DNA from: Bacteroidia bacterium
GTDB lineage: Bacteria; Bacteroidota; Bacteroidia; JACCXN01
Direction: 5' to 3'
DNA length: 64,000 bases
Assembly: GCA_046299555.1 (NCBI GenBank)
Contig: JBKBHS010000004.1
Location: 120,959 to 184,958 of the forward strand
Below are positions 1-64,000 of the stretch, piece after piece (position 1 is the first letter of the stretch; the number at the start of each line of letters is the position of its first letter). The position numbers and the translations under genes are program-made. A model generated the notes under the pieces. That model was not told where the DNA came from and searched no databases. It was given only the letters and a program-made list of their open reading frames with translations.

Positions 1-1121
1 ACTTTTGCTAATTTGTCAGGTGAATATTTACAGGCATTGTCAATTACGTTAATTAATGCAGTTCGAATTAAATGTAAATTACCTTTTGTAAACATTACAT
101 TTTCATCATCAGGCAAATTTTGGTAGTCAATTTCTATTTGATATTCAGGATGAATTTTTTGAATATCGTTTCTTATTTCCCACAATAATTCGTCAATTCG
201 TATTTTAATAATACTTAAATTGTCTCCTTGGTTATTAGCATAGGTAAGTTCAAGTAAACCGTTACAAATTTGATTTAGTTTTTTAATATCGTCTAATACC
301 GAACTAATGGAATTTTTATATTCTTCAACATTTCTTTCTTTAAGTAATGTAACTTCTAATTGTCCGGTTATTGCAGTTAGTGGAGTTCTTAATTCATGCG
401 ATGCATTGGATACAAAATTGCGTTTCATAATAAATGCATCTTCAATCCTATCAAGCATTCTATTAAAAGTATCAATAAGCATGTTTAATTCGTCTTCATT
501 GTTTTTAGTATAATCTTTTTGTAATCGTGCATGTAAATTTTGTTCATTTATATTATCAACGTTTTTAATAATTTTTGAAATAGGTTTTAGAGCTTGGGAG
601 GCATAAATTCTACTGATGATAAATGAAATCAAGATAAATATTAAACTTCCAACCAAGAGTAAAATTTTAAGTTTTTTTAATTTACTATGACCGTATAAAT
701 CTATTCCGCTGGCCAGTATGTAATATAATTTTTTGTTTATGTAATATGGATATATTATAATTTCATAATCTTCGTTATTGTAATATGCTTCTTTTTCGTT
801 ATTCAATTCTAGCCAATGCGGTTCAATAAAAATTCGATGATGTGGGTAACTTTCAAACAATATATTTTTCTTCGAATCTAAAAAAATGACATTTTCTTTA
901 AAAATAGTTACAGAGTCGTTTCTTGCTATGTAATTAATGTGTTCGTTGTAATTGGTTGCTAAAAATTTTAGAGTAGCTATTTCTGCATGATTTTTTAATC
1001 GTTTAATAAATTCCTCTTTTCTGTATTTTTCTAAGAGTAGATATATGGAAATAGAAAATAAAATTAAAATACCTGAAGTAATAATTGTAAATTGGAATGA
1101 TAATTTGTTACGTATCGTCAT
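1..1121 (-). CDS. HAMP-domain sensor histidine kinase (3' end runs off the window)
   Basis: Not in the ORF track. Read manually from ATG 1121: MTIRNKLSFQFTIITSGILILF (TM helix), H-box FVSNASHELRTPLTAI, N-box INVIDNACKYS; directly downstream of an OmpR-type regulator. Confidence 0.9.
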   Translation of the reverse strand, partial: MTIRNKLSFQFTIITSGILILFSISIYLLLEKYRKEEFIKRLKNHAEIATLKFLATNYNEHINYIARNDSVTIFKENVIFLDSKKNILFESYPHHRIFIEPHWLELNNEKEAYYNNEDYEIIIYPYYINKKLYYILASGIDLYGHSKLKKLKILLLVGSLIFILISFIISRIYASQALKPISKIIKNVDNINEQNLHARLQKDYTKNNEDELNMLIDTFNRMLDRIEDAFIMKRNFVSNASHELRTPLTAITGQLEVTLLKERNVEEYKNSISSVLDDIKKLNQICNGLLELTYANNQGDNLSIIKIRIDELLWEIRNDIQKIHPEYQIEIDYQNLPDDENVMFTKGNLHLIRTALINVIDNACKYSPDKLAK

Positions 1122-1133
1122 TTTAAAGAAAGA

Positions 1134-1811
1134 TTATGTATTTTCACGAATTACGTATCCCATTCCAACTTGAGTCTGAATTATTTTTTTATCAAAATCC
1201 TTATCTATTTTTTTTCTTAGAAAATTTATATACACATCAATAACATTGGTTCCGGTATCAAAATGTATATCCCATACTTTATCAGCTATTTCTTTTCTGG
1301 AAACAACTCTATCTTTATTTCTTAATAAATACTCTAATAATGCAAATTCTTTGGCAGTTAAATCAATTTTTTTATCCGCTCTTTTTACAATTTTTGATTC
1401 TAAATTTAATTCTAAATCATCTACTCTTAAAATACTTTCATCAGCATTTTTTGTACTTCTTTTTAACAAAGCTTTTATTCTGGCTAATAGTTCTCTAAAT
1501 TCAAATGGTTTTACCAAATAATCATCTGCACCATTTTCAAAACCGATAACTTTATCATCAGTGCTTCCTAAAGCGGTAAGCATTAAAATGGGTGTTTTAA
1601 TATTATTTTCACGAATAATTTTACACAATTCAATGCCATTAATTTTAGGAAGATTTACATCTAAAATTATCAAGTCAAAATGTTGGTTCAAAACCATTTT
1701 TTTTCCTTCTTCCCCATCATAAGCTATTTTGGTAGTAAAATTATCTTCGTCTAATCCACGTTGAATAAATGCTGCTACTTTGGGCTCGTCTTCAACTATA
1801 AGTATTTTCAT
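1134..1811 (-). CDS. OmpR/CusR-family DNA-binding response regulator
   Basis: MKILIVEDE receiver start (ATG 1811 preferred over the ORF-track start 1946), DVNLP phosphoacceptor, GADDYLVKPF, winged-helix C-terminus TNVIDVYINFLRKKID. Confidence 0.93.
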   Translation of the reverse strand: MKILIVEDEPKVAAFIQRGLDEDNFTTKIAYDGEEGKKMVLNQHFDLIILDVNLPKINGIELCKIIRENNIKTPILMLTALGSTDDKVIGFENGADDYLVKPFEFRELLARIKALLKRSTKNADESILRVDDLELNLESKIVKRADKKIDLTAKEFALLEYLLRNKDRVVSRKEIADKVWDIHFDTGTNVIDVYINFLRKKIDKDFDKKIIQTQVGMGYVIRENT

Positions 1812-1954
1812 TTGCAATATTATTTTAAGCAAAAATAACTTTAAGCAAGTTAGCAAATTGTTTTTAAGAATTAATTTTTGCTTAAATCTATATTTTTTCA
1901 ATTTTGAACTTTTATTAAAATAATGTAGGTTTACCGATAAAAACATTTTGACTT

Positions 1955-3544
1955 ATGACAAAACAAACTGAATCTTGGGGGTCGAGAGTAGGTTTAATAT
2001 TAGCAATGGCCGGGAATGCTGTTGGTTTAGGAAACTTTCTTCGCTTTCCGGTGCAGGCTGTTCAAAATGGCGGTGGTGCATTTATTATTCCATATCTAAC
2101 TTGTTTTTTATTAATGGGATTACCATTGCTTTTCGTTGAATGGTCAATGGGTCGATTTGGCGGAAAGTTTGGCCATCATTCTACTCCATTTATTTTAGAC
2201 TCAATGGACAAGCGTTCATTCTGGAAATACTTGGGCGTTTTTGGAATATTTACCAATTTATCAGTAGCAGCATACTATTGCTATTTAGAGTCATGGACAC
2301 TTTCTTACGTTTACCATTCAATAATTGGAAGTTTTAGTGGTAAAACAGCTGAAGAAGTAAGTTCTTTTTTTGGAAATTATGTGAGTGTTGGTTCCGGAAA
2401 TATAGAACCAATTATTTTTTGGATTATATGTTTAGTGCTTAATACTTGGATATTATCACGTGGTTTAAGTGGGGGAGTTGAAAAAGCTGCAAAAATTGGA
2501 ATGCCCTTGCTCTTGGCCTTTGGCGCTGTTTTAGCATTAATGGCTGTATCTATAAAAGCCGGTGAAAAAGGAGCAATCAATGATGGTACGGTTGGTTTAA
2601 ATTTTTTATGGACACCACAATTTGATTCAATTTGGAATGGTAAAGTATGGCTTGCTGCAGCAGGTCAAATTTTCTTTACATTATCTTTAGGGATGGGCTC
2701 AATTCATTGCTACGCTTCTTATATTAAAAGTAAAGACGATATTGCATTAAATGCCATGAGTGCAGGATGGATGAACGAATTTGTTGAAGTTGTTTTAGGA
2801 AGTTCTGTAATAATTCCAATTTCTATCGGTTATTTAGGAATTGATAAAGTGCTTGAAATGACAGCGGGTGGAAGTGGTTTTGGATTAGGCTTTAGTTCAC
2901 TGCCTTACTTGTTTCAACAATGGGGGCCAACACTGGCAATTGTTGCAGGAGTTATGTGGTTTGGTTTGCTATTCTTTGCAGGTATTACATCTTCGCTAGC
3001 CATGGGCACGCCATGTATGGGCTTTTTAATGGATGAATTTAATTTTAATCGTAAAGCTGCTGCATGGACATTTGGTGCAACCATATTGGTATTAGGGGCT
3101 CCTACCGTATTTTTCTTTAACTATGGAGTTTTTGATGAATACGATTATTGGGCAGGAACAGTTTCATTAGTTGTTTTTGCATTGGCCGAAATAATATTAT
3201 TTGCATGGGTATTTGGCATTGATAAAGGTTGGGCAGAAATTAATAAAGGCGCTGATATGAAAGTGCCCGTTATTTTCAAATATGTTATTAAATATGTTAC
3301 ACCATTATTTTTATTAGCAGTTTTCATATTTAGCTTACCCGGCATTTGGAATAAAATTTTAAATACTGATATTAAAGAAAAGTTAGCAGCAGCAACCGAT
3401 CCAGCAGTGGTAGAAAATCTGGAAACACAAATGCTGTATGTTAATTTTTCACGTTTGCTTTTAGTTGCATTATTTGCAGGTATTTCTTATTTAGTTTACG
3501 TTGCTTATAAAAAACGAATTAAAGAAGGGAGATTTACATCATGA
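1955..3544 (+). CDS. Sodium-dependent transporter, NSS/SNF family
   Basis: GNAVGLGNFLRFP, NGGGAFIIPY and AAGQIFFTLSLG motifs; many TM helices. Confidence 0.93.
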   Translation: MTKQTESWGSRVGLILAMAGNAVGLGNFLRFPVQAVQNGGGAFIIPYLTCFLLMGLPLLFVEWSMGRFGGKFGHHSTPFILDSMDKRSFWKYLGVFGIFTNLSVAAYYCYLESWTLSYVYHSIIGSFSGKTAEEVSSFFGNYVSVGSGNIEPIIFWIICLVLNTWILSRGLSGGVEKAAKIGMPLLLAFGAVLALMAVSIKAGEKGAINDGTVGLNFLWTPQFDSIWNGKVWLAAAGQIFFTLSLGMGSIHCYASYIKSKDDIALNAMSAGWMNEFVEVVLGSSVIIPISIGYLGIDKVLEMTAGGSGFGLGFSSLPYLFQQWGPTLAIVAGVMWFGLLFFAGITSSLAMGTPCMGFLMDEFNFNRKAAAWTFGATILVLGAPTVFFFNYGVFDEYDYWAGTVSLVVFALAEIILFAWVFGIDKGWAEINKGADMKVPVIFKYVIKYVTPLFLLAVFIFSLPGIWNKILNTDIKEKLAAATDPAVVENLETQMLYVNFSRLLLVALFAGISYLVYVAYKKRIKEGRFTS

Positions 3545-3684
3545 GTACAGCGGCACTTACAATGATGCTTGTTACGCAAATTACCGTAATATGCATTACC
3601 GGATTTTTCTTTTACAAGGTTTTAACTACTAAACCTAAGCCTGAGCCGGATTCATATTGCGAAAATGATGATGAGCCAAGATAA
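3541..3684 (+). CDS. Small single-TM protein (47 aa), probable MetS-like NSS transporter small subunit
   Basis: ATGA overlap with the transporter stop; MSTAALTMMLVTQITVICITGFFFYKVLTTKPKPEPDSYCENDDEPR*; below the ORF-track cutoff. Confidence 0.7.
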   Translation: MSTAALTMMLVTQITVICITGFFFYKVLTTKPKPEPDSYCENDDEPR

Positions 3685-3712
3685 ATAGCCATATTTTATA
3701 TCAAAATTCAAC

Positions 3713-4648
3713 ATGAGTTTTGTAAAAGATTTTCTAACGTTTAATAAACGCGAAAGAAATGGGTTATTTGTTTTGTCATTCATAATAGTTGTATTAGTAA
3801 TATTTAATTTTTGGTTAAGCTTTTCAGAAGATAATCATTCACAACCGGATTTTACTGCATTTGAAAAATCTATCAAAGATTTTTATAATTCTTCTAATTG
3901 TAACACTACAAAGTTTATTACAGATTCAGTTACTACAACAGAAAATGATAGTTTAATTGTTCAACCCGAATTATTTGTTTTTAACCCCAATACCTCGTCT
4001 GATAATGATTTTCAAAAACTCGGCCTAAATTCCAAGCAAATAAATAATATCAGAAATTATTTAGAAAAAGCAGGCTCATTTCGTTTTAAAGAAGACTTTG
4101 GAAAGCTGTATGCAATTGGAGATTCTTTGTATGCAATTCTTCAGCCTTACATCGATTTGCCTGATAAAGAAAGCTATTATGCATCAAAAAAAGCTTCCTA
4201 TAACAAACAAGAATATCCTAAACAAGAAATACAAAAAGTTCAAAAACCATTACTGGAATTAAATAATGCTGATTCGCTTCAATTGATAGAAATAAAAGGA
4301 ATTGGACCCGCTTTTGCTTCCCGTATAATAAAATACAGAAATCGTTTAGGAGGTTTTCAGCGGGTGGAACAACTTATGGAAGTTTATGGAATGAAAGAAG
4401 AACAATTTGAACTTATTAAAAGCCAGGTAAAAGTTAATCCCGATGTTATAATAAAAATCAATATAAATAGCTGTACGGCAGAAGTACTTAAAAATCATCC
4501 CTACGTTAATAATTGGAACATTGCCAATGCATTAATAAATTACCGTAAAAAACATGGGATGTTTAAATCAGTTGAAGAGATTAAAAAGTGCGATTTGGTA
4601 AATGATGAATTATACCTTAAACTTGCACCTTATTTGACATTAGATTAA
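3713..4648 (+). CDS. ComEA-like helix-hairpin-helix DNA-binding protein with N-terminal membrane anchor
   Basis: Three HhH-type modules (FNPNT..., LELNNADSLQLIEIKGIGPAFASRIIKYR, ININSCTAEVL); N-terminal TM helix. Confidence 0.85.
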   Translation: MSFVKDFLTFNKRERNGLFVLSFIIVVLVIFNFWLSFSEDNHSQPDFTAFEKSIKDFYNSSNCNTTKFITDSVTTTENDSLIVQPELFVFNPNTSSDNDFQKLGLNSKQINNIRNYLEKAGSFRFKEDFGKLYAIGDSLYAILQPYIDLPDKESYYASKKASYNKQEYPKQEIQKVQKPLLELNNADSLQLIEIKGIGPAFASRIIKYRNRLGGFQRVEQLMEVYGMKEEQFELIKSQVKVNPDVIIKININSCTAEVLKNHPYVNNWNIANALINYRKKHGMFKSVEEIKKCDLVNDELYLKLAPYLTLD

Positions 4649-4660
4649 TACAATTATTAC

Positions 4661-5191
4661 ATGTTGCAAGAGCGTTTAAAACGAGCCATTCGAAATGTTC
4701 CGGATTTTCCGAAACCAGGTATTTTATTTAAAGACATTACCCCTATTTTATTAGATCCCGAATTATGCAGAGATATTGTTTTAGAATTTAAAAACAGATT
4801 TGAAAATAATAAAATTGATGCAATAGTTGGAGTAGAAAGCAGAGGATTTTTATTTGGAATGCTAATGGCTCAAGAATTGAAAATACCATTTGTAACCATT
4901 AGAAAAGCAGGTAAATTACCCTACAAAACAATTTCATTCGAATATACATTAGAATATGGTTCAGCAAAAATGGAAATGCATATTGACGCCATAAAACCCG
5001 GATGGAATGTATTGATACATGACGATTTACTTGCAACCGGTGGAACAGCTGCCGCCTCTGCCGAACTAATAAAAATGCAAAATGCCAATGTAGCCGGCTT
5101 TGCCTTTTTAGTTGAATTAACTTTTTTAAAAGGTAAAGAACGTTTAAACCAATACACGCCTAACATTGTTAGTTTAGTAAATTTTGATTAA
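4661..5191 (+). CDS. apt: Adenine phosphoribosyltransferase
   Basis: PDFPKPGILFKDITP, ESRGF and PRPP-binding DDLLATGGT motifs. Confidence 0.97.
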   Translation: MLQERLKRAIRNVPDFPKPGILFKDITPILLDPELCRDIVLEFKNRFENNKIDAIVGVESRGFLFGMLMAQELKIPFVTIRKAGKLPYKTISFEYTLEYGSAKMEMHIDAIKPGWNVLIHDDLLATGGTAAASAELIKMQNANVAGFAFLVELTFLKGKERLNQYTPNIVSLVNFD

Positions 5192-5216
5192 TAAACCTTA
5201 TAACTATTGATTAAAA

Positions 5217-6362
5217 ATGATGGATTTTAGCACTACCGAAAATCAAAAAATGATCGCTGACATGGTTCGCGATTTTGCTGAAAAAAACATACGTCCAAAG
5301 TTTATGGAATGGGACGAAAAGCAAGAGTTCCCGCGCGATTTATTTCGCAAAATGGGAGAATTAGGATTAATGGGCGTTTTAGTACCTCAAGAATATGGTG
5401 GTGCAGGTTTAAGTTACACTGAATATGTTACAGCTATTGTAGAAATAGCAAAAGTTTGCGGTTCTGTTGGTTTATCTATGGCTGCTCATAATTCGCTGTG
5501 CACCGGCCATATATTACAATTTGGTAACGAAGAACAAAAGAAAAAATATTTACCCAAATTAGCTACAGGAGAATGGATTGGAGCATGGGGCTTAACTGAA
5601 GCTAATACCGGTTCGGACGCTATGCGTATGAAATGCGTTGCACACCAAGATGGCGATTATTGGGTAATTAACGGTACTAAAAATTGGATAACACACGGAA
5701 TTTCAGGAGAAGTAGCTGTAGTCTTAGTTCGCACAGGAGAATTGCTTGATTCGCATGGAATAACAGCATTTATAGTAGAACGTGGCACACCGGGCTTTTC
5801 AGGTGGTAAAAAAGAAAATAAGTTAGGCATGCGATGTTCCGAAACTGCAGAGTTAATATTCGATAATTGTCGCGTACACAAAAGCCAGATTTTAGGCAAT
5901 GTAGGCGATGGCTTTGTACAAGCCATGAAAGTATTAGATGGAGGAAGAATTTCCATTGCAGCATTATCATTAGGAATTGCCAAAGGAGCCTACGAAGCTG
6001 CATTAAAATACTCTAAAGAACGCGAACAATTCGGGCAACCTATTTCAAATTTTCAAGCAATTGCATTTAAACTGGCCGACATGGCAACTGAAATAGAAGC
6101 CGCATCATTATTAACTTATCAAGCAGCAGATTTAAAAAACAGAGGTGAAAAAGTAACTAAACAATCAGCATTCGCAAAATATTATGCCTCTGAAGTAAGC
6201 GTTAGAACAGCTACCGAAGCCATTCAAATTTTTGGGGGATACGGTTATACCAAAGATTTTCCGGTAGAAAAATTCTATCGCGATGCTAAACTATGTACCA
6301 TTGGCGAAGGAACATCCGAAATTCAAAAATTAGTAATTGCAAGAAATATTTTAAAAGATTAA
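5217..6362 (+). CDS. Acyl-CoA dehydrogenase
   Basis: WGLTEANTGSDA, NGTKNWITHG, REQFGQPISNFQAI, IFGGYGY, IGEGTSEIQ. Confidence 0.95.
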   Translation: MMDFSTTENQKMIADMVRDFAEKNIRPKFMEWDEKQEFPRDLFRKMGELGLMGVLVPQEYGGAGLSYTEYVTAIVEIAKVCGSVGLSMAAHNSLCTGHILQFGNEEQKKKYLPKLATGEWIGAWGLTEANTGSDAMRMKCVAHQDGDYWVINGTKNWITHGISGEVAVVLVRTGELLDSHGITAFIVERGTPGFSGGKKENKLGMRCSETAELIFDNCRVHKSQILGNVGDGFVQAMKVLDGGRISIAALSLGIAKGAYEAALKYSKEREQFGQPISNFQAIAFKLADMATEIEAASLLTYQAADLKNRGEKVTKQSAFAKYYASEVSVRTATEAIQIFGGYGYTKDFPVEKFYRDAKLCTIGEGTSEIQKLVIARNILKD

Positions 6363-6394
6363 TTTGGAAAATATAAAAGCTTACCATATCTTCG
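6363..6394 (+). promoter_or_regulatory. Bacteroidota primary-sigma promoter for rpsU (-33 TTTG, -7 TATCTTCG)
   Basis: TTTG 6363-6366, 20-nt spacer, TATCTTCG 6387-6394 (one mismatch to TAnnTTTG). Confidence 0.6.
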
Positions 6395-6410
6395 CAGCCC
6401 TAAAACCATT

Positions 6411-6420
6411 TAAGGAGGTG
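6411..6420 (+). promoter_or_regulatory. Extended Shine-Dalgarno of rpsU
   Basis: TAAGGAGGTG 8 nt upstream of ATG 6429. Confidence 0.85.
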
Positions 6421-6428
6421 TATTAAAA

Positions 6429-6620
6429 ATGATAATTGTACCCGTAAAAGAAGGCGAAACAATAGAAAAAGCCTTAAAAAAGTTTAAAAAGAAATTTGAA
6501 AAAACAGGTATAGTAAAAGAACTTCGCGAACGCCAAAAATATACCAAACCTTCTGTTAAAAGAAGAGAACAAATTATTAGAGCGATTTATCGCGAAAAAA
6601 TGAAGCAATTAGAAGAATAG
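6429..6620 (+). CDS. rpsU: 30S ribosomal protein bS21
   Basis: VKEGETIEKALKKFKKK...ELRERQKYTKPSVKRR. Confidence 0.96.
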   Translation: MIIVPVKEGETIEKALKKFKKKFEKTGIVKELRERQKYTKPSVKRREQIIRAIYREKMKQLEE

Positions 6621-6645
6621 TAACCTATTTATAGTTTCAATTTTT

Positions 6646-6699
6646 TTTTACCCCGATTAATTAACTTTTTTTTAAAAGTTAAGTATAATCGGGGTAAAA
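6646..6699. other. Long two-tier stem-loop between rpsU and xerC (terminator/attenuator-like)
   Basis: TTTTACCCCGATTA / TAATCGGGGTAAAA perfect 14-bp outer stem plus inner TTAACTTTT / AAAAGTTAA stem. Confidence 0.7.
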
Positions 6700-6706
6700 T
6701 ATTTAT

Positions 6707-7588
6707 ATGCCTTACCAATCTTTCATAGAGTATTTAAAATTTCAAAAGCGTGCATCTATACATACTGTTAAAGCATATCAAAAAGACTTAGAACAATTTT
6801 TTCAATACCTTGATAACAATTACCATATCTCATTACCGGAGCAAGTTGAAAGTACTTATGTAAGAAGTTGGATGGCATACTTAATGCAAAGTGGAATTAC
6901 CCCAAAAGCAATGAATCGAAAAATTTCAACTTTACGAAGCTTTTTTACCTACCTTGTTAAACAACAAAAATTACACAAAAATCCCATATCTAAAATTGTA
7001 GCCCCAAAAATACCCAAACGATTACCTTCATTTGTCCCCAAAAATAATATGGATGATTTATTCAAAAACATCCATTTTTCAGATGATTATAAGGGCAAAA
7101 GAGACGAATTGATTATCGATATTTTTTATAGCACCGGTATTCGTTTAAGCGAATTAATTAATTTAAAAAAAACAGATATTGATACAATCAATCACACTAT
7201 AAAAGTTTTAGGGAAAAGAAGTAAAGAACGAATAATTCCATTAAATGAAAACCTAATCATAAAAATTAATGAGTTTTTAAAATTCACAGAAACCAAAATA
7301 AAGTCAAGTGAAAACTATCTTTTTTTAACAGAAAAAGGAAAGAAAATTTCTCCGCGTCTTGTTTACACAATCGTAAATACTTACCTTAGCAGAGTAGCAA
7401 CCATTAAACAAAAAAGTCCGCACGTGCTAAGGCACACATTTGCAACACACATGCTCGAAAACGGAGCCGATATTAATGCAATAAAAGAGTTGCTCGGACA
7501 TTCAAGTTTAGCAGCTACACAAATTTATACACATAATACTATTGAAAAATTAAAAAAAGTTTATGATAAAGCCCATCCAAGGGAATAA
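6707..7588 (+). CDS. xerC: Tyrosine recombinase XerC-like
   Basis: N-terminal SAM-like domain, TGIRLSEL, GKRSKER, SPHVLRHTFATH, LLGHSSLAATQIYTH; rpsU-xerC-hpf context. Confidence 0.85.
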   Translation: MPYQSFIEYLKFQKRASIHTVKAYQKDLEQFFQYLDNNYHISLPEQVESTYVRSWMAYLMQSGITPKAMNRKISTLRSFFTYLVKQQKLHKNPISKIVAPKIPKRLPSFVPKNNMDDLFKNIHFSDDYKGKRDELIIDIFYSTGIRLSELINLKKTDIDTINHTIKVLGKRSKERIIPLNENLIIKINEFLKFTETKIKSSENYLFLTEKGKKISPRLVYTIVNTYLSRVATIKQKSPHVLRHTFATHMLENGADINAIKELLGHSSLAATQIYTHNTIEKLKKVYDKAHPRE

Positions 7589-7619
7589 TGTTTAATATTT
7601 AAATACCGGAGGAAATCAC

Positions 7620-7919
7620 ATGGACATTAAAATTCAATCCATTCACTTCGATGCAGATAAAAAATTAATCGCATTTATCGAAGAAAAAGTAAAAAAACTT
7701 GCCAAGTATCATGATGGTATTATTGGAGCAGAAGTTTTTTTGAGATTAGAAAAGAATAGCGAAAAAGAAAATAAAATTACCGAAATTAAATTATTAGTTC
7801 CCGGAAGCGATGTATTTGCTAAACGTCAATGTACTACTTTCGAAGAAGCAACCGATTTATCAGTAGAGGCTATTGCCACTCAACTAAAAAAACAAAAAGA
7901 AAAAGCAAGAGGAATGTAA
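7620..7919 (+). CDS. hpf: Ribosome hibernation promoting factor / RaiA family
   Basis: MDIKIQSIHFDAD...FEEATDLSVEAIATQLKKQKEK; S30AE family size and context. Confidence 0.9.
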   Translation: MDIKIQSIHFDADKKLIAFIEEKVKKLAKYHDGIIGAEVFLRLEKNSEKENKITEIKLLVPGSDVFAKRQCTTFEEATDLSVEAIATQLKKQKEKARGM

Positions 7920-7999
7920 TTTTTTTTATTGATTTTCAGCAAAATGCTAATATATTGTTAATTTATAGAAAAAAAATCCCAAAAAAGCAATACATTTTT

Positions 8000-8030
8000 T
8001 TTGCATAGCAATAAAACTTTTATACATTTG
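8000..8030 (+). promoter_or_regulatory. Consensus Bacteroidota promoter of the tRNA-tuf operon
   Basis: -33 TTTG 8000-8003, 19-nt spacer, -7 TACATTTG 8023-8030. Confidence 0.8.
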
Positions 8031-8102
8031 CAGTCCCTTTTCGTAGGGGCTGCTTTTTTTTGTGCTTAAAAACGAACAGAAATTAGCGGTATTAAAGGAA
8101 AA

Positions 8103-8176
8103 GCCGATGTAGCTCAGTTGGCCAGAGCAGCTGATTTGTAATCAGCTGGTCGGGGGTTCGAATCCCTCCATCGGCT
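8103..8176 (+). tRNA. tRNA-Thr(TGT)
   Basis: GCCGATG/CATCGGC acceptor stem, anticodon arm GCTGA-TTTGTAA-TCAGC, GTTCGAATC T-loop. Confidence 0.96.
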
Positions 8177-8204
8177 CAGTTCTTTATATATTGAAATTTG
8201 GGAA

Positions 8205-8285
8205 GGGGAGATACCAGAGTGGCCAAATGGGACGGACTGTAAATCCGTTGCGAAAGCTTCGAAGGTTCGAATCCTTCTCTCCCCA
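8205..8285 (+). tRNA. tRNA-Tyr(GTA)
   Basis: GGGGAGA/TCTCCCC acceptor stem, ACGGA-CTGTAAA-TCCGT arm, long variable arm. Confidence 0.96.
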
Positions 8286-8296
8286 CACAAGTATAA

Positions 8297-8369
8297 GCGG
8301 AAGTAGCTCATTTGGTAGAGCATCAGCCTTCCAAGCTGAGGGTGGCGGGTTCGAGCCCCGTCTTCCGCT
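8297..8369 (+). tRNA. tRNA-Gly(TCC)
   Basis: GCGGAAG/CTTCCGC acceptor stem, TCAGC-CTTCCAA-GCTGA arm. Confidence 0.96.
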
Positions 8370-8421
8370 CTAAATATTAAGTTTGAGTTAAATTGGTTTT
8401 ACGAGTTTTACTCGAACTAAA

Positions 8422-8494
<73 letters not shown>

Positions 8495-8554
8495 CAAACG
8501 TGCTTTTAAGAATTTTTATTAAATAAATTGAATTAAATTTTATAACACTAAATT

Positions 8555-9742
8555 ATGGCTAAAGAAAAATTTGATCGTTCCAAACCGCACGTAAACATTG
8601 GAACAATCGGTCACGTAGACCACGGTAAAACAACCTTAACAGCTGCAATTACTGCTGTACTTGCAAATAAAGGGTTAGCAGAAAAAAGAGATTTCTCTTC
8701 AATCGACAACGCTCCTGAAGAAAAAGAAAGAGGTATTACTATCAATACTTCTCACGTTGAGTATCAAACATCTAACCGTCACTATGCTCACGTTGACTGT
8801 CCTGGTCACGCTGACTATGTTAAAAACATGGTTACCGGTGCTGCTCAAATGGATGGAGCTATCCTTGTTGTAGCTGCTACTGATGGTCCAATGCCACAAA
8901 CTCGTGAGCACATCCTTTTAGCTCGTCAGGTTGGTGTACCTAAAATTGTTGTATTCATGAATAAAGTAGACATGGTTGATGACCCTGAGTTATTAGACCT
9001 TGTTGAAATGGAAATTCGTGAATTATTAAGTTTCTATGAATTTGATGGTGATAACACTCCAATAATTCGTGGTTCAGCTCTTGGTGCTTTAAACGGTGAA
9101 CCTAAATGGGTTGCTACTGTAGAAGCATTAATGGATGCTGTTGATACATATATTCCGCTTCCTCCACGCGAAGTTGATAAACCATTCTTAATGCCTGTTG
9201 AAGACGTATTTACTATTACAGGTCGTGGTACAGTTGCTACCGGACGTATTGAAACAGGTGTTGTTAATACCGGTGATGAAGTAGAAATTATCGGTATGCA
9301 AGCTGAAAAACTTAAATCAACAATTACCGGAGTAGAAATGTTCCGTAAAATATTAGACAGAGGCGAAGCCGGTGATAACGTTGGTTTATTATTACGTGGT
9401 ATCGATAAAAAAGATATCCGTAGAGGTATGGTAATTTGTAAACCAGGTTCAATTACTCCACATACAGAATTTAAAGCTGAGGTTTATGTATTAAAGAAAG
9501 AAGAAGGTGGACGTCATACTCCATTCCAAAATAAATACCGTCCTCAGTTCTATTTAAGAACAACTGACGTAACAGGAGAAATTTATTTACCAGAAGGAAC
9601 AGAAATGGTAATGCCTGGAGATAACGTTACTATTACAGTTAAATTAATCCAACCAGTTGCTCTAAATAAAGGATTACGTTTTGCTATCCGTGAAGGTGGT
9701 AGAACAATTGGAGCCGGTCAGGTAACTGAAATTTTAAAATAA
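8555..9742 (+). CDS. tuf: Elongation factor Tu
   Basis: [25 protein letters not shown]. Confidence 0.99.
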
Positions 9743-9764
9743 AAACTCATTGGGAGACTGCTTA

Positions 9765-9794
9765 AAAGGTGCATTTGGAAACAAGTGCACCTTT
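9765..9794 (+). other. GNRA-capped stem-loop between tuf and tRNA-Trp
   Basis: AAAGGTGCATTTG-GAAA-CAAGTGCACCTTT; no long U tract, so more likely a processing or stability hairpin. Confidence 0.6.
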
Positions 9795-9818
9795 AGCTGC
9801 CCTAATGAATAACTCTTT

Positions 9819-9889
9819 ACGGGCGTAGTTCAAGGGTAGAATAGAGGTCTCCAAAACCTTTGATGGGAGTTCGAATCTCTCCGCCCGTG
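9819..9889 (+). tRNA. tRNA-Trp(CCA)
   Basis: ACGGGCG/CGCCCGT acceptor stem, anticodon loop CTCCAAA; precedes secE. Confidence 0.95.
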
Positions 9890-9909
9890 CAAAAAAAAAT
9901 GATATTTAA

Positions 9910-10101
9910 ATGTCGAAAATTAAGACATATTTTGAAGAAACCTACAACGAGCTTGTAACTAAAGTATCTTGGCCTACATGGCAAGAGTTACAAAGCAGTG
10001 CTATAGTAGTAATGATTGCTTCGCTAATTATCGCATTAATTATTTTTATAATGGATAAAAGCTTTAGCGAATTAATGAAAATATTTTATAACTCATTTTA
10101 A
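9910..10101 (+). CDS. secE: Preprotein translocase subunit SecE
   Basis: ELVTKVSWPT motif plus single TM; tuf-trp-secE-nusG order. Confidence 0.95.
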   Translation: MSKIKTYFEETYNELVTKVSWPTWQELQSSAIVVMIASLIIALIIFIMDKSFSELMKIFYNSF

Positions 10102-10125
10102 TAGAATCGAAGTCTACCCACGAAT

Positions 10126-10677
10126 ATGAGCGATAATACAAAAAAATGGTATGTTATTAGAGCTATCAGCGGCCAAGAAAAAAAGGTAAAGCAATATATC
10201 GAAACCGAAATAAGCCGTTTGAAGATGGGAGACTACGTTTCTCAAGTACTTATACCTACAGAAAAAATATACCAGATTAGAAACGGAAAAAAAGTTAGTA
10301 AAGAGAGAAGTTATTTCCCTGGTTATGTTTTAATCGAAGCAAATCTTGTTGGAGAAGTACCCCACATATTAAAAAATATACCGGGAGTAATTGGATTTTT
10401 AGGGGCAAAAGGCAATGAAATTCCCGACCCGCTAAGACCTTCTGAAGTTAATAGAATACTTGGTACAGTTGATGAATTAGCTGAAAGTACCGAAGAACTT
10501 AATATACCTTTTATTGTTGGTGAAACAGTAAAAGTAATTGATGGCCCATTTAACAGCTTTAGTGGTGTTATTGAAGAAGTTAACGAAGAAAAGAAAAAGC
10601 TGAAAGTAATGGTTAAAATTTTTGGACGTAAAACTCCGCTTGAATTAAGCTTCCTTCAAGTAGAGAAAGAGTCATAA
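10126..10677 (+). CDS. nusG: Transcription termination/antitermination factor NusG
   Basis: [20 protein letters not shown] domain DGPF...[10 protein letters not shown]. Confidence 0.97.
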
Positions 10678-10703
10678 TATATAACGATTAAAGTAAAATA
10701 AAA

Positions 10704-11147
10704 ATGGCAAAAGAAATTAGTGGATTTATTAAATTACAAGTAAAAGGAGGAGCTGCAAACCCTGCACCACCAATTGGACCGGCTTTAGGTTCAAAAGGGG
10801 TTAATATTATGGAGTTTTGTAAGCAATTTAACGCCAGAACTCAAGATAAAGCAGGAAAAGTGCTTCCTGTGGTTATTACGGTATATTCAGATAAATCGTT
10901 TGATTTTATCATCAAACAACCACCGGTAGCTGTATCAATAAAAGAGGCTGCAAAAATTCAAACCGGTTCGGCAGAATCAAATCGTAAAAAAGTTGGTTCA
11001 ATATCTTGGGATCAAGTTAGAAAAATTGCTGAAGAAAAAATGCAAGATATGAATTGCTTTACCATTGAATCTGCCATGAGTATGGTAGCCGGTACAGCGA
11101 GAAGTATGGGAGTAACTATAACCGGAGAATCTCCACTTAAAAAATAA
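10704..11147 (+). CDS. rplK: 50S ribosomal protein L11
   Basis: [28 protein letters not shown]. Confidence 0.98.
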
Positions 11148-11155
11148 ATTAACCA

Positions 11156-11195
11156 GATGGAGTTTCAGATATTTATGCTGAAACGTTTGTACATC
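11156..11195 (+). promoter_or_regulatory. Candidate L1-binding mRNA structure in the rplK-rplA spacer
   Basis: GATG/CATC and GTTTCAG/CTGAAAC helices separated by an asymmetric GA-containing internal loop. Confidence 0.45.
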
Positions 11196-11209
11196 ACAAA
11201 TTTATAATT

Positions 11210-11905
11210 ATGGCTAAATTAACTAAAAAGAGAAAACTGGCTTTATCTAAATACGATGCTGAAAAAGCATACGATTTAGCTACTGCCGCAAAAGTGGTTA
11301 AAGATATTACCACTACTAAGTTTGATGCCTCTGTTGATGTTGCTATACGTTTAGGAGTAGATCCTCGTAAAGCAAATCAAATGGTTAGAGGTATTGTTAC
11401 ATTACCTCACGGAACCGGAAAAACGGTTCGTGTATTAGTGCTTTGTACTCCCGATAAGGAAGAAGAAGCTAAAAAAGCAGGTGCAGATTATGTTGGCTTA
11501 GACGAGTATGTAGAAAAAATTAAAAATGGATGGACTGATGTAGATGTAATAATCTGTACACCAAATGTTATGGGTAAAGTTGGTGCCTTAGGTAAAGTTT
11601 TAGGACCACGTGGTCTTATGCCTAATCCTAAAACAGGTACCGTTACATTAGAAGTAGGAAAAGCGGTAAGTGAAGTTAAAGCCGGAAAAATAGATTTTAA
11701 AGTAGATAAGACAGGGATTATTCATGCTTCCATCGGTAAAGTTTCTTTCGATGCACAGAAATTAGCCGAGAATGCCCAAGAGCTTATCTCAACCGTTATT
11801 AAGTTAAAGCCATCTTCGGCCAAGGGTACTTATATTAAGAGTATATCTTTATCAAGTACCATGAGTCCAGGTGTAAATATTGATACAAAAACGGTATTAA
11901 ATTAA
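11210..11905 (+). CDS. rplA: 50S ribosomal protein L1
   Basis: [30 protein letters not shown]. Confidence 0.98.
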
Positions 11906-11937
11906 TCACTCAAATTAGAATTTAGAAACTCATAACA

Positions 11938-12459
11938 ATGAATAAAGCAGAAAAAAACCAGATGATAGATGTTTTGGTTGAAGAAATCAACCAAAATCCA
12001 AATTTCTATCTTACGGATATTTCGAACTTAACCGTACAAAAAACAAACGAGTTGCGTGGGTTATGTTTTAAAAAGGGAATAAGATTGAAGGTGGTAAAAA
12101 ATACCCTGCTTAAAAAAGCGTTAGAAAAAACAGGTCGCGACTATTCTGAATTATTTCCAGTATTAGCAGGATCTACTTCCATAATGTTTGCTGAAGCAGG
12201 AAATGTACCGGCCAAACTTATTCAAGAATTCCGTAAATCAAATGATAAGCCTATATTAAAAGCTGCATATGTTGAAGAATGCATTTATATAGGAGACAAT
12301 CAATTAAATACACTAGTAAGCATTAAATCTAAAAATGAGCTTATTGGTGATATCATCGGGTTATTACAATCTCCTGCCAAAAATGTTATTAGCGCTCTTC
12401 AATCGGGCGGTAATAAGCTTTCAGGAATTGTTAAAACACTTTCTGAGCGACCCGAATAA
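11938..12459 (+). CDS. rplJ: 50S ribosomal protein L10
   Basis: VVKNTLLKKAL; position between rplA and rplL. Confidence 0.96.
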   Translation: MNKAEKNQMIDVLVEEINQNPNFYLTDISNLTVQKTNELRGLCFKKGIRLKVVKNTLLKKALEKTGRDYSELFPVLAGSTSIMFAEAGNVPAKLIQEFRKSNDKPILKAAYVEECIYIGDNQLNTLVSIKSKNELIGDIIGLLQSPAKNVISALQSGGNKLSGIVKTLSERPE

Positions 12460-12532
12460 TTATATTAAGTACGCACTTAGCTTCCAAATAAATTAAACAA
12501 GTAAATTACAAACAATTAAAACAATAAACAAA

Positions 12533-12916
12533 ATGGCAGATTTAAAAGCTTTCGCAGAACAGTTAGTTAACTTATCAGTTAAAGAAGTTAATGAACTAGC
12601 TAAGATTTTGAAAGATGAATATGGTATTGAACCTGCTGCTGCTGCAGTTGCAGTTGCTGCTCCGGGTGCAGGCGCTCCTGGTGCTGGTGCAGCTGCTGAA
12701 GCTAAAACATCTTTCGATGTAATTTTGAAAAATGGTGGTGCTAACAAATTAGCAGTAGTTAAATTAGTAAAAGACTTAACAGGTCTTGGATTAAAAGAAG
12801 CTAAAGATTTAGTTGACGGTGCTCCAAAACCATTAAAAGAAGGTGTTACTAAAGACGAAGCAGATGCTTTAGTTAAACAACTTACTGAAGCCGGAGCCGA
12901 AGTTGAGGTTAAATAA
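12533..12916 (+). CDS. rplL: 50S ribosomal protein L7/L12
   Basis: Ala-rich hinge, [24 protein letters not shown]. Confidence 0.98.
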
Positions 12917-12940
12917 TCTCACTTCTAAAAAGCATATTAC

Positions 12941-12980
12941 GGTTTAGGTCGGTGCTATTATTGCACAGACCTAAGCCTTT
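12941..12980 (+). terminator. Terminator/attenuator hairpin between rplL and rpoB
   Basis: GGTTTAGGTCGGTGC...GCACAGACCTAAGCC followed by TTT. Confidence 0.65.
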
Positions 12981-13048
12981 ATGTGTTTATATACTTTTGA
13001 AATAGAACTAGAATTTAGTTTAGTTTTAATCCTAAAAAAATAAAAGTC

Positions 13049-16000
13049 TTGGAACAAATAAAGAAAAACCAAAGGATCAGTTTTGCATCCACCAAAAATC
13101 AGTTAGAATATCCTGATTTTTTGGACATACAAATACAGTCGTTTAAAGACTTCTTCCAATTAGATACAACCCCAGAAGATAGAGCAAACGAAGGATTATA
13201 CAAAGTATTCGCTGAAAACTTCCCAATCAGCGATGCTCGCAATAACTTCGTTTTAGAATTCTTAGATTATTTTATTGATCCTCCAAAATACAGCATTGAA
13301 GAATGTATAGAAAGAGGTTTAACTTACAGTGTTCCATTAAAAGCTAAATTAAAGCTTTATTGTACCGATCCTGAACATGAAGATTTCGAAACCATTATTC
13401 AGGATGTATATTTGGGAACCATACCTTACATGACTCCCAAAGGCACATTTGTAATAAATGGTGCCGAAAGAGTAGTGGTATCTCAATTACACCGTTCACC
13501 GGGTGTATTTTTTGGTCAATCGTGGCATGCCAACGGAACTAAGCTGTATTCTGCGCGTGTTATTCCATTTAAAGGTTCATGGATAGAATTTGCAACAGAC
13601 ATCAACGCAGTAATGTATGCTTATATTGATCGTAAGAAAAAATTGCCAGTTACTACACTTTTAAGAGCGATAGGCTTTGAAAGTGATAAAGATATATTAG
13701 AAATTTTTAACCTAGCAGAAGAAGTTAAAGTTTCTAAAGCAGCCCTTAAAAAGTTAGTTGGTAGAAAACTTGCCGCACGTGTTCTTAAAACATGGATTGA
13801 AGATTTTGTGGATGAAGATACCGGAGAAGTAGTTTCTATCGAACGTAACGAAGTAATTATTGATCGTGAAACGGTATTACAAGAAGAACATATTGATCTT
13901 ATTATAGATTCAAATGTAAAATCCATCATTATTCATAGAGAAGATGTAAATACCGCTGATTATGCAATTATTTACAACACTTTACAAAAAGATACATCTA
14001 ACTCTGAAAAAGAAGCGGTTGAATACATCTATCGTTTATTACGAAACGCAGAACCACCTGACGAAGAAACAGCTCGTGGTATCATTGAAAAATTATTCTT
14101 CTCTGATAAACGTTACGATTTAGGTGAAGTAGGTCGTTATCGTATCAATAAAAAGTTAAAACTGGATGTTCCTGAAGATGTTAAAGTTTTAACCAAAGAA
14201 GATATCATCTCCATAATTAAATATTTAATTGAGTTAGTAAACTCAAAAACCGATGTAGATGATATTGATCACTTAAGTAACAGACGTGTTAGAACCGTTG
14301 GAGAACAATTATATGCACAATTTGGAGTTGGTTTAGCACGTATGGCGCGTACCATTCGTGAAAGAATGAATGTAAGAGATAACGAAGTATTTACTCCTGC
14401 CGATTTAATAAATGCTAAAACTTTATCATCAGTTATAAATTCTTTCTTTGGAACCAATCAATTATCTCAGTTTATGGATCAAACCAATCCATTATCTGAG
14501 ATTACTCATAAAAGACGTTTATCTGCATTAGGACCCGGTGGTTTATCAAGAGAGCGTGCTGGTTTCGAAGTACGTGACGTTCACTATACTCACTATGGTC
14601 GTTTATGTACCATCGAAACGCCTGAAGGTCCTAACATTGGTTTGATTTCATCGCTTTGTGTTTATGCAAAAGTCAATAAATTAGGATTTATCGAAACACC
14701 TTATCGTACAGTAACAAACGGTAAGGTCGATTTAGATAAGCCGGTTGTATATTTAACAGCTGAAGAAGAAGACGGAAAGATAATTGCTCAGGCAAATGCT
14801 CCAATAAACGAAAAAGGAGAGTTTGAAAGCAATAAAATAAAGGCACGTTTCGAAGGTGATTTCCCAATTGCTGAACCGGAAAAAGTACAGTTAATTGACG
14901 TAGCTCCAAATCAAATTGCTTCAATTGCTGCTTCATTAATTCCATTCTTAGAACACGATGATGCTAACCGTGCATTAATGGGTTCTAACATGCAACGTCA
15001 AGCCGTTCCATTACTTAAACCTCAAGCTCCAATAGTAGGTACCGGTTTAGAAGCAGCTGTAGCCCGCGATTCTCGCGTTTTAGTAACTGCAGAAGGCGAT
15101 GGAGTTGTAGAATATGTTGATGCAAACGAAATTGTTATTAAATATAACAGAACAGATAAAGAAAGATTAGTAAGTTTTGAAGATGATACTAAAACTTACA
15201 AGTTAACAAAATTCCGCAAAACCAATCAAAGTACTTGTATTAATTTACGTCCAATTGTTAAGAAGGGCGATAAAGTTAAAGCAGGACAAATCCTATGCGA
15301 AGGATATGCAACCGAAAATGGTGAATTAGCATTAGGACGTAACTTAAAAGTTGCATTCATGCCTTGGAAAGGGTATAACTTTGAGGATGCTATTGTAATT
15401 TCTGAGCGTGTAGTTCGCGAAGATTGGTTTACTTCTATCCATATTGATGAGTATGTTTTAGAGGTTCGTGATACTAAATTAGGTTTAGAAGAATTAACAC
15501 CGGATATTCCAAACGTAAGCGAAGAGGCAACTAAAGATTTAGACCAAAATGGTTTAATTCGAATTGGAGCCGAAGTAAAAGAAGGAGATATTTTAATTGG
15601 TAAGATTACTCCTAAAGGAGAGTCAGACCCAACTCCTGAGGAAAAATTACTTAGAGCCATATTTGGCGATAAAGCCGGTGATGTTAAAGATGCTTCATTA
15701 AAGGTTCCACCATCAGTAAGTGGTGTAGTTATTGATAAAAAATTATTCTCTCGCGTTATAAAAGATAAAAAAGCTAAAGTGGATGAAAAGGCACTTTTAG
15801 CTAAAATTGACGAAGAGTTTAATGAAGCTTATGCCGAACTTAAAAATGTATTAGTTGATAAATTATTCACTTTGGTTAATGGTAAAACTTCACAAGGTGT
15901 TACCAATAACTTTAAAGATGTGGTAATTGCCAAAGGCGCTAAGTTTACTGTTAAAGCATTACAAGGTTTAGATTACTTAAACATCAATCCAAATAAATGG

Positions 16001-16858
16001 ACAACTGACGAAGAAACCAATGCTTTAATCAAAACCTTACTACACAACTTCCATATTAAATACAATGATTTATTAGGGGTATTTAAGCGTAAGAAATTTG
16101 CATTAACAGTGGGAGACGAATTACCAACCGGAATAGTTCAACTTGCAAAAGTTTATATTGCCAAAAAACGTAAATTAAAAGTAGGTGATAAGATGGCCGG
16201 TCGCCACGGAAACAAAGGTATTGTAGCCAAAATAGTACGTGACGAAGATATGCCATTCTTAGAAGATGGAACTCCGGTAGATATCGTATTAAATCCATTA
16301 GGAGTACCATCGCGAATGAACCTTGGTCAGATTTACGAAACCATATTAGGATGGGCAGGACAAAAATTAGGCGTAAAATTCAGTACACCTATTTTTGATG
16401 GAGCAAGTTTAGATGATATAAACGAATACACCAAAAAAGCCGGAATACCTGAGTATGGAAAAACATATTTATACGATGGCGGTACCGGTGAAAGATTCCA
16501 TCAACCGGCAACTGTTGGTGTAATCTATATGCTGAAATTAGGACACATGGTGGATGATAAAATGCATGCTCGTTCAATTGGACCATATTCACTTATTACA
16601 CAACAACCATTGGGTGGTAAAGCCCAATTCGGTGGTCAGCGTTTAGGTGAAATGGAAGTTTGGGCTTTAGAAGCTTATGGTGCTGCAAATATTCTTCAAG
16701 AAATGCTAACCATAAAATCCGATGATGTAGTTGGTAGAGCTAAAGCCTACGAAGCAATTGTAAAAGGCGAAAATATGCCTACACCGGGCATTCCTGAATC
16801 TTTCAACGTATTATTACACGAATTAAGAGGATTGTGCTTAGATATTAAGCTTGATTAA
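13049..16858 (+). CDS. rpoB: RNA polymerase beta subunit (TTG start)
   Basis: [56 protein letters not shown]. Confidence 0.99.
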
Positions 16859-16868
16859 TACTAAAGTT

Positions 16869-16895
16869 TGCCGTTGCTACCAAGTAGCAACGGCA
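16869..16895 (+). other. Perfect hairpin in the rpoB-rpoC spacer
   Basis: TGCCGTTGCTAC-CAA-GTAGCAACGGCA. Confidence 0.65.
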
Positions 16896-16932
16896 TTAAA
16901 CTTTTAATTACTAAAAATTATAATTAACCTAT

Positions 16933-19900
16933 ATGGCTCTTAAAAGAGATAATAAGCTAAAAAGCAATTTCAGCAAGCTTACTATTAGCCTTGCTTCTCC
17001 CGAAACAATCTTAGAACGTTCTTTCGGTGAGGTGTTAAAACCGGAAACTATCAATTACAGAACTTATAAGCCTGAAAGAGATGGTTTATTTTGCGAGCGA
17101 ATATTTGGTCCTGTAAAAGATTACGAATGTCATTGCGGTAAATATAAACGTATTCGATATAAAGGAATAGTGTGCGACCGATGTGGAGTTGAAGTTACCG
17201 AGAAAAAAGTTCGTAGAGAGCGCATGGGGCATATTCAATTAGTAGTTCCCGTTGCTCATATTTGGTATTTTCGCTCATTGCCAAATAAAATTGGCTACCT
17301 ATTAGGATTACCATCCAAAAAATTAGATGCCATTATTTATTACGAACGTTATGTTGTAATTCAAGCCGGTGTTGCTGTTAAACCTGACGGCTCTCCTCTT
17401 GAATACATGGACTTTTTAACCGAAGAAGAATATCTAAACATTTTAGATAATCTACCCAAAGAAAATCAATATTTAGACGACTCAGACCCTAATAAATTTA
17501 TTGCTAAAATGGGGGCAGAAGCATTACACATGCTTTTAAGTCGTTTAGATTTAGACGCACTTTCATTCGATTTACGTCATAAAGCCAACACCGAAACTTC
17601 ACAACAGCGTAAACAAGAAGCTTTAAAACGCTTGCAAGTAGTTGAAGCTTTTCGTGAAGCAAACAAACATGTTGAAAATCGTCCGGAGTGGATGGTTGTA
17701 AAAGTAGTACCGGTAATTCCACCCGAATTACGTCCTTTAGTTCCATTAGATGGCGGTCGTTTTGCAACCTCTGATTTGAATGATTTATATAGACGTGTAA
17801 TTATTCGTAATAATCGTTTAAAACGTTTAATCGAAATCAAAGCTCCTGAAGTAATCTTACGTAACGAAAAACGTATGTTACAAGAAGCTGTTGATTCATT
17901 GTTCGATAATTCACGTAAATCAAATGCTGTTAAAACAGAATCAAACCGAGCATTAAAATCTTTATCCGATTCATTAAAAGGTAAACAAGGTCGTTTCCGT
18001 CAAAATTTATTAGGTAAACGTGTTGATTATTCAGCTCGTTCGGTAATTGTTGTTGGTCCTGAATTAAAAATGCACGAATGCGGTTTACCAAAAAGCATGG
18101 CAGCTGAATTATTCAAACCGTTTATAATCCGTAAATTAATTGAAAGAGGAATAGTTAAAACGGTAAAATCAGCCAAGAAAATTGTTGATAGAAAAGATCC
18201 GGTAGTTTGGGATATTCTTGAAAATGTATTGAAAGGACACCCGGTATTATTGAACCGTGCCCCCACATTACACCGTTTAGGTATTCAGGCCTTCCAACCT
18301 AAGTTAATCGAAGGTAAAGCTATTCAATTACATCCATTGGTTTGTACTGCATTTAATGCCGACTTTGATGGCGACCAAATGGCAGTTCACTTACCTTTAG
18401 GAAACGCTGCGGTATTAGAAGCCCAAATTTTAATGTTAGCTTCTCATAATATTTTAAATCCGGCTAATGGTGCTCCTATTACCGTTCCATCTCAAGACAT
18501 GGTTCTTGGTTTATATTACATAACCAAAGGTCGTAAATCAACTCCGGAGCATCCTGTAAAAGGTGAAGGAATGAAGTTTTACTCTTCTGAAGAAGTAATT
18601 ATAGCTTTAAACGAACAAAAAGTTGATTTACACGCACATATTAAAGTAAGAGCTACCGTTAGAGAAAACGATCAGTTGGTAACAAAATTAATAGATACCA
18701 CTGTTGGTAGAGTTATTTTTAATCAGGTAGTTCCACAAGAAGTTGGTTTTATTAATGAATTATTAACCAAAAAATCATTACGCGATATTATCGGTAATAT
18801 TTTAAAACATACCGGTATTGCCAGAACTTCAAAATTCTTGGACGACATTAAAGACCTTGGATTCCAAATGGCATTCAAAGGTGGATTGTCATTCAAATTA
18901 AGCGATATTGCCACTCCGCCTGAAAAAGAAAAAATGGTTGCCGATGCTAACGCTCAAGTAGAAGAGGTGATGATGAACTATAACATGGGTCTAATTACCA
19001 ACAACGAGCGTTACAACCAAATTATCGATATTTGGACACATACCAACTCACGCTTAACTAATCGCTTGATGGAGCAATTGAAGAATGACGATCAGGGATT
19101 CAACTCCATCTACATGATGTTTGATTCCGGTGCGAGAGGTTCTAAAGAACAAATTCGTCAGTTATGTGGTATGCGTGGATTAATGGCTAAACCATCTAAA
19201 GCAGGTTCAAGTGGCGGAGATATTATCGAAAACCCAATTCTTTCAAACTTTAAAGAAGGTCTTTCAATTCTTGAATACTTTATTTCTACCCACGGTGCAC
19301 GTAAAGGATTGGCCGATACAGCTCTTAAAACAGCTGATGCCGGTTACTTAACACGTAGATTAGTGGATGTAGCGCAAGATGTAATTATTAATATGGAAGA
19401 TTGTGGAACATTAAGAGGAATTGTTACCACTGCGCTTAAGAAAGATGATGAAATTGTTGAAACACTTTACGATAAAATTTTAGGTAGAGTATCTGTTCAC
19501 GATATTTACAACCCAACCAATAATCAACTAATTGTTAAGGCCGGTGAGGAAATTACCGAAGACATTGCTAAAATAATTGAAAATTCACCTATCGAAGAGG
19601 TAGAAATTCGTTCGGTATTAACTTGCGAAGCAAAACATGGGGTATGTGCTAAATGTTACGGCAGAAACTTAGCTACCGGAAGAATGGTGCAAATAGGAGA
19701 AAGTGTGGGAGTTATTGCAGCCCAATCAATTGGTGAACCGGGAACTCAGCTTACACTTCGTACATTCCACGTGGGTGGTACAGCTTCTAATATTGCATCA
19801 GCCTCTAAAATTGATGCTAAATACGATGGTATTATCGAATTTGATGAGTTACGTACCATAGAAAAAGAAAATTTAGAAGGCGAAAAAGTAAGCATCGTAT

Positions 19901-21246
19901 TAGGCCGTTCAACCGAATTTAGAATTGTGGATGAAAATACCGGAAATATCTTAACTACAGGTAACATCCCTTATGCATCTGAACTATATGTTAAACACGG
20001 CTCAAAACTTAAAAAAGGTGACAGCATTTGTAAGTGGGATCCATATAATGCCGTAATTATTGCCGAAACAAAAGGTAAAATTGAATTTGAAAGCATTATT
20101 GAAGGTTTAACCTATCGTGAAGAATCAGACGAACAAACCGGTTTCCGTGAAAAAGTAATTATTGATAGCCGAGATAAATCTAAAAACCCTGCTATCAAAA
20201 TTGTTTCGGAAGATGGAGAAGAAATTAAATCATACAACATTCCTGTTGGTGCTCACGTAGTTGTTAATGAAGGTGAAGAAATTGAAGCCGGTCAAATATT
20301 GGTTAAAATACCAAGATCTACAGGAGGTAAATCGGGAGATATTACCGGTGGTTTACCACGTGTTACCGAATTGTTCGAAGCACGTAATCCAAGTAATCCG
20401 GCTATAGTATCAGAAATTGATGGAATTGTTTCTTTCGGTAAAGTAAAACGCGGAAATCGCGAGATTATAGTAGAGTCAAAAACAGGAGAAGTAAAACGTT
20501 ACTTAGTGCCGCTATCGCGCCATATTTTGGTTCAAGAAAATGACTTTATTAAAGCTGGCGAACGATTAACAGACGGAGCAATCTCTCCATCCGATATATT
20601 GGCTATTAAAGGACCAACTGAGGTACAATCATACTTAGTAAACGAAGTTCAAGAAGTTTACCGTTTACAAGGGGTGAAAATAAACGATAAGCATTTTGAA
20701 GTAATTATTCGTCAAATGATGCGTAAAGTAGTTATCGTTGATCCGGGCGATACCAAATTCCTCGAAGGTTCTATCGTAAATAAAGTAGAGGCAATGGAAG
20801 AAAACGATTGGATCTTTGATAAAAAAGTAGTGGTTGATGCCGGAGATTCTACTGTATTTAAACCCGGACAAATTATTACTTCGCGCCAATTAAGAGACGA
20901 AAACTCATTGTTGATTCGTAAAGACTTAAAAGCCGTTATTGCTCGCGATGCAGTTCCTGCTACTTATAACCAAATTCTTCAAGGTATTACCAGAGCTTCG
21001 TTACAAACTGATAGTTGGATTTCTGCCGCTTCATTCCAGGAAACAACTAAAGTATTAACCGAAGCTGCTGTTAACGGAAAAGAAGATAATTTACTAGGTT
21101 TAAAAGAAAATGTAATTGTAGGACATTTAATTCCTGCAGGAACCGGATTAAGACAATACGAAAAATTAATTGTTGGTTCAAAAGAAGAATTCGATCTTCT
21201 TATGGCAACAAGAAAAGAAAGTTCCAAAGTTCAACTGGAAGATTAA
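16933..21246 (+). CDS. rpoC: RNA polymerase beta' subunit
   Basis: Zn finger CHCGKYK...CDRC, catalytic [12 protein letters not shown]. Confidence 0.99.
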
Positions 21247-21284
21247 TTAAAAAATCCCCCCAAATTTTGGGGGGATTTTTTTAA
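21247..21284 (+). terminator. Rho-independent terminator after rpoC
   Basis: AAAAAATCCCCCCAA-AT-TTTGGGGGGATTTTTT inverted repeat with T tract. Confidence 0.85.
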
Positions 21285-21443
21285 CAAGTATATTTACACT
21301 TATAAATCATTATAAAAATCAAATTGTTTATTAATATAATATATGAATAATTAATTTTCTTAGATTCTTAAATGAAACTTAAAATAAATAAAAGTGTAAA
21401 TCAAACAATTTTTAAATAAACCAAAATCTATAAATAATAAATT

Positions 21444-21755
21444 ATGGAACAACAAAATAATCCCAATCAATTAAACATAGAATTAACTGAGGATATAGCT
21501 GAAGGTATATATTCTAATTTAGCTATAATTACTCATTCAAACGCAGAATTTGTAATTGATTTTATAAAAGTAATGCCGGGAGTTCCAAAAGCAAAAGTAA
21601 AATCGCGTATTTTATTAACGCCACAACATGCCAAGCGTTTACTCTTGGCACTAAAAGATAATATTGCCAAATTCGAAGCAACTCATGGTAAAATTGAAGC
21701 ACAAGCCGAATTTCCCATGCCCTTAAATTTTGGTGGACCTACTCCTCAGGCTTAA
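21444..21755 (+). CDS. DUF3467 family protein
   Basis: AEGIYSNLAIITHSNAEFVIDF...SRILLTPQHAKRLL; typical position after rpoC in Bacteroidota. Confidence 0.85.
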   Translation: MEQQNNPNQLNIELTEDIAEGIYSNLAIITHSNAEFVIDFIKVMPGVPKAKVKSRILLTPQHAKRLLLALKDNIAKFEATHGKIEAQAEFPMPLNFGGPTPQA

Positions 21756-21840
21756 AACATTTTTTGTTTGTTTAAAACTTATAGCGTATCTGTATTGTTA
21801 CAGCATGTATAATTTGTAATTTTAAACAAGAAAAATTTCT

Positions 21841-22305
21841 ATGGCAACTACCTTAAAAGCAGGAGACAAAGCACCTGAATTAAATGTAAACGACCAAAAC
21901 GGAAAAACGGTAAAGCTTTCTGATTATAAAGGAAAGAAATTGATTTTATACTTTTATCCGAAAGACGATACACCCGGTTGTACCGCAGAAGCATGTAATT
22001 TAAGAGATAATTTCGAAATGCTTAAAAAGAAGGGATTCGAAATTTTAGGGGTTAGTGCTGATAACGAAAAAAAACATGTAAAATTTATCGAAAAATATAA
22101 TTTACCCTTTCCGCTATTGGCAGATACCGAACAAAAAGTATCTAATGCATATGGAGTATGGGGTAAAAAGAAATTTATGGGTAAAGAATACATGGGAATT
22201 AACAGAACTACCTTTATAATCGATGAGCAAGGTAAAATTGAACATATTATAAGCGATGTAGATACAAAAAATCATACCGAACAAATATTATCACTATACA
22301 ACTAA
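21841..22305 (+). CDS. bcp: Thioredoxin-dependent thiol peroxidase Bcp
   Basis: [16 protein letters not shown]. Confidence 0.95.
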
Positions 22306-22309
22306 AATT

Positions 22310-23338
22310 ATGAGCAAAGAAAAAGAAGCAATTAAAGAGGTTAATAAAGAAAAATTAAAAGCTCTGCAACTTACCATTGATAAGTTAGAAAAAACCTATG
22401 GTAAAGGCACTATAATGAAATTAGACGGAGGGGTGGTTGATGAGGTAGAAGTAATACCTTCAGGTTCCATTACCTTAGATATGGCTCTTGGAGTAGGTGG
22501 ATATCCTAAAGGACGAATAGTAGAAATCTTCGGGCCTGAATCATCCGGTAAAACCACTTTAGCCATACATGCCATTGCAGAAGCACAGAAAAGAGGCGGA
22601 ATAGCGGCCATTATTGATGCTGAACATGCATTTGACCGTTCTTACGCCAAAAAACTGGGTGTAAATCTCGATGATTTATTAATCTCTCAACCGGATAATG
22701 GAGAACAAGCTTTAGAAATAGCCGATAATCTTATTCGCTCAGGAGCTATTGATATTATTGTGATTGACTCAGTAGCTGCACTTACACCCAAAGGTGAAAT
22801 TGAAGGCGAAATGGGCGATTCTAAAATGGGATTACAAGCCCGATTAATGTCGCAAGCTTTACGTAAACTTACCGCTACAATTAATAAAACAAATTGCTGC
22901 TGCATTTTTATTAACCAATTACGTGAGAAAATAGGCGTAATGTTTGGTAATCCTGAAACAACCACCGGAGGTAATGCACTTAAGTTTTACGCCTCTTTGC
23001 GATTAGATATTCGCAGAATTGGACAGATAAAAGAAGGCGAAAATGTTACCGGAAACAGAACGCGTGTTAAAATTGTAAAAAATAAATTAGCGCCTCCTTT
23101 CCGTCAGGCTGAATTTGATATCCTGTATGGTGAAGGTATTTCACGTATCGGTGAAATTTTAGATTTAGGTGTTGATTTTGGAATTATTAAAAAGAGCGGC
23201 TCATGGTTTAGTTATGGCGATACCAAATTAGGACAAGGGCGCGATGCAGTAAAACAACTATTGAATGATAATCCTGAATTGGCAGAAGAGTTGGAAGCAA
23301 AAATAAGAGAAGCTTTAGCGCAAAAAAATGAGGATTAA
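22310..23338 (+). CDS. recA: Recombinase RecA
   Basis: [37 protein letters not shown]. Confidence 0.99.
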
Positions 23339-23359
23339 CTTTATTCCATAATTTTTGAT

Positions 23360-23385
23360 AAAAGCCTCCTTTGTGAGGCTTTTTT
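23360..23385 (+). terminator. Rho-independent terminator after recA
   Basis: AAAAGCCTC-CTTTGT-GAGGCTTTTTT. Confidence 0.8.
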
Positions 23386-23432
23386 GTTAATATTTAAAAT
23401 CATATTTATTTTAGAAAAGCTCCTATTTTACT

Positions 23433-23440
23433 TAGCTTTG
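23433..23440 (+). promoter_or_regulatory. -7 promoter element for dnaX
   Basis: TAGCTTTG matches TAnnTTTG, 9 nt before ATG 23450. Confidence 0.5.
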
Positions 23441-23449
23441 CCATACGTT

Positions 23450-25237
23450 ATGGAAAACTTTGTAGTATCGGCCCGTAAATATCGTCCTGCCACATTCGAT
23501 ACCGTTGTGGGGCAAGAAGCTATTACTACAACCTTAAAAAATGCCATAAAAAATAATCATTTAGCGCAAGCTTTTTTATTTTGTGGACCGCGAGGGGTAG
23601 GTAAAACAACCTGTGCGCGTATTTTAGCAAAAACCATCAATTGCTTTAACATTACTGATAATATAGAAGCATGCGACCAATGCGAATCTTGTGTTTCTTT
23701 TAGAGAGGGACAATCTTTAAACATCTATGAGCTGGATGCGGCTTCCAATAACTCGGTTGATGATATCCGAAATTTGATTGATCAGGTTCGAATTGCACCA
23801 CAATTAGGCACTAAAAAAGTGTATATTATTGATGAGGTGCATATGCTATCAACCGCAGCTTTTAATGCATTTTTGAAAACTCTCGAAGAACCGCCCAAGC
23901 ATGCTATTTTTATTTTAGCAACAACCGAAAAACACAAGATTTTACCTACCATTCTTTCGCGCTGTCAAATATTCGATTTTCAACGAATAAAAGCCGAAGA
24001 TATTGCCAATCACTTAGCTGCTATTGCACAAAAAGAAGGCTATGAAGCAGAGCCTGATGGTTTGTACCTCATTGCACAAAAAGCCGATGGAGGTTTACGC
24101 GATGCCCTTTCAATGTTTGACCAAATAATTAGCTATGCAGGTAAAATCAGCTATCAGGCGGTAATTGAAAATCTGAATATTTTAGATTACGATTATTACT
24201 TCAAAGTAATTGATTCGGTTAGTAAACGTGATATTCCCGCATTGCTTATCTTATTTAATGAAATTTTGGCAAAAGGATTTGACGGCCATAATTTTTTAAA
24301 TGGTTTAATGGCGCATATCAGAAATTTGTTGGTATGTAAAGATGTTCAAACATTGATTTTGCTCGATGTAGGAAATAATATAAAAGAAAAATATAAGCAA
24401 CAGTCGGCAGCTATTGCTGTTCCGGTGCTTGTTGAGATGCTGAATATTATCAATAAGTTTGAATTGAATTATAAAAGCAGCAAAAATCAACGCCTGCTGG
24501 TAGAGCTTTGTTTAATTCAGCTTTGTAACATAGGTGTTCCACCTGTAACTTCTGCTCCGGCAGAAGAAAAAAAAAATGACATAAGTCAAACTGCTCCACA
24601 TGCAGTTGCCACAAATACTAAAGTTTCTACAACTAATACATCGTCAACAATTGTAAATGTTTCGCAACAAGAAACTAATAAAGTACAAACTACCAATACT
24701 TTAAAAAGCGATACTAAGGAAACTCAAGATACTAAAGTAACATCAATAAATAGCTTTAAAAGTATAAAAGGGGTAAATAATTTTTCATTAAGCGAAATAC
24801 AAAAATCAGAAGTACAAACGCAAGACAAAAAAGATGAAGATAAATTATTAAATACCTCAGGGCCGGCTACGCCATTTACAGTTGATGAATTATCAAAATT
24901 TATTTTAGAATACGCAAATAGCGATAAAGTAACAGGAAAAAAATCGCTCGAATTAGCATTAAAATTTAAAAAGCCTCATTTAAATGAAGATTTTTCTGTT
25001 GTTATTACAGTAGAAAACGAAGTACAGCGAAATGCTTTACGTGCCGATTTAACAGAATTTACCTTGTTTTTAAGAGAAAAACTAAACAATTACAAAATTG
25101 TAACATCCATTGAAGTTGCTGAGGGAGATACTACCAAAAAAAGCTATACACCACGAGAGCGTTTTCAAAAAATGGCAGAAAAAAATCCTAACTTAATTAC
25201 CCTCTATAATAAGCTCGATTTGGATTTGGAGTTTTAG
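23450..25237 (+). CDS. dnaX: DNA polymerase III subunit gamma/tau (595 aa from ATG 23450)
   Basis: MENFVVSARKYRP, GPRGVGKTT, Zn-binding Cys cluster, DEVHML, SRC motif. Confidence 0.97.
   Translation: MENFVVSARKYRPATFDTVVGQEAITTTLKNAIKNNHLAQAFLFCGPRGVGKTTCARILAKTINCFNITDNIEACDQCESCVSFREGQSLNIYELDAASNNSVDDIRNLIDQVRIAPQLGTKKVYIIDEVHMLSTAAFNAFLKTLEEPPKHAIFILATTEKHKILPTILSRCQIFDFQRIKAEDIANHLAAIAQKEGYEAEPDGLYLIAQKADGGLRDALSMFDQIISYAGKISYQAVIENLNILDYDYYFKVIDSVSKRDIPALLILFNEILAKGFDGHNFLNGLMAHIRNLLVCKDVQTLILLDVGNNIKEKYKQQSAAIAVPVLVEMLNIINKFELNYKSSKNQRLLVELCLIQLCNIGVPPVTSAPAEEKKNDISQTAPHAVATNTKVSTTNTSSTIVNVSQQETNKVQTTNTLKSDTKETQDTKVTSINSFKSIKGVNNFSLSEIQKSEVQTQDKKDEDKLLNTSGPATPFTVDELSKFILEYANSDKVTGKKSLELALKFKKPHLNEDFSVVITVENEVQRNALRADLTEFTLFLREKLNNYKIVTSIEVAEGDTTKKSYTPRERFQKMAEKNPNLITLYNKLDLDLEF
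24567..24579 (+). other. Putative programmed slippage/frameshift site in dnaX (A10 followed by TGA)
   Basis: GAA AAA AAA AAT GAC ATA A; both alternative frames stop within a few codons. Confidence 0.7.
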
Positions 25238-25351
25238 TAAATTTTAGATTAATTTCAATCCCAATTAATTTTTATCTTTTCATTGTTTTGTTCTTAGGCG
25301 TTAAATAACATACTGCCTGTTATTGGCAAAAAATAAAATAAAGGTTAAAAT

Positions 25352-25422
25352 ACCTTCCTTCTCGAGAGGGGTTGGGGGTGTGTAAAAATCTCCCTCCTTG
25401 AGGAGGGATTAAGGGAGGTGTA
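25352..25422. repeat. Pair of REP-like GC-rich palindromes with G-rich tails
   Basis: CCTTCTCGAGAGGGG-TTGGGGGTGTG and TCCCTCCT-TG-AGGAGGGA-TTAAGGGAGGTG. Confidence 0.65.
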
Positions 25423-25495
25423 ACCATTTAATAAATAACTCCTGCCATTTACACATTAAGTAATTAAAGCATCCCATATTTTTACTAAATTAGCT

Positions 25496-25540
25496 AAGAT
25501 CAAACTAAAACAAACCGAAAAGTTTGTAATACTTAAATAG
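25496..25540 (+). pseudogene. Remnant 3' tip of a probable T9SS type-A cargo gene
   Basis: KIKLKQTEKFVILK* with no start codon; resembles the terminal strand of a type-A CTD; stop 7 nt before the next gene. Confidence 0.45.
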
Positions 25541-25547
25541 CGTATTT

Positions 25548-26585
25548 GTGTGGTGGAAAAATATAAATAGGCTGCTGGTATTATTGCTATGTGTTTTTAA
25601 TGAGGTATTTGCGCAGCAAAACCTCATTAAAAACCATAGTTTTGAAGAGCATACTGGGGATTGTGGCGCATCTATTTTTTTTGACAATATTGTCCCTTAT
25701 TGGTATTCGCCAGGAGGAGGCACCCCTGATTACTTTAATCAGTGTTATATGCCAGGTGGACTTGGAATACCTAGTAATGGTTTTGGTTTCCAATATGCAA
25801 ATGAAGGGAATGCATATGTAGGTATAAGATTAGGTCAAACACCTCCTGCTCCTGCGACTCAGGGTTTTTATGAATATATAAGCCAAAATTTTGGGAGTAC
25901 TTTAAAAGCAGGTAAAAAATATTGCGTTTTTTTTTATGCTTCTTTAGCTGATTTAGCCCATCTATCTGCTATAAATAGAATTGGGATGGTTATAAGTAGT
26001 AATGGTTTGGTTCAGAACAATATTGACCCAATTGTTATAAAACCACAAATTTATTACGATACTTTAAGTTTATTAAGCGATACCCTCAATTGGGTAAAAA
26101 TAGAGGGAGAGTTTGTTGCAAATGGCAATGAGCAATATGTAACCATAGGCAATTTTTATCCTGTAAGCCAAACTACTTATGCAGATAGTGTAATACGCGC
26201 CCCTTATTACTATATAGACAACGTATGGCTCTATGAGTGCGAAGAAGATACAGTACCCCTTGAGCCGCCCCCAGCCAGCGATAGCTCGCTGCATTACAAA
26301 TTACCCAATGTAATAAGCCCCAATGCCGATGGTTTAAACGATGCCTTTGTGTTAGAGAGCAGAGGGGTAAGAGAGGTGGGTATTACACTGTATAACAGGT
26401 GGGGCGAGGAAGTGCATAGGCATAAGGTATCAGGCATAAGTACAGATGTGCTTACCAAAACTATTTTATGGGATGCTACGCATAACAACAAACCTGCCCC
26501 GCAAGGTGTGTATTATTACATTATAGAACTAAGCACCAAAACAGGCGAGGTAATAATAGAGAAGGGTACGGTAATGGTACTATAA
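25548..26585 (+). CDS. Secreted protein with T9SS type-B (gliding motility-associated, CHU_C-like) C-terminal domain, copy 1
   Basis: Signal peptide ending VFA-QQ; NHSFEE...TPDYFN beta-sandwich-like domain; PNVISPNADGLND...YNRWGE...WD...GVYYYII tail. Confidence 0.88.
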   Translation: MWWKNINRLLVLLLCVFNEVFAQQNLIKNHSFEEHTGDCGASIFFDNIVPYWYSPGGGTPDYFNQCYMPGGLGIPSNGFGFQYANEGNAYVGIRLGQTPPAPATQGFYEYISQNFGSTLKAGKKYCVFFYASLADLAHLSAINRIGMVISSNGLVQNNIDPIVIKPQIYYDTLSLLSDTLNWVKIEGEFVANGNEQYVTIGNFYPVSQTTYADSVIRAPYYYIDNVWLYECEEDTVPLEPPPASDSSLHYKLPNVISPNADGLNDAFVLESRGVREVGITLYNRWGEEVHRHKVSGISTDVLTKTILWDATHNNKPAPQGVYYYIIELSTKTGEVIIEKGTVMVL

Positions 26586-26655
26586 CCCCCTTCTAATTCC
26601 CCCTCAGGGGGAAGGATTAGCCTCTCCCGATTTATTAGAAAATTAAGTGAGGTGT
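26585..26655. repeat. REP-like palindromic junction element
   Basis: TTCCCCCT-C-AGGGGGAA hairpin, then CCTCTCCCGATTTATTAGAAAATTAAGTGAGGTG. Confidence 0.65.
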
Positions 26656-26729
26656 TACCATTTAATAACTAACTCCTGCCGTTTACACATTAAGTAATTA
26701 AAGCATCCCATATTTTTACTAAATTAGCT

Positions 26730-26774
26730 AAGATCAAACTAAAACAAACCGAAAAGTTTGTAATACTTAAATAA
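26730..26774 (+). pseudogene. Remnant 3' tip of a probable T9SS type-A cargo gene (duplicate of 25496-25540)
   Basis: Same KIKLKQTEKFVILK* peptide, TAA stop. Confidence 0.45.
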
Positions 26775-26781
26775 CGTATTT

Positions 26782-27804
26782 GTGTGGTGGAAAAATATAA
26801 ATAGGCTGCTGGTATTATTGCTATGTATTTTAAATGAGGTATTTGCGCAGCAAAACCTCATTAAAAACCATAGTTTTGAGGAATATAAGTCAGACTGTAA
26901 TTTTGTCTCATATTTAGATGTAGTTATTTGGACAACGCCTGGTGGCGGAACCCCTGATTATTTTAATTTTTGTAACACTATTGGTTTTTCAGTTCCAACA
27001 AATTTATTTGGCTTTCAATATGCAAATGAAGGGAATGCATATGTAGGTATAAGATTAGGCCAAACACCTCCTTCGCCTCAGGGTTTTTATGAATATATAA
27101 GCCAAAATTTTGGGAGTACTTTAAAAGCAGGTAAAAAATACTGCGTTTTTTTTTATGCTTCTTTAGCTGATTTAGCCCATCTATCTGCTATAAATAGAAT
27201 AGGGATGGTTATAAGTAGTAATGGTTTGGTTCAGAACAATATAGACCCAATTGTTATAAAACCACAAATTTATTACGATACTTTAAGTTTATTAAGCGAT
27301 ACCTTAAATTGGGTAAAAATAGAGGGAGAGTTTATTGCAAATGGCAATGAGCAATATGTAACCATAGGTAATTTTTATCCTGTAAGCCAAACTACTTATG
27401 CAGATAGTGTAATACGCGCCCCTTATTACTATATAGATAACGTATGGCTCTATGAGTGCGAAGAAGATACAGTACCCCTTGAGCCACCCCCAGCCGGGGA
27501 TAGCTCCTTGCATTACAAAATACCCAATGTAGTAAGCCCCAATGCCGATGGTTTAAACGATGCCTTTGTGTTAGAGAGCAGAGGGGTAAAAGAGGTGAGT
27601 GTAACGTTATATAACAGGTGGGGCGAGGAAGTCCACAGACATAAGGTATCAGGCATAAGTACAGATGTGCTTACCAAAACTATTTTATGGGATGCTACAC
27701 ACAAGAATAAACCTGCCCCGCAAGGTGTGTATTATTACATTATAGAGCTAAGCACCAAAACAGGTGAGGTAATAATAGAAAAAGGCATGGTAACGGTACT
27801 ATAA
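26782..27804 (+). CDS. Secreted protein with T9SS type-B C-terminal domain, copy 2
   Basis: Nearly identical to copy 1 except about 26880-27015 and patches of the CTD. Confidence 0.88.
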   Translation: MWWKNINRLLVLLLCILNEVFAQQNLIKNHSFEEYKSDCNFVSYLDVVIWTTPGGGTPDYFNFCNTIGFSVPTNLFGFQYANEGNAYVGIRLGQTPPSPQGFYEYISQNFGSTLKAGKKYCVFFYASLADLAHLSAINRIGMVISSNGLVQNNIDPIVIKPQIYYDTLSLLSDTLNWVKIEGEFIANGNEQYVTIGNFYPVSQTTYADSVIRAPYYYIDNVWLYECEEDTVPLEPPPAGDSSLHYKIPNVVSPNADGLNDAFVLESRGVKEVSVTLYNRWGEEVHRHKVSGISTDVLTKTILWDATHKNKPAPQGVYYYIIELSTKTGEVIIEKGMVTVL

Positions 27805-27875
27805 CCCCCTTCTAACTTCCCCCTCAGGGAGAAGGAATTGCCTCTCCCGATTTATTAGAAAATTAAGGGAGGTGT
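27804..27875. repeat. REP-like palindromic junction element
   Basis: CTTCCCCCT-C-AGGGAGAAG, then CCTCTCCCGATTTATTAGAAAATTAAGGGAGGTG. Confidence 0.65.
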
Positions 27876-27955
27876 TACCATTTAATAAATAACTCCTGCC
27901 GTTTACACATTAAGCAATAAAAGAATCTAAATTTTTTCTAAATTAGCTTAACTGA

Positions 27956-28114
27956 AATTATACATTAGGAGTACACGTTAAAACTATTGCTATAAACAAT
28001 ACAGAAGGCCTAATAGAAATAAACGAAAAGCAATGGGAAAGCGGAGTGTATTTTATGCGCATAATAGTAGAAGGCATAGAACAGCATAGCGCTAAGTTTA
28101 TATTAATTAAGTAA
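27956..28114 (+). pseudogene. Truncated T9SS type-A C-terminal sorting domain (orphan gene tail)
   Basis: NYTLGVHVKTIAINNTEGLIEINEKQWESGVYFMRIIVEGIEQHSAKFILIK*; in-frame TGA immediately upstream; GVYF and K-rich terminal strand match the CTDs of the two S8 proteases in this window. Confidence 0.75.
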
Positions 28115-28123
28115 AGCAAATAT

Positions 28124-29209
28124 ATGCGCTTGCATGGACTTATAATAAGTGTTGTTATGGTATATAGCCTATTGGTTAATGCACAAAACAATTTGGTGCA
28201 TAATCCAAGTTTTGAGGAATATACCGGCAATTGTGTGTTTATAGACTATAACTCTTTAACCCATTGGTATAACCCTGATTGTTTTGGTACTCCGGAATAT
28301 ATGCACGAATGTTTGGATTATCCCAATACAACCTCAGCAGGTGTTCCTGAAAACATTAGAGGCTACCAATGGGCCAAAGAAGGGAAGGCATATGTTCTAA
28401 TTAGTTGGGACAACAATTTATCTAGCTATGACGGCTTTAGAGAGTATTTAGCACAAAGGCTTAAAGCGCCCTTGCAGGCAGGTAAGGAATACTGTGTAAG
28501 TTTTTATGCTAGTTTAAGTGACTATGCGGCAAAGTTTGTTTATGGTGGCAGCAATGCCTTAGGCTTAATTTTATCAAAAGACAGCATTTATGCCGATTCT
28601 ATTTATTATTTTAATAGTTCATGGTGGTTGTGGAGTTGTAATAATATATATGGCACACCTGTAATAGGCGATAGCACAAAAATATTAGACGATACGCTCA
28701 ATTGGGTAAAAATAGAGGGCAAGTATATTGCCAAAGGCGGAGAGGAGTTTTTAGCAATTGGTAATTTTTATCCCAATAGTCAAACTCGATTTGAACGATA
28801 TGATTTTGATGGTTATGGTTCAACCGCCTATTTTATAGATATGGTAGAGCTTTTTTTGTGCGAAGATACGGTGCAAAAGCCCCTTGAGCCACCCCCAGCA
28901 AGCGATAGCTCGCTGCATTACAAACTACCCAATGTAATAAGCCCCAATGCAGATGGTTTAAACGATGCCTTTATGTTAGAGAGCAGAGGGGTAAAAGAGG
29001 TGAGTGTAACGTTATATAACAGGTGGGGCGAGGAAGTCCACAGGCATAAGATATCAGGCATAAGTACGGATGTTTTAAGCAAAACACAATTATGGGATGC
29101 TACACACAAGAATAAACCTGCCCCGCAAGGCGTATATTATTACATAATTGAGCTAAGCACCAAAACAGGCGAGGTAATAATAGAAAAAGGCACGTTAACG
29201 GTGTTGTAA
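28124..29209 (+). CDS. Secreted protein with T9SS type-B C-terminal domain, copy 3 (divergent N-terminal domain)
   Basis: Signal peptide VNA-QNNLVHNPSFEE; homologous but diverged N-domain; near-identical to copies 1 and 2 from PLEPPPA (28880) onward. Confidence 0.88.
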   Translation: MRLHGLIISVVMVYSLLVNAQNNLVHNPSFEEYTGNCVFIDYNSLTHWYNPDCFGTPEYMHECLDYPNTTSAGVPENIRGYQWAKEGKAYVLISWDNNLSSYDGFREYLAQRLKAPLQAGKEYCVSFYASLSDYAAKFVYGGSNALGLILSKDSIYADSIYYFNSSWWLWSCNNIYGTPVIGDSTKILDDTLNWVKIEGKYIAKGGEEFLAIGNFYPNSQTRFERYDFDGYGSTAYFIDMVELFLCEDTVQKPLEPPPASDSSLHYKLPNVISPNADGLNDAFMLESRGVKEVSVTLYNRWGEEVHRHKISGISTDVLSKTQLWDATHKNKPAPQGVYYYIIELSTKTGEVIIEKGTLTVL

Positions 29210-29227
29210 GCACCCTTAAAATTCAAC

Positions 29228-29280
29228 TTCCCTCTCGAGAGAGCTTGTCCCGATTTATTGGAAGAGTAAGGGAGGAGTTA
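29228..29280. repeat. Degenerate REP-like junction element closing the array
   Basis: CTCTCGAGAG palindrome, TCCCGATTTATTGGAA, TAAGGGAGGAGTTA. Confidence 0.55.
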
Positions 29281-29318
29281 AAACTTTAATTAGGAAAGAT
29301 AAAAGAAAGAATAATTTC

Positions 29319-30074
29319 TTATTCCTTTTCAAAATATTTCAACTCCACATTTTTTCCATCAAATACCGCATAGGAATTATATTTTACCCATTCGCCTAAG
29401 TTAATGTAGCGAGCGCCTTTATCTAACGATATATCCAATGGCAAATGACGATGTCCGAAAATAAAATAATCAACCGGAGGATTTTTTAAAAGGTATTCTT
29501 TGCAAAACTGTATCAGCCATTCTTCGTTTTCGCCTAAAAATATTTCGTCTGCTTCAGCATTGGCCATTCTGCTTTTTCGGCTGAAATAATTAGCCAGTCC
29601 TATGCCAAAATTGGGATGCAATCGTGCAAATAACCATTGGCAAAAGGGATTGGCAAAAATTTTTTTAATCAACTTATATCCTTTATCACCGGGGCCTAAT
29701 CCATCGCCATGCCCCAAAAAAAATTTTTTGCCGTCAATTTCTTTTAATATCGGTTCTTTGTACAATTTCACTCCCAACTCTTCCTGAAAATAAGTAAAGC
29801 TCCACATATCATGATTGCCGGTAAAGAGATGAATGGGGATTCCCGAATCAGCCAAATGCGCTATGGTGCCAAGCAGGCGTGTATATCCTTTGGGAACAAC
29901 AGTTTTATATTCAAACCAAAAATCAAATACATCGCCCATGATGTAAATTTCTTTGGCATCATCTTTAATTTGATTTAAAAAACGAACAATGCGTTTTTCG
30001 CGTTCCAAACTTTTTTCGCGTGTGGGAACACCTAAATGAAAATCAGAAAGAAAATATATATTGCTTCTTATCAG
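29319..30074 (-). CDS. UDP-2,3-diacylglucosamine hydrolase (LpxH-like metallophosphoesterase), non-canonical start
   Basis: YFLSDFHLG lies upstream of the ORF-track start; GDVFDFW, GNHD, GHGDG, GHRH motifs. Confidence 0.88.
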   Translation of the reverse strand: MIRSNIYFLSDFHLGVPTREKSLEREKRIVRFLNQIKDDAKEIYIMGDVFDFWFEYKTVVPKGYTRLLGTIAHLADSGIPIHLFTGNHDMWSFTYFQEELGVKLYKEPILKEIDGKKFFLGHGDGLGPGDKGYKLIKKIFANPFCQWLFARLHPNFGIGLANYFSRKSRMANAEADEIFLGENEEWLIQFCKEYLLKNPPVDYFIFGHRHLPLDISLDKGARYINLGEWVKYNSYAVFDGKNVELKYFEKE

Positions 30075-33000
30075 AATGAGAAATTTTTAATTTGTTCAAA
30101 AGGATTTAACAGGCTAAAATTAAGCATAAATCTCACTTTTTCGCCATAACTCAATTGATTTAAATCACTCGACATACCAAGTGGCATATATATTTCAAAT
30201 ACTTTTGGAATAACTGTAATAGCTACGCCATAGGCCCAAACTAACTGGTCGCTGGTTTGTAACGATGCTGAAGAAATTCCTGCATCGGCATATACTGCCA
30301 ATGGTAGTTTTAATGGCAATGCTGCCTGAATATTGATGGCGCTTAACCAATTACGGTCTGATTGTAATGCGGTTAAATTTTTAAATCCTCCATCGTTTGG
30401 AATAAGCTGATTAGAGAGGCTTCCTTTAAAATCAGTTCTCCCAAGCATGATATGATTAAAAAGATAATCATTATTACCGCTCATTCCGAAATTGTAATAT
30501 CCGTTTCTAGAATTATTGAAAATAAATGAACCGGCAAATAGGCGTACATCAACTCCTTTCTTCTTTTCAGGATATTTAAAAAGTATTTTTGCTTCGCCAA
30601 ACACCTTTGCCATTTCGGTATTTTCATGCACCGTTATTTGAAGGCTATGCGGACGAATGGGATGTTTAGATTTTATTAGGTATTGCGCTTCTCTTACATC
30701 ATATTGTTTAGTTTCTTTTTTGTAATTTGTAAAAATTCTATTAGCATCAAAGGCAGGAACACTTTCATCTTTAGCTATAAAATAATACCTGAAACTTAGT
30801 GATGTACTATAAAAACTTCGGGCATTTTTATTCATTACATCAAATACAATTTCGGGGACTATTTTGGTAAATGTTAGATTATGATTGTTGATATTGCCAT
30901 AACTAAAGTGAGAGGCGCTTATTCCGGGCGATAGGCGTTTGAAATTATTTTGTGGTAAAAAGTTATAATTAATTTTACCTGTACCCGTAAAGGTGTTGGT
31001 ATTGGTGGCATACATAGGAACGAGCACATACTCAAAGCGTTTTTGCGGAATTAAACTATTATAAAAAGCTATTCCAGGCATTACTTTATTGTATTGATTC
31101 CAGCCAACAACCGGAGTGTAAAATATTTGTGTTACTTCCGGGTTTTCAACTTTACCTAACCATTGAAACTGTATTTTTTCAATATTCTTAAACATACCTT
31201 TTGTTCGTATGGTATTGTTTTGTCGGTTTATTTCAGGAATATTTTCATTGGCATCAATTCGTATTTTATCCGGATTCATAAAAAATACATCCACGGTTTT
31301 AGTGCCGGTAAATCCATCGAACCATTCGGTAGCTGAAATTTTATTTTCGTTGTTGATGTAAGAAAGACTAAAAGGAGATGCTATTCCGTTTTTGTTTTTA
31401 ATTTTTACCTTGTAGCAATCGCCTGTAAAGCTATTGCTGCATAATCCTTTTTTTACGGATTTTATTTTGTAGTCAATTTTTTTATTGGTACCAATTATTT
31501 CATCAAAAAACCAGCTTAAATCTTTTCCGCTTTTCTCTTCAAAAATGGCTCTTAAATCTTCGGGTTGAGGATGTTTAAATTTCCATTTTTCGTAATAGGC
31601 TTTCATTATTTCGTCCATTTTTTCTTGTCCCAAATAGGCTTCCAAATAGGTAAATACCAATGCTGATTTACCATACACTATGGCACCATAATTTAATTCT
31701 GAAAACTTTTCGGAAGGAAGTTCAATGGGTTGGTCTTCGTTTTTTCTTGCTTGAAAAAAGTATCCCAATTCAAATTGTGTTAAATGGTTTGAATTGCCTA
31801 AGCCCAAAAAGCCCAATAAACCGGATTGACCTTTGCCTAATATTCCTGCCTTTGGATATTTTGTGTGGATATAACGAGCTTCGTAATATGAGTTTAAACC
31901 TTCGTCCATCCATGGATGTTTGCGCTCGTTGCTGCCTAAAATGCCATAAAACCAATTATGTCCTATTTCGTGCATAATGGTTACTTCTAGTGTAAAAGGA
32001 TCTTCCATAGATGTTATAACCGTAACATTCGGATATTCCATGCCACCTCCTGCATCTAGCAAGCCTTCTACCGCTGTTGCCTGATTGTAAGGGTAATCGC
32101 CTAACCATTTGGAATAATAATAAAGCGCATCATTCATATATTCAATACTATTGCGCCAGGCATTAAAACCATCTTCGCTAAACATGGTATAGGTAGTTAC
32201 TCTTCTGCCACTGTTGGGTAGTTCAACTTCACCTTTTCTTACGTAATATTCGCGACTGCAAAACCATGCAAAATCATGTATATTTTTTTGCTTATAATGA
32301 ATGGTTTTTAATGGCTCTTCTTTTGGGAAATTAAAGAATCCTTTTTCAGGCGACTGTAGGGATTGAGTTATAGCCGCTAAACTATCTAAAAAAGCAATTT
32401 CGGATGCAGTTTGTAAATCGCCTGTAGCTCCTACGCGATAAAAAGCCGGAAGCGTAATTTTTACATCAAAGCTTCCAAACTCTGAATAAAATTCTCCTTG
32501 ATTTAAATAAGTCATTTGGTTCCATCCGTTCTTATCGTAAACCGCAGGCTTTGGGTACCATTGCGAAATCATATAGGATTTATCATCATGTCCTAAACGA
32601 GAAAACTTACCAACAGGAATTTTTACTTTAAAAGGAGTGGTAATGGTAATTTTTTTTCCGGGTAATAAGGAATTATTCAATTTTAATAAAGCAATATCAA
32701 TATAATCTTTATCGTAATCCCAGCGAACGGTTTGGCCATCAACCTTAAAATCTAAACTATCAATATACCCACGTTCTTCTTCTTTTGAATAGTAAAATTC
32801 GGTAGCTCCACCTTCTAATAATTGTTTGGCTAATGCTGTTTGATGGTTTTTATATGCATTAGGCCATAAGTGCATGTATATGCCATGCAAAGTATCAGGA
32901 GAGTTATTGATGTATTCTATGATGATATAGCCATGCAATTCATGTTTTTTATCATCTAATTTTACATCAATTGTATAATTTACTTCCTGTTGAAAGTATT

Positions 33001-33100
33001 CTTTATTTTTTTGCGCAAATGCGAATGCCGAGCTTAAATACAAAAGCCCCGCGAATAAAATGCGAGGCTTATGGATAAATTTCATATCAACGATTTTCAA
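30071..33100 (-). CDS. M1 family metallopeptidase with large C-terminal beta-rich region
   Basis: GGMEYP, HEIGHNWF...WMDEG (HEXXH+E), VYGKS; signal peptide. Confidence 0.9.
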   Translation of the reverse strand: MKIVDMKFIHKPRILFAGLLYLSSAFAFAQKNKEYFQQEVNYTIDVKLDDKKHELHGYIIIEYINNSPDTLHGIYMHLWPNAYKNHQTALAKQLLEGGATEFYYSKEEERGYIDSLDFKVDGQTVRWDYDKDYIDIALLKLNNSLLPGKKITITTPFKVKIPVGKFSRLGHDDKSYMISQWYPKPAVYDKNGWNQMTYLNQGEFYSEFGSFDVKITLPAFYRVGATGDLQTASEIAFLDSLAAITQSLQSPEKGFFNFPKEEPLKTIHYKQKNIHDFAWFCSREYYVRKGEVELPNSGRRVTTYTMFSEDGFNAWRNSIEYMNDALYYYSKWLGDYPYNQATAVEGLLDAGGGMEYPNVTVITSMEDPFTLEVTIMHEIGHNWFYGILGSNERKHPWMDEGLNSYYEARYIHTKYPKAGILGKGQSGLLGFLGLGNSNHLTQFELGYFFQARKNEDQPIELPSEKFSELNYGAIVYGKSALVFTYLEAYLGQEKMDEIMKAYYEKWKFKHPQPEDLRAIFEEKSGKDLSWFFDEIIGTNKKIDYKIKSVKKGLCSNSFTGDCYKVKIKNKNGIASPFSLSYINNENKISATEWFDGFTGTKTVDVFFMNPDKIRIDANENIPEINRQNNTIRTKGMFKNIEKIQFQWLGKVENPEVTQIFYTPVVGWNQYNKVMPGIAFYNSLIPQKRFEYVLVPMYATNTNTFTGTGKINYNFLPQNNFKRLSPGISASHFSYGNINNHNLTFTKIVPEIVFDVMNKNARSFYSTSLSFRYYFIAKDESVPAFDANRIFTNYKKETKQYDVREAQYLIKSKHPIRPHSLQITVHENTEMAKVFGEAKILFKYPEKKKGVDVRLFAGSFIFNNSRNGYYNFGMSGNNDYLFNHIMLGRTDFKGSLSNQLIPNDGGFKNLTALQSDRNWLSAINIQAALPLKLPLAVYADAGISSASLQTSDQLVWAYGVAITVIPKVFEIYMPLGMSSDLNQLSYGEKVRFMLNFSLLNPFEQIKNFSF

Positions 33101-33103
33101 TGT

Positions 33104-34216
33104 TTAAGAACCTTTAAAAATTTCTTCCAGTTTTTGTTCTAATTGAGCCCCTCTTAACCCTTTGGCTATTATTTTACCATCTTTATCTACTAAAACAGTG
33201 TAGGGTACACCTGTAATATTGTATTGTTTAACAACGGAAGAGTTCCAAAATGCCAAATCGCTGATGTGTTTCCAAGTTAAATTATCTTCTTTTATGGCTT
33301 GCTCCCAAGCTGCTTTTTCACGGTCTAACGATACACCTAAAATTTCAAAACCTTTATCTTTATATTTAGCATAGAGTTTAACCACATTTGGGTTTTCCAT
33401 TCTACAAGGTTTGCACCATGATGCCCAAAAATCGATTAACACCACTTTCCCTCTTAATGAAGATAATGAAAGCGGTTCGCCTGATGGGGTATTCATTACA
33501 ATATCAGGGGCTTCTGCTCCAATAGCCAATTTTGAAAGCTCTTTGTATCGCGAAGTAAATGCTTGAACATAACTTGAGTTGGGGTATTTTTCATTTAATC
33601 CATCATGAAGAATTTTGTATATTTCTAAATCGTTTTCAGGATTTAGTTGTTCTATGGCTGCAAGCGAAGCAAAAGAATATTTGTTTTCAGTAATAAATTG
33701 TTTTATGTATTCAATTTGTTCTTTAATGGTTTCATTAAATTCCGATTCTAATTGAGCACCTATTTGTTCTATATTCGGGTCGCCTTGCTTTGACATAAAA
33801 ATTCTTTGTAGCGAATCGCGTTTAACAGACCCTATTTTTAAATATTCATTTAATTTCTGCAGTAATTTAGAATCCTCAGAAGTACCTTCAATAGAATAAT
33901 TTTCTGCCATGTTTGTTGCAGAGGCTTTAATGGTAATATTTTCAATTGTATCCAATATAAGTATGATAAAATTTTGAGGGTTAATTTTTAAACGATAAAA
34001 TCCTTTTTCGGGTAAATTAGTAATTATTTCAAATTCTCCGTTTTTATTAATTTTTGCAGAATCTTTAACAATGGCTTGCGAAAAAGTAAGTTGTTCCAAT
34101 ATTACTGTTTCACCATTGCTATTTTCTAATTTGCCGTTAATAGTTACATTGCCTTTTTTACCGGAGGTGCAGGAAAGGAATATAATAAATAAGTTTATTA
34201 AAATAATTAATCGCAT
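33104..34216 (-). CDS. TlpA-family thiol-disulfide oxidoreductase lipoprotein (DUF4369 + AhpC/TSA)
   Basis: Lipobox FLSC; IDFWASWCKPCRMENP. Confidence 0.9.
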   Translation of the reverse strand: MRLIILINLFIIFLSCTSGKKGNVTINGKLENSNGETVILEQLTFSQAIVKDSAKINKNGEFEIITNLPEKGFYRLKINPQNFIILILDTIENITIKASATNMAENYSIEGTSEDSKLLQKLNEYLKIGSVKRDSLQRIFMSKQGDPNIEQIGAQLESEFNETIKEQIEYIKQFITENKYSFASLAAIEQLNPENDLEIYKILHDGLNEKYPNSSYVQAFTSRYKELSKLAIGAEAPDIVMNTPSGEPLSLSSLRGKVVLIDFWASWCKPCRMENPNVVKLYAKYKDKGFEILGVSLDREKAAWEQAIKEDNLTWKHISDLAFWNSSVVKQYNITGVPYTVLVDKDGKIIAKGLRGAQLEQKLEEIFKGS

Positions 34217-34330
34217 TTGTTTAAAATTAAGAGCCCAAATATACGTAAATTTAATTCCTCAAATAATTATTTAGGATGGTGTAACAGCCTAATTATTCTT
34301 ATTTTTAACAACTTTTAATAAAGTTAAACA

Positions 34331-35296
34331 ATGAATAAATTAATCCAGAAATATAGGGGGATTTTCCGCAAATTTAAGCCGTCTTATGTTTTATATAATT
34401 TATGGAAAATAAATAAGTTAAAACACAATAAAATATTATATAAGAAATATGGAATTGATAAAAGTATTTACAGTTCCCTTTCTCATAAAGATATAAAAAT
34501 ACCTGCTACCGAAATCCCTTGGCTTGATAAATATGATGCAAAAGAAAAATTAGCCGAACACCCTGCAACAAGTACCTTCCCTGAATCTATCCAAAATCAA
34601 TTTCATCAGTGGATTGATAAGGGTTATATCGTTTTAGAAAAATATTTCAGCGAACAACAAGTTGACGAAACATATAAAGAAGTAGAGTCGTTGTTTAAAC
34701 AACAAAAAATTGATTATAACTATACCGGTGGCAGAATAATGGATGCCTTTAGATATTCAGAAAAGGTAAACATCATGATGCGCGATAAAGAGCTTTTGCG
34801 TTTAATTTCGTTTTTATTGGGAAAAGAAACCGATTTATTTCAAACCATTAATTTTTTTGAAGGAAGTCAACAAAACCCTCATTCAGATTTTATTCATATG
34901 AGTACTGAACCTAAAGGATATTTAGTAGGAGTATGGGTTGCTTTAGAAGATATTGATACCGATGCAGGTCCTGTTTATTACTATCCGGGTAGCCACCGTT
35001 TGCCTTATGTGTTTAATGAAGATTTTGAAACCGGAAATACATCTCTTTGGCTTGGAGCTAATAATTACACCAATTATGAGATTAAAATTCAGCAATTAAT
35101 AAAAGAACATAATTTGCAGCCCGTTGAATTTACTGCTAAAAAAGGCGATGTATTAATATGGCATGCCAATTTGATTCATGGTGGTAAAAAAATAAATCGA
35201 AAAGGTGCCACACGAAAAAGTTTGGTAGGACATTATTTCTCAAAAGGTGTTTTATGCTATCATGAAATTACGGAACGTCCTGCTATAATTGAATAA
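34331..35296 (+). CDS. Phytanoyl-CoA dioxygenase (PhyH) family 2OG-Fe(II) oxygenase
   Basis: PHSD (HxD), WVALEDI, YYPGSH, KGDVLIWHANLIHGG. Confidence 0.85.
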   Translation: MNKLIQKYRGIFRKFKPSYVLYNLWKINKLKHNKILYKKYGIDKSIYSSLSHKDIKIPATEIPWLDKYDAKEKLAEHPATSTFPESIQNQFHQWIDKGYIVLEKYFSEQQVDETYKEVESLFKQQKIDYNYTGGRIMDAFRYSEKVNIMMRDKELLRLISFLLGKETDLFQTINFFEGSQQNPHSDFIHMSTEPKGYLVGVWVALEDIDTDAGPVYYYPGSHRLPYVFNEDFETGNTSLWLGANNYTNYEIKIQQLIKEHNLQPVEFTAKKGDVLIWHANLIHGGKKINRKGATRKSLVGHYFSKGVLCYHEITERPAIIE

Positions 35297-35299
35297 TGA

Positions 35300-36619
35300 T
35301 TGATGTCTGAAATTTTACTTCCACTTATTTATTTAATTTTATTTAACTGGCTTATTGTTAAGTTTAAGGTTTTTCATTTGCCTGAACTTGGGTTAAAAGC
35401 CTCCTTGTTTGCTTTTAATCTAAAAATTATATTCGGTTTTATTATCTGGTATATCTACACTTTTTATTATTCTGATAGAGGTACAGGCGACCAGTATCGT
35501 TATTTTGATGATGCTGCCATAATGTTTGAAGCTTTTTTACAAAAACCAATTTATTTTATTGAATTATTCTTTGATAAGGGAAGAGAAAACGAAGAATTAA
35601 AACCATTCTACGAGCGTTTAATGAACTGGGATAAAGAATATAATTATGCTTGGATAATTGATAACAGAACCATTATTCGATTTAATGCCTTAGTACATTT
35701 TTTCTCGTGGGGCAATTTTCATGTGCATACGATTTTCATGAATTTTCTTTCATTTAGCGGTCTATTTTTATTATACAAAAGTCTAATTCGATTTTTTGTT
35801 ACAAAACCTAAATTATTATTCATAGCTGTATTTTTAATGCCAACCGTTTTGTTTTGGGGCTCCGGTGTATTAAAAGAAGGTATCGTGATTTTTGGATTAG
35901 GTTTATTTTGTTATGGTTTCTTTAATTCTTTTAATGAACAATATTTTAATATAAAAACTTTCTTGTTTTTTATTATGGGAATATTGGTATTGGCAAGTAT
36001 TAAAGTATATGTATTACTATGTTTGATACCTGCTGCATTAACTTATTTTATTATAAAAAAACTTCCTGTAAAGCATACTTGGTTGTTCTTTTTTTGTATT
36101 CAAGTAGCATTTGTTTTACTAATATTTAATTTAAAATGGATACATCCTGAGTTAGATATTGTAAATAAATTATGGTTTAAGCGAAACGATTTTATAAATG
36201 TTGCCAACGAATGGGGGGCTAAAAGTACTATAGCACCAATACCATTTGAAAAATCAGCTATGAGTATTATGTTGCATAGTCCTCAAGCAATAATTAATAG
36301 CTTATTTAGACCGCATATTTTGGAGCTAAAATCAATGATGTATTTAATGCCTTTTTTTGAAAATTTATTACTGTTATTACTTGTAATATTGGTGATTTTA
36401 AACTTTAAAAAACCTGATAAGCAAGTGCAGTACTTTAGTATGTTTGCATTGGTTTTTATAGTTTATTTAGCTACTATGATTGGATTAACAACTCCAATTT
36501 TAGGTGCAATTGTAAGATATAAATTGCCTTTAATGCCATTTTTACTTTTAATTCTTTTTCAATGTTTAAACATTGAAAAAATAATTCAAAAATATCCCAT
36601 CATAAATAAATTAATATGA
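35300..36619 (+). CDS. Polytopic membrane protein, possibly GT-C/polysaccharide-related
   Basis: About 10 TM segments; GDQYRYF loop, FWGSGVLKE, GAIVRYK. Confidence 0.6.
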   Translation: MMSEILLPLIYLILFNWLIVKFKVFHLPELGLKASLFAFNLKIIFGFIIWYIYTFYYSDRGTGDQYRYFDDAAIMFEAFLQKPIYFIELFFDKGRENEELKPFYERLMNWDKEYNYAWIIDNRTIIRFNALVHFFSWGNFHVHTIFMNFLSFSGLFLLYKSLIRFFVTKPKLLFIAVFLMPTVLFWGSGVLKEGIVIFGLGLFCYGFFNSFNEQYFNIKTFLFFIMGILVLASIKVYVLLCLIPAALTYFIIKKLPVKHTWLFFFCIQVAFVLLIFNLKWIHPELDIVNKLWFKRNDFINVANEWGAKSTIAPIPFEKSAMSIMLHSPQAIINSLFRPHILELKSMMYLMPFFENLLLLLLVILVILNFKKPDKQVQYFSMFALVFIVYLATMIGLTTPILGAIVRYKLPLMPFLLLILFQCLNIEKIIQKYPIINKLI

Positions 36620-37374
36620 AAAAAATAGTATTTGTTACCGGAGCTACAGCCGGCTTTGGAAAAGCCATTGCTGAAATATTTTCAAAAAATAATTATGATA
36701 TAATTATAAATGGTCGAAGAAAAAATCGCCTTGACGAACTCGAAAAAGAATTGCGTAAAAATGGTGCTGATGTTTTGCAATTACCATTTGATGTAAGAGA
36801 TAAAAATGCTGTAAAACAAGCTGTTGAAAGTTTAACAGGAAAATGGCAAAACATAAATATTTTAGTTAATAATGCCGGATTAGCTCAAGGTCTTAATCTT
36901 ATTCAGGAGGGAGAAATTGAAGATTGGGATACCATGATTGATACCAATGTAAAAGGTTTATTGTATGTATCAAGAGCGGTAATGCCTTTGTTAATTAAAA
37001 CAGGCAATGCACATGTTTTTAATATAGGCTCTATAGCCGGTAAAGAAGTGTATCAAAAAGGAAATGTTTATTGTGCTACCAAACATGCGGTAGATGCTAT
37101 TACCAAAGCCATGCGAATAGATATGCTCGAACATGGCATAAAAGTTACAGGTATTTGCCCGGGCGCAGCAGAAACAGAATTTTCATTGGTGCGCTATAAA
37201 GGCGATGCAGAAAAAGCCAAAAACGTTTACAATGGGTTTACTCCTCTTTATGCACAGGATATTGCGGAAATAGTTTATTTTGCTGCTTCTCGTCCTGCGC
37301 ATGTTTGTATAAACGATATAATTATTACCCCTACAGCACAAGCAAATGCTATGTATATTCATAAAACAATTTAA
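36616..37374 (+). CDS. SDR family oxidoreductase (YdfG-like)
   Basis: TGATAGFG, NNAG, YCATK. Confidence 0.92.
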   Translation: MKKIVFVTGATAGFGKAIAEIFSKNNYDIIINGRRKNRLDELEKELRKNGADVLQLPFDVRDKNAVKQAVESLTGKWQNINILVNNAGLAQGLNLIQEGEIEDWDTMIDTNVKGLLYVSRAVMPLLIKTGNAHVFNIGSIAGKEVYQKGNVYCATKHAVDAITKAMRIDMLEHGIKVTGICPGAAETEFSLVRYKGDAEKAKNVYNGFTPLYAQDIAEIVYFAASRPAHVCINDIIITPTAQANAMYIHKTI

Positions 37375-39012
37375 ATGAAAGAAAATCTTTTTAAGCTCTT
37401 TTACGCTTTAATATTACTTGTTTTTATTACTGCCTGTTCGCAAAAACAGGCAGTAGATATGATGGTGTTAAATGCCAAAATTTATACCGTTGATGATGAA
37501 TTTTCTTTGGCAGAATGCATGATAATTCATGAAGGTAAAATTGTAGCCATTGGAAATTTTAATGAATTGATTAATCACTATGCTCCTAAAATTAAATACG
37601 ATGCAGGTAAGAAATTTATTTATCCGGGTTTTATTGATGCGCATTGCCATTTTATTGGTTTTATTAAAAGTTATGATGAGGTAGCTTTATATGGATTAAA
37701 TTCTTGGGAAGAAACCCTTGATAAGGTGTCTGAATATGCTTCAAAAACAGATAATGAATGGATTATTGGCAGGGGATGGGATCAAAATTTATGGAAAGAT
37801 AAAACGTTTCCCAACAAACAAAAGCTGGATAGCTTGTTTCCGGATAAACCGGTTTTTTTAACCCGTGTTGATGGTCATGCAGCCATTGCCAATCAAAAGG
37901 CATTAGATTTAGCAGGGATTAAATTAGGGCAAAAAATTAATGGCGGAACATTAATTACAGAGAATGGCCAACTAACCGGAGTGCTTATTGATAAAGCCAT
38001 GGATGCCGTTATGGAAGTAATTCCAATGCCTAAGCCTGAAAAATTTGCCGAATTAGCTAAAAAAGCAGAGAATGATTTATTTGCTTTAGGACTTACTTCG
38101 CTTACTGATGCCGGTTTGCGTTATGACGAAATAATGTTGCTTGATTCCCTTCAAAAAGCAGGCGAATTAAATATGCCGGTGTATGCCATGCTTTTACCTG
38201 AACCAAAAAATATTCAATACTTTTTAAATAATGGAATTTACAAAACAGACAAATTGCATGTTCGTTCTTTTAAGTTTTATGCCGATGGTGCATTGGGTTC
38301 AAGAGGAGCTTTAATGTTAGAAGAATATAACGATCAGAAAAATTATAAAGGATTACTTTTAACAAGTGCTGATACTTTAAGATATTATGCCAAACTGCTT
38401 TATGAAAAAGGTTTTCAAATGAATACACATTGCATAGGCGATTCTGCCAATAGATTGGTGTTAGATATTTATGGTGAAGTTTTAAAAGAGTTTAATGATT
38501 ATCGCTGGAGGATAGAACATGCTCAAGTTGTCAATCCAGCCGATTTAGAAAAGTTTAAAAGCTATAGTGTATTGCCTTCGGTGCAGCCTGTTCATGCTAC
38601 CTCAGATATGTATTGGGCAGAAGAAAGACTTGGAAAAGAACGTATCGCGCATGCCTATGCCTATCAATCTTTATTAAAACAAAATGGAATGCTTGTTTAT
38701 GGTAGCGATTTTCCGGTTGAATTTCCAAATCCCATGTTTGGATTTTATGCTGCTGTAAGCAGAAAAGATCAAAATGGATTTCCTAAAGAGAGTTTTAATA
38801 AAAAGGAAGCCTTAAGCAGAGAGCAAGCTTTACGTGCCATGACAATATGGGCAGCCATTGGTAATTTTGAAGAAAATGAAAAAGGTAGTCTTGAAGTAGG
38901 AAAAGATGCAACATTTGTTGTTTTTGATAGAGATTTAATGGAAATTCCGGAAAATCAACTTCATCAACTAAAAGTTGTTAATACATTTATAAAAGGAAAA
39001 AAAGTGTTCTAA
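37375..39012 (+). CDS. Amidohydrolase family 3 (YtcJ-like) lipoprotein
   Basis: Lipobox ITAC; PGFIDAHCH, DGALGSRGA, HCIGD, RIEHAQ, GSDFP. Confidence 0.9.
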   Translation: MKENLFKLFYALILLVFITACSQKQAVDMMVLNAKIYTVDDEFSLAECMIIHEGKIVAIGNFNELINHYAPKIKYDAGKKFIYPGFIDAHCHFIGFIKSYDEVALYGLNSWEETLDKVSEYASKTDNEWIIGRGWDQNLWKDKTFPNKQKLDSLFPDKPVFLTRVDGHAAIANQKALDLAGIKLGQKINGGTLITENGQLTGVLIDKAMDAVMEVIPMPKPEKFAELAKKAENDLFALGLTSLTDAGLRYDEIMLLDSLQKAGELNMPVYAMLLPEPKNIQYFLNNGIYKTDKLHVRSFKFYADGALGSRGALMLEEYNDQKNYKGLLLTSADTLRYYAKLLYEKGFQMNTHCIGDSANRLVLDIYGEVLKEFNDYRWRIEHAQVVNPADLEKFKSYSVLPSVQPVHATSDMYWAEERLGKERIAHAYAYQSLLKQNGMLVYGSDFPVEFPNPMFGFYAAVSRKDQNGFPKESFNKKEALSREQALRAMTIWAAIGNFEENEKGSLEVGKDATFVVFDRDLMEIPENQLHQLKVVNTFIKGKKVF

Positions 39013-39019
39013 TAAGTTT

Positions 39020-39721
39020 GTGTACTTTTGTTTTTGTAAATTCCCCCAGATAGTGCGTTGGATATTACTTGTTTTTATTTTTAGTTCTATAAAACTTGTT
39101 GCTCAGCAAGACCCTTATTATTTTCAATGGGATCCTAAAGTGCTTGAAATGGCCAATACAGCCAAAGATGTAGATTATTTGAGTTCTCAAGAAAAAAAAC
39201 TTATTTATTATACCAATCTGGTTCGTATGAATCCGCAGTTGTTTATTAAAACATACATGCAGTCGTATTTAAAGCAATACGATATTCCCAAAAATTCATG
39301 GTATTGGAAAATGGTAAAAGAAATGAAAAATTTACCACCGGTAAATCCATTATATCCGGATAAATTGCTTTTTGATGTTGCTAAAAAACATGCAAAAGAT
39401 ATGGGAATAAGTGGCAAAAAAGGGCATAGGAATCCAAAAGGAGAATTTTATCAAGATAGAATTGCTGATTTAAAAAAAGAGTTTGTATTTGTTAGAGAGA
39501 ATATTCAATACGGTTATTGGGATCCTTTAGCTATTCTTTGCGATTTATTAATAGATGAGGATGTAAAAACAGGAATTCATCGCAGGTTAATATTAAATCC
39601 TGAGTTAAAATATATTGCAGTTTCAATTCAAGCGCATAAAAAATTTGAGTATAATACCGTAATAGAATATGCAGGTGCAAGAATTGAAAAAATTGAACTG
39701 TTTGGAATTAAAGAACAATAG
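39020..39721 (+). CDS. CAP (SCP-like) domain protein
   Basis: NLVR, AKKHAKDM, GH, ENI, HRRLILNP pattern; true start may be slightly downstream. Confidence 0.75.
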   Translation: MYFCFCKFPQIVRWILLVFIFSSIKLVAQQDPYYFQWDPKVLEMANTAKDVDYLSSQEKKLIYYTNLVRMNPQLFIKTYMQSYLKQYDIPKNSWYWKMVKEMKNLPPVNPLYPDKLLFDVAKKHAKDMGISGKKGHRNPKGEFYQDRIADLKKEFVFVRENIQYGYWDPLAILCDLLIDEDVKTGIHRRLILNPELKYIAVSIQAHKKFEYNTVIEYAGARIEKIELFGIKEQ

Positions 39722-39777
39722 ATAAACTGCTTAAATTTAAAAGCATTCAGTATATTTACTTCCGGGAAAATAATTGT

Positions 39778-40908
39778 ATGAAACAAATTAAATCAATAGG
39801 AATTTTAGGCGGAGGGCAATTAGGGAAAATGTTCCTTCAAAAGGCATATGATTTTAATCTTGATTTTTATGTTTTGGATCCTGATCCCAACTGTTCTTGC
39901 AGTAAAATTTGTAAAAATTTTACAGTAGGTAGTTTTAAAGATTATGATACAGTTTACCAATTCGGGAAACAAGCTGATTTAATTACTATCGAAATTGAAC
40001 ACGTAAATATTGAAGCGCTTGAGCAATTAGAAAAAGAAGGGAAATTAGTATATCCACAGCCATCCGTATTGCGTGTTATTCAGGACAAGGGTTTGCAAAA
40101 AATGTTTTATCTGGAAAATAAAATTCCAACTTCACCTTTTGTTTTAGTAAATAATAGAGCTGAAATTGAAATGCATAAAACAATGCTTCCTGTTATGCAA
40201 AAAATGCGTAAAGGAGGTTATGACGGTAAAGGAGTAAAACCGGTAAAAACAGAAAGCGACATAGCAGAAGCTTTTGATGCACCATCGGTTTTGGAAGCAT
40301 TTACAGATATTGCCATGGAAATTTCAGTAATAGTTGCCCGAAATGCATCCGGTGAAATAAAAACTTTTCCGGTAGTAGAAATGGTGTTTAACCCTGAAGT
40401 GAATTTGGTAGATAATTTACTAAGCCCTGCAAGAATTTCGGATGATATTGAGAGAAAAGCAGAAGAAATTGCTATTACTATTGCCGACAAACTTAAAATT
40501 GTAGGGGTATTAGCTGTTGAAATGTTTTTAACCAAAAACAATGAAATACTGGTAAATGAAATGGCTCCACGTCCACATAACAGTGGGCATCATACTATTG
40601 AAGCCAATTTAACTTCGCAGTACGAGCAGCATTTACGAGCAATTATGAACTGGCCATTAGGAGATACATCCATTGTTAAACCATCGCTAATGTTAAATTT
40701 ATTGGGACACAGAGATTATAATGGTAATGCAATTTTGAGCGGTTTAGATGAGGTATTGAAAATAAGTGGAGTAAAACCACATTGGTATGGTAAAGCCACT
40801 ACAAAACCATTTAGAAAAATGGGGCATATAACTATTTTAGGAGATAGCGTTGAAGATGTGCTTAATAAGGCTGAACAAATTAGAGGTGTATTAAAAGTAA
40901 TTGCTTGA
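39778..40908 (+). CDS. purK: N5-CAIR synthetase
   Basis: GILGGGQLGKM, GGYDGKG, NEMAPRPHNSGH, RKMGH. Confidence 0.97.
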   Translation: MKQIKSIGILGGGQLGKMFLQKAYDFNLDFYVLDPDPNCSCSKICKNFTVGSFKDYDTVYQFGKQADLITIEIEHVNIEALEQLEKEGKLVYPQPSVLRVIQDKGLQKMFYLENKIPTSPFVLVNNRAEIEMHKTMLPVMQKMRKGGYDGKGVKPVKTESDIAEAFDAPSVLEAFTDIAMEISVIVARNASGEIKTFPVVEMVFNPEVNLVDNLLSPARISDDIERKAEEIAITIADKLKIVGVLAVEMFLTKNNEILVNEMAPRPHNSGHHTIEANLTSQYEQHLRAIMNWPLGDTSIVKPSLMLNLLGHRDYNGNAILSGLDEVLKISGVKPHWYGKATTKPFRKMGHITILGDSVEDVLNKAEQIRGVLKVIA

Positions 40909-40978
40909 TTAAAGACAAAGCACATTTAATTTAAGTAAGTTAATTTTTTACTAAATTTCGATTTTATAAAATCATACT

Positions 40979-41482
40979 ATGCAAAAAGTAGAAGTAGGAA
41001 TAATAATGGGAAGCAATTCTGACTATCCCGTTATGAAGGCAGCCGCAGATATTTTAGAACAATTTGGAGTAGGAGTAGAGGTAGAGGTAGTATCAGCGCA
41101 CAGAACACCGGAAAAAATGTTTGATTATGCTAAAAATGCCCATACCAGAGGAATAAAAGTGATTATAGCAGGAGCAGGCGGAGCAGCACATTTACCCGGA
41201 ATGGTTGCATCCTTAAGTCCATTACCCATTATTGGAGTTCCGGTAAAATCAAGCAATTCTATTGATGGGTGGGATTCCATACTATCTATTTTACAAATGC
41301 CAAATGGAGTTCCTGTGGCAACAGTTGCTTTAAATGCTGCACAAAATGCAGGAATTTTGGCTGCTCAAATTATTGGAGCAGGTAATGAAGAATTAATGAA
41401 AAAAATCATTGAATTTAAACTTGGCTTAAAACAAAAAATCGAACTTGCCAATCAGGAATTAAAGAAAGAACGCCAAAAATAA
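40979..41482 (+). CDS. purE: N5-CAIR mutase
   Basis: [37 protein letters not shown]. Confidence 0.98.
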
Positions 41483-41485
41483 TAT

Positions 41486-42349
41486 ATGTATAAAAAGCTA
41501 CTTTTTTTTGTAAGTTTATTATTTCATTGTTTAAACATTAATGCAGGAAATAATAATCATCCTGTTGGAGCACGTGCCGGTGCTATGGCAGGCTCTTCTG
41601 TTACCTTGTCAGATGTTTGGTCAACCTATCATAATCAGGCAGGATTAGCTCATTTAAGCGGTTTTACAGCCGGTGTATATTACGAAAATCGTTTTGCAGT
41701 TAAAGAATTAAGTACCAAAGGTGCTGCTATTGCAATGCCTTATAAAAATGGAGCATTCGGTTTAAGTGTTACGCAATTTGGCTTTTCTCAATATAATGAG
41801 AATAAAGTCGGATTAGCTTACTCTCAAAAATTCGGAGAAGTTTTTTCTGCCGGTGTACAAATGAATTATGTAGGGTTATTTATAGCAGAAGGATATGGAC
41901 AAAGACATGCTGTAACAGCCGAATTGGGTGTTTTGGCCAATTTAACCAAAGATTTAAAAATAGGCGCACATATTTATAATCCAACCCGTACCAAACTTGC
42001 AGATTATAATAATGAACGAACACCTACTATTTTCAGATTAGGATTAAATTATCGCTTTTCAAAACACGTTTTTATTACTGCCGAAACTGAAAAAAGCACG
42101 TATTTTAAACCTGTTTTAAAAGCCGGTTTAGAATATAAATTCAATGATTACTTTTATTTAAGAACAGGCGTTTCAAACAACCCTAATATCATTGCATTTG
42201 GTTTTGGTATTAATATGCAAAACTTTCAGTTCGATTTTGGAGCTTCGCATCATTCCGTTTTAGGATATGTTCCACAGTTTGGATTAAGCTATGTGCCGGG
42301 AAGTGGTGTAAATTTGTTTAATAAAAACAAAACAAATTCTCAAATTTAA
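41486..42349 (+). CDS. Outer-membrane beta-barrel protein, PorV/FadL-like
   Basis: Signal peptide, GARAGAMAG...NQAGLA N-terminal motif, alternating beta-strand pattern. Confidence 0.6.
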   Translation: MYKKLLFFVSLLFHCLNINAGNNNHPVGARAGAMAGSSVTLSDVWSTYHNQAGLAHLSGFTAGVYYENRFAVKELSTKGAAIAMPYKNGAFGLSVTQFGFSQYNENKVGLAYSQKFGEVFSAGVQMNYVGLFIAEGYGQRHAVTAELGVLANLTKDLKIGAHIYNPTRTKLADYNNERTPTIFRLGLNYRFSKHVFITAETEKSTYFKPVLKAGLEYKFNDYFYLRTGVSNNPNIIAFGFGINMQNFQFDFGASHHSVLGYVPQFGLSYVPGSGVNLFNKNKTNSQI

Positions 42350-42352
42350 TAC

Positions 42353-44479
42353 TTGAAAAAAGCATTCAAATATCTCGTTTTATTTATATTGAACATTTAT
42401 TTTCTATGTTCAAACAATGAATTATATGCTCAGGTTCCCGATCAGGGAGATCCAAGGAAAGAAAATGTTATTGAACAAAAAATTGAAACCATAGCAGAAC
42501 AAGCAGAAGATGAAAATTTAGATTATACAGTTCTGCTTGATGAATTGAAATATTATCTTGAAAATCCCATCAATTTGAATTTTGCCACACGCGAAGAATT
42601 GGAGCAGTTCGGGTTATTGGACGATATTCAAATCAATAATCTTTTAAATCATATAGCTAAAAACGGTAAGTTAATAGCCATTTATGAATTACAAACCATT
42701 GATGGTTTTGATGCAGTTACCATACAACGTATTCTCCCATTTGTAGTTGTAAAAGTTGATTTTAATCGTCCTAACTTATCGTTTAGAGAGTTGATGGATA
42801 ACGGACAAAATCAACTATTTATTCGTTGGCAGCGCATATTGGAAGAGCAAGTTGGTTATTCACCCATAACAGATTCATTATTGCAATTAAAACCCAATTC
42901 CAGATATCTGGGTAGTCCAGATAGGATTTATACGCGTTACCGATTTAATTATGGAACCAATATAAGTTGGGGTTTTACTGCTGAAAAAGATGCAGGAGAA
43001 GAATTTTTTAGAGGTTCACAAAAGCGAGGATTTGATTTTTATTCAGCACATTTTTATTTAAGAAATATAGGGCGTTTAAAAGCTTTAGCAATAGGAGATT
43101 TTCATGCCCAATTTGGACAAGGATTAACGCTTTGGACAGGATTAGCATTTGGAAAATCTATTTTTATTACCAACATCAAACGCTCCGCAATAGGTATAAG
43201 ACCTTATATAGCAGTGGATGAAAACAGATTTTTAAGAGGTGGAGCAGCTACTTATCAGATCATAAAAAATGTGGAAGCAACACTTTTTTATTCGCAAAAA
43301 AGAATTGATGCAAATGTGAGCACAGCACAGGGAGATACATCCGATAGGGAAGAGGGCATTATAGTTTCATCACTTCAATTATCCGGTTTACATAGAACTC
43401 CTGGCGAATTGGAAGATAGAAATGTATTAAAAGAGCGAATTTATGGTGGAAATGTAACATACAAATCGCGTAGTTTTAAAATTGGAATGACAGCAGCTAA
43501 AACAGAATTTGATGGTTTATTACAAAGGAAATTACAGTTTTATAATCAATTTGATTTTAACTCCAATGAGCTTTTTAATATTGGAGTTGATTATAATTAT
43601 GTTTTTAGGAATATTAACTTATTTGGTGAAGTTTCACGAAGTGATAACGGAGCTATTGCCTACATTAATGGGGCAATATTAAGTATTGATCCCAGAGTTA
43701 CTTTAACCATTTTACATCGTAATTATCCAAGAAATTATCATACCTTAAATGCAGTTCCAATTTCTGAAAATACGCGACCTGCCAATGAGCAAGGTTTATT
43801 AATGGGTATTCAAATGATACCTGCTCCTAAATGGAATTTTACAGCCTATTACGATAAATTTATTTTTCCTTGGATGAAGTTTCAAGTTGATGCCCCCTCT
43901 CATGGTTATGAAGTAATGGCACAATTAACCTATGTGCCTACCAAAAAAATTGAATTATATGGTCGTTATCGCCAGCGTAACAGATTTAGAAACACACCCG
44001 AAGATATTGATGATATAGATTTTATTGTTGCAGAGAATCAAAATAACTATCGATTTAATGCAACCTATAATATTACCCCTTCCATTAGATTAAGAAACAG
44101 GGTAGAGTTTACCACTTACAAAAGAGGAAATAATCCAACTGAAAACGGCTACTTATTTTATCAGGATATTATTTATAAAGCCTTAAGCAGTCCGCTTTCG
44201 TTTTCATTTAGATATGCCATTTTTGAAACTGGTAGCTATAACACAAGAATTTATGCATACGAAAATGATGTTTTATATGCCTTTTCTATTCCTGCATTTT
44301 ACGATAATGGTTCAAGAGCATATTTAACACTTCGTTACACGATAGTTAAAAACATAGATTTGTGGTTGCGCTATGCACAAACATTCTATTATAATAGAAA
44401 TACCATAGGTTCAGGATTAGAGCAAATTAATGGTAATACACGCTCAGAAGTTAAAGCTCAGATTCGATTTAGATTTTAG
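42353..44479 (+). CDS. Helix-hairpin-helix domain protein fused to a probable outer-membrane beta-barrel
   Basis: PINLNFATREELEQF...IYELQTIDGF HhH module; aromatic beta-strand C-terminus ending QIRFRF. Confidence 0.75.
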   Translation: MKKAFKYLVLFILNIYFLCSNNELYAQVPDQGDPRKENVIEQKIETIAEQAEDENLDYTVLLDELKYYLENPINLNFATREELEQFGLLDDIQINNLLNHIAKNGKLIAIYELQTIDGFDAVTIQRILPFVVVKVDFNRPNLSFRELMDNGQNQLFIRWQRILEEQVGYSPITDSLLQLKPNSRYLGSPDRIYTRYRFNYGTNISWGFTAEKDAGEEFFRGSQKRGFDFYSAHFYLRNIGRLKALAIGDFHAQFGQGLTLWTGLAFGKSIFITNIKRSAIGIRPYIAVDENRFLRGGAATYQIIKNVEATLFYSQKRIDANVSTAQGDTSDREEGIIVSSLQLSGLHRTPGELEDRNVLKERIYGGNVTYKSRSFKIGMTAAKTEFDGLLQRKLQFYNQFDFNSNELFNIGVDYNYVFRNINLFGEVSRSDNGAIAYINGAILSIDPRVTLTILHRNYPRNYHTLNAVPISENTRPANEQGLLMGIQMIPAPKWNFTAYYDKFIFPWMKFQVDAPSHGYEVMAQLTYVPTKKIELYGRYRQRNRFRNTPEDIDDIDFIVAENQNNYRFNATYNITPSIRLRNRVEFTTYKRGNNPTENGYLFYQDIIYKALSSPLSFSFRYAIFETGSYNTRIYAYENDVLYAFSIPAFYDNGSRAYLTLRYTIVKNIDLWLRYAQTFYYNRNTIGSGLEQINGNTRSEVKAQIRFRF

Positions 44480-44482
44480 TTT

Positions 44483-46213
44483 TTAATTCGATAACTTATT
44501 TAATTCATCGCTTATAAATTGCATCAACTCTTTAACGTATTCTCTTGAAAAATTAAATTGAATACCTGCAGTTTTATATATTTCTCCAATGCTTTTGGTG
44601 TATCCCAGTTTTAGTGCTTCTTTGTACTGAGCAATAGTTTTTTCAGGATTTAGTTTGTAGTTACGCCATAGTGCAATTGCGCCTAATTGTGCCATGCCAT
44701 ATTCTATATAGTAAAATGGTACTTCATATAAGTGCAATTGTTTTTGCCACATATTGGATCGTATTTCTTCCAAACCTGTCCATTCAACTACTTTACTTCC
44801 AAACGTATTGATTATTTCATTCCATTTTTGGTAGCGTTCTTCATCCGTATGCGATGGGTTTTCGTAAATCCAATGTTGAAATTTATCAATTGCAGCCACC
44901 CAAGGAAGTGTATCAATAACTTTTTCAAGCTGCTCTTTTTTCGCTCTTTTTAAATCTTCCTCATTTGTAAAAAACTCATCCCAAACATCCATTGAAATTA
45001 ATTCCATTCCCATTGATGCCAATTCTGCTACTTCTGATGGTACACTTTTGAATTCGGTAAGCTCTAAGTCGCGTGATAAAAATGAATGAATTGCATGACC
45101 ACCTTCGTGAACCATGGTAACTAAATCTCTCAAGGTTCCGGCAGCATTCATATAGATAAACGGAACTCCTATTTCGTAAAGTGGATAGTTAAACCCTCCC
45201 GGAGCTTTCCCAATTCTGGAGTCTAAATCCAAATGCCCCATTTCTTTCATAATTTCTATACATTCGCCAAAATAGGAATCTAATCTGTAAAAAGCTTTTA
45301 TTGTTTTTTCAAGCAATTCAGCACCAGTTTCAAATGGTTTTAAAGGTGCTTTTCCACTTACATCCACTTCGGTATCCCATGGTTTTAAGTTATCTAATTG
45401 CAATAATTTTTTTCTTTCTTCATCAATACGATTAATGAGAGGCATTACTTCAATGGCAATGGCATCATGAAAAGCAAAGCAATCTTGTACGGTATAATCA
45501 AATCTCCCCAACTCTTCATGTTTGTAATCGCGGTAATTTTTGAATCCAGCATTCAACGCCATTTTATGACGCAGTTCTATTAAATGATTAAATTGTTTAT
45601 TTAATTCCTCTTTATCTTCTAATCTTCGTTTGTTTATTTTAATATATACTTCTTCACGTAGTTTTCTGTCGTTTTCTTTTAAATATTTGGCTGCTTGTTG
45701 TAGTGTTAATGTTTTTCCATCTATTTCTACGGTCATTGCCGCACACACCGCACCGTATTTTTGCTCATCGGTTTGTAATTGGGTAATAATTGGAATATTT
45801 TCTTCTCTATACAGTTCAATGCTTTTTTTAATTCTTCTTAAATAGATTTTATATGCATCGCCCTTTAATTCTGATGTATATGAACAATCATTTATTTTTC
45901 TGTTTAATATATCATCATAAGGAGCAATTTTTGGAGATATTTGTGTAACAAAAAATTCAAATGATTCTTGAAGCTCTTTATTTGTTGTGTCGATATTCAT
46001 TTTAATATAGCGCCATGCCATATCTTCTTCTAATACTGCTTCCAGTTCGCTTCTATCGTGCAGCCATTTTTCTAAATCTTTCAGAGAATTTAGTTCTCTG
46101 TTTTTTAAATTTTCAAAATATGGTAAAAGTTTTTCCCAATTATCAATTACTAAATTTTTAGGTAAAAATTTTCTAACTGGTTTTTGAGGGATGTTTATTG
46201 TTTTTATTGTCAT
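44483..46213 (-). CDS. M3 family oligoendopeptidase (PepF-like)
   Basis: HEGGH, EVAELASM, HLYEVPFYYIEY. Confidence 0.92.
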   Translation of the reverse strand: MTIKTINIPQKPVRKFLPKNLVIDNWEKLLPYFENLKNRELNSLKDLEKWLHDRSELEAVLEEDMAWRYIKMNIDTTNKELQESFEFFVTQISPKIAPYDDILNRKINDCSYTSELKGDAYKIYLRRIKKSIELYREENIPIITQLQTDEQKYGAVCAAMTVEIDGKTLTLQQAAKYLKENDRKLREEVYIKINKRRLEDKEELNKQFNHLIELRHKMALNAGFKNYRDYKHEELGRFDYTVQDCFAFHDAIAIEVMPLINRIDEERKKLLQLDNLKPWDTEVDVSGKAPLKPFETGAELLEKTIKAFYRLDSYFGECIEIMKEMGHLDLDSRIGKAPGGFNYPLYEIGVPFIYMNAAGTLRDLVTMVHEGGHAIHSFLSRDLELTEFKSVPSEVAELASMGMELISMDVWDEFFTNEEDLKRAKKEQLEKVIDTLPWVAAIDKFQHWIYENPSHTDEERYQKWNEIINTFGSKVVEWTGLEEIRSNMWQKQLHLYEVPFYYIEYGMAQLGAIALWRNYKLNPEKTIAQYKEALKLGYTKSIGEIYKTAGIQFNFSREYVKELMQFISDELNKLSN

Positions 46214-46231
46214 AACATTAGTTATTTAATT

Positions 46232-46257
46232 AAAAAAGCCGATTATTTATCGGCTTT
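46232..46257 (-). terminator. Terminator overlapping the last codons of the DUF5606 gene
   Basis: Minus strand AAAGCCGAT-AAATA-ATCGGCTTTTTT. Confidence 0.7.
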
Positions 46258-46878
46258 CTTAGTGGTAGACTTTTTTGCTTTAGCAGCCGGCTTTTCTTCG
46301 CCTTCTTCTTTAGCAGCTTTTTTTGGTGTTTTCTTTGGAGCTGCTTCTTTCTTTTCTACTTTGGCTTTTGTTGCTTTTTCTTGTTTTTCCTCTTTGGGTT
46401 TGGCTGTTTTTTTAGCTTTGGGTTTATCTTCTTTTAAAGAATCTGTATTTTCAGTTTCAGACGAAACGCTTTCTTTGGTATCTTCTTTTAGTTCATTTAA
46501 TAAATCTTTCGATTGTAATAAATTATACCATGAGAATAATTTTTTAATATCAGATGCGTAAACTCTATCTTTATCAAAATTTGGCAAATAGCTTTCTAAT
46601 TTTTTTCTTAATTCATCATTGCTTGATTTTGCATCAAATTGAATAGCACCTTTGTTTTCTTTTTCGGCTATTTTTTGAAACACTTCAGCTAATGGCATGT
46701 CTTCTCCGGTAGTAAATACGCTGATATCTTCCAATGCGCTAATTCGCTGACTGGAATAGGCGGGCATACGTTTGCCATCGGCAATGGATTCTACTATTAG
46801 TCCAAATTTGGTTTGCGATACTACTTTAAACAAACCACTGTGTCCTGAAATTGAAATTATACCTCTTAAATCAATCAT
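46243..46878 (-). CDS. DUF5606-family protein with Lys/Ala-rich tail
   Basis: ISISGHSGLFK...SALEDISVFT...DRVYASDIKKLFSWYNLL, then a low-complexity basic tail. Confidence 0.75.
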   Translation of the reverse strand: MIDLRGIISISGHSGLFKVVSQTKFGLIVESIADGKRMPAYSSQRISALEDISVFTTGEDMPLAEVFQKIAEKENKGAIQFDAKSSNDELRKKLESYLPNFDKDRVYASDIKKLFSWYNLLQSKDLLNELKEDTKESVSSETENTDSLKEDKPKAKKTAKPKEEKQEKATKAKVEKKEAAPKKTPKKAAKEEGEEKPAAKAKKSTTKKADK

Positions 46879-46978
46879 TCTTTAAATTGTTTTGGTTATA
46901 AAGGGATGCAATACTACAAAATAAATAAGTAAACTGAAAATTCTATTTTAAATAATTGAAAAACAATTATATATAATG

Positions 46979-49747
46979 TTATTTTGAAATAATTAAGCGT
47001 TGTAATTGGTGAAAATTATTCGTATAAATTTTGATAAAATAAATTCCCGAATTTAATTCCTGTAAATTAAGTAAATTATTATTTTCTGAATTAGATGTTT
47101 GAGAGTAAATCAAACGACCTGATAAATCTATGATATCGATTTGTTTAATTTCGATATTAGCATTAACATTAACAAATCCTTGGGAAGGATTTGGAAAAAT
47201 AGTGATTGATGCGTTCGTTGTGTTATATTCTAAAATTTTATCGGGAACATTGTTAATGTATCTTGTTTGTGCAGCCTGAGCCGAGTTTAACAAATCGTTT
47301 AAACTATCACCGGCAATTAATGCAAATGTAATTTCAATACTTTCTCCTACATTCAAATTAAATGGGCCACTGCTCATTACATGCATGATGTCGTTACCAT
47401 CTATACCTTGCCCCGATTGCAAACGTTGTATTGAAAGGCTTGTGTATTTTTCTTTAGTGCTATAACCAAACGATGTTAAATCAATTCCTCCGGCACCACC
47501 ACTAATATTGTCAATAGCATAGCAATTGGCAGGGGCTGTATTGCTTAGTAATTTAATTCCTGCATATTTTCCATTAGTTTCAGTAGAGTAAGCGTAGGCT
47601 AATTGATTAACTGCATTATAATCGCTTTTATTTTTAGCATAATTCATGATGTCCCAATCGGCAAAAATACCGGCATACACATTAGAAATTGGAGCCGGAT
47701 AAATATTTTTAATGATGTATTGAATTATCACATATTTATCATCCGGTGAATTATTCCATGCAAAAACTCGTTGTTTTACATCAACACCAACATAGGTAGT
47801 TGAATTAGCATCGTTAAATCCTCCTTCTGCATCAAAATCAGCATAAACAGGTATGTTTTTTTTCTGAATGATGGAATATCCCCAAAAATCGCGATCGTAT
47901 CCGTTTTCACCTCTTATACAATCAGAAACATACATAGAGTCTTTTCCTATCATTAGTCCTGCTTCAAATAATAAATTATAATCTCCATCGGCTGCTTTAT
48001 AAATAAATCCTAATCCACTTCCTTTTTGAATATCGCTATAACCGATTTGTCCGGCACTGCCTATGCTCGTCCATATTTTATTTTCTCTGATATTAATGTA
48101 ATCTACATTTACATCTACATCAAAATAAAAATCCTGTTTAAAACCAAAATCTCCTAATACTGTTAGTTTAATTTGTGCTGTTGTATTTTCTGGAGCATTT
48201 GATAAAATCTTAAAACTAAAAGGGGATGAAAGATTATTGGTTGATTGTAACGTGTTTAATGTTCCAACATTAAAAGTAGAATTGATAATTTGTAAATAGT
48301 TCGCATCTGTTGAAATTACGGCATAAGCTCCGCCTAAGAGCGATAACATATTGGTAAATTTTGCACTGAAACGAATGGTATCTCCTATATGAAATGCATC
48401 ATCATTATTGTCGGTAAAATATGAATTGCTAACAATTAACGATGGTTTATTTTGATTGCTTAATGCTTTAAACATATTTAATCTTCCGGAACCTAACTTA
48501 TTGGCTAATGAAGAATTATTTTGTGCACTAATATCATCGGCACTTACTCTCAATATCTCGCCTATCTGCAATGCAGTGAATGTTGGAAATCTACTTTTAA
48601 CCAAAGCGGCAGCACCTGCAACCAATGGAGCGGCCATGGATGTTCCTGATGAATTGGTGTATCCATTAATCCAGGTAGAATAAATATTATGGCCGGGTGC
48701 AGAAATATCTACATAATAACCAAAAGAAGAATTACTCCATTTACTGTCGTCATAACTTGTCGCAGCTACAGATAATACGTATTCATAAGCAGCTGGATAA
48801 AATTTTATATCGTTATTATTATTTCCTGCAGCGGCAATTACCAATGCATTTTTATTAATGGTGGCATAATTAATTACATCCTGTGCAAAACGAGAAAAAA
48901 CAGGGCTTCCCCATGAGCAGTTGATAATAGCACAGCCTTTGTCGGCTGCATACACAATGCCATCATAGGCTCCTGTAAGCATTCCATCGCTGTTTGCAAT
49001 TTTTACAGGAAGAAATTTACATTTAAAACCGCTACCAGCTATACCAATTCCGTTATTTACAACAGCAGAGGAAATACCTGCCACATGTACTCCATGGTGA
49101 GAAGTGCTGCTTACCAAATGATTATTATCACCGGTATTCCAGCCATAAAAATTATCAGTGTATCCATCTCCATCATCATCTATTCCGTTAATAGGATCTG
49201 CATAATTAATTTTTATGTTGGGAAATAAATCCGGATGGTTTAAATCAATTCCTGTATCGGTTATACCAACAACTACATTCGTATCACCTTGATGTAAATT
49301 CCATGCGTCAAAAGCTTTTACTAAGGTGAGAGCGTATTGGCTTGGAAGCATTGGATCATTTGGCTGAAAACATAATTCAGGAATGTAAAATGGTTCAGCG
49401 TATTCAAAGAAACTACTTTGAATTAATTTTCGGATAATGTAATTTTCATCAACGCTTCCGTTATGGAAACATTCATAAATCAGACTTAAATCAGTCAATT
49501 TTTCTTCATTATTGTTTTTAGGAATAGCGGGGCTTTTATGTAATGGAAATTTAGCCTTTACTTGATAGATTCCTAAGTTGGAAAAAATGCTTTGAAGTTT
49601 AATAGAGGGAGTATTGCCAATTATTTCTTGTCGTTTTTCGGGCTTTAATTTAAAAATAAGGTAATTGGGTATTTTTTCATTTGCCTTAATATTACTAAAA
49701 GCGATGATAGAAAAACAACTAAATAGTATTTGAATTATTTTTTTCAA
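46979..49747 (-). CDS. S8 (subtilisin-like) serine peptidase, T9SS type-A cargo
   Basis: Triad ITDTG / HHGVHVAG / GTSMAAP; CTD IFPNPS...GIYFIKI...RLIISK. Confidence 0.92.
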   Translation of the reverse strand: MKKIIQILFSCFSIIAFSNIKANEKIPNYLIFKLKPEKRQEIIGNTPSIKLQSIFSNLGIYQVKAKFPLHKSPAIPKNNNEEKLTDLSLIYECFHNGSVDENYIIRKLIQSSFFEYAEPFYIPELCFQPNDPMLPSQYALTLVKAFDAWNLHQGDTNVVVGITDTGIDLNHPDLFPNIKINYADPINGIDDDGDGYTDNFYGWNTGDNNHLVSSTSHHGVHVAGISSAVVNNGIGIAGSGFKCKFLPVKIANSDGMLTGAYDGIVYAADKGCAIINCSWGSPVFSRFAQDVINYATINKNALVIAAAGNNNNDIKFYPAAYEYVLSVAATSYDDSKWSNSSFGYYVDISAPGHNIYSTWINGYTNSSGTSMAAPLVAGAAALVKSRFPTFTALQIGEILRVSADDISAQNNSSLANKLGSGRLNMFKALSNQNKPSLIVSNSYFTDNNDDAFHIGDTIRFSAKFTNMLSLLGGAYAVISTDANYLQIINSTFNVGTLNTLQSTNNLSSPFSFKILSNAPENTTAQIKLTVLGDFGFKQDFYFDVDVNVDYINIRENKIWTSIGSAGQIGYSDIQKGSGLGFIYKAADGDYNLLFEAGLMIGKDSMYVSDCIRGENGYDRDFWGYSIIQKKNIPVYADFDAEGGFNDANSTTYVGVDVKQRVFAWNNSPDDKYVIIQYIIKNIYPAPISNVYAGIFADWDIMNYAKNKSDYNAVNQLAYAYSTETNGKYAGIKLLSNTAPANCYAIDNISGGAGGIDLTSFGYSTKEKYTSLSIQRLQSGQGIDGNDIMHVMSSGPFNLNVGESIEITFALIAGDSLNDLLNSAQAAQTRYINNVPDKILEYNTTNASITIFPNPSQGFVNVNANIEIKQIDIIDLSGRLIYSQTSNSENNNLLNLQELNSGIYFIKIYTNNFHQLQRLIISK

Positions 49748-49751
49748 CTTA

Positions 49752-52334
49752 TTATTGGATTAACAATTTGTTGGTGTAGTTTGTTGTTTCGCCTTTTAAT
49801 TGAATTATGTACATCCCTTTGGGTAAATGTTCTGTATTGATTTCAGTTGGGCTGCCTGATTGTAAATTCACTATTTGATTGCTGTATATTATTTTTCCAT
49901 TCAGATCGCTGATGTTTAACTCCAGCTTATCATTACTTGTTTCTGTAAACAAATAAAATCTGCCATTATTAGGATTAGGGAAAATTTGTATGTTTTTATT
50001 TGGGCTATAATTTATTGTTCCAACATTGGTTACCATTAATGTATCTGATTCGTTGGTACATCCATAAGGCGACCAAATTCTAACTTTATATCTTCCATTT
50101 GCAATTACAGTATAGCTCTGCTGTGTTGCGCCCGGTATTGGCCAACCTTCATAATACCATTGATATGTGTAAGCGGGTGAAGCTGTGAGCGTTAAACCAT
50201 TTTGAGTAATTGTTGGTTTCGCAGGAATTGGATGTACTATAATATGTACAGTATCTGAAATACCCGAGCAAGAAGAACTATCAAATACCTGTACCGCATA
50301 AGCACCACTTTGATTAACGAATATTGATGGAGTTGTTGCTCCGGTTGACCATTCATATCGAGCAAAACCGGCCGGAGCATTTAATGTTATGCTCTCTCCA
50401 TGACATAAATTAGTGTCGCCACTGTAACTTATGTTGGTTTGAAATACAGATGATTCCAATGTTTTTAACGCATTTATTTTACCATATCCAAAATTATTAT
50501 CAGGCAAATTATTTCCGGTATGTACATCGCGCATTGCATTTTGAATAATTGCTTGTTTTATTTCTGCCATACTTGCATCGGGGCAACGCTGTAAATACAA
50601 TGCTGCCACTCCAGCAACAACAGGCGAGGCAATGGATGTACCTCCATTGCGATTATGCATGCCTCCGGGGGCTACTTTAAATGGTTCGTTGATTAATAAT
50701 GAATTGATACTTGCCAAACGACCGCTGCATAAGGTAACATTGCTACTGGCTCCAATATCCGGTTTAAAATAATTATGTCGTGTGGGTCCTCTGCTCGATT
50801 GAAAAAACAAGGCTCCTTGCGTACCACCGGTTACTACTGTATTCCCATTGTAATCTATGTAGGATGTTCGGTTAATGTAATTGGCTACTGAAATTACATC
50901 GGGAGAGCAATTCCAACTGCTCACAATATTCTGTGTGGCATCCGGTAAGGTGTAATTTACAATTTCAGGGAATTGACTAACACTTGGAATACTAGAAATA
51001 ATGTTAGATGTTCCTAAGAAGGAAGCCGACCAAACATCCCATCTGCCGCTACCTGTAGTAGAAAAACGATAAAGATAATTGGCATTGGAATCAGGTTGTG
51101 GTATATGTATCTCTATAAAATAATTAGGACCAATAATTTCAGCCCAGGTTTGAACTATGGCTAATCTATCACCATTTGAATTATAAAGTGTATCGGAAAT
51201 TAATTGGTTTAATCTGTTTGTTATAACATCAAAATTGGTATGTGCTCTATGTTCATAATATGGATTTACAATATCTGCTCCTACAGAAAATTGAACATTA
51301 TTAAAATTATTGGTATCCGCCCATAGTTGAAAATATACCGCTCCATAACCACCAAATGAAGGATTGTATTGAAACCAGGTAAATGAGGTATCAGAATTTA
51401 CTGTTTTGCCAACATGAAATGCTAAATGGCCTGCGTTACCGGCAGCGCAAACAAAGGCTCTTCCATTTTTGGCATTTACTAAATTCACAATGGTTTGTGC
51501 CGCTAAATCGCTTGCATCATGCGAACCTAAATAAGTTCCCAAGCTGGCATTTATGACACAAGGTTTTCCTAAAGAGTCTGCTTTTGAAAATATGTAATGA
51601 ACGGCATCTGCAATGGTATTGGTCCAGTTGGCAGCGTTAAAATTAGATGAAACAGCAATGATGTCAGCTTTTGGTGCAGCTCCTTCAAAATTGTTTACAG
51701 CAAGTCCATTTCCTGCAGCTACTCCGGCAACATTGGAGCCATGTCCCCAGTATTGAGGCTGATCATCATGTGTGCAAATACCCCCGTCAATATCAGCCGA
51801 AGTCCATTCCTGTCCATAATTATAAGGCTGTGGAGTTCTCATGGCATCAAATGGCTGTGTATGATCCCAGATATATTTTATGCGCGTTGTACCGTTTGGA
51901 TTTTTAAAATCCGGATGATTAAAATCAATTCCTGAATCAATAATGCCTATTATTACTCCTTCTCCATCGTAGCCTTTAGGAAGTATTCCCAAACCGGCAC
52001 GTACGCTGTCAATACGATTGTTAATCAGCATCGAATCAGCAAGTGGTTCTCCCTTTGCAGTTGTAAATTCCGTATAGGCATTTTTTAATGAAGTACTAAA
52101 TAATAAGGCTTTAGAAGCCGGAATATTTACTGAAAAAATATCATTTACTTTATATTTTATTTTTCCGCCACATAAATTAACTGCTGTTGCAACATCGTTT
52201 TCATTTCCTTTTACCAAAAAAACAATTTGCTCATTATTGTTAACATTTTCTCTTTGAAAATTCCGCAACATGATGTTTTGTGCGGAAAGTCCTAATGAAA
52301 GAAATATAAATATGCCGATGAGAAATTTTTTCAT
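49752..52334 (-). CDS. S8 serine peptidase, T9SS type-A cargo
   Basis: Triad IIDSG / GHGSNVAG / GTSIASP; CTD IFPNPN...GMYIIQL...KLLIQ. Confidence 0.92.
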   Translation of the reverse strand: MKKFLIGIFIFLSLGLSAQNIMLRNFQRENVNNNEQIVFLVKGNENDVATAVNLCGGKIKYKVNDIFSVNIPASKALLFSTSLKNAYTEFTTAKGEPLADSMLINNRIDSVRAGLGILPKGYDGEGVIIGIIDSGIDFNHPDFKNPNGTTRIKYIWDHTQPFDAMRTPQPYNYGQEWTSADIDGGICTHDDQPQYWGHGSNVAGVAAGNGLAVNNFEGAAPKADIIAVSSNFNAANWTNTIADAVHYIFSKADSLGKPCVINASLGTYLGSHDASDLAAQTIVNLVNAKNGRAFVCAAGNAGHLAFHVGKTVNSDTSFTWFQYNPSFGGYGAVYFQLWADTNNFNNVQFSVGADIVNPYYEHRAHTNFDVITNRLNQLISDTLYNSNGDRLAIVQTWAEIIGPNYFIEIHIPQPDSNANYLYRFSTTGSGRWDVWSASFLGTSNIISSIPSVSQFPEIVNYTLPDATQNIVSSWNCSPDVISVANYINRTSYIDYNGNTVVTGGTQGALFFQSSRGPTRHNYFKPDIGASSNVTLCSGRLASINSLLINEPFKVAPGGMHNRNGGTSIASPVVAGVAALYLQRCPDASMAEIKQAIIQNAMRDVHTGNNLPDNNFGYGKINALKTLESSVFQTNISYSGDTNLCHGESITLNAPAGFARYEWSTGATTPSIFVNQSGAYAVQVFDSSSCSGISDTVHIIVHPIPAKPTITQNGLTLTASPAYTYQWYYEGWPIPGATQQSYTVIANGRYKVRIWSPYGCTNESDTLMVTNVGTINYSPNKNIQIFPNPNNGRFYLFTETSNDKLELNISDLNGKIIYSNQIVNLQSGSPTEINTEHLPKGMYIIQLKGETTNYTNKLLIQ

Positions 52335-52376
52335 ACTAAAATATTTAGTATAAAATTAAGTCCAATCTTTTTAAAA

Positions 52377-52826
52377 TCAAAGCGATTTGTAAGAAGGAAT
52401 TTCTTTTAAAAATTCAGTTTGTTTAGTTTGATGATTAAACCTAAAACACACATGTTTTAATCCATTGCTCACTATCAAAATCTCAGCTTTTACAGTGCTG
52501 TAATAGGTAATTATTTGATTAAATACATCGTTGTTTAAAGCTATTTCGGGTGCTTTGCATTCTACAATCAAATAAGGCTGTTTTAGTTTGTTATAAATAA
52601 CAATGTCTGCTCGTTTTTGTAATTGATTAACTTTAATTCCTGCTTCAATTACCATTAAACTCAAGGGGTAGTTTAATTCTTTGTGCAGGTAATGTATCCA
52701 ATGCTGGCGTACCCATTCCTCAGGTGTTAGAGCAATAAATTTTTTACGGGCAATATCATAAATGGTATTTCCTTCTTCTTTTTGATCTATTTTAAAATCG
52801 TATTCGGGAAGATTTAGTTCCTGCAT
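52377..52826 (-). CDS. Stand-alone HsdR N-terminal-domain (PD-(D/E)XK nuclease fold) protein
   Basis: LTPEEWVRQ, RADIV...IVECK, QI..Y, SNG. Confidence 0.85.
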   Translation of the reverse strand: MQELNLPEYDFKIDQKEEGNTIYDIARKKFIALTPEEWVRQHWIHYLHKELNYPLSLMVIEAGIKVNQLQKRADIVIYNKLKQPYLIVECKAPEIALNNDVFNQIITYYSTVKAEILIVSNGLKHVCFRFNHQTKQTEFLKEIPSYKSL

Positions 52827-52870
52827 AGATTGAGTGTGCTTGAATAAAGGTAGGCAAATTTAGTTATTTG

Positions 52871-53100
52871 TCAGTCGTAAGTTATCAGTCATAAGTCATT
52901 AGTTTATTGATTTGGTGATTTGATGATTTGGTGATTTGATGATTTGGTGATTTAATGATTTGATGATTTGATAATTTGATGATTTAAAGATTGAGTAATT
53001 CAATAATTTGACAACTCAAAAATTCAATAACTCAATAACTCAATAACTCAATAATTCATTAAATCTCAACCAATCTCAACCAATCTCAATCAATTTCACA
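52871..53100. repeat. Composite short tandem repeat array A (5x 7-mer, 19x 8-mer, 4x 10-mer)
   Basis: T(C/A)AGTCR 52871-52905; 8-nt register TGATTTGR grading to TAACTCAA 52908-53059; CAATCTCAAC 53061-53100. Confidence 0.9.
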
Positions 53101-53109
53101 TCCTTAAAA

Positions 53110-55515
53110 CTAAAAATCAAGAATAATTCCTATTGATGGTAAAACGGTTCCGGTAGTGTTTTTTACCACCTTGGTTTTGTAGCGTTGTTGCTCTATTGGG
53201 TCGTTTGGATTTAAAATTTGAGGGTTGCCATTTATGTCTCTATCAAGTAAAAGGGTAGGTTGAAGTTCTGATTGAAAATTATAAACATTCTGAACATCAA
53301 AATATAGGTTGAGCGACCATTTATTAAAGAAATATTCTTTGTCTATTCTTAAATCCATACCATGAAAAGCAGGTAATCTGCCGGTATTTAATTGGTTAAA
53401 ATCTAAAACTCCTCTTCCGCTAACATTCCAGTTTTGAACCAAAGACGATGTTGCAACATCGTATGGCGTAAATGGAGCACCACCGCTAAATCTTCCTCTC
53501 ACACCCACTTGCCAATTTTTCTTGAATTTTTTTCCGGCTGTAAGATTTACAATGTGTCGGCTATCCCACGCTGTTGGAACATAGTTGCCATTTTTATCCT
53601 TAAACTCGCTGCGAACAAAGGTATAAGCCAAAATTCCGAAAAATCCTTTCATTAATTTTTGTTGTGCTAAAAATTCAATTCCATAGCTTCGTCCTGTAGA
53701 ATTGGATATGGCAGGTTCGTTACCGATTACTCCAAAATCGCCACCCAGGTTTGCCAATGAAATACTGTCGCGTAATAAAAATGGATAATTGGCATAGGTT
53801 TTATAAAATCCTTCTAACGTAAAGCGAGCATTGGTGCTGGTATTGTATTCTAATCCACTTACGATATGATTTGACTGTATGTATTTTAAATTTTTATTAT
53901 TTACCAAAACCCCTTGCGCATCTCTGTATCCCATTACGGTATATGCCGGCAACTGATAATAGCGTCCAATATTGGCGTTGATACTCCATTTAGTTGTTAA
54001 GCTATACGATGCTGAAAATCGTGGCGAAAGCTGATTAAACAGGTTTGCCATGTGTTCGTTGTAATTGTTTCCATCACTGCGTAATCCGGCAGAAAGTACC
54101 AAACGCTCACCCAAAAATCCGCGACTTAATTGGGCGAAAAAACCATACTTAATAAAATGTAAGGATGAAGAAAATTGAATGCGTTGTACTCCGATTGGCG
54201 TAGGAATTAAATTGTTGGTGCTGTTTTTGTATTCTGCAGTTTCTAAATTTAAACCTATATTACTTTTGTATGAACCATTGCGCGATGTATTTTCAATACG
54301 AAATTTATTTTCTTCTTCTGTTGAATAATAATCAATCGTTTTGGGCTTGTTTTTATCATTATCTTCATGCTTATAGGCAATGTTTTTGAGCATATTTCGA
54401 CTTAGTACCACCGTTGTAAATGCTTTATCTCTGTAGTTTTTGTAAACTAAACCGGAAGTATAATTCCATTGGTCGTTTATGGGAATATTTCCTAAAATAT
54501 AGTTGTTGCGTTCCAGGGTTTCAGGGTCGGTAATATTATCGTTTACACTTTTATTCAATTCAAATACATCCAGTGCGCCTAAGCCAATAAAAGATATTTC
54601 GTTTTTATCGTTTAGTTTCCATTTGAATTTATACTGATAATCGTTGTAAGTAGGTAAAAATGGTAAACCAATGGCTTTGAATAAAAATTGAAGATAAGAG
54701 CGTCTTACCGAAAAAATAAAATTGGCATTTTTGCCTATAGGACCATCAAAGGTAGCTCCAAAATCAGACGAACCAACTGTAAGTCGGGTGTTTAATTTAT
54801 CAGGATTGCCATCAATTTGTTTAAACTCAAAAACCGAACTTAAAGCATTGCCTCTGGCAGCCGGAAAAGCACCGGAATAAAAATCTACTTCGCGAATAAA
54901 GTTAACATTGATTAACCCTACCGGACCACCTGATGAACCTTGTGTGGCAAAGTGGTTGATGTTGGGAACTTCTACACCATCGAGATAAAAACGGTTTTCG
55001 TTAGGAGCACCACCACGTATAATAATATCGTTACGAAAGGCAGGGGTAGAGGCTACACCCGGAAAGTTGCGTATAACGGCCGATATATCGCGGTTACCAC
55101 CCGGGTTGCGCTCAATTTCAGCAACTCCAATGGTGCGTAACGATACGGGACTTTCTTCAGTTTTATTAAAGCCCTGTCCGGTAATTTCTACTGTTTTAAG
55201 ATCGGTGGCCGTTTCTTCTAAAGCAATATTTACAATAGCAGCTTTGGCATTGGTAGCCTGAACTTCAAAAATTACTTTTTTCTTAAATCCTACATAACTC
55301 ACTTCCAAATTATAAAGTCCGGGATTAAGGTTTTTTATTTCATAGTTTCCATCAATATCGGTAGTAGCACCGGTGGTGGTTCCCTGTATTACCACATTGG
55401 CAAAAGGAATAGCCTCATTATTTTTACTGTTGAATACTTTACCTTTAATAACAGCATTTTGAGCGATTGCCCCAAAGCTTAATAATAGCAGAAAAAAAGA
55501 ATATATACGCAGCAT
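53110..55515 (-). CDS. TonB-dependent outer-membrane receptor
   Basis: Start MLRIYSFF (55515) gives a signal peptide; CarboxypepD_reg-like domain, plug IIIRGG..ENRFYLDG, terminal Phe. Confidence 0.9.
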   Translation of the reverse strand: MLRIYSFFLLLLSFGAIAQNAVIKGKVFNSKNNEAIPFANVVIQGTTTGATTDIDGNYEIKNLNPGLYNLEVSYVGFKKKVIFEVQATNAKAAIVNIALEETATDLKTVEITGQGFNKTEESPVSLRTIGVAEIERNPGGNRDISAVIRNFPGVASTPAFRNDIIIRGGAPNENRFYLDGVEVPNINHFATQGSSGGPVGLINVNFIREVDFYSGAFPAARGNALSSVFEFKQIDGNPDKLNTRLTVGSSDFGATFDGPIGKNANFIFSVRRSYLQFLFKAIGLPFLPTYNDYQYKFKWKLNDKNEISFIGLGALDVFELNKSVNDNITDPETLERNNYILGNIPINDQWNYTSGLVYKNYRDKAFTTVVLSRNMLKNIAYKHEDNDKNKPKTIDYYSTEEENKFRIENTSRNGSYKSNIGLNLETAEYKNSTNNLIPTPIGVQRIQFSSSLHFIKYGFFAQLSRGFLGERLVLSAGLRSDGNNYNEHMANLFNQLSPRFSASYSLTTKWSINANIGRYYQLPAYTVMGYRDAQGVLVNNKNLKYIQSNHIVSGLEYNTSTNARFTLEGFYKTYANYPFLLRDSISLANLGGDFGVIGNEPAISNSTGRSYGIEFLAQQKLMKGFFGILAYTFVRSEFKDKNGNYVPTAWDSRHIVNLTAGKKFKKNWQVGVRGRFSGGAPFTPYDVATSSLVQNWNVSGRGVLDFNQLNTGRLPAFHGMDLRIDKEYFFNKWSLNLYFDVQNVYNFQSELQPTLLLDRDINGNPQILNPNDPIEQQRYKTKVVKNTTGTVLPSIGIILDF

Positions 55516-55607
55516 AGTTTGTTTATTAACCCTAAAATAACAAGGTACGAGCAAATATGTTTTTAAAAGGTGAAAATATTTATATTTATGCTTGAAAAAC
55601 CTTAAAA

Positions 55608-56105
55608 ATGAACACAAATTATCTTTTTACCGAAAAACAAAAATTTACCCAATGGTGGATATGGTTAATTTTACTTAGCATTAATGGAATGTTTTTGTAT
55701 GGTATTTACCGTCAAATAATTTTAAAAGAAATGTTTGGCGATAATCCTATGAGCGATGCAGGTTTGTTGGGCATGTTTGTAATTACTCTCTTAATTTCAT
55801 TACTGTTTAAGATTATGAAATTAGAAACCAACATAGATAAACAAGGAATTTATGTACGGCTTTTCCCATTGCATTTACAGTTCAAGCATTTTAAGTGGGA
55901 GGAAATAGATAAAGCTTACGTACGTAAATACAATCCTATAACAGAATTTGGAGGCTGGGGTTTACGCTTAGGTTTTAATGGTAAGGCATACAATGTAAAA
56001 GGAAACAATGGCTTGCAGTTAGAATTTAAGAATGGGAAAAAGCTTTTAATTGGAACAAATAGGGCAGAGGAAATGAATCAAATAGTGAAGAAATTTAAAA
56101 ATTAA
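55608..56105 (+). CDS. DUF6141-like membrane protein
   Basis: FTEKQKFTQWW, two TMs, YNPITEFGGWGLR, LLIGT. Confidence 0.7.
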   Translation: MNTNYLFTEKQKFTQWWIWLILLSINGMFLYGIYRQIILKEMFGDNPMSDAGLLGMFVITLLISLLFKIMKLETNIDKQGIYVRLFPLHLQFKHFKWEEIDKAYVRKYNPITEFGGWGLRLGFNGKAYNVKGNNGLQLEFKNGKKLLIGTNRAEEMNQIVKKFKN

Positions 56106-56135
56106 CTACTAAGCATTTTATAGGAATTAAAATTT

Positions 56136-59100
56136 GTGTCAGTGAATATTAAAGAATTGAAACCTAGAAAGGCCTTGAACAAAGCCTTTTTAAAAGTTAA
56201 ACCTAATAGAACCGATATTGAAAGGTTTAAGCAAAACCTTAAAACCTTAATAGACAGAACTAATGACTCAGAAAGTGAAGAATTTCATAAAAATTTGGTT
56301 TCTGATTTCTTAAAAGATACCTATTACAAGCAAAACCATTTTATAAATACCAAAGGTCGAAACGACCTTGTTATACATAACGGACAAAATGCAAACTCGA
56401 CAGTTGGCGTAATTCTAGAAGTTAAAAAGCCGACCAACAAATCGGAAATGATTACAACCAAAAAACTGAACGCAAAAGCGTTTCAGGAATTGGTTTTGTA
56501 TTATTTACGAGAGAGAATTACACACAAAAACCTTGAAGTAAAACATTTGGTAGCGACTAACATTAACGAGTGGTTCATTTTTGACGCTACCCTATTCGAC
56601 AGACTTTTTGCTCAAAACAAAAACCTTGTAAAGCAATTCAACGACTTTGAAGCAGGACGTTTGGCAGACACTAAAACAGACTTTTTCTATAAACAAATTG
56701 CCGAGCCATTTATTGACAGCATTACTTCTGAAATTGAATTTACTTACTTCAATATTCAAGATTTTCAAAAACCATTACGCAATGCCGACAAAGCAGATGA
56801 TAATTCATTGATTGCTTTGTTCAAATTGCTTTCGCCAGAGCATCTTTTAAAACTTCCGTTCACCAACGATAGCAACAGCCTTGACAAACGCTTTTACAGC
56901 GAATTGCTACACATAATTGGTTTAACAGAAACCAAAGAAGGAAGCAAAAAACTAATTGAACGCAATAAAGAATCTGAACGCAACTCAGGAACTTTGCTCG
57001 AAAATGCAATCATTCAGCTAGATAGTTTAGATAAGATTAGCAGACTCGATAAGCCAAACCAATTTGGAAGTACACAGCAAGAACGACTTTTTAATGTTGC
57101 TCTTGAACTTTCGATTACTTGGATAAACCGCATTTTGTTTTTAAAGTTGTTGGAAGCCCAACTCATCACATATCACAAGGGTGATAAGTCCTATTCGTTT
57201 CTCAATCTTGACAAAATCAAGAACTATGACGACCTGAACAGCTTGTTTTTTCAGGTGTTGGCACGCAAGTATGACGAACGAAACGAAGATGTAAAAAAGA
57301 TTTTCGAGAAAGTGCCTTATCTCAATTCTTCGCTTTTCGAGCCGACCGATTTGGAGCAGGTTACGTTGTTTATCAGCAATCTGAAAGACGATAAAACCAT
57401 TCCGATTTTTTCGCAAACCGTGCTAAAAGACCAGCAAGGCAAAAAACGGACGGGCAATATTTCCACGCTTCAATATTTATTTGAGTTTTTAGATGCTTAC
57501 GACTTTGGAGCAGAAGGCGGAGAAGAAATTCAGGAAGACAACAAAACGCTGATTAATGCTTCGGTTCTTGGATTGATTTTCGAGAAAATAAACGGCTACA
57601 AAGACGGTTCGTTTTTCACTCCGGGTTTCATCACCATGTATATGTGCCGTGAAACCATTCGCAAAGCCGTTGTGCAGAAATTCAACGAAACCAAAAAATG
57701 GAACTGCACAACTCTTGAAGAACTTTACGACAAAATTGAAGACCGAAAAGAAGCCAACAACATTGTAAACAGCATCAAAATTTGCGACCCTGCCGTTGGT
57801 TCAGGACACTTTTTAGTTTCGGCACTCAATGAAATGATTGCAGTAAAAAACGACTTGAAAATTCTGCAAGACCGAGAAGGAAAGAGATTGAAAGAATATC
57901 AAGTTGAAGTAGTAAATGATGAATTGATTGTAACAGACGAAGAAGGAGAACTTTTTGAATACAACCCAAGTAACAAAGAAAGCCAACGCATACAAGAAAC
58001 GCTTTTCCACGAAAAGCAAACCATTATTGAAAACTGCCTTTTTGGGGTGGACATCAATTCCAACTCAGTAAAAATTTGCCGTTTGCGTTTGTGGATTGAG
58101 CTTTTGAAAAATGCTTACTACAAAAACAGCACTGAACTTGAAACACTTCCGAATATTGACATCAATATAAAGTGCGGAAACTCGTTAGTTAGCCGTTTTG
58201 CCATTGATGCCGACTTGAAGCAAGCCTTGAAAAAAAGCAAGTGGACAATTGATAGCTACCGAATAGCCGTTGACACTTATCGAAACGCTGAAAGTAAGGA
58301 ACAGAAAAGAGAAATGGAGCGCCTGATTGCTGATATTAAAAATAATTTTAAAAGCGAAATTTCTTCTCGAGACCCAAAAGTTATAAAACTGCAAAAATTA
58401 GAGTATGAATATGGATTACTAGTAGCTCCCAATATTTTTAAAGAAGATGATGCCCTTTACGGAAGTAGAGATAATAAGAAAAAAGCAAAAGAACGTGAAA
58501 AAGAATTATTTGCAGAAATACAAAAACTAAAAAAAGAAATTGAAGAAATTAAAAACAATAAAATTTTTGAAAACGCTTTTGAATGGCGTTTTGAATTTCC
58601 CGAAGTGCTGAATGATGATGGCGATTTTGTGGGCTTTGACGTGGTTATTGGAAATCCGCCTTATGGTGTATCTATCAAAGACAAAACTGAACGTGAGTAT
58701 TTAGTGTCAAATCTTTCAAAGGTTCCAGATTTCGAGATTTATTATTGGTTCATCAATAAAGGTCATCAGATTTTAAAACAAAATGGAGTAATATCTTACA
58801 TTATTCCTAATACAATATTATTCAATGTATATGCCCAATCATATCGCTTGAATTTGTTTGATAATTGGAATTTAGATGAAATATTAGATTGCACAAACTT
58901 CAATATTTTTGAAGATGCAACTGTTAGAAATATTATTTTCCAATTCACAAAATCTGATAGCAAGGGATATACTCTTGGTTACAAAAATACCGCTAATGCT
59001 GAAAGTTTTGAAAACCTCGTAAGTAGAAAACGAATTGTGATTTCAAAACAAATAGCAGAAGATAATATTCAAAATTGGGGCTTGGTTTTCAAATTAGAAA

Positions 59101-59822
59101 AAGAAATTCTGACTATTGTAGGAAAAATAAAAAGCAATAAAAAAACATTGATAGAACTCTTCCCAGAGACCAGTCAAGGGCTAATTGCTTATGATAAATA
59201 TCAAGGTCAAACCGATGAGATAATAAAGAATAGAGCTTATCATCATTTCTCAAATCCAGAAAATAAATATAAACGTTGGCTTTATGGAGAAGACATTACG
59301 CGTTATTTAGTTAAATGGAATGGTAAAGAATATATAGATTATTGCAATGGTATTGCAAATCCAAGAGACCCAAAATATTTCAAAGGGAAGAGAATTTTGA
59401 TTAGAGAAATTACAAATCCAAGGATTTTTGCTGCAATTACATCAGAAGAACTATATAACGACCCTGCAATAATTATTATAAAAGATAATCCAACCAGTTA
59501 TCCTTTAGAATGTTTGTTGGCAATATTAAATTCTAAATTAGCAACATTCTATCATTTCAATTCATCTCCAAAAGCAACCAAAGGAGCATTTCCTAAGATT
59601 TTAGTTTATGACGTGAATAATTTTCCTTTGCCCAAGCAGATTGATAGTAATATCCAAAAAATATTGGAAACACTTGTTGAGCAAATTTTGGCTAAGAAGG
59701 CTCAAGAACATTCAGCAGATACAACTGAATTAGAAAACCAAATCGACCAATTGGTTTACCAACTCTACGAGTTGACGGAAGAAGAAATCGCCATCATCGA
59801 AAATTCAACCAATAAAAATTGA
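56136..59822 (+). CDS. Type IIG restriction-modification fusion enzyme (Eco57I-like; nuclease + N6-adenine MTase + TRD)
   Basis: Nuclease DLVI...LEVKK; YLNSSLF; GSFFTP; motif I DPAVGSGHFL; motif IV GNPPY; TaqI_C-like TRD ending IDQLVYQLYELTEEEI. Confidence 0.92.
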   Translation: MSVNIKELKPRKALNKAFLKVKPNRTDIERFKQNLKTLIDRTNDSESEEFHKNLVSDFLKDTYYKQNHFINTKGRNDLVIHNGQNANSTVGVILEVKKPTNKSEMITTKKLNAKAFQELVLYYLRERITHKNLEVKHLVATNINEWFIFDATLFDRLFAQNKNLVKQFNDFEAGRLADTKTDFFYKQIAEPFIDSITSEIEFTYFNIQDFQKPLRNADKADDNSLIALFKLLSPEHLLKLPFTNDSNSLDKRFYSELLHIIGLTETKEGSKKLIERNKESERNSGTLLENAIIQLDSLDKISRLDKPNQFGSTQQERLFNVALELSITWINRILFLKLLEAQLITYHKGDKSYSFLNLDKIKNYDDLNSLFFQVLARKYDERNEDVKKIFEKVPYLNSSLFEPTDLEQVTLFISNLKDDKTIPIFSQTVLKDQQGKKRTGNISTLQYLFEFLDAYDFGAEGGEEIQEDNKTLINASVLGLIFEKINGYKDGSFFTPGFITMYMCRETIRKAVVQKFNETKKWNCTTLEELYDKIEDRKEANNIVNSIKICDPAVGSGHFLVSALNEMIAVKNDLKILQDREGKRLKEYQVEVVNDELIVTDEEGELFEYNPSNKESQRIQETLFHEKQTIIENCLFGVDINSNSVKICRLRLWIELLKNAYYKNSTELETLPNIDINIKCGNSLVSRFAIDADLKQALKKSKWTIDSYRIAVDTYRNAESKEQKREMERLIADIKNNFKSEISSRDPKVIKLQKLEYEYGLLVAPNIFKEDDALYGSRDNKKKAKEREKELFAEIQKLKKEIEEIKNNKIFENAFEWRFEFPEVLNDDGDFVGFDVVIGNPPYGVSIKDKTEREYLVSNLSKVPDFEIYYWFINKGHQILKQNGVISYIIPNTILFNVYAQSYRLNLFDNWNLDEILDCTNFNIFEDATVRNIIFQFTKSDSKGYTLGYKNTANAESFENLVSRKRIVISKQIAEDNIQNWGLVFKLEKEILTIVGKIKSNKKTLIELFPETSQGLIAYDKYQGQTDEIIKNRAYHHFSNPENKYKRWLYGEDITRYLVKWNGKEYIDYCNGIANPRDPKYFKGKRILIREITNPRIFAAITSEELYNDPAIIIIKDNPTSYPLECLLAILNSKLATFYHFNSSPKATKGAFPKILVYDVNNFPLPKQIDSNIQKILETLVEQILAKKAQEHSADTTELENQIDQLVYQLYELTEEEIAIIENSTNKN

Positions 59823-59922
59823 TGGCAATTCGCGAACACCATAATAAAAATAATAATGTGTGAGCAAATAAAAATGGTGGAGGGAAATGGATAAATCCAT
59901 TCATTATAAATTATTGCCATTC

Positions 59923-59991
59923 CATAGCCTACGGTTTAAACCGTGGGCTATGAAAAGGTGCATGATTGGACAAAACCGTTTCAACGGTTTT
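59923..59991. repeat. Two REP-like palindromes upstream of the Y1 transposase
   Basis: CATAGCCTACGGTT-TA-AACCGTGGGCTATG (59923-59952) and AAAACCGTT-TC-AACGGTTTT (59972-59991). Confidence 0.8.
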
Positions 59992-60022
59992 ATTGTGATA
60001 AACGATTATTAAATTTGATTTT

Positions 60023-60457
60023 ATGCCACATTCATTCTATAAAATTTGGATTCACGCCATTTGGGCAACCAAAGAAAGGATGCCATTGATTCATCAAAGC
60101 ATTGAACAAAAGGTTTATCAATTTATTTCTGAGCAATTATGGGAACAAGGTTGCCCGGTAAGAATAATAAATGGAATGCCCGACCATATCCATTGTTTGT
60201 TTTTGCTTAGCCCTCAAAAATCAATAGCAGACGTAATCAAACAGATTAAAGGAAGTTCTTCTCACTTCATTAATCAGAACAATTTAATTGCTGAAAAATT
60301 TGCATGGCAAACAGGATATGCTGCTTATTCTGTTTCCGAATCGGTAGTTGAAAAAGTATTTCAATATATCCAAAATCAGAAAGCTCACCATCAAAAAAAG
60401 TCATTTCTGCAGGAATATGATGAGTTTTTAAGATTGTATAGCCCAAGCTCTCAGTAA
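60023..60457 (+). mobile_element. tnpA: IS200/IS605-superfamily Y1 (HUH) transposase, probably REP-associated (RAYT-like)
   Basis: HAIWATKER, MPDHIH (HUH), IKGSSS, WQTGY, catalytic YIQNQKAHH; no tnpB. Confidence 0.88.
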
Positions 60458-60511
60458 AAAAAATGTAGATTAAAAATAGACTTATTTAAATAACAAAAAT
60501 TAAAAAAAATC

Positions 60512-60922
60512 ATGAAAATTTTAAGAAATATTTTAGCTGTAATAATTGGTGCCATTGTGGGTAGTATTATAAATGGAGCAATTATTTCTGTAAGTGGGAA
60601 AATAATACCACCACCGGCAGATGTAGATGTAACTACTATGGAAGGTTTGCGTGCTACCATGCATTTGTTTGAGCCAAAACATTTTTTAATGCCTTTTCTG
60701 GCGCATGCTTTAGGAACTTTTGTTGGTGCGCTTTTAGCTATGCTCATAGCTGCTTCGCATAAATTTTATTTTGCACTTACGGTTTCTTTTTTATTTTTAA
60801 TTGGAGGATTTATCAATGTTGTTTTACTTCCTTCTCCCTTATGGTTCACTTTGTGTGATTTAATTTTAGCATATATCCCAATGGGTTTACTGGCGAATTT
60901 AATTTTAAGGAATAAGTCGTAA
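60512..60922 (+). CDS. Hypothetical four-TM membrane protein
   Basis: Hydrophobic 136-aa ORF with PFLAHALGTFVGA. Confidence 0.75.
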   Translation: MKILRNILAVIIGAIVGSIINGAIISVSGKIIPPPADVDVTTMEGLRATMHLFEPKHFLMPFLAHALGTFVGALLAMLIAASHKFYFALTVSFLFLIGGFINVVLLPSPLWFTLCDLILAYIPMGLLANLILRNKS

Positions 60923-61181
60923 GTGGTAAGTCGTAAGTTTTTAGTTAGAAAATTATTCAATATGTAAATGTGTAAATGTGAAGATTTGAAGATTTGAAGA
61001 TTCGAAGATTGGAAGATTGAAAGATTAGAAGATTAGAAAATGTGGAAATGTGAAGATTAAAAAATGAATTTAGATATTTTCAATAAGGTTAACAATTTTT
61101 ACTAATCTCTATTAATCTCAATTAATCTCCATTAATCTCCACAAGTTTCAACTAATTTCAATAACCAATAACCAATAACCA
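60913..61181. repeat. Composite short tandem repeat array B (5x 7-mer, ~15x 8-mer, 6x 10-mer, 3x 7-mer)
   Basis: TAAGTCG 60913-60947; AAGATTNG/AAATGTG 8-nt register 60949-61068; ATTAATCTCN 61101-61160; ATAACCA 61161-61181. Confidence 0.9.
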
Positions 61182-61191
61182 ATAATTTCTT

Positions 61192-62094
61192 TTAGAAAAA
61201 AATCTGTTGTGCCAGTCGGTAGGTATTGGCATGTGCTTCTATAATATCCGATAGTTTTTCGGAGTAGCCACCACCCATACTTGCAGCTATGGGAATTTTA
61301 TTTGCTTTACAGAATTCAAGTACAAAACGGTCGCGTTCTTTGCAGCCTTCTATGCTTAAGCCAAGTCTGCCTAATTTATCGCTTGCCAAAACATCTACAC
61401 CACTTTGATAAAAAATAAAATCGGGCTCAAAATCTTCTGCAATTTTTGGTAAGGTATTTTTTAAAATTTTCAGGTAAGCGTTATCGTCAATATGGTCGGG
61501 TAATTCAATATCTAAATTAGATTTTTCTTTTTGTAAGGGATAATTTTTTTCTCCATGCATCGAGAAGGTAAAAACATTTTCATCATCTTGAAAAATGGAT
61601 GCAGTTCCATTTCCCTGATGTACATCTAAATCAACTACTAAAATGCGTTTTTTTAATTGATGTTGTAACAAATATTTTGCAGCAATGGCAATATCATTAA
61701 GCAGGCAAAAACCTTCGCCTCTGTCGCGAAAGGCATGATGAGTGCCACCGGCAATATTCAAAGCAACACCGTATTCCAATGCATATAGAGCGGCATCAAT
61801 AGTACCTTGCATAATAACCTGTTCGCGATGCACCAACTCTGCAGATAATGGAAAACCCATTTTTCTGATTTCAGATTGGGTAAGTTCCAGATTTTTTAAT
61901 CGTGAAAAATAGGTTGCATCATGGCATGCTAAAATACTGTTGCTTTCTGCAATTTTGGGTTCAAATAAATTATAATGGCTAATGGTGCCTTCGTGCAATA
62001 ATTGTTCAGGAAGCAGCTCGTATTTAGCCATAGGGAAGCGATGTCCTTCCGGCAAGGGATGAGCATAGCACTTTGACCAGGCAATTTTTAGCAT
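61192..62094 (-). CDS. Histone deacetylase family (Zn-dependent) deacylase
   Basis: GHRFPMAKY, GGTHHA, GFC..ND, DLDVHQGNGT, GVD...D.LG, GGGY. Confidence 0.93.
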   Translation of the reverse strand: MLKIAWSKCYAHPLPEGHRFPMAKYELLPEQLLHEGTISHYNLFEPKIAESNSILACHDATYFSRLKNLELTQSEIRKMGFPLSAELVHREQVIMQGTIDAALYALEYGVALNIAGGTHHAFRDRGEGFCLLNDIAIAAKYLLQHQLKKRILVVDLDVHQGNGTASIFQDDENVFTFSMHGEKNYPLQKEKSNLDIELPDHIDDNAYLKILKNTLPKIAEDFEPDFIFYQSGVDVLASDKLGRLGLSIEGCKERDRFVLEFCKANKIPIAASMGGGYSEKLSDIIEAHANTYRLAQQIFF

Positions 62095-62125
62095 AGAAAT
62101 TTTAGACAGTAAACAATACTATTGC

Positions 62126-63223
62126 TTACATGTTTTTTAGCGCTTTTGCTTTTTCTTCAGCTGCTTTATTTTTTTCAATAACGTGTCCCGGGCGCGACCA
62201 TTTTACTTTTTCAGCAGTTTCAGGACGCTCTTTGTAGCTTTCCTTTACTTCCGGTTTTTTACCGTCTTTAAAAGGTTCTTTGGGCACTAATCCAAGTATC
62301 TTAAACATTTGCATATCCTGGTTAAATTCAGGATTTGGAGTGGTTAATAATTTATCGCCTGCAAAAATGGAATTGGCTCCTGCCATAAAACAAAGCGCTT
62401 GTCCTTCCATGCTCATTTGTAAACGTCCGGCTGAAAGTCGAACAGCGGCCTTTGGCATAACAATACGAGTTGTAGCTACCATACGTACCATTTCCCAAAT
62501 GGAGGCAGATTGAGCATCTTCCAGCGGTGTGCCTTCTACAGGTACTAAGGCATTAATAGGTACTGATTCCGGTTGTGGATCTAAATTCGATAAGGTATAA
62601 AGCATTCCTACACGATCTTCTACACTTTCGCCCATACCTATAATTCCACCTGAACAAACCGTAACTCCTGCTTTACGGGCATTGGTAATGGTTTGAATTC
62701 TATCGTCAAATGAACGGGTGGAAATTATTTCTTTATAATATTCTTCTGATGTGTCGATGTTGTGATTGTAAGCATATAAACCTGCATCAGCCAATCTTTT
62801 GGCTTGATTTTCAGTAAGCATGCCAAGCGTACAGCAAACTTCCATGTTTAATTCATTTACAGTACGTACCATTTCTAGAACTTTATCAAAATCGTCATTG
62901 TCTTTAACATTACGCCATGCAGCACCCATACATAAACGCGAAGAGCCTGCTTGTTTAGCTTTAATGGCAGCTTCTCTAACTTCTTCAATACTCATCAAAT
63001 CATTGGTTTTTATGTTGGTGTGATAACGCGCTGCTTGTGGGCAATAAGCACAGTCTTCAGCACAACCGCCTGTTTTTATAGAAAGTAATGTGCTAACTTG
63101 AACTTCTCTCGGATTGTGATATTGACGATGTATGGTAGCTGCTTCGTAAACCAACTCTAAAAGTGGTTTATTGTAAATAGCTAATATTTCTTCTTTGCTA
63201 TATTTGGGAATAAATGTTGACAT
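62126..63223 (-). CDS. bioB: Biotin synthase
   Basis: [16 protein letters not shown] radical-SAM motif, YNHNIDT, PESVPIN, VRLSAGR, GANSIF. Confidence 0.97.
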
Positions 63224-63265
63224 GGACTTAAATTTTAATGGCTAAAAATACAAAATGCAATTGGA

Positions 63266-64000
63266 TTATTTTTTCTTGACTAATTTTTCTTTCAGATATT
63301 TTCCGGTATATGAATTTTTACATTTAATTAAATCATCAGGTATTCCTTCAAAAACAATTGTTCCGCCTTCATCACCGCCTTCTGGGCCTAAATCAATTAC
63401 CCAATCGGCACATTTTACAATATCTAAATTGTGTTCAATTACAACCAATGAATGACCATTTTCTATTAAGGCATCAAATGCAGATAATAGTTTTTTTACA
63501 TCATGAAAATGTAATCCGGTAGTTGGTTCATCAAAAATAAATAATAGCGGTTGTAATGATTTTCCTTTACCTATAAATGATGCCAATTTAATTCGTTGTG
63601 CTTCGCCACCGCTTAATGTACTCGATGATTGTCCTAATTTTACATAACCCAAACCTACATCCTGTAGGGGTTTTAATTTTTCGATAATTTTAGTTTCTAT
63701 TTTGCTTTCACTTTTGTGTGAATTAAAAAAATCAATGGCATCATCAATGGTCATTTCCAAAATATCATAAACGTTTTTACCATGATACTCTATTTCTAAA
63801 ATTTCATCTTTAAAACGTTTTCCATGGCAGGCATCACAAGTAAGATGCACATCAGCCATAAATTGCATTTCTACTTTAATAATACCTTCGCCTTCGCACA
63901 TTTCGCAGCGGCCGCCATCAACGTTAAATGAAAAATACGCAGGCTTGTAATTTCGTACTTTGGCAAGTGGCAGCGAAGTAAATAAATCTCTTATTTCATC
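63266..64000 (-). CDS. uvrA: Excinuclease ABC subunit A, C-terminal part (5' end outside the window)
   Basis: FSFNVDGGRCEMCEGEG Zn finger, TLSGGEAQRIKLA, DEPTTGLH, IEHNLD, DLGPEGG. Confidence 0.93.
   Translation of the reverse strand, partial: DEIRDLFTSLPLAKVRNYKPAYFSFNVDGGRCEMCEGEGIIKVEMQFMADVHLTCDACHGKRFKDEILEIEYHGKNVYDILEMTIDDAIDFFNSHKSESKIETKIIEKLKPLQDVGLGYVKLGQSSSTLSGGEAQRIKLASFIGKGKSLQPLLFIFDEPTTGLHFHDVKKLLSAFDALIENGHSLVVIEHNLDIVKCADWVIDLGPEGGDEGGTIVFEGIPDDLIKCKNSYTGKYLKEKLVKKK

What the first reader, a model, noticed from the sequence alone, without database searches (positions are those of the whole stretch)
25408..29280. Array of orphan cassettes: shared leader + amputated T9SS type-A gene tail + variable type-B cargo gene
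Seen: three units share one architecture. Each has a REP-like palindrome, then an ~88-nt leader ending CTAAATTAGCT, then a start-less gene end, then a secreted type-B-CTD gene 7-9 nt after that stop. The gene end is KQTEKFVILK* in units 1-2 and a 52-aa ...WESGVYFMRI...SAKFILIK* in unit 3. Similarity between unit 3 and units 1-2 stops right after CTAAATTAGCT and resumes at the PLEPPPA linker, so the piece between behaves as an exchangeable cassette with fixed flanks. Known: these tails resemble T9SS type-A CTDs, and a truncated upstream gene plus intact partner is the layout of orphan modules in CDI and Rhs systems. Inference: partner genes from two-gene T9SS operons were collected behind a common promoter-like leader. 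They may form a repertoire of protective/cognate partners or of variable surface binders. This is the best candidate for an undescribed system in the window; function is unknown.
Basis: partly seen in the sequence, partly recalled or inferred. Interest (0 to 1): 0.8.

Follow-up and report, generated by a model that had tools for sequence, protein, structure and literature searches.

The report
Triplicated T9SS lectin-like gene with stumps
Three tandem copies of a small secreted, sugar-binding-like surface protein gene each carry a dead end-piece of a large neighbouring gene that this genome has since lost; this is gene-family turnover, not a new system.

Summary
Three units (25330-29285) each have GC-rich hairpins, an 88-nt leader ending CTAAATTAGCT, a start-less gene end, and 7-9 nt later an intact type-B-CTD (CHU_C) gene.

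The 52-codon tail of unit 3 matches the last part of the type-A CTD model, below cut-off. The 10-codon tails of units 1-2 look like the same remnant with about 113 nt deleted.

The tails come from a lost gene. A same-genus genome has, between dnaX and the same lpxH-like gene, an intact 1537-aa type-A-CTD gene ending 10 nt before a single homologue. That large gene family directly precedes genes of this N-domain family in 18 of 28 assessable matches. Other genomes show similar stumps before extra copies. One (G123) keeps the large gene, three units and a homologue of this leader and tail.

So the array is a decayed two-gene module. The downstream gene multiplied and took the neighbour's 3' end with it. 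The large gene was then deleted here.

The constant blocks (CTD, hairpins, leader) are mosaics, which points to gene conversion. The N-domains are CBM-like and belong to deeply diverged types. The reading 'collected behind a promoter' is not supported, and a promoter is unproven. Interest is moderate to low.

The parts
25354..25421 (+). Hairpin block B0 upstream of unit 1: GC-rich inverted repeats.
   Evidence: Sequence. RNA fold -29.4 kcal/mol, z -1.9. It resembles the hairpin that follows the type-B gene in G001 (80% over 41 nt, E 5e-4; alignment).
25408..25495 (+). Leader copy 1, 88 nt, ending CTAAATTAGCT.
25496..25540 (+). Tail 1: start-less remnant ending ...KQTEKFVILK*. Interpreted as the type-A CTD stump with an internal deletion of about 113 nt.
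   Evidence: Translation. It aligns to both ends of tail 3 and to the 3' end of the G001 large gene.
25548..26585 (+). Gene g1 (345 aa, GTG start): signal-peptide-like N-terminus, CBM-like N-domain, type-B CTD.
26586..26661 (+). Hairpin block after g1.
26642..26729 (+). Leader copy 2.
26730..26774 (+). Tail 2, with the same KQTEKFVILK* end as tail 1.
26782..27804 (+). Gene g2 (340 aa), a recent duplicate of g1 apart from a divergent patch at aa 35-90.
   Evidence: N-domain 207/234 identical to g1. The patch has dN 0.39 and dS 1.7, against dS about 0.1 in the flanks.
27805..27881 (+). Hairpin block after g2.
27862..27948 (+). Leader copy 3.
   Evidence: A homologue lies upstream of unit 3 in G123.
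27956..28114 (+). Tail 3: a 52-codon start-less open frame, the C-terminal part of a type-A CTD (pseudogene stump).
   Evidence: TIGR04183 positions 30-70/72, E 1e-3, 19.1 bits against a cut-off of 23. PF18962 gives 18 bits against 27. My own CTD-A profile gives E 6e-5. Reading the upstream leader through with X at stops does not extend the match.
28124..29209 (+). Gene g3 (361 aa, ATG start), with an N-domain of a different deep type.
   Evidence: AF2 model pLDDT 80, pTM 0.82. Tree.
29210..29285 (+). Hairpin block after g3. Similarity to the other constant blocks ends here.
26256..26729 (+). Constant block 1 (CTD of g1, hairpins, leader 2). The other copies are 27475-27948 and 28880-29285.
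   Evidence: Sliding identity. Mosaic site patterns. Runs test.

Best explanation
The region is a three-copy tandem array of one small T9SS cargo gene. Each gene has a signal peptide, a CBM-like beta-sandwich N-domain and a type-B (CHU_C) sorting domain.

The array descends from a conserved module. In that module a large beta-helix protein with a type-A CTD ('BIG') is followed, 0-10 nt later in tightly abutting examples (10 nt in G001), by one or more genes of this N-domain family. The two genes abut, so any duplication that copies the whole downstream gene must break inside BIG. Each extra copy therefore carries a start-less 3' stump of BIG's type-A CTD.

In this genome BIG, and probably a first copy of the small gene, was later deleted. 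This left dnaX, a hairpin, three units of (leader, stump, gene, hairpin) and the lpxH-like gene. In units 1-2 the stump then lost about 113 nt more.

The constant blocks (type-B CTD, hairpins, leader) are kept alike by gene conversion or unequal crossing-over. Exchange stops where homology stops: at the deletion in the stump and at the start of the diverged N-domain. That produces the look of 'fixed flanks with an exchangeable middle'.

Shown: the anatomy, the origin of the stump, synteny, the recurrence in other genomes, the mosaic structure and the fold.

Inferred: the order of events; that the three proteins are T9SS-exported, surface-exposed glycan or ligand binders; and that the leader or stump now supplies the promoter and 5'UTR.
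For: 1. Synteny. In G001 the order is dnaX (83% aa identity), a 1537-aa gene, a single 349-aa homologue starting 10 nt after it, and the same 229-aa gene. The 1537-aa gene carries Peptidase_S8, PKD-like and type-A CTD domains by Pfam; a NosD-like beta-helix was detected in its relatives. G000 has no BIG: tblastn finds only a distant S8 paralogue at 29%, and the class survey gives 0 matches.

2. Tail 3 matches type-A CTD positions 30-70. The 3' ends of all the tails align with the 3' end of the G001 BIG gene.

3. The module is conserved. Of 30 BIG-core matches in 19 of 121 genomes, 18 of the 28 assessable are followed by an N-domain gene, 10 are not, and 2 lie at contig ends.

4. The same by-product appears elsewhere. 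G042 has BIG, an N-domain gene, a 96-aa orphan CTD-A and a second N-domain gene. G094 has a 269-aa stump that is 63% aa and 83% nt identical to the end of its own BIG, followed by a second N-domain gene. G022 has a 182-aa stump. G123 (L093) has BIG, three units, a full CTD-A stump before unit 2, and before unit 3 a homologue of this leader and tail with a different deletion (blastn 80%, E 1e-14 for the tail end; 71%, E 3e-4 for the leader).

5. Conversion. The 48 variable sites in the CTD form 16 runs of incompatible patterns, against a mean of 31 in shuffles; 0 of 100000 shuffles reach 16 or fewer. CTD dS is 0.32-0.59, whereas N-domain dS is 1.4-2.0 for the g1/g2 vs g3 pairs. The CTDs are 91-92% alike within this genome but only 82-87% alike to the CTDs of g3's own N-domain orthologues.

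6. Fold. The AF2 model has pLDDT 80, and Foldseek finds CBM16, CBM4, CBM61, a hyaluronan-binding module and gingipain adhesin domains at E 1e-5 to 3e-4.

7. The array is not an assembly artefact. Unit-specific segments occur in contigs of runs from different studies.
Against: - The 88-nt leader shows no detectable similarity to the 5' half of a type-A CTD. At DNA level 465-800 of 1000 shuffles score as well, and the profile alignment starts at position 33. Its origin is therefore not explained by the stump model.
- The leader is better conserved than the adjacent tail (90-96% within the array, 71% to G123). This could reflect function and not only conversion.
- The g3-type and g1/g2-type N-domains each have closer relatives in other organisms (P0003 82%, P0009 76%). 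Only g1 to g2 is a recent duplication in place. The older units could have arrived by recombination from outside and not by duplication here.
- The G123 module is not at the dnaX site: no dnaX lies within about 9 kb upstream. The module may move.
- The ORFs in G123 are broken by stops and frameshifts, which may be sequencing errors.
- The order 'duplication first, deletion of BIG later' rests on one short resemblance of hairpins.
- No type-B partner gene (PorP/SprF) lies nearby: there are 11 in the genome and none on this contig.
Confidence: 0.75

Rival explanations
1. A dedicated cassette system like CDI/Rhs orphans. The stump of BIG's CTD and the constant type-B CTD block serve as recombination handles. 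Stored N-domain genes can then be swapped into the position directly behind BIG, or among array slots, giving a switchable repertoire of partners or surface binders.
For: - Stump-plus-gene units recur behind intact BIG genes in G042, G094 and G123.
- The G094 stump is 83% identical over 593 nt to the end of its BIG, enough for homologous recombination.
- Many N-domain types share one CTD that is 75-92% identical.
- Copy number differs between relatives: 1 in G001, 3 in G123 and 3 in G000.
- BIG in G123 is 98% identical to G001's over aa 393-602 but only 26-40% identical further on, so the locus is hypervariable.
Against: - This genome has no BIG to switch behind.
- The G042 stump is only 29% aa identical to its BIG CTD, and the stumps here are decayed and deleted. 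They behave as neutral relics.
- There is no toxin or immunity logic. The variable gene encodes its own secreted protein.
- No structural variants were seen in four runs, apart from one joint of depth 2 and side 29.
Confidence: 0.12
2. The leader is a functional promoter and 5'UTR element kept by selection. It was acquired after loss of BIG's promoter so that each copy is transcribed on its own. Its conservation reflects function, not conversion.
For: - The leader is 90-96% conserved among the units, while the adjacent tail is not.
- It is conserved at 71% in G123.
- In an RNA-library run one 1287-nt contig (27717-29003) spans the end of CTD2, the hairpins, leader 3, tail 3 and g3.
Against: - No sigma-70-like site lies in the leaders.
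- No exact TAnnTTTG motif (consensus recalled from memory) lies upstream of any of the three genes.
- Contigs from an RNA library cannot show a start, and the library may contain DNA (note).
- Leader conservation is also expected if it is part of the conversion tract that includes the CTD.
- There is no Rfam match at or near any family's gathering score; the four hits have E 0.14-0.99.
Confidence: 0.35
3. The tails are chance open frames in AT-rich intergenic DNA, and the array is a plain duplication of a gene with its own upstream region. It has nothing to do with a type-A gene.
For: - Tail 3 is below the curated cut-offs (19.1 vs 23 bits and 18 vs 27 bits).
- The short tails are too short to test.
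Against: - An intact type-A gene ends at the same position in the syntenic G001 locus.
- Tail 3 aligns to the last part of the CTD with the GVYF motif and the K-F-I-L-I-K end.
- Longer, unmistakable stumps sit at the same position in G042, G094, G022 and G123.
Confidence: 0.03

Closest known systems
T9SS type-B CTD cargo proteins (TIGR04131 / PF13585 CHU_C; 'gliding motility-associated C-terminal domain' proteins such as SprB)
   Same: - A C-terminal CHU_C domain at the very end of each protein.
- Database relatives are named this way by their sources.
- The genome has the matching machinery context: 119 ORFs with a type-A CTD by my profile and 11 PorP/SprF genes.
   Different: - The proteins are small (340-361 aa).
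- There is no adjacent PorP/SprF-like gene. Type-B cargo is reported to be anchored through PorP-like proteins, with sprB next to sprF (PMC9143113; I saw the search listing and one Discussion passage).
- In relatives these genes are paired with an upstream type-A gene instead.
Orphan cdiA-CT/cdiI and Rhs orphan modules (recalled from general knowledge; no paper read here)
   Same: A truncated, start-less end of a large upstream gene, followed by an intact small gene, repeated in tandem downstream of the main gene. This layout with the main gene present is seen in G042, G094 and G123.
   Different: - The retained piece is a secretion signal domain, not a toxin tip.
- The small gene encodes a secreted binder-like protein with its own signal peptide and CTD, not an immunity protein.
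- In this genome the main gene is absent.
- The stumps are decaying.
Tandem paralogue arrays under concerted evolution (gene conversion between repeated genes)
   Same: Clustered, mutually incompatible site patterns in the constant block. The CTDs are more alike within the genome than to the CTDs of orthologous N-domain types elsewhere.
   Different: Only one module of the gene (the CTD with the downstream non-coding block) is homogenised. The N-domains stay 27-42% identical between types.
CBM-like beta-sandwich modules (CBM4, CBM16, CBM61, the hyaluronan-binding module of S. pneumoniae hyaluronate lyase) and gingipain K adhesin domains
   Same: Predicted fold: Foldseek probability 1.0, E 1e-5 to 3e-4, target-normalised TM 0.49-0.68. 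Relatives give sub-threshold PF02018 CBM_4_9 hits (17-19 bits against 25.9).
   Different: - No Pfam family reaches its cut-off on g1-g3.
- The domain is larger (about 230 aa) with long insertions of low confidence.
- The ligand is unknown.

Membership tests
T9SS type-B CTD cargo (TIGR04131 / PF13585) | A CHU_C / Bac_Flav_CTERM domain at the extreme C-terminus, scoring above the curated cut-off. | tested here: met
   PF13585 gives 60.2, 62.9 and 63.5 bits against a cut-off of 27. TIGR04131 gives 34.4 (g1, just under), 35.2 and 36.1 bits against 35.
T9SS type-B CTD cargo (TIGR04131 / PF13585) | An N-terminal Sec signal peptide. | not testable with these tools
   A hydrophobic N-terminus followed by A-Q is seen by eye (MWWKNINRLLVLLLCVFNEVFAQQ and MRLHGLIISVVMVYSLLVNAQN). 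No signal-peptide predictor was available.
T9SS type-B CTD cargo (TIGR04131 / PF13585) | A cognate PorP/SprF-like gene next to the cargo gene. This is typical, not obligatory. | tested here: not met
   PF11751 has 11 matches in the genome and none on contig C4.
T9SS type-A CTD (TIGR04183 / PF18962), applied to the tails | A full-length domain (about 72 positions) above the cut-off at the end of a complete ORF that has a start codon and a signal peptide. | tested here: not met
   Tail 3 covers only positions 30-70/72, at 19.1 bits against 23 and 18 bits against 27. It has no start codon. The upstream frame holds 3 stops, and reading them as X does not extend the match. It is a fragment of a member, not a member.
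T9SS type-A CTD (TIGR04183 / PF18962), applied to the tails | The short tails of units 1-2 belong to the same domain. | tested here: inconclusive
   At 10-14 codons they are too short for the profile. They align to both ends of tail 3 and to the 3' end of G001 BIG, and share the K-F-[VI]-[IL]-[LI]-K* end.
CDI/Rhs-type orphan modules | A full-length main gene is present in the same genome, and the orphan shares the junction sequence with it. | tested here: not met
   G000 has no BIG homologue: 0 matches at E<=1e-8, and tblastn finds only a distant S8 paralogue.
CDI/Rhs-type orphan modules | The variable unit is a toxin tip with a cognate immunity gene. | tested here: not met
   The stump is a secretion-signal domain. 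The downstream gene is a secreted CBM-like protein with its own CTD.
CBM-like beta-sandwich binders | A beta-sandwich (jelly-roll) fold like that of solved CBMs. | tested here: met
   AF2 model with pLDDT 80 and pTM 0.82. Fifteen PDB chains match at E<=0.001, led by CBM and adhesin modules.
CBM-like beta-sandwich binders | Membership of a curated CBM sequence family, or known ligand-binding residues. | tested here: not met
   No Pfam CBM family reaches its cut-off on g1-g3. Relatives give only sub-threshold CBM_4_9 hits.
REP (repetitive extragenic palindrome) elements | Many dispersed copies of one palindromic motif across the genome. | tested here: not met
   The loosest palindrome pattern gives 12 strand-hits. 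Specific motifs have 1-6 copies, mostly in this array. The blastn hits outside the array are few and weak, 36-59 nt long.

The most novel reading that the evidence does not exclude
The locus is one state of a hypervariable T9SS surface-binder module that has not been described. In it a large beta-helix type-A cargo gene is followed by a changeable array of CBM-like cassettes. All cassettes end in one near-constant type-B CTD, hairpin and leader block. That block, together with the co-duplicated type-A stumps, acts as a portable homology handle. Through it cassettes are duplicated, converted, swapped and lost between close relatives: 1 unit in G001, 3 in G123, and 3 without the large gene here. 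The result would be a lineage-specific repertoire of surface lectins.
Probability: 0.2. Interest if true: 0.6.

Novelty: new member of a known kind. Interest (0 to 1): 0.35.

Why it matters
For annotation, the start-less tails are pseudogene stumps and should not be called as genes. The three type-B genes are intact paralogues.

For T9SS biology, two modest points may be new. My two literature searches turned up nothing on them, but they were narrow.
- A large beta-helix type-A cargo family is followed by a CBM-like gene family in 18 of 28 assessable cases across many families of the class.
- In this lineage one type-B CTD, 75-92% identical, is shared by at least six deep N-domain types (27-42% identical to each other). 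The CTD is homogenised within a genome.

If the CTD is what matches a cargo to its anchor, this family would be a natural experiment for specificity: one address tag on many heads. None of this amounts to a new kind of system.

Tried and rejected
- **Leader as the decayed 5' half of the CTD.** In the tail's frame the spacing looked right (LLPFTH against YPNP). However, neither TIGR04183 with stops read as X, nor my own profile, nor DNA local alignment against shuffles gives any signal. The question is left open.
- **Promoter.** The sigma-70 scan finds nothing in the leaders. No exact TAnnTTTG motif (a Bacteroidota -7 consensus recalled from memory) lies upstream of g1-g3 or of the G001 gene. 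Near-matches are too common in AT-rich DNA to count.
- **Known RNA.** Only four sub-threshold Rfam hits, E 0.14-0.99.
- **Hairpins as terminators or REP elements.** None of the ten terminator-like hits is on the + strand within a hairpin block; the three hits on block B0 are on the - strand and the rest lie inside genes or upstream of B0. Folding z-scores run from +0.34 to -1.9. There are few copies elsewhere.
- **Strain variation.** The 'variants' in the X2 and X9 contigs over 25791-26370 are all unit-2 states (16 of 16). This is as expected if the assembler switched paths between near-identical repeats, so it is not counted as recombination. A joint 25246->27871 would give a one-unit form, but it has depth 2, one contig and side 29, which is too weak. 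Parts without cover in single runs are not interpreted.
- **Binding of the large protein's conserved core to the N-domain.** The G001 pair was submitted with alignments A3 and A4. The job returned 'no answer', so it counts neither way.
- **Closer relatives.** The metagenome scan with g3 returned only distant CTD matches.
- **Papers and supplements.** No supplementary files were consulted. PMC9143113 was seen as a search listing plus one Discussion passage. PMC12618676 and the other papers were seen only as listings.
- **Unpublished genome G003.** It is included in the tallies. No specific claim rests on it.

Full report
**What is there.** Between dnaX (23384-25237) and an lpxH-like gene (29319-30008, minus strand) lie three tandem units. 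Each has four parts.
- A block of GC-rich inverted repeats.
- An 88-nt leader ending CTAAATTAGCT (ends at 25495, 26729, 27948).
- A start-less frame that runs to a stop codon.
- An intact gene 7, 7 or 9 nt later: g1 25548-26585, g2 26782-27804, g3 28124-29209.

All three proteins end in a type-B T9SS sorting domain. PF13585 gives 60-63 bits against a cut-off of 27. TIGR04131 gives 34.4, 35.2 and 36.1 bits against 35.

**The tails.** The 52-codon frame before g3 matches the type-A CTD model over positions 30-70 of 72. The scores are E 1e-3 and 19.1 bits (cut-off 23) for TIGR04183, and 18 bits (cut-off 27) for PF18962. It is the last part of such a domain, without a start codon and with three stops in the frame upstream. 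Reading those stops as X does not lengthen the match.

The short tails of units 1-2 align to the first 14 nt and the last 31 nt of the long one. They share its K-F-[VI]-[IL]-[LI]-K* end. They therefore look like the same remnant with about 113 nt deleted, not a second kind of cassette. In the genome tail 3 matches only itself; the next tblastn hit has E 0.32.

**Where the tails come from.** In a same-genus genome (G001) the syntenic interval holds these genes in order.
- dnaX, 83% aa identical to the window's.
- A 1537-aa gene with Peptidase_S8, a PKD-like domain and a type-A CTD. A beta-helix core was not detected by Pfam in this gene. It is inferred from its homology to relatives that carry a NosD-like beta-helix.
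- Ten nt later, a single 349-aa homologue of g1-g3.
- The same 229-aa gene.

G000 has no counterpart of the large gene ('BIG'). tblastn finds only a 29% S8 paralogue and CTD-only hits, and the class survey gives no match.

**The module is conserved.** A profile of the N-domain (alignment A2) matches 87 of 121 genomes of the class at E<=1e-15, with up to 21 copies per genome. The conserved core of BIG matches 30 places in 19 of 121 genomes. Of the 28 that can be assessed, 18 are followed on the same strand, within 500 nt, by an N-domain gene. Ten are not, and two lie at contig ends.

BIG relatives share about 900 residues (beta-helix, then a helical region with a conserved C-P-x3-G-x-A-V-[YF]-x-A-R motif, then the type-A CTD). 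Their head domains differ: S8, RCC1-like and PKD. The downstream N-domain gene carries a type-B CTD in four tested cases and a type-A CTD in three.

**Stumps elsewhere.** The same layout recurs in four other genomes.
- G042: BIG (1355 aa), an N-domain gene, a 96-aa orphan but complete type-A CTD (PF18962 44.5 bits), then a second N-domain gene. The two genes are 91% identical over their last 276 nt and unalignable before that.
- G094: BIG, an N-domain gene, a 269-aa stump, then a second N-domain gene. The stump is 63% aa and 83% nt identical to the end of that same BIG.
- G022: a 182-aa stump before an N-domain gene.
- G123 (L093; its record title names a Bacteroidia MAG): BIG followed by three N-domain/type-B units. 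A complete type-A CTD stump with the pre-CTD motif lies before unit 2. Before unit 3 lies a homologue of the G000 leader and tail carrying a different internal deletion (tail end 80% over 72 nt, E 1e-14; leader 71% over 73 nt, E 3e-4). The ORFs in that record are broken by stops, possibly through sequencing errors.

**Why stumps arise.** The simplest cause is geometry. In tightly abutting examples such as G001 the two genes are only 10 nt apart, and in several relatives their stop-to-stop frames abut or overlap. A duplication that includes the whole downstream gene must therefore start inside BIG.

**This genome's history (inferred).** The hairpin upstream of unit 1 resembles the hairpin that follows the type-B gene in G001 (80% over 41 nt, E 5e-4). 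This suggests that BIG and a first copy were deleted after the array had formed. The evidence for that order of events is thin.

**Fixed flanks, variable middle.** For u2 vs u3, identity is 91-94% through the hairpins and leader. It is 0-70% across the tail and N-domain, and 82-98% across the CTD.
- Protein identity: N-domains g1-g2 207/234, g1-g3 100/230, and 76-79 of about 220 to G001. CTDs are 96-97/106 within the genome and 82-83/106 to G001.
- Synonymous divergence: dS in the CTD is 0.32 (g1-g2), 0.32 (g2-g3) and 0.59 (g1-g3). N-domain dS is 0.31 for g1-g2 and 1.4-2.0 against g3. The latter values are saturated and unreliable as numbers.
- Mosaicism: the 48 variable CTD sites fall into 16 runs of mutually incompatible patterns, against a mean of 31 in shuffles; none of 100000 shuffles reaches 16 or fewer. 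This indicates gene conversion or repeated crossing-over.

The tract ends where homology ends. On one side that is the deletion in the stump. On the other it is the start of the diverged N-domain.

g1 and g2 also differ by an imported-looking patch at aa 35-90 (30/56 identical, dN 0.39, dS 1.7). Their flanks have dS about 0.1. No donor was found in the genome.

**Wider family.** Among the 19 closest database proteins, the CTD is 75-92% identical in 17. The N-domains form at least six deep clades, 27-42% identical to each other.
- g3 groups with P0002, P0003 and P0004 (77-82%).
- g1 and g2 group with P0009 (74-76%) and P0011 (63-67%).
- P0005 and P0006 have a g3-like N-domain (58-59%) on a different CTD (34-38%).

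All these figures come, and all 19 rows were kept. So the N-domain types are old. Only g1 to g2 is a recent local duplication, and the CTD is homogenised within genomes.

**What the proteins are.** The AF2 model of the g3 N-domain (16-row alignment) has pLDDT 80 and pTM 0.82 and is a beta-sandwich. Foldseek against the PDB gives 15 chains at E<=0.001. The list is led by a hyaluronan-binding module, CBM16, CBM61, CBM4 and gingipain K adhesin domains. An ESM-Atlas look-up agrees weakly: one cluster with 10% CBM_4_9 at score 0.90.

I infer T9SS-exported, surface-held glycan or ligand binders. The genome has 11 PorP/SprF genes but none on this contig. Type-B cargo is reported to be anchored through such proteins (PMC9143113, one passage seen), so the anchor would act in trans.

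The genes do not need BIG. They are intact here without it, and at the thresholds used the N-domain profile matched many more genomes than the BIG query (87 vs 19 of 121).

**Is the leader a promoter?** This is unknown.
- It is private to this array in G000. It was not found in 20 relatives or by an exact-pattern metagenome scan (0 hits). A diverged copy sits in the same context in G123.
- No promoter consensus, terminator or Rfam family explains it.
- It shows no similarity to a CTD 5' half.
- An RNA-library run holds a contig spanning leader 3, tail 3 and g3, but contigs cannot show starts, and DNA may be present in such libraries.

**Reality of the array.** Unit-specific segments of all three units occur, nearly letter-perfect, in contigs of runs from different studies labelled sludge and hot-spring metagenomes.

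**Verdict.** It is wrong on 'collected behind a common leader' and on the CDI/Rhs analogy. The feature is a decayed, triplicated member of a conserved T9SS gene pair undergoing concerted evolution. It is ordinary in mechanism, with a mildly interesting family-level pattern.

Noticed in passing
G000 contig C1:436440-437071 (outside the window): A second type-A CTD remnant. A short ORF with a signal peptide stops after about 65 codons. Some 250 nt later there is a start-less 66-codon CTD end (my profile, E 6.6e-6). It lies just downstream of two other N-domain paralogues (C1:433560-434705 and 435490-436452).
   Followed up: partly
window 25650-25820 vs 26884-27040: g1 and g2 are near-identical except for one patch (aa 35-90, 30/56 identical, dS 1.7 against about 0.1 in the flanks). 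It looks like an imported segment, but no donor was found in this genome.
   Followed up: partly
L093 1-3336 and L177 (G123) vs L013 (G001): The large gene is 95-98% aa identical between G123 and G001 over aa 48-602. Identity falls to 87%, then 39%, then 26-31% towards the C-terminus. This is a sharp mosaic boundary inside one gene of two relatives. The G123 copy is not next to dnaX.
   Followed up: partly
L060 and L062 (G054:C41, G065:C9), and rows with frames of 700-2234 aa: The same N-domain also occurs as an internal domain of very large proteins, including some members of the large beta-helix family itself.
   Followed up: no
window 21841-25237: The upstream genes are housekeeping: a thiol peroxidase (Bcp type), recA and dnaX. 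The variable array thus sits in a conserved core-genome neighbourhood.
   Followed up: yes
G000 C1:379889-380041: The few hairpin look-alikes outside the array lie just upstream of a PorP/SprF gene (C1:380125-380946) and downstream of another type-B CTD gene.
   Followed up: no
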